In this document: positions 1 through 32,000 of the stretch, one piece after another
Numbering within the stretch: the first letter of the stretch is position 1
Layout: each line of letters starts with the position of its first letter
Origin: Candidatus Thorarchaeota archaeon
GTDB taxonomy: Archaea > Asgardarchaeota > Heimdallarchaeia > Hodarchaeales > Hodarchaeaceae
Length of the DNA: 32,000 bases
Assembly: GCA_048882505.1 (NCBI GenBank)
Contig: JBHLRO010000009.1
Location: 1-32,000, forward strand
Reading direction: 5' to 3'
The notes under the pieces: generated by a model
What the model saw: the letters and a program-made list of their open reading frames with translations, nothing else
What the model was told of the DNA's origin: nothing
Database searches by the model: none
Made by a program: the position numbers and the translations under genes

Positions 1-120
1 CAGAAGTAGATAAGAGATTAGAAGTTGTGGGGATTCATTCGGAGTTATTCACACCTTTTAATTTTAATATCAAGACAAAATAACAACCCTAATAACATTT
101 TATTATATAGATGACTTCTT

Positions 121-1350
121 ATGACAAATATTACGAATTTTAAAGATCTCGGGGTTATAGAGCCTATTCTTCGAGTTTGCGCAGAACAGAATTATACTAG
201 GCCTACCGAAATCCAGACAAAATCTATACCGCACGTTCTTGAAAACAAGGACGTTATTGGAGAAGCTGCTACGGGAAGTGGAAAGACTCTTGCCTTTGCG
301 TCAGGAATCATAAAGCGTGTAGTCCGTGGAAAAGGAGTTCAGGCTTTGGTTATTACACCAACAAGAGAACTTGCCTTACAAGTTACCGAAATGATTCAGC
401 TCCTTTCAAAATACAAACCATTGAGAATTCATACAATTTATGGTGGAGTCTCGATAAATCCACAAATCCGTGATTTGAGGAAGGCAGATGTCGTTATTGC
501 AACACCAGGTCGTCTTATAGATCACATTACCCGGAGAACTATTGATCTTGGAAACACAAGGATTTTAGTCCTTGATGAATGTGATAGACTTCTCGATATG
601 GGCTTTTTACCCGATGTCGAACGAATAATAAACACTCTTCCAAAGCATCGACAAACACTTCTATATTCTGCGACAGTACCGTTTGAAGTGAGCCGCCTCG
701 CATTGCAATATATGAAAGATCCGGTCGAAGTCGACGCTACTCCCTTTGTGGATCCAGAAAAATTAACGCAATACTATTTTGGCCCTGTAAACGATTCTCT
801 GAAGTTCTCATTGCTTGCACATCTATTAAAAGAAAGAAATGGGGATGGACTTACCCTCATCTTTAGTAACACACGAAGAAATGTGGATTTTTTGGTTCAC
901 AATCTGAATGAAGCGGGTATATCCGCAACGGCACTACACGGCGGATTTTCGCAAAGAACAAGGGAAAGCCGATTATCCAATTTTAAGAATCACCGAAGTA
1001 AAGTTTTAGTAGCGACCGATGTCGCTGCCAGAGGATTGGATATTCCTAAAGTAACGGACGTTTATAATTACGACCTCCCAGAGAATCGAAAACAGTATAT
1101 TCATCGAATCGGAAGAACCGCGCGAGCAGGCAAGACTGGAAAAGCGATTACACTAGTTTCCCAAAGAGACAATGAGAGATTTTTTCAGTTGTTCCAACAT
1201 AGTAGAAATGAGATTCAAAAGGGAAAGGTACCGAAGATTCAAAAAATACCTACAAATCGACTTAAAACAAAGAATAACCCTAGAGGGCGTCGTAATAACA
1301 TAAAAAGGCGTATTAATAACAAGAAACCGTTATCACGTTACTCTATTTAG
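121..1350 (+). CDS. DEAD-box ATP-dependent RNA helicase (DeaD/RhlE-like) with basic C-terminal tail
   Basis: Q motif (PTEIQ), motif I AATGSGKT, Ia PTRELALQ, II DECD, III SAT, V ARGLD, VI HRIGRTARAG; R/K/N-rich C-terminus. Confidence 0.95.
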   Translation: MTNITNFKDLGVIEPILRVCAEQNYTRPTEIQTKSIPHVLENKDVIGEAATGSGKTLAFASGIIKRVVRGKGVQALVITPTRELALQVTEMIQLLSKYKPLRIHTIYGGVSINPQIRDLRKADVVIATPGRLIDHITRRTIDLGNTRILVLDECDRLLDMGFLPDVERIINTLPKHRQTLLYSATVPFEVSRLALQYMKDPVEVDATPFVDPEKLTQYYFGPVNDSLKFSLLAHLLKERNGDGLTLIFSNTRRNVDFLVHNLNEAGISATALHGGFSQRTRESRLSNFKNHRSKVLVATDVAARGLDIPKVTDVYNYDLPENRKQYIHRIGRTARAGKTGKAITLVSQRDNERFFQLFQHSRNEIQKGKVPKIQKIPTNRLKTKNNPRGRRNNIKRRINNKKPLSRYSI

Positions 1351-1674
1351 TCGAATCATTATAACGCTGAATGTAAAAGTGAGCAGGTTCAACATTCTTT
1401 TCATTTAATCTTTTCCCTGGAGCCATCTTTCCCCTTTATTAGGGATTAAGGAAAGGGCATGCTTTTGGCCTTTAAACCCAGAATAACGGATTTCAAATGA
1501 TACTAATTCCCTGATATAACTATCTTGTAAGCCACAATTCTTTTGACAGGGCAGCCATAAGAGAAGGTGGAGGCCTCTTGGCCGTGATACCGATTGTAGA
1601 CAGCAGAAGCTAAGAATCACGGCAAGTGAGATGTATCTAAGAATACATGCAGTAGATTAGAATGGCGATCTGAT

Positions 1675-2868
1675 ATGAATAACGAAGTAATAGAAAATGC
1701 GATCGAACACTTCCGAGGAATTGTCACAGAGCAACTCGAACGTGTCGAACGCCTAAAAAACGAACCTGATTGGACAGATTATAGTACCCTTCACCCCATT
1801 ATCATCGGTGCATGTGGTGGTGATGGTATTGGACCTAAAATCACTGAGCATGCGGTTAATGTCCTAAATTTCCTACTGGAGAAAGAAATAGCGTCCGGTA
1901 ATGTCGAAATTAGGATGATAGAAGGACTGACCATCGAAAACCGGGTTAAAGTTATGAAAGCAATTCCAGATGATGTCTTAGCAGAACTGAAGAAGTGCCA
2001 TGTCATTTTAAAAGGACCAACAACCACCCCGTGGAAAGGATCTCCTTGGCCTAACATTGAATCAGCAAACGTAGCCATGCGTCGCGAACTGGATTTATTT
2101 GCGAATGTTAGACCAGTTAGAGTTCCAGAAAAAAACATTGATTGGATGTTCTACCGTGAAAATACTGAGGGGGCATACGTCCTTGGCTCCAAAGGTATAG
2201 AAGTTTCAGACGACCTAGCTATGGATTTCAAAGTTATTACAAACCAAGGTAGTGACAGAATAATTCGTGCCGCGTTTGAATATGCAAGGAAGAATAAGAT
2301 CAACAAAGTCACCGTGGTTACCAAGGCCAATGTCGTGAAAAAAACAGACGGCAAATTTCTAGCAATTGCGGAACAAGTAGCCAAAGATTATCCTGAAGTG
2401 GAATGGGATGATTGGTATATTGATATCATGACAGCGAAACTAATTGATCCAGCGCGACAAAGTTCTTTCCGGGTAATTACAGCACCCAACCTGTATGGTG
2501 ACATCGTAACTGATGAAGCCGCACAGATTCAAGGCGGCCTGGGAACTGCTGGAGCTGCCAACATTGGCAAAAGATATTCTATGTTCGAGGCAGTTCATGG
2601 CTCAGCTCTTAGAATGGTTGAAGAAGGTCGAATTGATTATGCGGATCCTACAAGTATTATCAAAGCGGCATCAATGCTTCTAAATCATATTGGTTTTACA
2701 GAAAAATCACAGAAATTAGACAAAGCGATCGAGATCTGTTCACAATTTGAGAGGAAATTGACGGTAACTGGACGAGAGAATGGAGCTACTGGTGAGGAAA
2801 TGGGGAAATACATCATCTCAACTCTCAAAGATCCTAACCTAGAAGAGAAATGGAACAGTTACCAATAA
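1675..2868 (+). CDS. Isocitrate/isopropylmalate dehydrogenase family beta-decarboxylating dehydrogenase; substrate not determinable
   Basis: GDGIGP, ILKGP, RENTEGAY, KANV, NLYGDIVTD, FEAVHGSA motifs. Confidence 0.92.
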   Translation: MNNEVIENAIEHFRGIVTEQLERVERLKNEPDWTDYSTLHPIIIGACGGDGIGPKITEHAVNVLNFLLEKEIASGNVEIRMIEGLTIENRVKVMKAIPDDVLAELKKCHVILKGPTTTPWKGSPWPNIESANVAMRRELDLFANVRPVRVPEKNIDWMFYRENTEGAYVLGSKGIEVSDDLAMDFKVITNQGSDRIIRAAFEYARKNKINKVTVVTKANVVKKTDGKFLAIAEQVAKDYPEVEWDDWYIDIMTAKLIDPARQSSFRVITAPNLYGDIVTDEAAQIQGGLGTAGAANIGKRYSMFEAVHGSALRMVEEGRIDYADPTSIIKAASMLLNHIGFTEKSQKLDKAIEICSQFERKLTVTGRENGATGEEMGKYIISTLKDPNLEEKWNSYQ

Positions 2869-2882
2869 TCACATTTTCTCTC

Positions 2883-2891
2883 TTTTTTTTT
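2883..2891 (+). terminator. Oligo-T archaeal-type terminator candidate
   Basis: T9 run 15 nt after the dehydrogenase stop, in a convergent intergenic region. Confidence 0.5.
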
Positions 2892-2994
2892 GCTAAAAGG
2901 ATTTCACGGATTATTTTGAGGTGGGCCAAGAAATGAGAGTCTGGAGATTAAGTACAACCTCCCGATAATAAAAGTCAGTCCTTATTGAATTTCT

Positions 2995-4026
2995 TTAGTG
3001 AGGAACTTCATCCAGGGTAAAAATACAGTTGCCACGTCCTCCCTGGTCACACAAGGGATCCTCGGACATTTGGAATTGCTTGCCCAATACCTCGGACGCA
3101 TATCCGCTCCAGATATAACCTAGGAATCTACAGAACTCAGGAGTTGTTTGGTGTTTCCCATAAAACATAAGCTCATCGATCTCTTCTGGCGGAAGTAACC
3201 CTATTCCCTTCAAAATCTGGTGATTTTTAAGGCTGGGGAATTCATAGCGTATTAATCTTGCGATTTCGCATCCAAGAGCATGGGCGTATTTAAACTGCTC
3301 TTCTTTGCTGCTGCCCTCTAACTTTAGATATAAAACCTCCACCAGTTTAAGTGGATAGGCCCTGATATCTTGTCTGTTCAGCAACTCAGGACTAAATTCT
3401 TCGATCACACCTCGAGTCGCCTCGACCATATATCGGGTTACATCTTGAATGCGAACTCCAGTTCCCAGTATCGGGGAAAGTAGATCTCCAGCTGAAAGCA
3501 AAACATCAGATTCTTCCTCGGGTTGATCGGATTCGTCACGGGTTTTATGGATTGTTTCAGCGAAAACATCCTCTGATGCTCGAAACTGAATTTCGTAGCT
3601 GAAACGGGGTGGAATCATACCCTCTTCTATGAAATCGGCCCGAACCTTGGTTTTAAGGAAAGAATACCCAATCCCTTTGATTATACTAAGCAGTAGCAGC
3701 TTCATTAATTCCATTTCTTGATCATTTGTCGGTTTCCACAGACGTCCTTTTCCAAGGAGAACTCTCCCAATCCTTACGTCCTCAACCCATTCAACTTCGC
3801 ATGGAGAAAAGCCCAAGGACCCTAAAAAAAGTTTGGCCTGCGAAAGAGGGTTGTCAGTGGATGCAAGAGCAAATGAAGATTTAACTAAATCGAGTATAGT
3901 TGTTTCTAAGAGTTGTCGGGTCTCAGGTGTGTTCGATTGATTTAATAGAGCTTGTGCTAGTTTCATTATAGCAAGTGTGAGAAACCGTTTTACTCGTACG
4001 CCGGCGATGGCTTCAGAATGGCTCAT
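2995..4026 (-). CDS. V4R-domain protein, probably with a second degenerate V4R/Bet3-like domain in the N-terminal half
   Basis: C-terminal FCRFLGYIWSGYASEVLG...EDPLCDQGGRGNCIFTL fits the V4R Cys pattern; N-half LGSLGF...LLSIIKGIGYSFL...IQF parallels it without the Cys residues; acidic linker between halves. Confidence 0.7.
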   Translation of the reverse strand: MSHSEAIAGVRVKRFLTLAIMKLAQALLNQSNTPETRQLLETTILDLVKSSFALASTDNPLSQAKLFLGSLGFSPCEVEWVEDVRIGRVLLGKGRLWKPTNDQEMELMKLLLLSIIKGIGYSFLKTKVRADFIEEGMIPPRFSYEIQFRASEDVFAETIHKTRDESDQPEEESDVLLSAGDLLSPILGTGVRIQDVTRYMVEATRGVIEEFSPELLNRQDIRAYPLKLVEVLYLKLEGSSKEEQFKYAHALGCEIARLIRYEFPSLKNHQILKGIGLLPPEEIDELMFYGKHQTTPEFCRFLGYIWSGYASEVLGKQFQMSEDPLCDQGGRGNCIFTLDEVPH

Positions 4027-4227
4027 CTCGGTTCACACATTAATGATGGGTAGTTGCAGGAAAGAATGAGTTTATCAGAATAAATCGGAAGGAATATATC
4101 AGAATCCAGTTTGTGACTTTACTAAGATCAAAGGGTTGTGATTTTTAAAGCCTTTTGATTGAAAACATAACAGACAAAGGTTTTATCGTGCTTTTCTTAT
4201 AGCTAGCATAAGAAGGCGATTGAATAT

Positions 4228-4602
4228 ATGAGTCGGGTTGTCCGGTTAGTACGATTTTTCAAAAAACTTTTTATCCCTGTACTCGACCATGATGCCGCCC
4301 AAGAGGCCGAAAGAAGGAAATCAATTGCTCAATCGATTTCAGATGATCAAATCCACCTATCGACCGTCAGAAACGCCTTGCAGGTGCCTGAGGCCTCGAT
4401 AGCAGATAAATTAACTTTTGCTCTTTCTTCAATGCCTGAAGCAACAACAGATTTCCCTTATGCAAAAGGATTGTTCCTAGATATACTAGAGTATCTTGAG
4501 GCGAACCGGGAAGTATCGTCCGAGGAAGCCAATACCTTAAGGACAACTATCGAAGACATATCCAGCGTTCAGGAACTGATGCTGATGAGTGCTGCGTCGT
4601 AA
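4228..4602 (+). CDS. Hypothetical all-helical protein with basic amphipathic N-terminus
   Basis: 124-aa ATG ORF occupying the gap between V4R and GTPase genes; no recognised motif. Confidence 0.65.
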   Translation: MSRVVRLVRFFKKLFIPVLDHDAAQEAERRKSIAQSISDDQIHLSTVRNALQVPEASIADKLTFALSSMPEATTDFPYAKGLFLDILEYLEANREVSSEEANTLRTTIEDISSVQELMLMSAAS

Positions 4603-4713
4603 CTGAACCTACTTCTTTTCTTTTGGCATTGGAGAAACATATTCTGGAAGATCTGATCGTAATCATTAGGGCCCAACTAATTCGCGCCGAAGAGAAAAGG
4701 TTTTTTGGCTGAT

Positions 4714-5289
4714 TCAGAGATCCTGTTCTGTTTCAACTGGTTCCAGGTTGTCTCTGTGGACATTAACTAATAATTCCGCAAGTTCCGCGAACGTCTCCTC
4801 CACTCTGTGGCCCGTTTTGGCGCTGGTTTCAAAAAAGTTTTCAGCGCCCAGTTCATCTATTCCTGCTCTCCTTCCTTCTTCTGGCGTAATAACCCGCTCT
4901 TCCTCTAGATCATCTTTATTACCAACAAGATATAACCTAGCCTCAGGTGAATACTTTCTTAATTGTTCTACCCATAAAGGCAGTTTTTCAAGCGTATCTT
5001 TCCTAGTTAGATCATATACGAGTAATGCTCCTGATACTCCCTGGAAAAACACTCGACCAACTTGAGTGGATCGTGCATGACCTCCAATATCCCATATCTG
5101 TAACCCAACACGGAATATTTCCCCATCTCTTTCCAAACGAACCGTCTTAACTAAGAAATTTGCCCCGATGGTTGCCATATAATCCCCAGGGAAACGTCCC
5201 TCGACGTAGCGCAGGACTAAAGATGATTTCCCCACTCTAAATTCTCCAACCAGCAGGATTTTCGCCAGATAGTTATATTGAAGGCCCAT
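4714..5289 (-). CDS. Rab-like small GTPase (Ras superfamily), atypical G1/G3
   Basis: G1 GEFRVGKSS, G2 ATIG, G3 WDIGGH, G4 NKDD, G5 SAK; no C-terminal Cys prenylation motif. Confidence 0.93.
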   Translation of the reverse strand: MGLQYNYLAKILLVGEFRVGKSSLVLRYVEGRFPGDYMATIGANFLVKTVRLERDGEIFRVGLQIWDIGGHARSTQVGRVFFQGVSGALLVYDLTRKDTLEKLPLWVEQLRKYSPEARLYLVGNKDDLEEERVITPEEGRRAGIDELGAENFFETSAKTGHRVEETFAELAELLVNVHRDNLEPVETEQDL

Positions 5290-5513
5290 TTCTTTCTACA
5301 ACGATGGATTCATTGGAAATTTCTCTTAACCGGTTACAATTCAAATCTTGAACATAGATAAAAAAAGCTTGCTCCGTAACCTGAAATTCGGTATACACCG
5401 AATTCGCACCCAATTTTTTGTTTATCTTTATCTATGACCAAACAACTGCCAACAATGCGAAAATGATGCGACCAAAAATAAAAACGCTTTCAGAAATTCA
5501 AGAAGAAGATAGT

Positions 5514-5771
5514 ATGAAAACATTTTTCCGTACACTATTGGAGATCCGTCAACTTCTTCGCCGTCCCAAGGGAAATTCCATAACCTTCAGTGTCTGTCCT
5601 GTGTGTTTTTCAGATGTTAAACGTCTGCCGACTTTTCTAAGCTTTATAGTGCCACCCGTCTATTACTGCGAATCCTGTGGGTATAAAGGCCCTATATTTG
5701 CTGAAATATCATTAGATCCAGAAAGTACAGATTTGGTTGACCCAAATCATAAACAAACAGAGGAGACATAG
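5514..5771 (+). CDS. Small zinc-ribbon protein (CPVC...CESCGY); start uncertain (TTG 5418, ATG 5463 or ATG 5514)
   Basis: Two CxxC pairs with GYKGP tail; ends 6 nt before the M20 gene, so likely co-transcribed. Confidence 0.7.
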   Translation: MKTFFRTLLEIRQLLRRPKGNSITFSVCPVCFSDVKRLPTFLSFIVPPVYYCESCGYKGPIFAEISLDPESTDLVDPNHKQTEET

Positions 5772-5777
5772 ATAAAC

Positions 5778-6926
5778 GTGTCAGATACAATAAGAATCTT
5801 GAAAGAATTAGTTAAGCGGAACACCGAAAATCCCCCAGGAAAAACCAGACATATAGTGGAATGGATTCACGAATGGGCAATCAAAGAAGGAATTACTTCC
5901 GAATGTGACTTTTATGATAAGGAAAAGGCTAATATTATTCTCTCTGTTGGAGATGCATCTCATTCTCTTGTCCTTACAGGTCATCTAGATACCGTACCGA
6001 TTGGAGAAAGATCAAACTGGACCAAGGATCCCACAGGTGCTCAGGAATTAGATGGATATATATATGGAAGGGGCTCAGCTGACATGAAGGCCGGAGTTGC
6101 CGCTTGCCTAAGCGCCGTAAGGGAATTCCATCAATTATCTGAAAATAAGGATTTAAGTTATATGGTCACGTTTTTGGGGACATCTGATGAGGAGATTGGT
6201 CTTGGAGGAGCAAAACATGCCCTAAAACGTGGAATTATGAATAATGCCGATTTTCTTCTGGTGGCTGAACCAACTGGACTTAATGTGGGAATAGCCGAAA
6301 AAGCCGTTTTATGGATGACAATTCAAGCTAGAGGAAGATCTGCACACGGATCGACTCCAGAAAAAGGAGTCAATGCCATTGAAGCCATAACCGATCTCTT
6401 TCCTATGCTACGATCTGCCCTTCCAAAACTTCGCGATCCCATTTTAGGCCAAAGCACATTAAACATTGGAGTCATCCAAGGGGGTAAGAGTGCTAACGTG
6501 GTTCCAGAGTATGCTGAATTACAATGCGATTACAGGCTGGTTCCGCCGATAAATCCCCGGGATTTTGCAAAAAAAATCGCAGATCACCTGAAAATTGAGA
6601 TGCAAAGTTCTTCAGCAGAGTTTGCACATTGTGTGCAACAGATAATGGCACCTCTGTCCATCTCCCCCGATAATGAATTTGTGAAAGAATTCATAAAAAT
6701 AAACAAAAGTTCAGGTCGAACCTCTATAATCGGTCTCAATTACGGGACTGATGCCGCCGTTTTAGTGGGAGAAGCAGAAAACCCAGTTCCGTTTGTAATC
6801 TATGGACCTGGAGATCCTCAGGCAATTCACATTGCTGATGAACGTGTTGCAATTGCGGAGGTGCTTGAAGCGGAACGTATTATCTTGCAATTTCTAAAGA
6901 AGACCGCACTCTCATCTCCAGCCTAG
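5778..6926 (+). CDS. M20 family metallo-hydrolase (ArgE/DapE-like deacylase), GTG start
   Basis: GHLDTVP, GRGSADMK, DEEIG, AEPT, GRSAHGS, GTDA, HIADE metal-binding motifs. Confidence 0.93.
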   Translation: MSDTIRILKELVKRNTENPPGKTRHIVEWIHEWAIKEGITSECDFYDKEKANIILSVGDASHSLVLTGHLDTVPIGERSNWTKDPTGAQELDGYIYGRGSADMKAGVAACLSAVREFHQLSENKDLSYMVTFLGTSDEEIGLGGAKHALKRGIMNNADFLLVAEPTGLNVGIAEKAVLWMTIQARGRSAHGSTPEKGVNAIEAITDLFPMLRSALPKLRDPILGQSTLNIGVIQGGKSANVVPEYAELQCDYRLVPPINPRDFAKKIADHLKIEMQSSSAEFAHCVQQIMAPLSISPDNEFVKEFIKINKSSGRTSIIGLNYGTDAAVLVGEAENPVPFVIYGPGDPQAIHIADERVAIAEVLEAERIILQFLKKTALSSPA

Positions 6927-7111
6927 AAAAGCAAGGATAAACTACTCGTCCTAATTGCATACTTGCTCTGGGCCCCCAATCCAAAAATCTAGAAGCGACT
7001 TCGTCCGCATCAGGGGTTGTTAGTTCCATTGTTTATCACTTAAGCGGATTTCGAAATCTCGATCTCGGAAGAGAAGATCCTTCTTTTTTAATATCCTGCA
7101 ATAGGACGGGA

Positions 7112-7690
7112 TCACTTTTCCCTGATATTCAAAACGCCGCCCAATACTAAAATAATATTGCCAAGAGGAATCATCAAAAAGTTAGAGTCCACGAATCCGC
7201 CAAACCATGGATGATTGATTGCGTTCTGCCATCCCAAAAAGACAGCAAGGAGAGAAATCAAGCCAACAGCGATAAAGACTATTCCAGAAAGTTGAGTAGA
7301 TTTCATTCCCAGTAAAATTCCCACTAAAACAAAGATTCCCGCAAAAACAAATAGGATTCCACTGATATCGAGAGTTGATTTGCCATAATTACCACCATAC
7401 AGAAATGTTGCAAACGCTTGAATATAGAAATCCGCATCTGTAAGGAAATTCACAGTGGTCGCTATCTCACTGGGATTAAACCACCAATTCGGATTCAAGA
7501 TGTCGAATCCCAGGTCAGTTTCGGTTCCAAATAGGAAAGGAAACTCGTAGTATCCGAATGTGTAAATGAAGGATAGAAATATCCAGATCGTTACTCCGCT
7601 ACTAGTCCCAGTGTATATAAAAAAGCATTGAGGGAGCAGAAATCCAATAATCCCTAGAAGAGTTCCTTTAGTAATTTTTCGATTCGTCAT
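7112..7690 (-). CDS. Hypothetical integral membrane protein (about 4-5 TM)
   Basis: Several Gly-rich hydrophobic helices (LLGIIGFLL; ISGILFVFAGIFVLVGILLG; LSGIVFIAVGLISLLAVFLG; IPLGNIILVLGGVL). Confidence 0.75.
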   Translation of the reverse strand: MTNRKITKGTLLGIIGFLLPQCFFIYTGTSSGVTIWIFLSFIYTFGYYEFPFLFGTETDLGFDILNPNWWFNPSEIATTVNFLTDADFYIQAFATFLYGGNYGKSTLDISGILFVFAGIFVLVGILLGMKSTQLSGIVFIAVGLISLLAVFLGWQNAINHPWFGGFVDSNFLMIPLGNIILVLGGVLNIREK

Positions 7691-7722
7691 GGGCTATCTC
7701 ACAAAACATTCCCGAGAAAATA

Positions 7723-8193
7723 TTAATGCTTATTCCTTTTATTAATAAAACCATATTTAAAAGTGCTTATAAAATCATAATCAGTCTGTTTACGTAGTGC
7801 CAAAGGATTCACGGCACGTATTTGCTTAATGGCCGAACCAGGAGGTAGTCCATCGAGAATTATTAGAAGAGCCGCGAGTATTGTGCCTGGACGATCCAAT
7901 CCCATCGCTGAATGAAAAAGTATGGGTGCTCTGGATCGTGTTTTTTCACAATCGTAGACAAACTTTACGATCTGCTCCAATTCTGCATTTGTTGGTGGAA
8001 TACCAGAAATCAGGGGAACATATAACCAGGAGGCCCCCAGTACTTCGGCCAATGCCCTAGAATGGGTATCTTGTTCTAAACAAACTATCCCAGCTAGGTT
8101 GGTTCCCAATAGAAATCCAAGATCAGATATATCTAGCCTACTAGCGCCTCCCAACCGTGCACGATTACTTCTTTTAATCCAGTAAACAAGCAT
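7723..8193 (-). CDS. Dual-specificity/PTP-fold protein, predicted catalytically dead (pseudophosphatase)
   Basis: P-loop HSAMGLDRPGT (CX5R with C->S); downstream AIKQIRAVNP helix and N-terminal W...RLGGASR resemble small DUSP23-like phosphatases. Confidence 0.8.
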   Translation of the reverse strand: MLVYWIKRSNRARLGGASRLDISDLGFLLGTNLAGIVCLEQDTHSRALAEVLGASWLYVPLISGIPPTNAELEQIVKFVYDCEKTRSRAPILFHSAMGLDRPGTILAALLIILDGLPPGSAIKQIRAVNPLALRKQTDYDFISTFKYGFINKRNKH

Positions 8194-8230
8194 CCTGGCA
8201 TCCTACTTCCTTCTTTCGGGTACAAAGGGA

Positions 8231-8899
8231 CTACAAGAGTATCTCCGAATGGATAAAGGTGATTCTGTTATTGATCATATCTCGGAGGGCATTATCCACG
8301 CTATCCTCTGGTGATGCAACAGGTTTGGTAAGATCTAATAGGAAAACAACATCGAAATCATACCTCTTGGCATCAATCGCAGAGAAATAAACACAGTAAT
8401 CTAGAGCCAAACCACACAGAAAAACCCTACTTACCTTAAGGCCCTTTAGAAACGCGTGCAAGCCTGTTTGTGTTGTCCTATCATTTTCAACGAAGGTCGA
8501 ATATGAATCAATTGCCGCACGATATCCTTTCCGAATGATAAGATTGGCCATGGTCGTGTTTAGTTCGGAGGAAAACTCGGCACCTTTCGTACCTTGGACA
8601 CAATGGTCAGGCCATAAAACTGGCCCAATGCCTGGTGTCTCGTACAGATCAAAGGGCTTTTTTCCTTCGTGCGAGCTCGCAAAGGACTGATGACCAGGTG
8701 GATGCCAATCCTGAGTAAGTATGATTAGATTCTTCGAGAAAAGGGCACCGATTCTATTAATACCTCGAATGATAGTGTCTCCATCCTTCACAGCGAGTGC
8801 CCCACCTGGTAGAAAATCATTTTGCATATCTACTACAATTAACGCGTCTTTCTCCTTCACCTCAATATCAGCAGCCAGTTCAACTTGGGAAATTTCCAT
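8231..8899 (-). CDS. pncA: Nicotinamidase/pyrazinamidase; true start probably ATG 8899 rather than the track's 8986
   Basis: VDMQNDF, QDWHP..H, WPDHCVQGT.GAE, IIRKG, GLALDYCV (Asp-Lys-Cys triad). Confidence 0.95.
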   Translation of the reverse strand: MEISQVELAADIEVKEKDALIVVDMQNDFLPGGALAVKDGDTIIRGINRIGALFSKNLIILTQDWHPPGHQSFASSHEGKKPFDLYETPGIGPVLWPDHCVQGTKGAEFSSELNTTMANLIIRKGYRAAIDSYSTFVENDRTTQTGLHAFLKGLKVSRVFLCGLALDYCVYFSAIDAKRYDFDVVFLLDLTKPVASPEDSVDNALRDMINNRITFIHSEILL

Positions 8900-9004
8900 G
8901 GAACACACCCTAATACCAATGACCAAATATATCCAAAATGTTTTTGAAAACTTTCCTTTCTCTAAAGCGACACCTAAACGGAACATCCTGGAGAAAAACC
9001 AATA

Positions 9005-10501
9005 ATGTTCGGATATACTAATGAACGGGGGCTTTTCACCGATTTTTATGAGTTAACAATGGCACAAGGTTATTTCGACACCGTGGGATCAAACGTTAAG
9101 GCGACCTTTGATCTTTTTTTTAGATCCAATCCGTTTAACGGAGGGTATACTGTCGCATGCGGGATACCACCAGCCTTGGAATACCTAGAAAACTTCCAAT
9201 TTTCCCCAGAGGAACTCGAATACCTGGCCGGTCTTGATACGTTTAGTGAAAACTTTCTGAACTATCTTGAAACGGTCAGGTTTACGGGTGATGTAGAGGC
9301 TGTCAAGGAGGGAACTATAGTTTTTCCACAAACTCCAGTCCTCAAGGTAACAGCACCCCTTATTGAGGCTCAGCTAGTTGAATCTGCTTTACTTAACATC
9401 ATCAATTATTCAACTCTGATCGCCACCAAGGCCGTACGAATTGTTTATGCGGCGCGCGGGGGAAAAGTGGTCGAATTTGGCCTACGTAGGGCTCAAGGCG
9501 ATGGCGCATATCTCGGAACCAGGGCAGCTTTGATCGGGGGGTGTGTTGGGACATCCTTTGTTGATGGGGCCAGAATGTGGCAGTGTCCTCCCATCGGTAC
9601 CCAAGCACACAGTTGGGTACAAGCTTTTTCGTCGGAACTTGAAGCTTTTCAAGAATATGCTAAAGTTTTTCCTGATAATTGCCTATTACTGATTGATACA
9701 TACAATGTACTAGAATCGGGCCTCCCCAATGCGGTGCAGGTAGCCAAAGACCTGCGGAAGAAAGGTAAGAAATTAACTGGCGTTAGAATCGATTCAGGGG
9801 ATTTAGCTTACTTATCCATCCGTGTATACGAGGCTTTTCGAGAGGCTGGTTTTCCTGATATCAGTATTGTGCTCTCCAATGAATTAGACGAATATACAAT
9901 TACGTCTATTGTGAATGAGATTCGCGATACGCGAAACAGAGCCCAGTCAAAGGAAGATTTCGTGTTAAAGGAGGAAACTGTGAAACATATAGTATATGGT
10001 GTGGGAACAAAGCTTATAACAGGGGGTGACCAAGCAGCTCTAGGAGGGGTGTATAAACTGACAGAATTAGATGGAAAACCCCGGATCAAGGTTAGTGAAA
10101 ACATTGCAAAAACAATAAACCCAGGGGCAAAAAACGTATGGCGGATAAAAGACATGACAAGCCAAAAATACATCGCAGATGTCTTATGTCTCGAATCGGA
10201 AGCTGTCCCGACAGAAAATTCGTGGATTCGACACCCAATTGATCTCGTGAAAAAATTTAAACTGCCACAAGATGTTGTCTCCGAATCCTTACTTTTCCGA
10301 ATCATGGAAAAGGGGAAGAAACTAATAGAAACTTCACCTACGGATTGGCAGGAAGGCCAAATTCATGTGAAAAGCCAATTAGCGCGTTTAGATCCGACAT
10401 ACATACGCTTGCTTAATCCACATGTCTTCAAAGTTTCTCTTAGCGAGCTCCTCTTCGAGACAAAAATGCGAATGATTAAAAATATCAGGCAAAATGCCTG
10501 A
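9005..10501 (+). CDS. pncB: Nicotinate phosphoribosyltransferase
   Basis: LFTDFYELTMAQGY, EFGLRRAQG, GTQAHSW (phospho-His), LIDTY, RIDSGDL, GGVYKL; divergent from pncA. Confidence 0.95.
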   Translation: MFGYTNERGLFTDFYELTMAQGYFDTVGSNVKATFDLFFRSNPFNGGYTVACGIPPALEYLENFQFSPEELEYLAGLDTFSENFLNYLETVRFTGDVEAVKEGTIVFPQTPVLKVTAPLIEAQLVESALLNIINYSTLIATKAVRIVYAARGGKVVEFGLRRAQGDGAYLGTRAALIGGCVGTSFVDGARMWQCPPIGTQAHSWVQAFSSELEAFQEYAKVFPDNCLLLIDTYNVLESGLPNAVQVAKDLRKKGKKLTGVRIDSGDLAYLSIRVYEAFREAGFPDISIVLSNELDEYTITSIVNEIRDTRNRAQSKEDFVLKEETVKHIVYGVGTKLITGGDQAALGGVYKLTELDGKPRIKVSENIAKTINPGAKNVWRIKDMTSQKYIADVLCLESEAVPTENSWIRHPIDLVKKFKLPQDVVSESLLFRIMEKGKKLIETSPTDWQEGQIHVKSQLARLDPTYIRLLNPHVFKVSLSELLFETKMRMIKNIRQNA

Positions 10502-10690
10502 AGCGGCTAGAACGGGTTCTAAAATCAACCGAAAACAATTAGAACATTTTCTAAATTTTCGCACCAGAGACCCAGACGGCTTCAAATATCGGCAATGTTG
10601 GAGTCCAATGGTAGAAAACCGGAAAAAAATTGTCTAAATCCTCCCCAAGTTCCGTTTTATTCGTCAACGTGTAAACTAGGAGAATTCAAA

Positions 10691-11239
10691 GTGCCTCTAT
10701 ATAAAATATGCCTTCTGGGTGATGGTGGGGTCGGAAAAACTTCACTGAGAGAACGCTTTCTCGGTAAAGGATTTCAAAGCGGATATATTTTAACCATTGG
10801 CGCGGATTTTGCTGTTCAAGACTTAAATATCGATGGTCAACAGTACAAATTCCAGATTTGGGATCTAGCAGGGCAACAAAGGTTCAGTGCCGTCAGGGCT
10901 TTGTATTACAAAGGTTCCCACGGTGCTATTCTCGTTTTTGATAGTTCACGTCCAGAGTCGCTCTACAATCTTGCCAATTGGAAACGTGAACTCTTTACGA
11001 ATGTTGGCAGGGAAATTCCGTATATTCTACTTGGAAATAAAGCGGACCTGCCAAATGCCATCGACAATGGAGCCCTCGACCAGTTCATTCAAACCTCCCA
11101 AGAAGAGATTTCTGATATCCCCTTCGAGATAAATTATCTTGATACTTCAGCAAAAACTGGACTCAATGTCACCGAAGCATTCCAATCGCTGGGGAGAACA
11201 ATAAAGGATTACATTTCGGTGTATAAGGAAAGACAATAG
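10691..11239 (+). CDS. Rab-like small GTPase with canonical motifs; probable GTG start at 10691
   Basis: GDGGVGKTS, LTIGADF, WDLAGQ, NKAD, SAK; GGAG RBS upstream of GTG; no prenylation motif. Confidence 0.94.
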   Translation: MPLYKICLLGDGGVGKTSLRERFLGKGFQSGYILTIGADFAVQDLNIDGQQYKFQIWDLAGQQRFSAVRALYYKGSHGAILVFDSSRPESLYNLANWKRELFTNVGREIPYILLGNKADLPNAIDNGALDQFIQTSQEEISDIPFEINYLDTSAKTGLNVTEAFQSLGRTIKDYISVYKERQ

Positions 11240-11299
11240 TTTTTTGATTCAGAAGAAGAAGGTGGTCTTCCAATATAAAATATGAGGGAGGCCTGGGTA

Positions 11300-12151
11300 T
11301 TATCCTAATTCCTCGACTTGTTCGATAATACATTCTGGCCCTAGTTCCACTGATGTCCCTTGCACTAATTGGGCTTTAACACCTTCCAAATACACCTTTC
11401 CTTTTGCATAAATACTTTCTACCTTTAAAGAGGCCGAGGAACGATCCTGTTCAATATAAACATCCCCACCCGCAGAAAGATGACCGTCAATTCGACTCTT
11501 TCCACTGAGCTCTGACCGGAAAGATCCACTACAGTCTAGATTACCCTCTATTGTGTAAGAGCCGTTCATTTCTGCTTCATTGCAGGCTAGGTTTCCTTCC
11601 GCCTTTAATGCGCCGCTAGTACTCACCATCGCGCCATGTGCATTAACATCGCCTTCAATTTTACCAGAACCCGAAATAGAAAGCTTTTCCGTGACGGTTA
11701 ATGGCCCTTCAATCTTTAATGAGCCTGAACTCATGAGCTGCTCAGTTTCTAAGGCTCCACCCACCTTTAATGCCCCTGAAACTTTTAATTTCTGAGTTAC
11801 CATATCACCAGGAAGTGAACCTGATCCGCTGATTTTTATCTCGTCATCGGTTATCTCCCCAGACCCTGAAATGGAAATTGAGCCCCCTCGCCAGCCTTCT
11901 ACTCGTCCAGAGCCGGATATAGAGACGTACGAATCCGTGACCTTTCCTGAGCCCGAAATGGATACATAGGAAAGATCCTTCAAAAAGCTGTTCTCTTTAA
12001 TTACGGCCATCTGTTTCTCGAGTTGTGATTGATACTTCATTTTCAAAGTCTCATATTCATGTTCGGTGATTTCTTCGTTCTTGAGTCTAATATCAAGCGC
12101 TTTTAATAAGGTTTGTAACTCTTCAATCTCCTTACGCGACACATCATTCAC
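11300..12151 (-). CDS. Polymer-forming cytoskeletal (bactofilin-like, YhbE/YhbF-type) beta-helix protein with N-terminal SHOCT-like helical segment; GTG start
   Basis: Repeated ISGSG/VSGAL/SSGSL + GDV/GNL coils; N-terminal LKALDIRLKNEEITEHEYETLKMKY. Confidence 0.75.
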   Translation of the reverse strand: MNDVSRKEIEELQTLLKALDIRLKNEEITEHEYETLKMKYQSQLEKQMAVIKENSFLKDLSYVSISGSGKVTDSYVSISGSGRVEGWRGGSISISGSGEITDDEIKISGSGSLPGDMVTQKLKVSGALKVGGALETEQLMSSGSLKIEGPLTVTEKLSISGSGKIEGDVNAHGAMVSTSGALKAEGNLACNEAEMNGSYTIEGNLDCSGSFRSELSGKSRIDGHLSAGGDVYIEQDRSSASLKVESIYAKGKVYLEGVKAQLVQGTSVELGPECIIEQVEELG

Positions 12152-12236
12152 CTTTTGTTCTATCTAACTAAGCTTGGGTAACGAAACAATAAAAAACATC
12201 CTAAGCGGATCAGTTGGGACGTCAAACCAGAGAGTT

Positions 12237-12266
12237 TCCTCGTTAAACCCTTCGGTTAAATGAGGA
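12237..12266. promoter_or_regulatory. Imperfect inverted repeat between divergent bactofilin-like and ArsR genes; candidate operator or hairpin
   Basis: TCCTCGTTAAACC-CTTC-GGTTAAATGAGGA: 13-nt arms with 11 Watson-Crick pairs, 1 G-T, 1 mismatch. Confidence 0.4.
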
Positions 12267-12365
12267 TTTTAAGATGGAAGATAAGTAATATACATCAAAG
12301 GAAGATGTAGATAAAAGATAATTCCGGAATTTTTGATCGCGCAGGATAGCGGACGGTGTTTTTTA

Positions 12366-12860
12366 ATGAGAAAAGTACTAGAACTCCGAATCGAAGAAAT
12401 GATGAAAGTCCTTAGCGATCGAACACGCCGTAAGATCCTAAAAATGCTGAGTAAAGATTCCCTAAATCCAGCTGAGCTTGCAGAAAATCTAGATATTAGC
12501 CGCCCAGCTGTGGAAAAGCATCTGAAACTGCTTCAATCCAATTATATCTGTGAGCGGACTGTTGAGCCGTTCCCGACTCCACATTTCGTTTATCACCTTA
12601 CTATCCCTGGAATTGAAATGATGGATGCAATCGACATTGCAATGGTTACATTTTTCCAGTCCATGGACGGGATAGTGACCGCCAAACTTGATGAACTAGA
12701 ACGGGGATTTGTACTCGGCCGAATCAAACCCGCTGAATATCAAACCAAAAAGGAGGAGTTTTTAAAAGCGAAGGAAGAGCTTGATGGATTGGATTTAACC
12801 CGTATCTGGATTGAGGAAGCCAAAAAGGTCATTAATGAGCACCAATCAGGGAAAAAGTGA
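12366..12860 (+). CDS. ArsR/SmtB-family winged-helix regulator with C-terminal SHOCT-like segment; probable ATG start at 12366
   Basis: KVLSDRTRRKILKML...ELAENLDISRPAVEKHLKLL...GIE; tail LDELERGFVLGRIKPAEYQTKKEEFL. Confidence 0.88.
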   Translation: MRKVLELRIEEMMKVLSDRTRRKILKMLSKDSLNPAELAENLDISRPAVEKHLKLLQSNYICERTVEPFPTPHFVYHLTIPGIEMMDAIDIAMVTFFQSMDGIVTAKLDELERGFVLGRIKPAEYQTKKEEFLKAKEELDGLDLTRIWIEEAKKVINEHQSGKK

Positions 12861-12899
12861 ATTCTTGTATAAACCGTCTAATCTAAATCTGTCTTTGAC

Positions 12900-13880
12900 C
12901 TACGAGTTTAAATGCAGGAGAGTTGATAGAGTTCTAATTGGCTTGATTACCTCTGTCCTAAAAATCCTAAACTTTAACAAAGAACTAGGGTGAAGACCAA
13001 ACTGTTTGGGTTGCGCTCGAGATCCAACCTCAATGATGTCAAGATATCGACGGTAGATTTTCATACAGATGATATTAACTTCTTCTGGCAGTTCTGGAGC
13101 CGGACGATCTTCTCGCAAGCGAATGTTTACTGTTCCTAAATAGAGTTTTGCTGAAGACGTTACAGCATCAGAAATCATCAGAACTAGTTCGGCGGCTTCA
13201 GGAAGATGTTGGATGGGATTTTTCAGACGAATGGCGGGGTCTCTTGTCCCGCCTATTCTTGGGCGGTATTCACTATCAAGGGGAATTATGATCTGGCTTA
13301 GAGTTGTCCCTTCATTTGTACGAAAGCCGTTAATTTCGATGGAGATGTCATCTTGTGATGTTTCGACTAATTGTGGGTCGGATAATATATCTGTGACAGC
13401 ATTTGTTCTTCCAAGTGGTAGTGGATCAAGCATGGAAGCTTCTCGAAGAAGAATTTCAGTGATCCAAAGATTTCCTTGAAATAATACGGCCGTATTCATG
13501 GTGGCAGGATCTTGTACCAATATTATATCTGGTGTTTTCATGCCGCTCAATGCTGCAATGCTTGTTGTTCTTTTACCACCGATCTTATCAAACAGCGTAT
13601 GCAGAATACTGGGAATCATAACAGTATCATGATAATGTATATCATAGACATCTTCAAACGTTATTGGGTCTTCATAAGGAACACGGAAGCCATGATGGAT
13701 CCAGACATCACCCTCGGTTTTTAGCTGGTCTTCAATGCTTTCCAGTAAGCTTATCCTTCCTGGAAAAAAAATTCTTTCTTGCGCAAAGAGATCAGTTTTA
13801 CTAGGTTCCAACGGACTAGGTTTTGTCGGATCAGGTTCCGCTTCGCCTTTGGAAGATCTCTCATCCTTCAACAGGAGCAC
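12900..13880 (-). CDS. Hypothetical protein (326 aa), Pro/Ser-rich N-terminus; GTG start
   Basis: Long ORF co-oriented with and downstream of GGT; no recognised family. Confidence 0.7.
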   Translation of the reverse strand: MLLLKDERSSKGEAEPDPTKPSPLEPSKTDLFAQERIFFPGRISLLESIEDQLKTEGDVWIHHGFRVPYEDPITFEDVYDIHYHDTVMIPSILHTLFDKIGGKRTTSIAALSGMKTPDIILVQDPATMNTAVLFQGNLWITEILLREASMLDPLPLGRTNAVTDILSDPQLVETSQDDISIEINGFRTNEGTTLSQIIIPLDSEYRPRIGGTRDPAIRLKNPIQHLPEAAELVLMISDAVTSSAKLYLGTVNIRLREDRPAPELPEEVNIICMKIYRRYLDIIEVGSRAQPKQFGLHPSSLLKFRIFRTEVIKPIRTLSTLLHLNS

Positions 13881-14036
13881 TTCGTTTAGATGTTGTGGTA
13901 TACCTTTTAAAAAGTCTATCTAATAATCGTAAATACTGGGAGCCAGTCTCTATAGGAGAGAGTCGACAAAATTCTACTAGGCTTCATGTTATTCACGATT
14001 TCGAGAAGGTAGCGACATTACTCAGGTTTTTTGTGT

Positions 14037-15659
14037 TCAAAACCCTTGGGCCTGCCCGTCCTTTCGTGGATCCGATCCCGCACAGTATACTTTGCTTTTG
14101 GGATCACAGTGAATTATCTGCCCCCCTCCAAAATTTGCACCTACCTCATCTACTATCCTATGACCTCTGTTCCTAAGCTCAAGTCTTGTTTCTACATTGA
14201 CTGGGGATTCTATTGCAACCGTATCTGTATATTGATCATGATGGAATCGGGGGGTCTCAATTGCTTGTTGTGGATTCATCTTGTGTAATACGAGATTGAG
14301 ATAAACCTGTGCCTGACCTTGCGGTTGATGGTGACCACCCATTACTCCATACGAATAAAGCAGCTCCCCATCAAGAGAGGTGATCATTGCTGGAATAATG
14401 GTATGAAAAGGACGTTTACTTGGTTCGTACTGATTTGGATGATTTTTTATAAGGTTAAAACATGCTCCTCGATTCTGAAAAGCAATCCCCGTTTGGGGGT
14501 CAACTAATCCGGAACCAAATGCATCAAATAAGGAATTGATAAAGGAAATGGCATAACCTTCTCCATCCACCACGGTCAAATACACGGTATCCTCTCCTAG
14601 AAGCGGATACGGAAGAGACGTTGTTTTCTGGACACAATCCATTTCTATAATCGATGCACGAGTGTGCGCATAATCTCGCGATAACAGCATTTTCCAATTG
14701 GGATCCATCCACTTCGGATCCGCTATATATGCAAAGGCATCAGAAAAGGCTAATTTTTTAGCTTCAATTAGGCAGTGCAGATATTTCGCCGAGTTTACAG
14801 GATACTGATGAATTTCAAGCTCCTCTACTATGGCTAGGATCAATAATGTGGTAAGTCCTTGTCCGTTGGGTCCATGTTCCCACAACAGATTGTCATATAG
14901 TTCTAGCGAAATAGGATCTGTCCATTCAGCCTCATAATTCGACAGATCCGCTTCCTGTAAGTATCCACCTTCTTGTTGTATGAATTCCTCGATCCGAAAG
15001 GCAATTTCGCCATTGTAAAAGACTGTACTTCCCTCTTTTGCGATTTTCATTAGAGTATTAGCCAAAGCAGGTTGTTTCCAAATCTCGCCTGCTTGGGGGC
15101 TTTGCTGTTTATGTGTGAGATAGGTTCTCGCGGCCCCCTCATGAGACCTTAGAACAGGGACCTGATCCTTCCATACGTGGGCAATCACAGGAGATACAGG
15201 AAAACCTTCCTGCGCATATCGAATTGCAGGTTCCAATATATCCTCCCAGGGTAGCCGACCATAATTGTCATGAATAGCCTGCCACGCACTTACGGCACCT
15301 GGAACCGTAATTGGCAGTGGGCCCCGAACGGGAATTTGAGGGAGTTCCAGTTCCTCAGTCAGCTGTTGGTAGCTAAGGTTCTTGGGTGCAAATCCAGATC
15401 CATTGATGGCGCGTGGCCTAGGTTCATCGGGAATGTGAATAAGAGCAAATGCATCACCTCCAATACCCGTTGAAAAGGGTTCAACGACGTTCAGAACCGA
15501 GGCCATGGCAATAGCTGCGTCACAGGCCGAACCCCCCACCTTGAGAACATCGATTCCCGCAGAAGATGCTAGAGGATGGGAAGATGATACAAGTCCGTTC
15601 TTCGAATATACTGCGGATCTTCCAGTCTGAGGTCGCCTCCAATGGATTACTGGGGTCAT
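14037..15659 (-). CDS. ggt: Gamma-glutamyltransferase (Ntn hydrolase); probable start ATG 15659
   Basis: SSSHPLAS, DAAIA...VVEPFSTGIGGD, TVPGAV, PNGQG, DTVYLTVVD (Thr nucleophile), NRG, PFHTIIP, GVMGG, SDPRKDG; GGTGA RBS upstream of 15659. Confidence 0.95.
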   Translation of the reverse strand: MTPVIHWRRPQTGRSAVYSKNGLVSSSHPLASSAGIDVLKVGGSACDAAIAMASVLNVVEPFSTGIGGDAFALIHIPDEPRPRAINGSGFAPKNLSYQQLTEELELPQIPVRGPLPITVPGAVSAWQAIHDNYGRLPWEDILEPAIRYAQEGFPVSPVIAHVWKDQVPVLRSHEGAARTYLTHKQQSPQAGEIWKQPALANTLMKIAKEGSTVFYNGEIAFRIEEFIQQEGGYLQEADLSNYEAEWTDPISLELYDNLLWEHGPNGQGLTTLLILAIVEELEIHQYPVNSAKYLHCLIEAKKLAFSDAFAYIADPKWMDPNWKMLLSRDYAHTRASIIEMDCVQKTTSLPYPLLGEDTVYLTVVDGEGYAISFINSLFDAFGSGLVDPQTGIAFQNRGACFNLIKNHPNQYEPSKRPFHTIIPAMITSLDGELLYSYGVMGGHHQPQGQAQVYLNLVLHKMNPQQAIETPRFHHDQYTDTVAIESPVNVETRLELRNRGHRIVDEVGANFGGGQIIHCDPKSKVYCAGSDPRKDGQAQGF

Positions 15660-15759
15660 TTCAATCACCAAAACAATCTTAAAAGTTTTCAAGACTTTTA
15701 TGATGTCTCTTAATCCTCTCCTACTTATTTTTACTAGACTTGTGTTTTGGAATTTTACT

Positions 15760-16308
15760 TTACTCTTGATAACGTTTATATCTATCAAGAAATTCTTGTC
15801 TTACTCTTTCTGTATTCTCATAGCGAGCATCGCACTTCCCTTTGGAGTGAAGATAGATGAGGATATTGGTTGGATCTCGGATCGTGATAAACTTGTCGTC
15901 AGTTATCGGTTCCTCACAAACCATGCAGATCAACCGTTGAACGGGTTTTTTGGCATGGATTGGCTGCTGTGATAAATGAAGGGAGGTCCCTTCCGTCTGG
16001 ATGCCACGAGCATGATTCATCAAATCTTGTACGGTAGTTTGCGCCATAGAATCAAAATCTGAATGATCAAACGCAACTGAATCTTTCATTCTACGTAAGA
16101 TAGCGACTTTGGTCTTTTTCGGAGTGTCTGGCGCGAAAACGGGGCAATTAAGAAGATGACACTGAGTTGGTTTTCTATAATACGCGCAGTTCTCGCTGTC
16201 TCTTAGCGCACACTCCCGACGAAACGAACTGAAGCTTTTCATACCTGATAGAACCCGACTAACGACATTTAATGAAAGTGAGAAGCTTTCTCCATAAGGA
16301 GCGCTCAA
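15760..16308 (-). CDS. Hypothetical protein with two Cys/His metal-binding clusters; TTG start
   Basis: C-x7-C-x8-C-x4-C cluster and CMVC-x22-H-x4-C cluster. Confidence 0.7.
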   Translation of the reverse strand: MSAPYGESFSLSLNVVSRVLSGMKSFSSFRRECALRDSENCAYYRKPTQCHLLNCPVFAPDTPKKTKVAILRRMKDSVAFDHSDFDSMAQTTVQDLMNHARGIQTEGTSLHLSQQPIHAKKPVQRLICMVCEEPITDDKFITIRDPTNILIYLHSKGKCDARYENTERVRQEFLDRYKRYQE

Positions 16309-16443
16309 TTTGGAAACATTTTAGATGTTTCCATGGGAAGGGTTAAGATTTTACCTGTCCTACTTCATATGGAGGAAGAAGAATTATAAAGAATATAGAT
16401 ACATTTTCCACGAGACTGATATAACTAGATTCATGGTGCTGAG

Positions 16444-16869
16444 ATGTTAAGCAAATTGCGCGCACTTGGCTTCCAAATCACCCCATCAGCTCTTGAAGTA
16501 ATCAATGGTTCCAAAATTCCTGTGGATGAGATTGTGGCCGAATTAAAATCCACCTGGGGGGAGAAAGAGAAGGTCTTAACTGTAGAAAAAACCATTAGCC
16601 TTGTATTAACCATAAAGGATCGAATCAAGGAATCCTTGCCTTCTGTTACCGCCATTGAAGCGGATTCCCTTCCAGAGGTTCCCCGACTCCTTCGACGTAC
16701 TTTTCTTGCATTAAAACGCTATTCTGGTCCAGTTACTGCTGGATATATCGCCCGAAGGACCCGTAGAAAGAAAAGCACAGAAACTATCTATTTGAATAAA
16801 CTTGCCGAAGAGGGCTTAATAACAAAGGAAATAAGGAACGACAACCAAACGGTATACAAAACTGATTAA
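16444..16869 (+). CDS. Winged-helix DNA-binding protein with N-terminal helical domain resembling the PolD DP1 / Pol epsilon B N-terminal domain
   Basis: C-terminal [32 protein letters not shown]...VYK wHTH pattern; N-terminal [16 protein letters not shown]. Confidence 0.75.
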
Positions 16870-16885
16870 AGGAGAGGAGAGAATC

Positions 16886-17647
16886 ATTTATAAGATCGTC
16901 CTTCTCAGACATGGTGAATCTACATGGAATAGGGAGGGTCTTTTTTCTGGTTGGACGGACGTAGATCTATCTGAACGTGGTGTACGGGAAGCGCAAAGTT
17001 CTGGCCAAATACTGAAGAATGAAGGCTACTCTTTTGATCTGGCCTATACCAGTGTCCTTAAACGAGCCATTCGCACACTTTGGATAGTCCTTGAAGAGAT
17101 GGATCTAATGTGGATACCAGTTCAACGGTCATGGCGCCTTAATGAACGGCATTATGGTGCCCTTCAAGGCTTAAACAAAAAAGAGACCGCCCAGAAACAT
17201 GGTGCAGAACAAGTGCTTATGTGGAGACGGAGTTACGATATTCAGCCACCTGCTCTAACCAAAAGCGATCCCCGCTATCCCGGACTAGATCCACGTTATC
17301 AAATGCTTAAGCCTGATGAGGTACCAGTTACAGAATGCCTAAAAGATACCGTAGCCCGAGTTCTTCCCTATTGGCATGATTCAATTGTCCCTTCTCTTAA
17401 AGCAGGAAGAAAAATTCTCGTTTCAGCTCATGGTAATTCTCTTCGTGCTCTCATCAAATATTTGGATGATGTTTCAAACGACGAGATCCTCAAATTAAAC
17501 ATTCCAACGGGAATCCCGCTCATTTATGAGCTGGAATGGGTTAATGGAGAGATGCACCCCATTAAACCTCATTATTATCTTGGTAATTCAGAAGAGATTC
17601 AGAAGGCCATGCAGCAAGTTGCAGACCAGGCAAAACTCACAAAATAG
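16886..17647 (+). CDS. gpmA: 2,3-bisphosphoglycerate-dependent phosphoglycerate mutase; 71 codons longer than the track ORF, probable ATT start
   Basis: In-frame (I)[14 protein letters not shown]...FSGWTDVDL...[11 protein letters not shown] upstream of ATG 17099; [23 protein letters not shown]. Confidence 0.95.
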
Positions 17648-17775
17648 TCCATTCAATCAGTTTTTCAAATCGGGCCAATTGATTTGACCAACTTAAGAAT
17701 ACGACTGTTTTTACTTTAAAAGATATGGAGGAGGAAAAAACATTAAAGGAAAAGAATAGCACCTCTTATCCAAAG

Positions 17776-17806
17776 AAAAAAAAGGGAAAAATTAGGCCGA
17801 GGCCTA
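17776..17806 (-). terminator. Hairpin plus oligo-T downstream of the histone gene
   Basis: Minus strand TAGGC-CTCG-GCCTA followed by ATTTTTCCCTTTTTTTT. Confidence 0.5.
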
Positions 17807-17831
17807 GGGAGGAAGTTCGTTTAAAATCGTC

Positions 17832-18035
17832 CTATTTTGTTGATGCCAAACGGATATCAGACTCTTTAACGGTCTTACGTCCAGAGTGTTTGGCAATCTC
17901 AACGGCATATTTGGCAATAGCCATGCCTTTGTCCGTGAGAATCTCGTTTAGACGATTGATAGCATCTGCTGAAACTCGATGAGCGCCAGCATCACGAATA
18001 ACTTTCTCTACTCGTGCACGTGCAAAACCAGACAT
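17832..18035 (-). CDS. Archaeal histone (HMf-like, 67 aa, no tail)
   Basis: ARVEKVIRDAGAHRVSADA...AKYAVEIAKHSGRKTVKESDI histone fold; AGGTG RBS upstream. Confidence 0.96.
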   Translation of the reverse strand: MSGFARARVEKVIRDAGAHRVSADAINRLNEILTDKGMAIAKYAVEIAKHSGRKTVKESDIRLASTK

Positions 18036-18131
18036 TTTTCTTTACACCTTTTCTCCTAGTGTTGTTTTTAGTAGTTGATTTTTGGTCGTGAGCGTTTTTT
18101 ATCGCTCACACGAGGCAAAATATATGTACGT

Positions 18132-18139
18132 CTTATAAA
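18132..18139 (-). promoter_or_regulatory. Candidate TATA box of the histone gene
   Basis: Minus strand TTTATAAG about 100 nt upstream of the ATG. Confidence 0.45.
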
Positions 18140-18525
18140 GGTTACTCTAAGTTTCTTGTTCTATGATTGGTTGGAGGGGTATATACCAAGTCAACGATGG
18201 CCTCATGTCAACTCTAGCACTGGTTCTTGTTAACCCTAGCACTTAACCTCACCACCTTGATGAAGTGTGATTAATTCACATTGCAAAAGAATGAATCTTA
18301 CTCAATTTCTTCAAAATAATGAAGAAATGCCTTTTATTCTGGGATATCCACCCAAAAAATATTTCGTTCGTTTTCTAATATTACCCTATCTAATTTGGGA
18401 CGATTTAAACGAATTTATTGGTAATGAAAATCGGTCATTATCCTTTGGGTAAGGGTGAAGAAAAACGAAGTTAAATCAGAGAAAATTTATGAAGGAGATA
18501 CTAGGGGAATCATTTGGTATTCTCG

Positions 18526-19875
18526 ATGTCTTTACGTGAGAATCGCTTTTTTCTTGGCATCCTCATTCCGTTGTTTTATGAGGTGGGCTTAATTCAAGCC
18601 TACCTTCTATTTATGGCTGACAGATTCGAGTCTTTTTTGTTATTACCAATCTTTCTGCTTGCCTTTCCCGCATTCATTCTATATATTGGATCACCATATC
18701 TTATACTAAGAATCACACGAGCACCTGAACAATATAAAGCGGTGCTAGGGCAGAATATTGACAAAATATTTTTCTTAAAGAAGATTGATCTGGAAAAGGA
18801 AACTAAAGAAGAGCTAAAAACCAGCATTCACAAGGAATTGCTCCCAGAACTAATAAAGGTGTTTCGTCGGGGTTATATTGATTCCTATTTTACCCGAAAC
18901 GATGATATACCAGTCGAACGTATGCTAAGTATGAGGGAAGCATTGTTCCTTCTCGCTATAACTTTTGGGATTCTAAATTTACTAAATGTGATAACGGTAG
19001 TGTATTTGCATTTTGGTTCCATCGACCTAGATTTTCTGTTTATCGATCAAATAGTAAACCCAATAAACGTCATATTCTTTGCAGGACTATTTGGATTCTT
19101 TGTTATTCTTTCTTTGACTCTATTTTTCCATTCAAAAAGGAACTTGGGCAATTTGATTGGTATCTGTAGCTACAACCTCTCTCAAGAGGCCTACACCCAT
19201 GATATTGCAATCCGAACTCGCCAAATTGAACTCGATTCAGTACGTAGATTTCCATTGGATGACAAGATCGGCCACAAACTGGCTGCAAATTGGGATTTGG
19301 TTGCGCGCCTCTATTATGAATTTATCGAATCTCATATCAACGAAGAGATGCGTGATTATGCCCGCCAAGAGGTAGCAAGAACCCTTGTTCTAGAGCAGTA
19401 CTCTAAAATGCTTAATCGATTAGATTTACCTGAAGAAAAGAAGAAAGAACTGGAACTCCAGTTCTATCTTGGCCAGGGTATGACAGAAGCGATCAGTGAA
19501 ATCGTTGATTCCGAAGAGGAAACCGAATCCATCAAGCTGGATGTATTGTATGCCAACAAGAAACTTGAAACCTGGGAGGATATTGGAAATGATGAACGAG
19601 TATCCACCTTCCTCTTCAGCTGGCGGTCAACTGAAACGCTGTTTCGTCAACTTTTATGGCAGCGGAAGGCATATCCCACAGATGATCCGACCTGGCCAGC
19701 AATCGTTAACAGCTTGCTGCGAGAAAAACTTCTCACGATGAATGAGAATAAACAGCTAAAACAAATACGTCTGCGGCGAAATGCTATGCTTCATCGATCC
19801 CAAGATCGATTTGTGAGTAAGGAGGATATGGAAAATCTTCTTACGATTCTCCAGAAAGTGTTGGATCGGGTTTAG
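18526..19875 (+). CDS. 4-TM membrane protein with C-terminal HEPN-like domain (start ATG 18526 or TTG 18514)
   Basis: Four hydrophobic helices in a 2+2 arrangement; acidic helical linker; C-terminal SWRSTETLFRQLL...RRNAMLH (RNxxxH). Confidence 0.75.
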   Translation: MSLRENRFFLGILIPLFYEVGLIQAYLLFMADRFESFLLLPIFLLAFPAFILYIGSPYLILRITRAPEQYKAVLGQNIDKIFFLKKIDLEKETKEELKTSIHKELLPELIKVFRRGYIDSYFTRNDDIPVERMLSMREALFLLAITFGILNLLNVITVVYLHFGSIDLDFLFIDQIVNPINVIFFAGLFGFFVILSLTLFFHSKRNLGNLIGICSYNLSQEAYTHDIAIRTRQIELDSVRRFPLDDKIGHKLAANWDLVARLYYEFIESHINEEMRDYARQEVARTLVLEQYSKMLNRLDLPEEKKKELELQFYLGQGMTEAISEIVDSEEETESIKLDVLYANKKLETWEDIGNDERVSTFLFSWRSTETLFRQLLWQRKAYPTDDPTWPAIVNSLLREKLLTMNENKQLKQIRLRRNAMLHRSQDRFVSKEDMENLLTILQKVLDRV

Positions 19876-19906
19876 TCTGGTTAGAGCGGTAAATATCGGA
19901 ATTTCC

Positions 19907-20809
19907 TTAAAGAAAGAACATCCCCTTTGCAGTCAGGCGGACGTGCCCGCTCACTGTCACCCTAGTTATTTCCGGCCCATCGTAATGGCATGTTGCATAT
20001 AATTGGCTCGGTCGGTTAATTTCGTAACCTTGCTCACTGACAATCTCAGTTCCTTTCTGATGATTGGAGAGAACTTCATGAAACTCCAGGTAAGCTGCTA
20101 GAGGCCCTGCTGCGCTACCAGTTGCGGGATCTTCGGGTACTCCCGCTTCTGGTGCAAACATACGAACGTGGATATCAGAGTCAGAATGAACCGTTTCTCT
20201 ACAAAATGTCAGTAGTTCCCGTGAAGGAAAGTTTTGTAGGGCAACAAGTCTCGCAGCATTAAAATTGATTGCCCGAATAGCCGATAAAGACCGAATAGGG
20301 ACGATTAGGTACGGAAACCCAGTAGAGACAAACTGGGGCGCCCATTCATCTGAGATCTGTTCCTGAGAGATCCCTAGGATTTCAGCTAATATCGATCGAT
20401 CAGGAAAATCATCCAGAAATTCAGGTTTACGTTGTTTCATTCTCACCAGATCTGGATCCTGGAAAGATACAGGAGTCGGCCCGATACCAAGTTCCAAACA
20501 TGCCTCATCTTCAGAAGAGCTAATTATACCCATGTGACGTAAAACAAAGGCAGTTCCTAGGGTAGGATGCCCTGCAAAGGGAATTTCACGTCCTGGAGTG
20601 AAAATTCGAACCTTTCGCACGCATTTAAACTTCTGGGGGGGTAAAACAAACGTGGTCTCTGAAAATGCCATCTCCCGAGTAATTCCCTGCATTTCTTCAT
20701 CTGTGAGATCATTTTCAGCCAGTTCCCCAAATGTTGCCAGCTGATTCCCAGAAAAGGTATACCGATCATCGGTAAACACACTCGTTTGGATATATTCATA
20801 GGTACGCAT
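19907..20809 (-). CDS. PhzF-family isomerase/epimerase
   Basis: VFTD...GNQLA, FSETTF, RIFTPGREIPFAGHPTLGTA, VSTG, RMFAP..GVPEDPATGSA, EQG..INRPS. Confidence 0.95.
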   Translation of the reverse strand: MRTYEYIQTSVFTDDRYTFSGNQLATFGELAENDLTDEEMQGITREMAFSETTFVLPPQKFKCVRKVRIFTPGREIPFAGHPTLGTAFVLRHMGIISSSEDEACLELGIGPTPVSFQDPDLVRMKQRKPEFLDDFPDRSILAEILGISQEQISDEWAPQFVSTGFPYLIVPIRSLSAIRAINFNAARLVALQNFPSRELLTFCRETVHSDSDIHVRMFAPEAGVPEDPATGSAAGPLAAYLEFHEVLSNHQKGTEIVSEQGYEINRPSQLYATCHYDGPEITRVTVSGHVRLTAKGMFFL

Positions 20810-21163
20810 CTTTTGAACCTTATAAATTCCCAGATTAATTTTGGAAAGCGTCTCTCTCTCTTGAGCAGCTGCGGTAATCAGAACACCAAAGATGTTTTGA
20901 TGACCTAGACCAAAAAGCTAGAAAGTCCTTTAAAAAAACAATGTTTGGCCATTCATATTAAAACCATAAACTTTGATCTATCATAGTTCCCAGAATTGGA
21001 TGCAATATTTTCTTCTGGATCCCACGATATAATATCGCAGATAATGCCCCCTGATTGAGTTTGAATCAAGATGAAAAGGAGACTGAACTAGATCGTTACA
21101 GGACAGACTTCTCTATGAATAGATCGTTCGAATTCGTACCAGCCAGAAAGTACAGGATGCCAC

Positions 21164-22045
21164 ATGACTCCTGAGAGCAATAACGATTCAAAAAATCTCC
21201 AAGCTCGGAGAAACACTCTAAATGATTTAACAGGAAAGCAATGGGTTCAATTAACAAAAAGTTGGTTTACCCTCAAAGTTCGGCCACGTTCCAGCAGTGA
21301 ACTTTCTCATCCTGGGAAATTTCCGAGTGAGCTCGTTTCCCGATTCCTTAGTTTCTTCACGAAAAAACATGGGTGGGTGATAGATCCGTTCCTGGGTTTG
21401 GGAAGTACCTTGCAGGCGTGTAGACAGCTCGAACGTAATGGAATTGGAATTGAACTCAATCCAGTATATGTCAAGGCCGCAAAGAAAAATCTCGCCCAGA
21501 AAAGCCTATTCGGCACAACAGAGCAAACGATTCTGCAAGGAAACGCGTTGGAGTTAGATATCCTTTTAGAGCGGTATTCGGAAAAGGTCGGTACTGAAAT
21601 CAAATTTGATTTTTGTATGACGTCTCCTCCCTACTGGAGTATGCTGAACAAACATAGAGGAGGCTCAGAATCTCAGCATAGGGATCGTAAAGAGAAGGGA
21701 TTACCCCTAGTATATAGTAAGGACCTCCAGGATGATATTGGAAACATAGAAGGGTACAATGAGTATCTTGAAAAGGTTTTCAGCGTATTTCACAAGCTGA
21801 AACCATTTATGAAAGAAAAAGGCTACCTTGTTGTAATCCTTCAAAATATTCGCGATGAATTCGGAAATTTCGTCCCGATAGCCTGGGACTTCTCGAACCT
21901 TATGAAAGAACTCTATGTTCGCAGACAGGAGCAAATTTGGTGCCAGACGGATAAAAAACTAGGAATCTGGGGATATCCGACCACATATGTGGCCAACGTC
22001 CACCATCACTATTGTTTGATTTTTCAAAAGCAAAAAAAACCCTAA
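21164..22045 (+). CDS. Amino-DNA methyltransferase (probably N4-cytosine); no cognate nuclease nearby
   Basis: HPGKFP, DPFLGLGST (SAM motif I), GIELN, TSPPYW (motif IV); motif I precedes motif IV. Confidence 0.85.
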   Translation: MTPESNNDSKNLQARRNTLNDLTGKQWVQLTKSWFTLKVRPRSSSELSHPGKFPSELVSRFLSFFTKKHGWVIDPFLGLGSTLQACRQLERNGIGIELNPVYVKAAKKNLAQKSLFGTTEQTILQGNALELDILLERYSEKVGTEIKFDFCMTSPPYWSMLNKHRGGSESQHRDRKEKGLPLVYSKDLQDDIGNIEGYNEYLEKVFSVFHKLKPFMKEKGYLVVILQNIRDEFGNFVPIAWDFSNLMKELYVRRQEQIWCQTDKKLGIWGYPTTYVANVHHHYCLIFQKQKKP

Positions 22046-22212
22046 TCGGGTTGAATTACGACCAAACTCCAAGAATATCCACAATGGGGACAACAGACAT
22101 GCTGGCAACTATCGCTATTACTGCCACATAGCTTACAGGTAAACATTTGTCCTGAATCTTTCTGGAAGCGCCGGGTACATCGGGGGCATTCAATTATTCT
22201 TTCAGGTGACAT
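22042..22212 (-). CDS. 56-aa Cys-rich microprotein absent from the ORF track
   Basis: Hand translation: MSPERIIECPRCTRRFQKDSGQMFTCKLCGSNSDSCQHVCCPHCGYSWSLVVIQPD*; 8 Cys; stop overlaps the convergent methyltransferase stop. Confidence 0.75.
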   Translation of the reverse strand: MSPERIIECPRCTRRFQKDSGQMFTCKLCGSNSDSCQHVCCPHCGYSWSLVVIQPD

Positions 22213-22622
22213 TTCTTCCAAGGAATTAACCTCATTTTTCTAAAGCTAGAATTAATTTGATAACCGGACTTCAGTCAGCAGTTAAGATATTTAAAGTCTA
22301 CCTTTACAAATGTGAATTCTACGTCACTCTCAACTTGACTATTGAAAAGATGCTCTTTTTTTCTTGAAAAAGATAATGCACGAAGATTAATCAGCTATTT
22401 TTCCTAATGGAGGCATTTTTGACTCTAGAACCGTTTTTTGACCAAGATCTTACTCTCATATGGTGAAAGATTTACCCCTCGCACTTCTCCATTTATACAC
22501 GGTGTTGAATGGGGCGATTGCCCTTTTGCGGAACAATTATTCAATCTACCTTTTAATATATCGGTCAAAGAAGACAGGTAAAGCAACTTAGAGTTGCATA
22601 CGTTTTTTTTGCGAGGTGCCTA

Positions 22623-24884
22623 ATGATGAAATTTCACAAAATATTATTCCTTATTCTTTTTTTTTCCGTTTTAGGTTTTCTCCATTCCCCCTCTGCGCCT
22701 CAAATGACAAAAGGGATCCTGGAAGACGATCTTTTCGAGGATTTTGAAACAAAAGTGATTCCAACTTGGTCAGCGACGGGCCTATGGCATGTTGAAAACA
22801 ACTCTCTAAGTAACTATACCCTGGACTATGTGCCATCTGGTTCCCGTTATGCATGGTACGGTGATAATAGAACAGGTAATTATGACACAGGATCGAGGAC
22901 TGCGGGAAATTTAACTTCAGGAATCCTTAATTTAACTCCATTCTTTGATACTCAGATCTATCTTAGTTTCTGGAGTTGGGGTGACACCGAGTCGAATCTT
23001 AACTATGATCGGAAGGATCTTTATATCTCTCCGGATGCTGGGATTACCTGGACCCTCCTAGCAACTCTCAAGGCCACCCCTACGTGGGAACATTTTTCAG
23101 TTAATTTGACAGACTGGAACTGGTTAAACAGCGTCATGATTAGGTTCGCTTTTGATAGTATCGATGGCTCTGTAAATTCGTATCGAGGCTGGTCAATTGA
23201 CGATGTGGCGATAAGGCCCGGAAAACCTCCTCTTTCAGGATATTTTGATCTCAATATTGTTCAAGAAAGTTCAGCGATAGTAAACGAAACTAAAGGTATG
23301 ACTTTTACCGCCGTTCCTCATTTTAATCAAAATATTTTGGCAAATGTCTCCGTTGTGGTTGAAACTCCAAGTAGCTCGTTCAATACCATATACTCCCAAG
23401 ACCTCATCACCTTTACAGATCTTGCGCTTTGGACCCTCTTTCAAAACTATACCTTTGCAGAGGCAGGACATTATGCAGTTTATTTCAACATGACTGACGA
23501 ATTTGGGAGAACTTGGCATCAAAACTCCGAGTGGGTTGTTATTGAAGGTTATTACGACCTTTGGATAGATTCAACTTATAATCCAGGAATCTACGACATT
23601 GAAGAATTATCATTTTCGGCCCAGAGCTTCTTTGGGCGATCGACCCAAGTCAATATCACTATCACAATGGATACCCCTTCAACAGCTCTTACCCTGTTGT
23701 CACTCAATAAAACCACGATTCCACAAAATGGAATATGGCTATTCAATACTAGTTATAACTTCACTGAACTCGGCATGTATTACGTTTGGTTCACTTTGGA
23801 TGCAGATACTAACCAATCCTGGACGATATCGGATTATTCTTATGTCTATCAACGCTGGGATCTCTGGATTGAGCAGGATTGGGTTGCTCGACCTGGTGAA
23901 GGACGTGAGATGCGCTTCGTTCTCGATAGTAAATGGAACAGCTCCAAATCTGTAAACATAGAAATTTTGATTGAAACACCATTAGGATTCAACGATACTC
24001 TTCTCAATGACCCTACTGTGTTCATCCCCAGAAATGGATGGTGGGATCGAATATTATCCTACAACTTCAATGATAAGGGAACGTACACGGTTTATTTCAG
24101 AGTCGACGATGGTTCAGCTGTCGAATGGGCCACATGTATATGGGAAATCGGAGACCTGAGCGTCTGGATTGAACAAGAAAATTATGCATTGATTGACACA
24201 GAAAAACCGATGAATTTCTTTGTTCAGAACTGGTTCGACACTCCCATGTTTGTTTCAATGGAAGCATGGATAGAACCATATGGCCAACCAACAGAGCTTC
24301 TTTTCTCAGAGTATAATATTCTGCTTGATCCCTTCGCTTCCTGGCAAAGGACACACTACTATACTTTCATCTATCCCGGCGATCATAAGGTAATATTCAA
24401 TGTCTGGAGTTCTGGACTAGAATGGTCTGCAGACAACTGGTGGTACGTGAGTTCAGATGACGGAATGGGCGATCCTATTCTAGATGTCGATTACCCCGAG
24501 GAAGTTAACGCAAACCAAACCTTCGAAGTTGTCGTTCACTACTATACGGGTTTCCGTTCTGAGACGTATATATCATATGTAAACATCACTTATGCAGATA
24601 GTGAAGCTCCCATTGCAGGCGGAGAATATCTTGTAGAGAACGTATTTCCCCCCGAAACCTCGACGAATTATACCTTAATCCTCACATTACCTCACACTGG
24701 CGAATTCACACTTAGAGCTGTGGTACATACCAACCAGGGTATCATGGAATATAAGTTCCTGATAAAAGTCCACGATGATTCCAATACTAATTCAGAGCCA
24801 AACATCTCTCCAGGCTTCGAGGCAATCTTTCTTTTCGTTCCCTTGTTAATGGTGACTATTACTCGCCGGAAACGGAATGGATGA
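22623..24884 (+). CDS. Secreted, membrane-anchored surface glycoprotein: signal peptide, MAM/adhesin-like beta-sandwich, 4-5 Ig-like repeats, PGF-CTERM-like anchor
   Basis: N-terminal hydrophobic signal; FEDFE...GWSIDDV domain; about 100-aa repeats; many N-x-S/T sequons; C-terminal ISPGFEAIFLFVPLLMVTITRRKR. Confidence 0.85.
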   Translation: MMKFHKILFLILFFSVLGFLHSPSAPQMTKGILEDDLFEDFETKVIPTWSATGLWHVENNSLSNYTLDYVPSGSRYAWYGDNRTGNYDTGSRTAGNLTSGILNLTPFFDTQIYLSFWSWGDTESNLNYDRKDLYISPDAGITWTLLATLKATPTWEHFSVNLTDWNWLNSVMIRFAFDSIDGSVNSYRGWSIDDVAIRPGKPPLSGYFDLNIVQESSAIVNETKGMTFTAVPHFNQNILANVSVVVETPSSSFNTIYSQDLITFTDLALWTLFQNYTFAEAGHYAVYFNMTDEFGRTWHQNSEWVVIEGYYDLWIDSTYNPGIYDIEELSFSAQSFFGRSTQVNITITMDTPSTALTLLSLNKTTIPQNGIWLFNTSYNFTELGMYYVWFTLDADTNQSWTISDYSYVYQRWDLWIEQDWVARPGEGREMRFVLDSKWNSSKSVNIEILIETPLGFNDTLLNDPTVFIPRNGWWDRILSYNFNDKGTYTVYFRVDDGSAVEWATCIWEIGDLSVWIEQENYALIDTEKPMNFFVQNWFDTPMFVSMEAWIEPYGQPTELLFSEYNILLDPFASWQRTHYYTFIYPGDHKVIFNVWSSGLEWSADNWWYVSSDDGMGDPILDVDYPEEVNANQTFEVVVHYYTGFRSETYISYVNITYADSEAPIAGGEYLVENVFPPETSTNYTLILTLPHTGEFTLRAVVHTNQGIMEYKFLIKVHDDSNTNSEPNISPGFEAIFLFVPLLMVTITRRKRNG
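23241..24770 (+). repeat. Internal protein-level tandem repeats (units starting at 23241, 23550, 23853, 24153, plus a divergent unit at 24471)
   Basis: Units of 100-106 aa sharing DL.I.Q...F...VN(I/V)....ETP...W...Y.F...G.Y.V.F; not conserved at the nucleotide level. Confidence 0.8.
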
Positions 24885-24912
24885 ATGAGACAGATCATTA
24901 AGGGTCAATCCC

Positions 24913-24934
24913 TTCCTTTTTTCCTTTTTTCTTT
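24913..24934 (+). terminator. Pyrimidine/oligo-T terminator candidate after the surface protein gene
   Basis: TTCCTTTTTTCCTTTTTTCTTT about 30 nt after the stop. Confidence 0.45.
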
Positions 24935-25036
24935 AATTTGGGGAGCATTAAGTTTACGAATTTCTTAGTAATTTCCTAAAAGAATCGGTTGCAAGACCAC
25001 CTATCACTCCTTAAAATCCTTCATGGGGGACTACTT

Positions 25037-26077
25037 GTGCCCGATTATATGATTGAAGTCAAGAACCTTACGAAAATTTTCGAGAAACAAGTATCACTGT
25101 TTGAAAAACTCCGCGGAAAACGAGAGCCCCAACGGCGTGTTGTTGCTTTAGATGATCTATCTTTTAATGTTGAAGCTGGAGCGTTCGTTGGTCTATTGGG
25201 TCCAAACGGGGCAGGCAAGACTACATTGATAAAATGTTTAACCACCCTATTACTCCCGACTTCGGGAGACTTTCTCATCAATAATTTTGCTCCCCATCAG
25301 AGTAACGAGATAAAGGCAAGCATAGGCGCTATGCTGATGGGAGAAAGAGGATTATATTGGAAATTAACTGGACGTGAAAATCTTGAATTTTTTTCTGCCC
25401 TTTATCATGTCCCTCCACAAGAAGCGAAGGATAGAATCCAAGCTGTTCTTGATTTACTGGCATTAAATGGTTTTGCAGATCGTCCTGTGGAGACTTACTC
25501 TTCGGGCCAGCGCATGAAATTCGCTTTTGCTCGAGCAATCGTGTCAGATCCTCCTATTCTTATTCTGGATGAACCTACCATTGCTATGGACGTACAAGGT
25601 GGAAGAGAACTCCGAAGATTTGTCATGGAGCTTCATGAAGCTGGGAAGACTATTCTGTACTCCAGTCACATTATGAACGAAATCGAAGAATTAACCTCCA
25701 ATGGTAGTGGGAAGGTTCTGATTATTGACCAAGGGAAGAAGCTTGCTTTTGAAACTCCAGATACATTGAAGGAATCCCTAAGTCAAGATGAAGTAATTGC
25801 CATTGAAGGAACGTTTCCTGAAGGGGAACATCTCCTTGAAAATATCCAAAAAATGGAAGGGGTTCGCAAGGCCGCTATGGTTATTAGTCCAGGAGATCGA
25901 GAAGAAATATCTATCCTAGTTGACGATGCCAAGGATCGTATGTCTGGAATTTTGGATATTATCACAAGCTCTAACGGGCGTATCAGCTTTATCAACCCGA
26001 CAGAAGTTTCCCTTGAGGATGTGTTCATTAACTACACCGGACGATCACTTTCCAAAGATACTTCAGTTCAAATTTAA
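25037..26077 (+). CDS. ABC exporter ATP-binding subunit (DrrA/NodI-like); start GTG 25037 or ATG 25049
   Basis: Walker A GPNGAGKTT, signature YSSGQ, Walker B ILILDEPT, H-loop SSH, C-terminal SLEDVF. Confidence 0.95.
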   Translation: MPDYMIEVKNLTKIFEKQVSLFEKLRGKREPQRRVVALDDLSFNVEAGAFVGLLGPNGAGKTTLIKCLTTLLLPTSGDFLINNFAPHQSNEIKASIGAMLMGERGLYWKLTGRENLEFFSALYHVPPQEAKDRIQAVLDLLALNGFADRPVETYSSGQRMKFAFARAIVSDPPILILDEPTIAMDVQGGRELRRFVMELHEAGKTILYSSHIMNEIEELTSNGSGKVLIIDQGKKLAFETPDTLKESLSQDEVIAIEGTFPEGEHLLENIQKMEGVRKAAMVISPGDREEISILVDDAKDRMSGILDIITSSNGRISFINPTEVSLEDVFINYTGRSLSKDTSVQI

Positions 26078-26095
26078 TCAAGGAGGGTACGATGC

Positions 26096-26983
26096 GTGTC
26101 ATTGACAAAGAATTTCTCATCTGGACGAGTAAATTCATCAAGTTTTTCTTCTAACTTTCAAGTAACAAGGCAGGTCTTCTTGGCTCGACTGCGAATATAC
26201 ACTCGTTATCGTGGCCAAGTTATCATGTCCATCATTGTACCCGTGATGGTTGCATCTCTTCCAATATTAATGGGAGTATCAATTGCTGGGACAGCCGAAG
26301 AAGCACAAATACAGTTTAAAGCGATCACAGGGACAGGGAACTACATTGGCTATATTTTGGTGGGAACCTTGTTCTTTAACTTGGTATCGAATTCCTTTTG
26401 GAATTTTGGATATTGGTTACGCCGTGAGCAGATGCAAGGAACACTGGAAACACTTTATGCAAGCCCCACCCGTAGAATTTGGCTTCTTGTGGGGACATCA
26501 TCTTATGTTATGGTTCGGAACAGTTTCACGTTCTTCGCGGCAATGATTCTGGGGAGTATTGTATTTGGACTTTCCCTTTCAACCTTTTTACAACCTACAT
26601 TGCTTCTTGCGCTTTTTATTTATCTCGTAGGAATGATTCCACTTTTCGGGCTCTCCCTCATTTTCGGTGCTGCCGTTCTCAGGGTTAAAGATGTGGATTC
26701 ACTCATCAATGTTACAACGTTCCTCCTCAGTTTTCTTCTTGGAGTATTTTTCCCTGTAACAGTTCTTCCCCCCCTAATTCATTTCCTTAGTTTGATTATT
26801 CCTATAACTTGGGTAAACAATTTAATTAGAGCGGTCCTCTTTGACGCGAATTATTTCCTTGATTTTTATTTGGATTTTGGGATAATCCTTCTCTTCGCAG
26901 TCTTGGTGCCTATATTCGCTTTCCGGCTCTTTGCCAGAGTAGAGAAAGGACTTCAAAAACAAGAGGGCTTTTCAAGTTATTGA
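26096..26983 (+). CDS. ABC-2 type transporter permease; GTG start
   Basis: About 6 TM helices; RREQMQGTLETLYASP motif; LGVFFPV..LP; AGGAGG RBS. Confidence 0.9.
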   Translation: MSLTKNFSSGRVNSSSFSSNFQVTRQVFLARLRIYTRYRGQVIMSIIVPVMVASLPILMGVSIAGTAEEAQIQFKAITGTGNYIGYILVGTLFFNLVSNSFWNFGYWLRREQMQGTLETLYASPTRRIWLLVGTSSYVMVRNSFTFFAAMILGSIVFGLSLSTFLQPTLLLALFIYLVGMIPLFGLSLIFGAAVLRVKDVDSLINVTTFLLSFLLGVFFPVTVLPPLIHFLSLIIPITWVNNLIRAVLFDANYFLDFYLDFGIILLFAVLVPIFAFRLFARVEKGLQKQEGFSSY

Positions 26984-26994
26984 GGTAATTCACG

Positions 26995-27903
26995 ATGGTA
27001 ACGACACCTCTAGGCCAACCTCTGAATCAAGTCAGGTCATCAGGATCATTTTGGCGTCAATTAGTCGCCATGTCAAAGAAGGAATTGACTATCCGTTCTC
27101 GATATCCAATCGCAGTCATTTCAGATCTTCTTGAAATGATTTTCATCGTTTTCTTCTTTGTCTTTGCCGCTAAGGCTTTCATTCCCACAGGTGAAGAAGA
27201 ATTCCTCCGAGGTACACAGATCCTTTCAGGTACAAGTTTATTTCTCGGTTTTTTGATATATTTCTTTATCCAGAGTGGCCTATATGTAATCGGCCAATCA
27301 CTTCGAAGTGAACAAATAACGGGTACGCTAGAATCACTCTATCTATCTCCGGGCTCCTCACTAGCGAATATGCTTTCACGTGTGGTATACACAATTTTAA
27401 TCTTGATAGTTTTTACTCCACTCGTATATGTACTCACTATTCTCTTCATCGGAGATATCCAAATCCAGGTTGGAAATTTACCCCTCTGGCTATACTTCTT
27501 TTCAACTCTCTTGGGTATAGTAGGAGTCTCTTTTGCCTTAGCAGGATTTGCGCTCAAAATCAAAGAAGCGATGCAACCATTACTCGGTTTAATAGAGTTT
27601 TCTCTATTAATTTTCTCAGGAGTGTTTCTACCCTTAGATATCTTGGGGCCAGGGGTTTTTATTTCTATATTGATGCCCCCATCCTATGGTATTGACCTAT
27701 TACGTTCTAGTTTGTCGGGAACAACCGAACCTGTCATATCAAAGTTTGTGGGAGAAATTCTAGGGATTCCGACTGCGTCGATTCTCCCATTTCAGATATT
27801 ATTTGTTGGAGTTTCCGGATTAATCTTTCCTTTTCTCGGATTGGCCATTTTTAACAGAATGATTAGGTCAGCGCAGAAAAAAGGATCATTGGCAGAATTT
27901 TAA
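26995..27903 (+). CDS. ABC-2 type transporter permease (paralogue)
   Basis: About 6 TM helices; RSEQITGTLESLYLSP motif; FSGVFLPL. Confidence 0.9.
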   Translation: MVTTPLGQPLNQVRSSGSFWRQLVAMSKKELTIRSRYPIAVISDLLEMIFIVFFFVFAAKAFIPTGEEEFLRGTQILSGTSLFLGFLIYFFIQSGLYVIGQSLRSEQITGTLESLYLSPGSSLANMLSRVVYTILILIVFTPLVYVLTILFIGDIQIQVGNLPLWLYFFSTLLGIVGVSFALAGFALKIKEAMQPLLGLIEFSLLIFSGVFLPLDILGPGVFISILMPPSYGIDLLRSSLSGTTEPVISKFVGEILGIPTASILPFQILFVGVSGLIFPFLGLAIFNRMIRSAQKKGSLAEF

Positions 27904-27989
27904 CTTGCTATATCGTGAGTGGGGGGTATAAGAACTTGAGCAAAAATAGTGTAAATAGTTAAAATAGGTGAAAAGGTGTTGATTCTTCA

Positions 27990-28964
27990 ATGGAATATCG
28001 TCGCGTAGGAAAGACTGGATTGAAAATTAGCGAGATAGCAATTGGTGCTTGGCTGACTTATGGAGGATCATTGGAAAAAGATGCCAGTAAACCTTGTATT
28101 ACAACAGCTATCGAGCAGGGTATTAATTTCATTGATATTGCTGATGTTTATGCGCGTGGTAACGCGGAGCAGGTGGTTGGAGAGATTTTAATTGAGGAAA
28201 TATACAATCGGAAAGATCTAGTTCTTAGTAGCAAGGTCTTCTGGCCCATGTCTCGGGCTGTCAATGATCGTGGATTAAGTCGTAAACATATAATGGAATC
28301 CGTCGAATCATCGCTAGATCGTCTGCAAACCGATTATCTTGATATCTATTTTTGCCATCGATTTGATAAAAATACTCCACTTGAAGAAACCATAAGAGCT
28401 ATGTCGGATCTTGTTGAACAGGGTGCCGTCCATTATTGGGGAACCTCAGTTTGGCCCGCGGTACAACTGGAGCGTGCAGTTTGGATGGCAAAAGATCTTG
28501 GATGTCATCCACCCGTCGTAGAGCAACCCCGCTACAATATGCTGGACCGATACATCGAATTGGACGTTCTAGAGACATGCAGGAGGAATGGAATCGGTAT
28601 CGTTTGTTGGTCCCCGCTGTCAGGCGGTCTTTTAACGGGAAAATACAGCGAAAACATCCCAGAAGGAACCAGAGGAGCTTCCAAACAGCTCCAAAGAGTG
28701 ATGACGGAAGAAAATCTGCGGAAAGTAGCGGAATTACAGTCTATCGCTTCTGAATTGGGATTAACTGTTGGCCAATTGGCGCTAGCATGGATTCTAAGAC
28801 ATGATACAATAAGTTGTGCCATTACTGGGGCTACAAAATCAGAGCATGTTTTGGAAAACGTAAAAGCGTCGAGTCAACAAATTTCCGCGGATGTGTTGGC
28901 GAAAATTGAAGAGATCCTGGAAAACCAACCGAAAAGCAACCCTCTGTATGAACCCCCAATATGA
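27990..28964 (+). CDS. Aldo/keto reductase (Kv-beta/YghZ-like subfamily)
   Basis: GLKISEIAIGAW.TYG, DIADVY, SSKVF, SLDRLQTDYLDIYFCHRFD, QPRYNML, WSPLSGGLLTGKY, LAWIL. Confidence 0.95.
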   Translation: MEYRRVGKTGLKISEIAIGAWLTYGGSLEKDASKPCITTAIEQGINFIDIADVYARGNAEQVVGEILIEEIYNRKDLVLSSKVFWPMSRAVNDRGLSRKHIMESVESSLDRLQTDYLDIYFCHRFDKNTPLEETIRAMSDLVEQGAVHYWGTSVWPAVQLERAVWMAKDLGCHPPVVEQPRYNMLDRYIELDVLETCRRNGIGIVCWSPLSGGLLTGKYSENIPEGTRGASKQLQRVMTEENLRKVAELQSIASELGLTVGQLALAWILRHDTISCAITGATKSEHVLENVKASSQQISADVLAKIEEILENQPKSNPLYEPPI

Positions 28965-29222
28965 AGGAAAGGAAGAAGAGAGCGCCTTCTTTGCGGTGTA
29001 AAAGGCGATAAATCATTGGTTTGTTTTGTCTGCTTCCTTAGATGTGCTTAGCTTTAGTCCCTCTCTAGAAGTAACGGGACCAGTATAGTTCAACCATTCT
29101 ATGGCTGAAAAAAGTTGATTCGGATCGGGAATGGAACTGTGTTGAGATATCTTTGGTGTCATTGGCATCTCTTCTAAATTCTTTCTTTTTACAGAAGCTT
29201 TGAATTTCCTTTAAAGAGATGA

Positions 29223-29285
29223 TGTGACGCTTCTAACACGCGGGTAGCTCAACTTCTAGAATGAGCAAAATACCACATACCCGCG
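29223..29285 (-). other. Candidate structured RNA element downstream of the TrxR gene
   Basis: Perfect 8-bp stem (CGCGGGTA/TACCCGCG) and nested 5-bp stem (GCTCA/TGAGC), plus two possible pseudoknot pairings. Confidence 0.45.
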
Positions 29286-29308
29286 CAAAAATCAATCCGT
29301 TCTCTTTC

Positions 29309-30562
29309 CTAATTTTTCTCCAAGAATCCTCTTATTGCAATCGCTACTGCGGCCCCTTCTCCAGCTGCTGCGACCGCTTGTTTGGTCGATCCAAGTCTAC
29401 AATCTCCAGCTGCAAAAATTCCAGCGATAGAAGACTGTAACTTTTCGTCGGTGATTATAAAGCCCTTTGGATCAAGTTTTACACTTATCGCATTCAAAAA
29501 GCGTGTGTTGGGTGAAAGGCCGATGAAAACAAATATACCATCGGGTTGATATTCTCGGGTTTCCCCTTTGTCTGTATGGGTGATAAGGACTTTTTCCAAG
29601 CTAGTCTCCCCCACGAGTTCCTTAATTTGACTATTTAGCCAGATATCAATCCCATCAATACTCTTTACCTTTTCCTGAAGAGCGAGAGAAGCACGGGGTT
29701 CTCCACTCCGGATGATGATGGTGACACGTTTTGCATATTGCGTTTTAAGGAAGATTGCTTCTTCAAAAGCACTATTTCCGCCTCCAACGACAAAAATTTC
29801 CCGATCCTTGTAAAAATAGCCATCACACGTAGCACAATAGTGTAAGCTCACCCCCAAGATATTTTCATATCCAGGAACTATCAACTGACGATATTCAGAT
29901 CCTGTGGCGATTAAAACCGCAAGGGTGTGGAAAGATTTCCCCGAGGAGGTGTAAACTTTCTTATAAAGACATTCCTGAAAATTACCATCCTCGTGACAAG
30001 GTTCGATCGTGGACACCTCCTCGGGAACCAAGATCTCCACACTAAATCGTTCTGCCTGTTTTCGGAGGTTTTTGGCAAAATCCTCACCTGTAATCCCTTC
30101 AGGAAACCCTGGAAAATTATCTAGTCTATTTGTAATGAATGCCTGCCCGCCTACTGTAGATTTTTCAATAACTAGGACATCATAACCGTCGCGGGCCAAA
30201 TAAATCGCGGCCGTGAGTCCAGAAGGTCCAGCTCCAACTACAATGGCATGATAAAATTCCTTAGAGGCCTTCGTCGCGAGATCAAGCTCTTCCGCCAGTT
30301 CAAGGTTGGAAGGCTCGATAAATAGCTTTCTCTGTTTGTCTCTAAGGATCTCCACCGCAGGAATCTGTCTTTTATCGATACCATAAACTTCTTTGTTTGC
30401 CTCGAGTACAAATTTCAGAGCATTCTCTCCTTCAACACCTGGGATCTCTATATCAAACCAATTATAGTGTACGCGCTGTTCCCCCAGGTACTTTTTTATC
30501 CGACGACAATCACGACACCAGTTCGCTCCATAGATATTTATCGTAAAGTCTTGAATAGCCAT
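29309..30562 (-). CDS. trxB: Glutaredoxin/mycoredoxin-like domain fused to thioredoxin reductase (TrxB-type)
   Basis: N-terminal YGANWCRDC; GAGPSGLTAA (FAD), CATCDG (redox-active), GGGNSAFEEA (NADPH), GIFAAGD. Confidence 0.92.
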   Translation of the reverse strand: MAIQDFTINIYGANWCRDCRRIKKYLGEQRVHYNWFDIEIPGVEGENALKFVLEANKEVYGIDKRQIPAVEILRDKQRKLFIEPSNLELAEELDLATKASKEFYHAIVVGAGPSGLTAAIYLARDGYDVLVIEKSTVGGQAFITNRLDNFPGFPEGITGEDFAKNLRKQAERFSVEILVPEEVSTIEPCHEDGNFQECLYKKVYTSSGKSFHTLAVLIATGSEYRQLIVPGYENILGVSLHYCATCDGYFYKDREIFVVGGGNSAFEEAIFLKTQYAKRVTIIIRSGEPRASLALQEKVKSIDGIDIWLNSQIKELVGETSLEKVLITHTDKGETREYQPDGIFVFIGLSPNTRFLNAISVKLDPKGFIITDEKLQSSIAGIFAAGDCRLGSTKQAVAAAGEGAAVAIAIRGFLEKN

Positions 30563-30664
30563 GACACGCGTTCTCCGTTTGATACTAGCAATAAGTAACC
30601 GATTTTTATTTAAATTGGTTTTTTACCAATACAAATACCTCCCGAGCTTAATGAGTGATTCCTT

Positions 30665-31303
30665 GTGTGTCCACAGTCTACTGGCCTTCTAATTGTGTTT
30701 GAAGGCATTGACGGTTCAGGAAAGACGACCCAAATTGAGCGAGTAGCAGCTCGTCTGAGAACCAATCATAGTATGAAAGTTATGGTGACCCATGAACCCA
30801 ACCACAATTCCCCCTATTATCGAATGATAAAAGAAAAGGTAAAGAAACATAGGGATCAAACCCTACCTGAAGAGGAATTAGAATTATATCTGAAGGATCG
30901 TAAGTGGGATCTGGAGCATAATATCCTGCCTGCATTGGAACGAGGAGAGATCGTGTTGGTAGATCGATATTATCTCTCAAACGCAGCGTATCAGGGGGCT
31001 CTTCCCGCATTTTCTCCGCTTGACATTCTCGAACGAAACGCCTTCGCCAGAAAACCTGATTTGTGGATTATTTTGGATGTTTCAGTAGAAGTTGGCCAGT
31101 CTCGAATTGCGCATCGTGATAAAAAGCAAAATAAAGATATGCTAGAGTTCGCGCAGTTCCAAAAGCTAGTAAGAAAGAACTATTTCCAGCTGACCAAAAT
31201 GGATCAAATCGGTCGGGTCGAATGGATTGACACAGAGGTTCTAACAGAGGAGGAGCTTACCCAGAAGATTATACAGATAATCGTTTCTCTCCTCGACAAG
31301 TGA
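30665..31303 (+). CDS. tmk: Thymidylate (dTMP) kinase; GTG start
   Basis: FEGIDGSGKTT P-loop, THEP, DRYYLSNAAYQG, PDLWIILDV. Confidence 0.95.
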   Translation: MCPQSTGLLIVFEGIDGSGKTTQIERVAARLRTNHSMKVMVTHEPNHNSPYYRMIKEKVKKHRDQTLPEEELELYLKDRKWDLEHNILPALERGEIVLVDRYYLSNAAYQGALPAFSPLDILERNAFARKPDLWIILDVSVEVGQSRIAHRDKKQNKDMLEFAQFQKLVRKNYFQLTKMDQIGRVEWIDTEVLTEEELTQKIIQIIVSLLDK

Positions 31304-31343
31304 CGGCATACCGCGAAAAAGGAAGATGAATTTCAGATTCAAA

Positions 31344-31820
31344 TCATTTCAATAGCCTACGGGCTTGTTCCAGATACTGATTAAGCAATTCTGCGGTGGC
31401 TCCACGGAAATTTTCCATGGCCTCTTCACTTTCTGCGCGTTCTCGCAAAATGCTGGCTTGTTGGTGAATCTTAATATCATGAATTACTTTCTCAATGTCC
31501 TTTTCCAATTCGTCATCTAGTCTAAAGATTTCACCTTTCATTTTACGCAATCGAACGAGTAGCGCTTGGGCTTCCGTGAACTGTAAATTATGAACCAAAA
31601 TTAGGGCACGTACAAATAAACTTTGCACGATAACTTGCTGCGTCGTCGGCGCTATATAACGGTCAATCCGCTTCAGAAATTGCATAGCAGTTGCCACTTG
31701 CCCTTCCTCCAGGTAGGCTTTTGCCAACTGTAAATTTCGAAAGTCCCGGAGCTCGAGTTTATTTTGCAGAGAATTCTCAATTCGCTGCAGAGAGAGGCGA
31801 ATCTCTGAATCTAAAGTCAC
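31344..31820 (-). CDS. Hypothetical TPR-like helical protein; probable GTG start at 31820 (track start 31907)
   Basis: LAKAYLEEGQVATAMQFL and ALILVHNLQFTEAQALL TPR-like helix pairs; AAGGAG RBS 10 nt upstream of GTG 31820. Confidence 0.65.
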   Translation of the reverse strand: MTLDSEIRLSLQRIENSLQNKLELRDFRNLQLAKAYLEEGQVATAMQFLKRIDRYIAPTTQQVIVQSLFVRALILVHNLQFTEAQALLVRLRKMKGEIFRLDDELEKDIEKVIHDIKIHQQASILRERAESEEAMENFRGATAELLNQYLEQARRLLK

Positions 31821-32000
31821 GATCTGGGAACTCCTTATGTTCGGGATAATTACGATCTCATTGCTGGATGTATTGCCAGTTGTATTATGGTTATACTTTT
31901 TCCTCACCTAGATAAAAAGGGCTGCCCCCGTAAGGTTATGCATTGATGAGGAATTTATTTGCGAAGAAATCTACTATCTGGTTGAAATTACCTGATCTTA

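Follow-up and report, generated by a model that had tools for sequence, protein, structure and literature searches.

The closest described relatives of the protein analysed here are the prokaryotic V4R proteins (PF02830), such as MJ1460 and the PoxR, MopR and DmpR sensors, the Bet3 family of TRAPP subunits (PF04051; TRAPPC3/Bet3, TRAPPC6/Trs33 and TRAPPC5/Trs31) and the TRAPPC3/V4R proteins of Asgard archaea, such as Thor-TRAPPC3 (7yh2/7yh3). Podar (2008, PMC2253512) describes V4R domains as probable binders of hydrophobic ligands that signal in cis or in trans; a feature of the Bet3 family, the glycine pairs of helices 2 and 5, is common to most of them (same source). For the Asgard V4R/TRAPPC3 proteins, Tran et al. 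(2024, PMC10933270) proposed ligand binding and described shifting Zn sites as structural tethers; the same study reported a longin-TRAPPC3 fusion from Heimdall.

We analysed a window of 32,000 nucleotides from a Hodarchaeales (Heimdallarchaeia, Asgard) MAG (4.3 Mb, 94.6% complete) and compared its genes with those of genomes from the same family (f1), the same order (f2), the same class (f3-f7) and, outside the class, f33. A sequence-only reading of the window had described a tandem V4R/Bet3-like gene with a Rab-like GTPase gene about 700 bp away on the same strand, a 124-aa gene between them and a Zn-ribbon gene beyond, and all four ORFs were confirmed. The tandem V4R/Bet3-fold protein of 343 aa is encoded on the minus strand at positions 2995-4026, and the stop of the GTPase gene (4714..5289, also on the minus strand) is located 688 bp from its start. 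The positions of the 124-aa gene (4228..4602) and the Zn-ribbon gene (5418..5771) were also as described, but both are on the plus strand and thus not co-stranded with the V4R and GTPase genes, so that the gene order is divergent, convergent and divergent. Because the 124-aa gene lies between them on the opposite strand, the V4R and GTPase genes cannot form a simple operon. The Zn-ribbon protein (CxxC...CxxC; weak match to Zn_ribbon_8, E 0.02) probably starts at 5514, giving 85 aa, because most of its homologues are 80-98 aa long. Its gene goes with and heads the M20 peptidase gene (5778..6926, plus strand; Pfam M20), which starts 6 bp past it and served as a synteny control. The codon changes relative to a close relative (L001) are mainly synonymous in the V4R (42 synonymous and 13 nonsynonymous differences), 124-aa (18 and 4) and GTPase (40 and 10) genes, and DNA contigs from the sequencing runs span the stretch without a joint or a net shift of frame within the genes. 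A scan of the locus for sigma-70 promoters and terminators, a method ill-suited to archaea, gave results at chance level.

No Pfam or NCBIfam match was detected for the 343-aa protein. Pfam V4R (PF02830) did not match it above the curated cut-off and gave weak matches in only 8 of the 87 family members (best E 0.027), and Pfam TRAPP (PF04051) was found neither in the query nor in 55 close members, nor among the families listed for the 87 members. A V4R annotation is carried by 15% of the members of its Atlas cluster. The PF02830 search of the same genome yielded a match on contig C22 only; this contig encodes a thioredoxin-like-V4R-V4R protein, and the tandem arrangement of V4R domains is therefore neither unique to the 343-aa protein nor rare as such.

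In two AlphaFold2 runs, performed with 55 and 87 sequences, the protein was predicted to consist of two well-folded domains (pLDDT 83 and 88) separated by a disordered linker. The N-domain (aa 1-153; 3568..4026) is a helical layer over a four-stranded antiparallel sheet, which matched TPC6, MopR, PoxR, BcsD and MJ1460 with Z 10-11 over 125-150 residues, and the N-half is therefore not an unrelated fold but a V4R/Bet3 fold, as had been supposed from its sequence. The top Foldseek match of the protein was Bet3/TRAPPC3 (E 1.8e-4), and for the N-domain VIA-align placed human TPC6 first (Z 11.1, rmsd 3.3, 134 residues aligned), followed by MopR and BcsD (both 10.6), MJ1460 (10.2), Bet3 (10.0) and Thor-TRAPPC3 (8.4). 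Since the top rows (TPC6, MopR and BcsD) are tied, these comparisons place the N-domain in the superfamily but not specifically with TRAPP. The Bet3 likeness of the N-half that had been noted by eye was not confirmed at the sequence level, the search of its profile against PDB sequences giving a single spurious match to L9.

The C-domain (aa 176-343; 2995..3501) matched the archaeal V4R protein MJ1460 in a profile comparison (E 0.0015). The structural matches of its model, which was built within the full chain, are H-NOX relatives only (Z 5-7); the best of them, the H-NOX domain of sGC (Z 7.0, rmsd 4.2, 128 residues aligned), is weaker than the matches of the N-domain. The C-domain shares the V4R/Bet3/H-NOX fold, although the case is weaker than that for the N-domain. 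The 'parallel spacing' that the sequence-only reading had seen in the two halves amounts to a likeness at the fold level, because an hhalign comparison between them was not significant (Prob 0.4%, E 0.15). The same reading had gone further and proposed a tandem of one metal-free and one metal-binding domain that docks as an intramolecular pseudo-heterodimer. Its first part agrees with the predicted fold and the pattern of cysteines, but the second does not follow from the models: pTM was 0.52 and 0.57, values that do not fix the placement of the two domains relative to each other, and the acidic linker (aa 154-175; 3502..3567) is disordered (pLDDT <50 at 155-175) and variable in length across the family, with the corresponding region of the family alignment (150-185) ranging from 21 to 68 residues, a variation of approximately 45 residues. 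Confident docking of the halves was thus not predicted. The models support the description of the 343-aa protein as two V4R/Bet3-fold domains, of which the N-domain would be metal-free and the C-domain likely Zn-binding.

The putative metal site of the C-domain comprises H292, C299, C326 and C334. Two of these residues are nearly fixed in the family (C299 in 82 and C334 in 85 of the 87 members), and 60 of the 87 members have four or five cysteines in this domain. The other two putative ligands shift between lineages, being two loop cysteines in f4-f6 and a loop cysteine plus C326 in f1. The copy in the window has three site cysteines; a deletion of approximately 9 aa has removed the fourth (loop) cysteine, and H292 occupies its place, so that the sequence points to a likely Zn site of the Cys3His type. 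The loss of the loop cysteine and the presence of H292 are common to this copy and its nearest relatives, and histidine occurs at the same place in three distant members (P0063-65). Shifting ligands around the fixed C299 and C334, together with the replacement by histidine, fit a structural Zn site. However, one member (P0058) has no site cysteine at all and four others (P0054-57) are down to two, indicating that Zn is dispensable. The N-half had been described as free of Cys ligands, and this proved correct: it contains a single cysteine, C76, which is lineage-specific (34/87).

The most strongly conserved residues of the N-domain are G72 (87/87), G92 (84/87) and R95 (83/87), and G120 is also kept; P185, G252, F301, W306 and G308 are conserved in the C-domain. 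As to the glycine pairs, the N-domain has G118/G120 but no glycine in helix 2, and the C-domain has G252 (87/87) and G308 (79/87), with variable partner glycines.

The distribution of the tandem family is regular. One match per genome was found in 78 of the 83 Heimdallarchaeia genomes, with two fragmented cases represented by two pieces each. Outside the class, it was detected in two f33 genomes, with no convincing match in the other ~315 genomes of the phylum (400 searched). In a quick tree, the members grouped by host family. Judged from these sequences, the tandem family is single-copy and vertically inherited in Heimdallarchaeia. No paper on it was found in the literature searched, and it seems to be a so far undescribed form within a known fold family.

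A comparison with the described systems makes the position of this protein clearer. It shares with the Asgard TRAPPC3/V4R proteins the fold superfamily, a similarly placed, here putative, Zn site with shifting ligands and the Asgard origin, but those proteins are single-domain homodimers (PMC10933270), whereas the tandem protein joins a metal-free domain to a putatively metal-binding one, scores only Z 7.8-8.4 against them and has no sequence match to them. With the TRAPP Bet3 family, it has in common the metal-free N-domain fold (Z 9-11, rmsd 3.2-4.9), and its two unlike domains recall a heterodimer. However, no PF04051 match is listed for it, its N-domain lacks the helix-2 glycine pair, the identity is 6-16%, a longin partner was not detected beside it in the window and docking of the halves is not predicted. 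These results do not show the 343-aa protein to be a TRAPP subunit. The prokaryotic V4R proteins resemble it in fold (Z 10.0-10.6), in the profile match between the C-domain and MJ1460 and in the C...C metal signature; unlike them, it falls below the Pfam cut-off, lacks an effector domain, is a tandem and is present as a single copy throughout a class, in contrast to their patchy occurrence.

With moderate confidence, we favour the explanation that the 343-aa protein works as a V4R-type ligand sensor or adaptor, and that the Rab-like GTPase encoded next to it is no dedicated target of this protein. Dimerisation would involve the helices at the N-terminus of each domain and could take place within a chain or between chains, and a small ligand would be bound in a V4R cavity, the likely site being the near-invariant G92 and R95 of the metal-free domain. 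The Zn in the C-domain would act as a structural tether, and the signal may be passed to a partner protein in trans. Ligand binding is proposed here by analogy with the known properties of V4R and TRAPPC3 proteins (PMC2253512, PMC10933270).

The gene neighbourhoods in other lineages point to other candidate partners. In five distant loci (L020, L024, L055, L056 and L058), the first intact gene upstream is divergent and encodes a 127-aa roadblock protein. In f5, a run of roadblock (111 aa), MglA-like and roadblock genes is oriented divergently to the V4R gene, and a second MglA-like gene comes after those for pantoate kinase and phosphopantothenate synthetase. The product of this second gene, an MglA-like GTPase of ~250 aa whose PDB matches are MglA only (E 4e-16), was detected in f1-f7, in f33 and in six more genomes, a range nearly the same as that of the V4R protein, and its gene is separated from the V4R gene by 0.3-5 kb in f33 (2/2), f5 (2) and f6 (4). 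It was also considered as Rup3 (Vargova et al.), but this identity was not established, as its motifs and PDB matches are MglA-like. A GTPase or roadblock gene occurs within two genes of the V4R gene in 3-4 of the 7-8 lineage arrangements, versus a baseline of 6.2% (p ~0.001-0.01, in a post hoc count of arrangements that are not fully independent). One genome (G066) was not counted because its 96-aa V4R fragment, 5.4 kb from the MglA-like gene, lies at a likely assembly junction. This recurrence of GTPase or roadblock neighbours above chance is an observation that runs counter to the sensor/adaptor explanation.

Such an arrangement resembles the MglA/MglB (roadblock) system in that V4R orthologues adjoin MglA-like or roadblock genes in f5, f6, f33 and deep Hodarchaeales-like loci, and, together with the Heimdall longin-TRAPPC3 fusion (PMC10933270), it could be taken to mean that the tandem protein is a TRAPP-like scaffold that takes the place of a dimer of Bet3-family subunits and, by binding a dimer of roadblock/longin proteins, helps to regulate an MglA-type GTPase. 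We regard this as unlikely. The partners vary by lineage, neither a roadblock nor an MglA-like gene adjoining the V4R gene in f3, f4, f7 and G079, and in the genome analysed here the candidates are all on other contigs. These include MglA-like GTPase genes at C2:151568-152320 and C18:14598-15197 and roadblock genes at C8:75549 and C18:15871. Co-distribution over a whole class is common to many vertically inherited genes, and no longer, fused form of the 343-aa protein was found among 31 representative matches. A longin-like N-terminus in the 1037-aa neighbours found in f7 received a Prob of <1% in the profile comparison. Furthermore, the shorter MglA-like gene is found at a distance of 14-32 kb in f4, and genes for CoA synthesis and translin occur in the same region in f4-f6, a pattern that fits an old regional synteny, which would explain part of the association. 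The roadblock/MglA association is nevertheless a better lead than the Rab neighbour.

The same regions bear on a function unrelated to GTPases, in which the protein would either sense metabolites, compounds of the CoA pathway for instance, or form a BcsD-like structural oligomer. Pantoate kinase and phosphopantothenate synthetase genes flank the V4R gene in f5/f6, often co-oriented with it, and BcsD is one of the tied top matches in fold, but CoA-gene neighbours are absent in f1, f2, f4, f7 and f33, and we consider this explanation quite doubtful.

The 124-aa protein, encoded divergently from the V4R gene, could not be assigned to a family: 39 homologues were identified, no convincing Pfam match was obtained and the Atlas search likewise gave nothing usable. 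Its basic amphipathic N-terminal helix has a hydrophobic moment of 0.72, within the top 1.4% of the N-termini in the genome. The gene was found in 20 of the 21 f1 and both f2 genomes (2/2), and elsewhere there are two weak partial matches only. Given this strong helix and the restriction of both the 124-aa gene and the GTPase to Hodarchaeales, the V4R and 124-aa proteins might constitute a membrane adaptor in a young, family-level module, joined in f1 by the GTPase with its switch-II histidine. In the sister locus L022, where the V4R gene is inverted, it is co-directional with the 124-aa gene and 15 bp apart from it. However, f2 has all three genes on different contigs, and a conserved divergent promoter alone could hold such a pair together; we consider this module very unlikely.

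The GTPase itself (191 aa; Pfam Ras, E 3.6e-39) contains the Ras-superfamily motifs G1-G5 (including GEFRVGKS, YMATIGANF and NKDD) with a Rab-like switch I, and its best PDB matches are Rab1a and Rab3. In all 18 of its 18 orthologues, switch II reads DxGGH (DIGGH), a histidine replacing the catalytic glutamine of DxxGQ, and the protein has no C-terminal prenylation cysteine. Orthologues defined at E<=1e-40 were found in 19 of the 21 f1 and both f2 genomes (2/2) but in none of the 59 other genomes of the class, of which nearly all retain the V4R protein.

The V4R, 124-aa and GTPase genes are adjacent in 17 of the 17 f1 loci, and the block is also kept in L022. The control genes, however, are kept as well (M20 in 16/16 informative loci and a phosphatase in 15/15), with the IDH gene at the other side of the block adjacent in only 3 of the 17 loci, and in f2 (two other Hodarchaeales genomes) the three genes are on separate contigs and the V4R gene has different neighbours. 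The background is not negligible, as a small GTPase gene is present within two genes of 4.9% of the genes in this genome, which encodes 34 strongly Rab-like proteins. Because the linkage is limited to f1 and one sister locus and close orthologues of the GTPase were not found in the 59 other genomes of the class, a class-wide function of the V4R protein cannot rest on this GTPase. The adjacency is probably a gene block that was fixed in one Hodarchaeales family and is largely incidental. The block is tighter than its IDH-side junction and survives the inversion in L022; this runs counter to the sensor/adaptor explanation, and some local coupling may exist.

The proposal that the V4R protein acts on the neighbouring GTPase is thus poorly supported, and the locus makes a weak case for a proto-TRAPP/Rab neighbourhood, since M20 and phosphatase are kept equally and the fold is not specifically that of TRAPP. 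The model behind both, in which a Bet3/Trs33-like intramolecular pseudo-heterodimer is a GEF, or part of one, for this GTPase, can draw on Bet3/TRAPPC3 and TPC6 as the top structural matches, on the conserved adjacency and on the switch-II histidine, which may make the GTPase dependent on partners, but it is highly improbable: the GTPase orthologue was found in Hodarchaeales only, is unlinked in f2 and is separated from the V4R gene by an opposite-strand gene, V4R sensors and BcsD score like TRAPP with Thor-TRAPPC3 lower and pTM not exceeding 0.57, it is the longin pair Bet5/Trs23 that engages Ypt1 in TRAPP (PMC10933270), a longin gene was not detected among the neighbours of the V4R gene here, and a published analysis recovered no Asgard GTPase as the specific sister of Rabs (10.1101/2024.02.28.582541).

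The Rab-like neighbour at this locus should therefore not be used to argue for a proto-TRAPP/Rab module. The interest of the locus lies in the tandem protein, for which we favour the role of a V4R-type ligand sensor or adaptor. The published Asgard TRAPPC3/V4R proteins have a patchy range, whereas this two-domain protein with unlike halves is present in one copy across Heimdallarchaeia. This indicates that its function is conserved in the lineage closest to eukaryotes, and the protein provides a concrete candidate for how Bet3-fold dimers turned asymmetric.

The tandem V4R gene (window 2995-4026, minus strand), whose 343-aa product carries a predicted Cys3His metal site in its C-domain, has variant, broken and partial counterparts. 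In one orthologue, P0058 (L022:6001-7008), all of the metal-site Cys residues are gone, and its locus retains the neighbouring 124-aa protein and GTPase genes despite this loss. A broken partial duplicate (L020:4928-5249), which covers aa 1-90 and is 57% identical, is located between the intact tandem copy and a roadblock gene. At L098:7497-7787 (genome G066), the V4R gene is reduced to its final 96 aa and directly abuts a nadC-like gene; this boundary is probably an assembly junction. The window's own genome (G000) encodes a second tandem V4R protein of 532 aa (contig C22:33637-35235) that is unrelated to the 343-aa protein. It contains an N-terminal thioredoxin-like CxxC domain and is possibly a redox-linked V4R sensor.

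In family f7 of the same class (Heimdallarchaeia; loci L078-L087), the V4R gene is flanked by one or two paralogous proteins of ~1037 aa and by a nickel-insertion (LarC-type) gene. The ~1037-aa proteins yielded no Pfam matches, and their N-terminus is possibly longin-like, judged by eye. Three paralogues of the 124-aa protein (G067:C1:1811440, G068:C117:34368 and G060:C9:9943) were identified, the match to which starts past the amphipathic N-terminal helix.

The ~250-aa MglA-like GTPase, which has a long insertion C-terminal to the G5 motif, is clustered with two Rab-like GTPases in G000 (contig C2:151568-156505), in the same gene order as in G066; a Rab-like gene likewise adjoins it in G397 and G078. 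A paralogue is present at C2:215455. The closest approach to an MglA/MglB module in G000 is a roadblock–MglA-like–small gene–roadblock cluster (contig C18:14090-16275), the GTPase of which is present as one copy per genome in 78 of the 83 genomes of the class.

The second Rab-like GTPase of the window (10595-11239) contains a canonical DLAGQ; its ORF encodes 214 aa, of which translation probably uses ~180, beginning at an internal start. Only four related loci place this GTPase 6 kb or less from the V4R gene. Immediately 3' of it in the window is a 283-aa protein (11300-12151) with Gly/Ser-rich beta repeats, resembling by eye a bactofilin or adhesin. The NAD salvage genes for nicotinamidase and nicotinate phosphoribosyltransferase are divergently arranged at 8231-10501.

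In the Rab-like GTPase beside the tandem V4R gene (4714-5289, minus strand), the switch-II Gln is replaced by His in all orthologues (18/18), a residue unique to this protein at that position among the ~30 GTPases scored in G000. This GTPase may thus be slow, or partner-dependent.

Follow-up and report, generated by a model that had tools for sequence, protein, structure and literature searches.

The window, a 32,000-nucleotide stretch of contig from an Asgard archaeon, carries on its forward strand a complete gene for a protein of 449 residues (Table 1). The protein begins with a pair of hydrophobic segments, continues with a second pair and a long helical linker, and ends in a helical domain that we assign to the HEPN superfamily. 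The start codon was set by alignment with 21 homologues. A TTG further upstream, at 18514, is not supported as the start, because M-(S/T)-L-R-E-N-R-F is the beginning of all homologues. The 490 nt in front of the gene, presumed to hold its promoter and leader, contain no Rfam match and no remnant of a lactate permease gene. In the databases, the copies that carry a source name are all called "hypothetical protein", the exceptions being two records from JGI that bear a generic ABC-transporter name.

Table 1. Position of the gene, its upstream region and the parts of its product in the window (residues are those of the 449-residue protein)
Feature	Residues	Position	Strand	Basis or remark
Upstream intergenic region (presumed promoter and leader)		18036..18525	.	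490 nt
Complete coding sequence	449 and stop	18526..19875	+	ATG at 18526, TAG at 19873-19875
TM helix 1	~8-30	18547..18615	+	hydropathy; contains Glu19
TM helix 2	~38-62	18637..18711	+	hydropathy
Helical insert between TM2 and TM3, predicted cytoplasmic	63-138	18712..18939	+	K/R-rich; Y117 and E138 invariant
TM helix 3	~139-161	18940..19008	+	hydropathy
Predicted outer loop, short and acidic	162-179	19009..19062	+	conserved L-D-F...D-Q-I motif
TM helix 4	~180-202	19063..19131	+	hydropathy
Helical linker or stalk	203-325	19132..19500	+	AF2 confidence low; long helices predicted; mildly acidic
HEPN domain	326-449	19501..19872	+	AF2 model; fold searches; HEPN-clan Pfam matches in the family
Second HEPN motif, E370-x3-R374 (E-x3-[KR]), in helix 2	370-374	19633..19647	+	E370 nearly invariant
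Predicted catalytic motif, R415-x2-R418-N419-x3-H423, at the end of helix 3	415-423	19768..19794	+	invariance; HepT register

A four-helix membrane module and its predicted topology

Hydropathy places four hydrophobic segments in the protein, and these lie two by two, as the initial annotation of the locus had described. The loop that joins the first pair (residues 31-37) is short, poor in K/R and predicted to face the outside. The loop of the second pair (residues 162-179) is also predicted to be an outer one: it holds 0-2 K/R against 2-5 D/E in 26 of 26 sequences, I176 in it is invariant and D174 nearly so. In fact, K/R-poor short loops set against a K/R-rich N-terminus and K/R-rich large loops are the pattern of all 26 sequences. 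This bias, together with the even number of TM helices, supports an N-in/C-in arrangement in which the N-terminus, the central loop and the HEPN domain would all lie on the cytoplasmic side, the placement that had been presumed at the outset. Within TM1, Glu19 is invariant in the class-wide alignment of the same number of sequences; among outlying variants it becomes Q in some representatives and G in P0074, a rare relative.

The four-TM module is a new family without detectable relatives outside the group. A fold search with the full model gave no meaningful match for the TM region, a result that, with this region modelled at pLDDT 50-75, does not imply a novel TM fold, and a language-model atlas returned nothing for this part of the protein. 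When a profile of the module was searched among longer proteins, only two matched, P0069 and P0074. Both are rare relatives with an altered C-terminal part: in P0074 the HEPN domain has given way to a trypsin-like peptidase, and P0069 has an HhH element appended after its HEPN domain. Conflict systems, too, typically show modularity of this kind, which counts against a cellular reading of the gene. An HhH protein found in the neighbourhood in taxonomic family f4 was considered as a paralogue of P0069 and rejected, the HhH repeats being all that the two have in common.

The linker that follows the module had been described as a long acidic helical region. Its helical character stands, as a prediction, and its acidity is slight, with 17 K/R against 21 D/E.

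A HEPN domain with conserved motifs

The C-terminal domain is larger than the roughly 90 residues first allotted to it and spans about 124, because one further helix (326-348) belongs to it. In the AF2 model of the domain (pLDDT 89.8, pTM 0.82), this is helix 1 of four, the others being 355-379, 405-423 and 432-448; the insert between helices 2 and 3 carries a short helix of its own (390-399). The stretch SWRSTETLFRQLL occupies residues 365-377, and RRNAMLH occupies residues 417-423, at positions 19774-19794 of the window, exactly where it had been reported.

HEPN proteins are recognised by an R-x4-6-H motif that ends helix 3, with N, D or H directly after the R, and a second motif, a conserved acidic residue in helix 2 that is typically part of E-x3-[KR], has also been defined (PMC3710099). 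Three marks of the superfamily (Pfam clan CL0291) are found here: the fold, an R-x4-6-H with its polar residue and a helix-2 E-x3-[KR]. R415, R418, N419 and H423 are invariant in 26 of 26 full-length sequences, which represent five taxonomic families of the class, and in every one of the 29 diverse domains that make up alignment A3, and they are kept in relatives down to 14-20% identity. The motif pattern recurs in each representative cluster that has a HEPN domain. Judged from these alignments, the conservation of the RRNAMLH motif is far beyond chance, and the R, N and H picked out in the initial annotation are indeed constant among Asgard homologues. In the second motif, E370 is nearly invariant (at least 90%), and the position four residues on is R in 21 of the 29 aligned domains, K in six and Q or E in the other two.

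The window protein itself has no significant match in Pfam, PADLOC, NCBIfam or the sequences of the PDB, its best Pfam match being DUF4145 at a sub-significant E of 0.13. Thus, the HEPN assignment rests on fold, motifs and relatives, and these support it. Among 29 members of the family, nine match Pfam DUF4145 (best 8.3e-8), seven match Pfam HepT-like (best 1.6e-6) and four match HEPN_RiboL-PSP; the relative P0040 scores 25.1 bits against DUF4145, above the cut-off of 23.1. The language-model atlas gave weak leads for the HEPN part, to DUF4145 (0.82) and to RnlA-type proteins (0.80), and a profile of the HEPN domain found only fragments of the same family among short proteins.

Structure searches agree with the call that the C-terminal domain is HEPN. 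The best VIA-wide matches of the domain model are HEPN proteins, with 1wwp at Z 12.0 (rmsd 2.5, 112 residues aligned) followed by 1jog (11.9), 8xdj (11.7), 1ylm (10.2), 2hsb (10.0), 7ae2 (9.8), Csm6 (9.7) and HepT 5yep (9.6), on a scale where a Z near 12 can arise between helical bundles from their arrangement alone. In Foldseek, the best match is HepT 6m6w (probability 0.98, E 0.078). HepT is also the sole solved structure to give an in-register sequence alignment, the RN..H of the family profile falling, weakly (E 0.24), on the R-N-x3-H of HepT.

HEPN RNases were expected, from the initial annotation, to work as dimers, and the domain is predicted to form one. The homodimer prediction reached an ipSAE of 0.48 against 0.09 for the best control; of proteins solved as pairs, 20 of 30 reach this mark, and of those solved as single chains, 1 of 23, and the pass may reflect likeness to HEPN dimers that are already solved. 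The runs had at least 79% of contacts in common, at pLDDT of at least 84. The prediction gives a symmetric dimer in which the motif-bearing helices lie at an interface that includes D339, R367, E370, R374 and N419, and it is from this prediction that we infer the dimer geometry.

Inheritance and gene neighbourhood

The family is small: 1.84 billion representative proteins contain only 38 clusters of it. Of 400 Asgard genomes, 57 have a member, every one of them in the window's class, where taxonomic families f1, f2, f3, f4, f6 and f7 have it in 14/21, 2/2, 1/1, 23/31, 4/12 and 12/12 genomes, respectively; the remaining taxonomic families sampled among the 400 genomes have no member. There is one copy per genome, and when the window's genome was searched with the HEPN profile of the family, no further copy came up at E up to 1. 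The members from each taxonomic family form a single clade with 100/100 support, and inheritance is vertical, within this single Asgard class, the Heimdall group. The gene is dispensable, since it is missing from some good genomes of the class, for example G075 (93% completeness) and two genomes of genus g8 that each consist of a single contig.

Housekeeping genes surround the gene; synteny is stable within taxonomic families, and the neighbours differ between them. In 21 loci (the window and 20 related ones), no MNT, nucleotidyltransferase, cas or defence gene is adjacent and no integrase-flanked island is seen; kinase and cyclase genes are likewise absent from the vicinity, as had been noted at first sight of the locus. 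PADLOC 2.0 gave isolated weak matches, such as that of the window's domain to PDC-M14B (E 0.016), the best being 1e-4 in one of 29 members, and no member of the family reached membership of a PADLOC or NCBIfam model. In part of the genus, the gene directly upstream encodes a lactate permease. As an obligatory partner it was rejected, for the window's genome (94.55% complete) lacks it and in two loci it is decayed. The gene has no conserved partner.

A proposed cellular RNase at the membrane, and alternatives

To explain these observations, we propose that the protein is integral to the membrane with both ends inside, its four TM helices being followed by a helical stalk and then by a canonical HEPN domain that would face the cytoplasm. 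Two chains would pair through HEPN helices 1 and 2, and probably through the stalk as well, and this pairing would make the E-x3-R and R-N-x3-H of the two chains meet at the two-fold axis. Paired in this way, the protein would cleave RNA close to the membrane's inner face, as an endoribonuclease that needs no metal. We envision the four-TM module as the anchor and probably also as the regulatory or sensing part that gates the RNase, the invariant Glu of TM1 and the conserved acidic outer loop being candidate ligand or ion sites. The gene would be a cellular one, neither a mobile toxin nor a member of a defence island. Taken whole, a membrane-anchored HEPN RNase encoded by a vertically inherited cellular gene is our best explanation, and we hold it to be slightly on the probable side. 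Because the gene is single-copy and vertically inherited within one Asgard class, cutting of RNA at the inner membrane face most likely serves a cellular function and not that of a toxin or of virus defence.

This arrangement has a bacterial precedent. Membrane-associated HEPN proteins were predicted in bacteria in 2013 by Anantharaman, Makarova, Burroughs, Koonin and Aravind, and their set includes a DUF4145-type group with one TM helix that bears a WP signature (PMC3710099). The present family resembles that group in its N-terminal TM tether, in a HEPN domain that would lie at the inner face with an intact R-x4-H, in having DUF4145 as the nearest family of this domain (the 9 of 29 members above), and in the proposed logic of a TM sensor coupled to a HEPN RNase. 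It differs in having four TM helices, a cytoplasmic insert of 76 residues and a stalk of about 120 in place of a single TM helix, and in lacking WP from its TM segments (the sole WP sits in the HEPN insert). It is also a family of archaea, limited to a single Asgard class and passed on vertically.

Alternatively, the protein could be an abortive-infection or defence effector, in which the TM module would sense membrane damage or a phage protein and unleash the HEPN RNase, so that growth stops. Many HEPN families are indeed Abi, toxin-antitoxin or CRISPR-ancillary RNases (PMC3710099), HEPN toxins, AbiV, HepS and RnlA are among the VIA fold matches of the domain, and the pairing of the four-TM module with a trypsin-like peptidase in P0074 is the kind of effector swap that conflict systems show. 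However, a single-copy gene whose presence tracks its class, in stable synteny with housekeeping genes, suits a cellular membrane-proximal RNase better than it suits an abortive-infection effector, and neither the weak PADLOC matches nor the 21 loci provide a defence context. We therefore regard this option, which the initial annotation had left beside a stress-triggered switch, as unlikely.

A second alternative dispenses with the nuclease. The HEPN domain could be an oligomerisation module, or one that senses RNA or nucleotides, and control a TM channel or pore in the manner of Csx28. This accessory protein of type VI-B systems likewise sits in the membrane and has the four-helix HEPN fold in its cytoplasmic part; it combines a TM helix with that fold in an octameric face-to-back pore that has no functional nuclease interface (10.1101/2021.11.02.466367). 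A Glu that is invariant in TM1 across the class would fit an ion path, as would the conserved acidic outer loop. Yet Csx28 has one TM helix, a divergent motif and a dependence on Cas13b, whereas the present family has four TM helices, invariant R, N and H with a nearly invariant E370, and a predicted symmetric dimer with the motif helices at its interface; neither cas13b nor any other cas gene adjoins it in the loci examined. Control of a pore by an inactive HEPN domain thus seems to us improbable, to about the same degree as a defence role.

The family could also be a membrane-anchored, HepT-like toxin of a type VII toxin-antitoxin pair, with its antitoxin encoded elsewhere. HepT (DUF86, PF01934; PDB 5yep, 6m6w, 7bxo) is the best Foldseek match and the only solved structure aligned in register, it shares the fold, the R-N-x3-H and, by prediction, the homodimer, and the Pfam HepT-like model is matched by the seven members given above. 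This reading is nonetheless very improbable. HepT-MntA comes with an MNT partner, and here no MNT or nucleotidyltransferase gene is adjacent in any of the 21 loci. The tyrosine that is AMPylated in R-x4-H-x-Y is absent, for the residue two past the His is S, P or similar and never Y (H-R-S, H-E-P or H-Q-S in the family, H-D-Y in the HepT sequence). Neither HepT-like nor DUF4145 has a single match in the window's own genome, and the protein is membrane-anchored, of 449 residues against about 130 in HepT, and vertically inherited, not mobile.

Finally, that this archaeal protein is related to the membrane-bound HEPN RNases of eukaryotes (the KEN domain of IRE1, or ERMARD/C6orf70), or is their forerunner, is suggested by the host class, which is the archaeal group closest to eukaryotes, and by the fact that both kinds would be membrane-tethered, cytoplasm-facing HEPN-superfamily RNases (PMC3710099), a role that is predicted for the present family; it is highly doubtful, however, since the helices follow the canonical order, in which the motif precedes the last of them, and not that of the permuted KEN domain, a kinase match and a luminal sensor domain are lacking, no member matches the KEN, DUF4209 or Las1 Pfam models at E <=0.01, IRE1 and RNase L chains are not in the top 50 of the fold searches, and the families that come nearest, DUF4145 and HepT, are prokaryotic. 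No specific affinity to IRE1, in sequence or in structure, was found. IRE1 itself consists of a kinase and a KEN RNase and is activated by oligomerisation. The IRE1-like logic first suggested for this locus is thus best kept as an analogy of design only.

It is mostly as toxins, abortive-infection effectors and CRISPR accessories that HEPN RNases are known. In the archaeal class nearest to eukaryotes, a HEPN protein that is inherited vertically and tethered to the membrane points to membrane-localised RNA cleavage as a normal cellular function. As far as the literature that mentions HEPN, transmembrane and Asgard together can be searched, it holds no description of this family. Being a single gene without a partner, it offers a simple system for studying how a membrane domain controls a HEPN dimer. 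One can go further and envision a membrane-gated RNase of the Heimdall group, in which the TM1 Glu and the acidic loop would read a cue from the membrane or from outside and switch the HEPN dimer, which would cleave mRNAs translated at the membrane, candidate targets being the messages of the transporters encoded directly upstream in several lineages. We consider this extended version quite unlikely as it stands; if true, it would be a convergent archaeal counterpart, in the closest relatives of eukaryotes, of the regulated mRNA decay of the IRE1 type.

Membrane module and its predicted cytoplasmic end

The HEPN protein contains four hydrophobic segments in a 19-residue hydropathy scan (about 8-30, 38-62, 139-161 and 180-202), matching the four TM helices of the initial annotation. 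A TTG four codons 5' of ATG 18526 lengthens the frame; we rejected it as the start since all homologues begin with M-(S/T)-L-R-E-N-R-F. K/R residues abound in the N-terminus, the 76-residue TM2-TM3 loop and the stretch following TM4, and the short loops 31-37 and 162-179 are K/R-poor and acidic, a bias found in 26/26 full-length sequences, which span five taxonomic families. The positive-inside rule thus predicts an N-in/C-in protein with its C-terminal domain on the cytoplasmic side, as presumed earlier. The linker that leads there (203-325), previously described as long, acidic and helical, is indeed helical in the predicted model but merely mildly acidic (17 K/R vs 21 D/E).

Conservation within the membrane module was read from a class-wide alignment of 26 full-length sequences, which takes in 17 distant genes fetched from genomes. 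Glu19 is invariant there and exchanged in some outlying representatives; I176 is invariant and D174 nearly so. These positions are candidates for binding an ion or ligand. In two rare relatives, the four-TM module and linker are retained and the end is altered: P0069 adds a helix-hairpin-helix (HhH) nucleic-acid-binding module after the HEPN domain, and P0074 carries a trypsin-like peptidase in its place. This arrangement suggests that the TM module may serve as an anchor or sensor to which different cytoplasmic enzymes can be joined, and the HhH fusion would fit a nucleic-acid substrate.

Coordinates of the HEPN gene, its surroundings and related loci (in the window, unless prefixed by L, a locus of a relative)
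Feature	Position	Strand	Remarks
HEPN gene CDS	ATG 18526 to TAG 19873-19875	+	449 residues
RRNAMLH	19774-19794	+	residues 417-423
Glu19	18580-18582		inside TM1
D174-Q-I176	19045-19053		acidic outer loop
MarR-like small protein			neighbour
His_Phos_1 gene	16870-17647		neighbour, phosphoglycerate mutase type
Archaeal histone		opposite	neighbour
Spacer before HEPN gene	18036-18525		490 nt
PhzF-family gene			neighbour, convergent to HEPN gene
N6/N4 DNA methylase gene	21164-22045		neighbour
Lactate permease	L003:4322-5995; L005:4691-6004		
Vps4-type ATPase gene (family f7)	L019:8109-9290		matching genes in L020, L021, L033, L035
Loci with transporter upstream	L022:1-7213; L030:3986-8334; L031:3042-6439		
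P0069	L036:500-2176		558 aa
P0074	L037:1578-3398		606 aa

Fold, conservation and predicted pairing of the C-terminal domain

Taken alone, the protein gave no significant match in Pfam, PADLOC or PDB sequence searches, the best results below significance being DUF6548 (E 0.013) and DUF4145, a HEPN-clan family (E 0.13). Residues 325-449, folded with the alignment, yielded a confident model (pLDDT 89.8, pTM 0.82) with helices at 326-348, 355-379, 390-399, 405-423 and 432-448. When this model was compared exhaustively with 48,161 PDB representatives, HEPN proteins ranked highest: 1wwp (Z 12.0, rmsd 2.5, 112 residues aligned), 1jog (Z 11.9), the HEPN toxin 8xdj (Z 11.7), YutE 1ylm (Z 10.2), AF0298 2hsb (Z 10.0), the HEPN toxin 7ae2 (Z 9.8), Csm6 (Z 9.7) and HepT 5yep (Z 9.6), although helical bundles may attain such Z by arrangement alone and the fold match by itself is not decisive. 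Sacsin HEPN, Las1, AbiV, RnlA and HepS ranked lower, and the top Foldseek match was HepT 6m6w (probability 0.98, E 0.078).

The superfamily is marked by an up-down core of four helices that takes an insert between helices 2 and 3, by R-x4-H ending helix 3, typically with a polar residue after Arg, and by an acidic residue of helix 2 within E-x3-[KR] (PMC3710099). All of these hallmarks are present: the core and insert appear in the model, helix 3 ends in R418-N419-x3-H423 with the typical Asn, and helix 2 carries E370-x3-R374. A profile built from 29 diverse domains of the family aligned RN..H in register with the R-N-x3-H of HepT, weakly (E 0.24). Scanned singly, 9 of these domains matched DUF4145 (best 8.3e-8), 7 HepT-like (best 1.6e-6) and 4 RiboL-PSP-HEPN; a full-length relative, P0040, exceeded the DUF4145 cut-off (25.1 vs 23.1 bits). 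Together, the top structures, the hallmarks and the relatives' Pfam matches identify the C-terminal domain as HEPN, as the initial annotation, which had also placed RRNAMLH exactly, proposed.

The family is small. The 39 proteins returned by a word-indexed search come exclusively from Heimdall or Hodarchaeales assemblies, show 54-81% identity and, with few exceptions, measure 448-461 aa; almost all are unnamed or hypothetical, and two JGI records read generic ABC-type multidrug transporter. Among 1.84 billion representatives, searched exhaustively with HMMER, just 38 clusters were found, mostly full-length at 447-485 aa, with R-x2-R-N-x3-H in every domain-bearing one. R415, R418, N419 and H423 are invariant in the 26 full-length sequences and, with D339, in the 29 domains (some as little as 14% identical to the window's protein), where W350, R367 and E370 are nearly so. 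The suspected catalytic R, N and H are thus conserved in both alignments.

The homodimer predicted for the domain with the family alignment reached ipSAE 0.48 (median of three runs), a figure of model confidence rather than a measurement, and three controls gave 0.09 at best; at least 79% of contacts were common to the runs, with partner pLDDT of at least 84. Among proteins of solved structure, the mark that it passes was attained by 20 of 30 pairs and 1 of 23 single chains. The predicted interface is symmetric, built from helix 1 and helix 2, and includes D339, R367, E370, R374, N419 and L422, so that the conserved motif residues would gather around the two-fold axis, like those of canonical face-to-face HEPN dimers. 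Because HEPN dimers have been solved, this pass may stem from likeness to known structures. By analogy with Csx28, the domain could instead be non-catalytic and control a pore; we consider this unlikely because the motifs are canonical and invariant and the predicted dimer is two-fold.

Inheritance and gene neighbourhood

The gene is single-copy in the window's genome, where a HEPN profile search found no second copy. It is present in 57 of 400 genomes of the phylum, all inside the window's class (families f1 14/21, f2 2/2, f3 1/1, f4 23/31, f6 4/12, f7 12/12), and was not found in the other families sampled (e.g. f20, 0/135). Some good genomes of the class are without it, two single-contig ones of genus g8 among them; thus it is widespread without being essential. 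A maximum-likelihood tree places each of the four families with more than one sequence in a clade of its own with 100/100 support, a pattern that reads as vertical descent.

The window's gene order recurs within the genus, with one or two histones. Neither an ORF of at least 60 aa with homologues nor an Rfam match nor any remnant of the permease occurs in the spacer, and G+C falls to its minimum for the window (0.363) in the kilobase around it. The neighbouring His_Phos_1 ORF spans 182 aa from its first ATG (17099) and its counterparts at related loci 249-250 aa; judged by length, the true start must be further 5', in a stretch for which no canonical start codon is listed. No restriction enzyme occurs among the annotated neighbours of the DNA methylase gene. 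Some members of the genus have a lactate permease gene immediately 5' of the HEPN gene (4-bp overlap or 5-bp gap). An obligatory link was rejected because the permease is absent from the window's genome and several others and reduced to fragments in two loci (L010, L015).

Other families differ. In f4, a choline-transporter-like gene, an HhH protein, MobB and an unassigned gene precede on the same strand, and the 3' end overlaps a GDPD phosphodiesterase gene by 26 nt. In f7, a glycerate kinase gene is divergent, and adjoining it, two genes from the HEPN gene, is a Vps4-type ATPase (MIT, AAA and Vps4_C domains). In f6, an ABC ATPase with ABC-2 permease, or an MFS transporter, lies upstream and, at one locus, a PLD-like gene downstream. 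Same-strand transporters just upstream occur in three unrelated forms (choline-transporter-like, MFS, ABC-2 with ATPase), two of them with a lipid-type phosphodiesterase (GDPD, PLD-like) just downstream. By rough count the recurrence of the transporters is a ~2% chance event: a weak hint only, which may be chance.

Across 21 loci, no MNT, cas, kinase, cyclase or recognised defence gene lies near the HEPN gene, bearing out the earlier reading of a gene without kinase, cyclase or MNT nearby. That reading had also offered an abortive-infection effector; such a defence role is improbable in view of the vertical inheritance pattern and gene context.

A proposed HEPN enzyme at the membrane

A HepT-type toxin is very hard to credit, as both the MNT partner and the Tyr that is AMPylated in HepT are absent. 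Ancestry shared with IRE1 or ERMARD is equally remote, nothing specific having been found.

For three bacterial groups, membrane-associated HEPN proteins were set out in 2013 and stimulus-dependent RNA degradation at the membrane was proposed (PMC3710099). The Asgard family differs from these in its four-TM module without detectable relatives, its long stalk and its vertical restriction to one Asgard class. On balance, we lean towards a membrane-anchored, predicted HEPN endoRNase that, as a dimer held at the membrane, would act on the cytoplasmic side in a cellular role.
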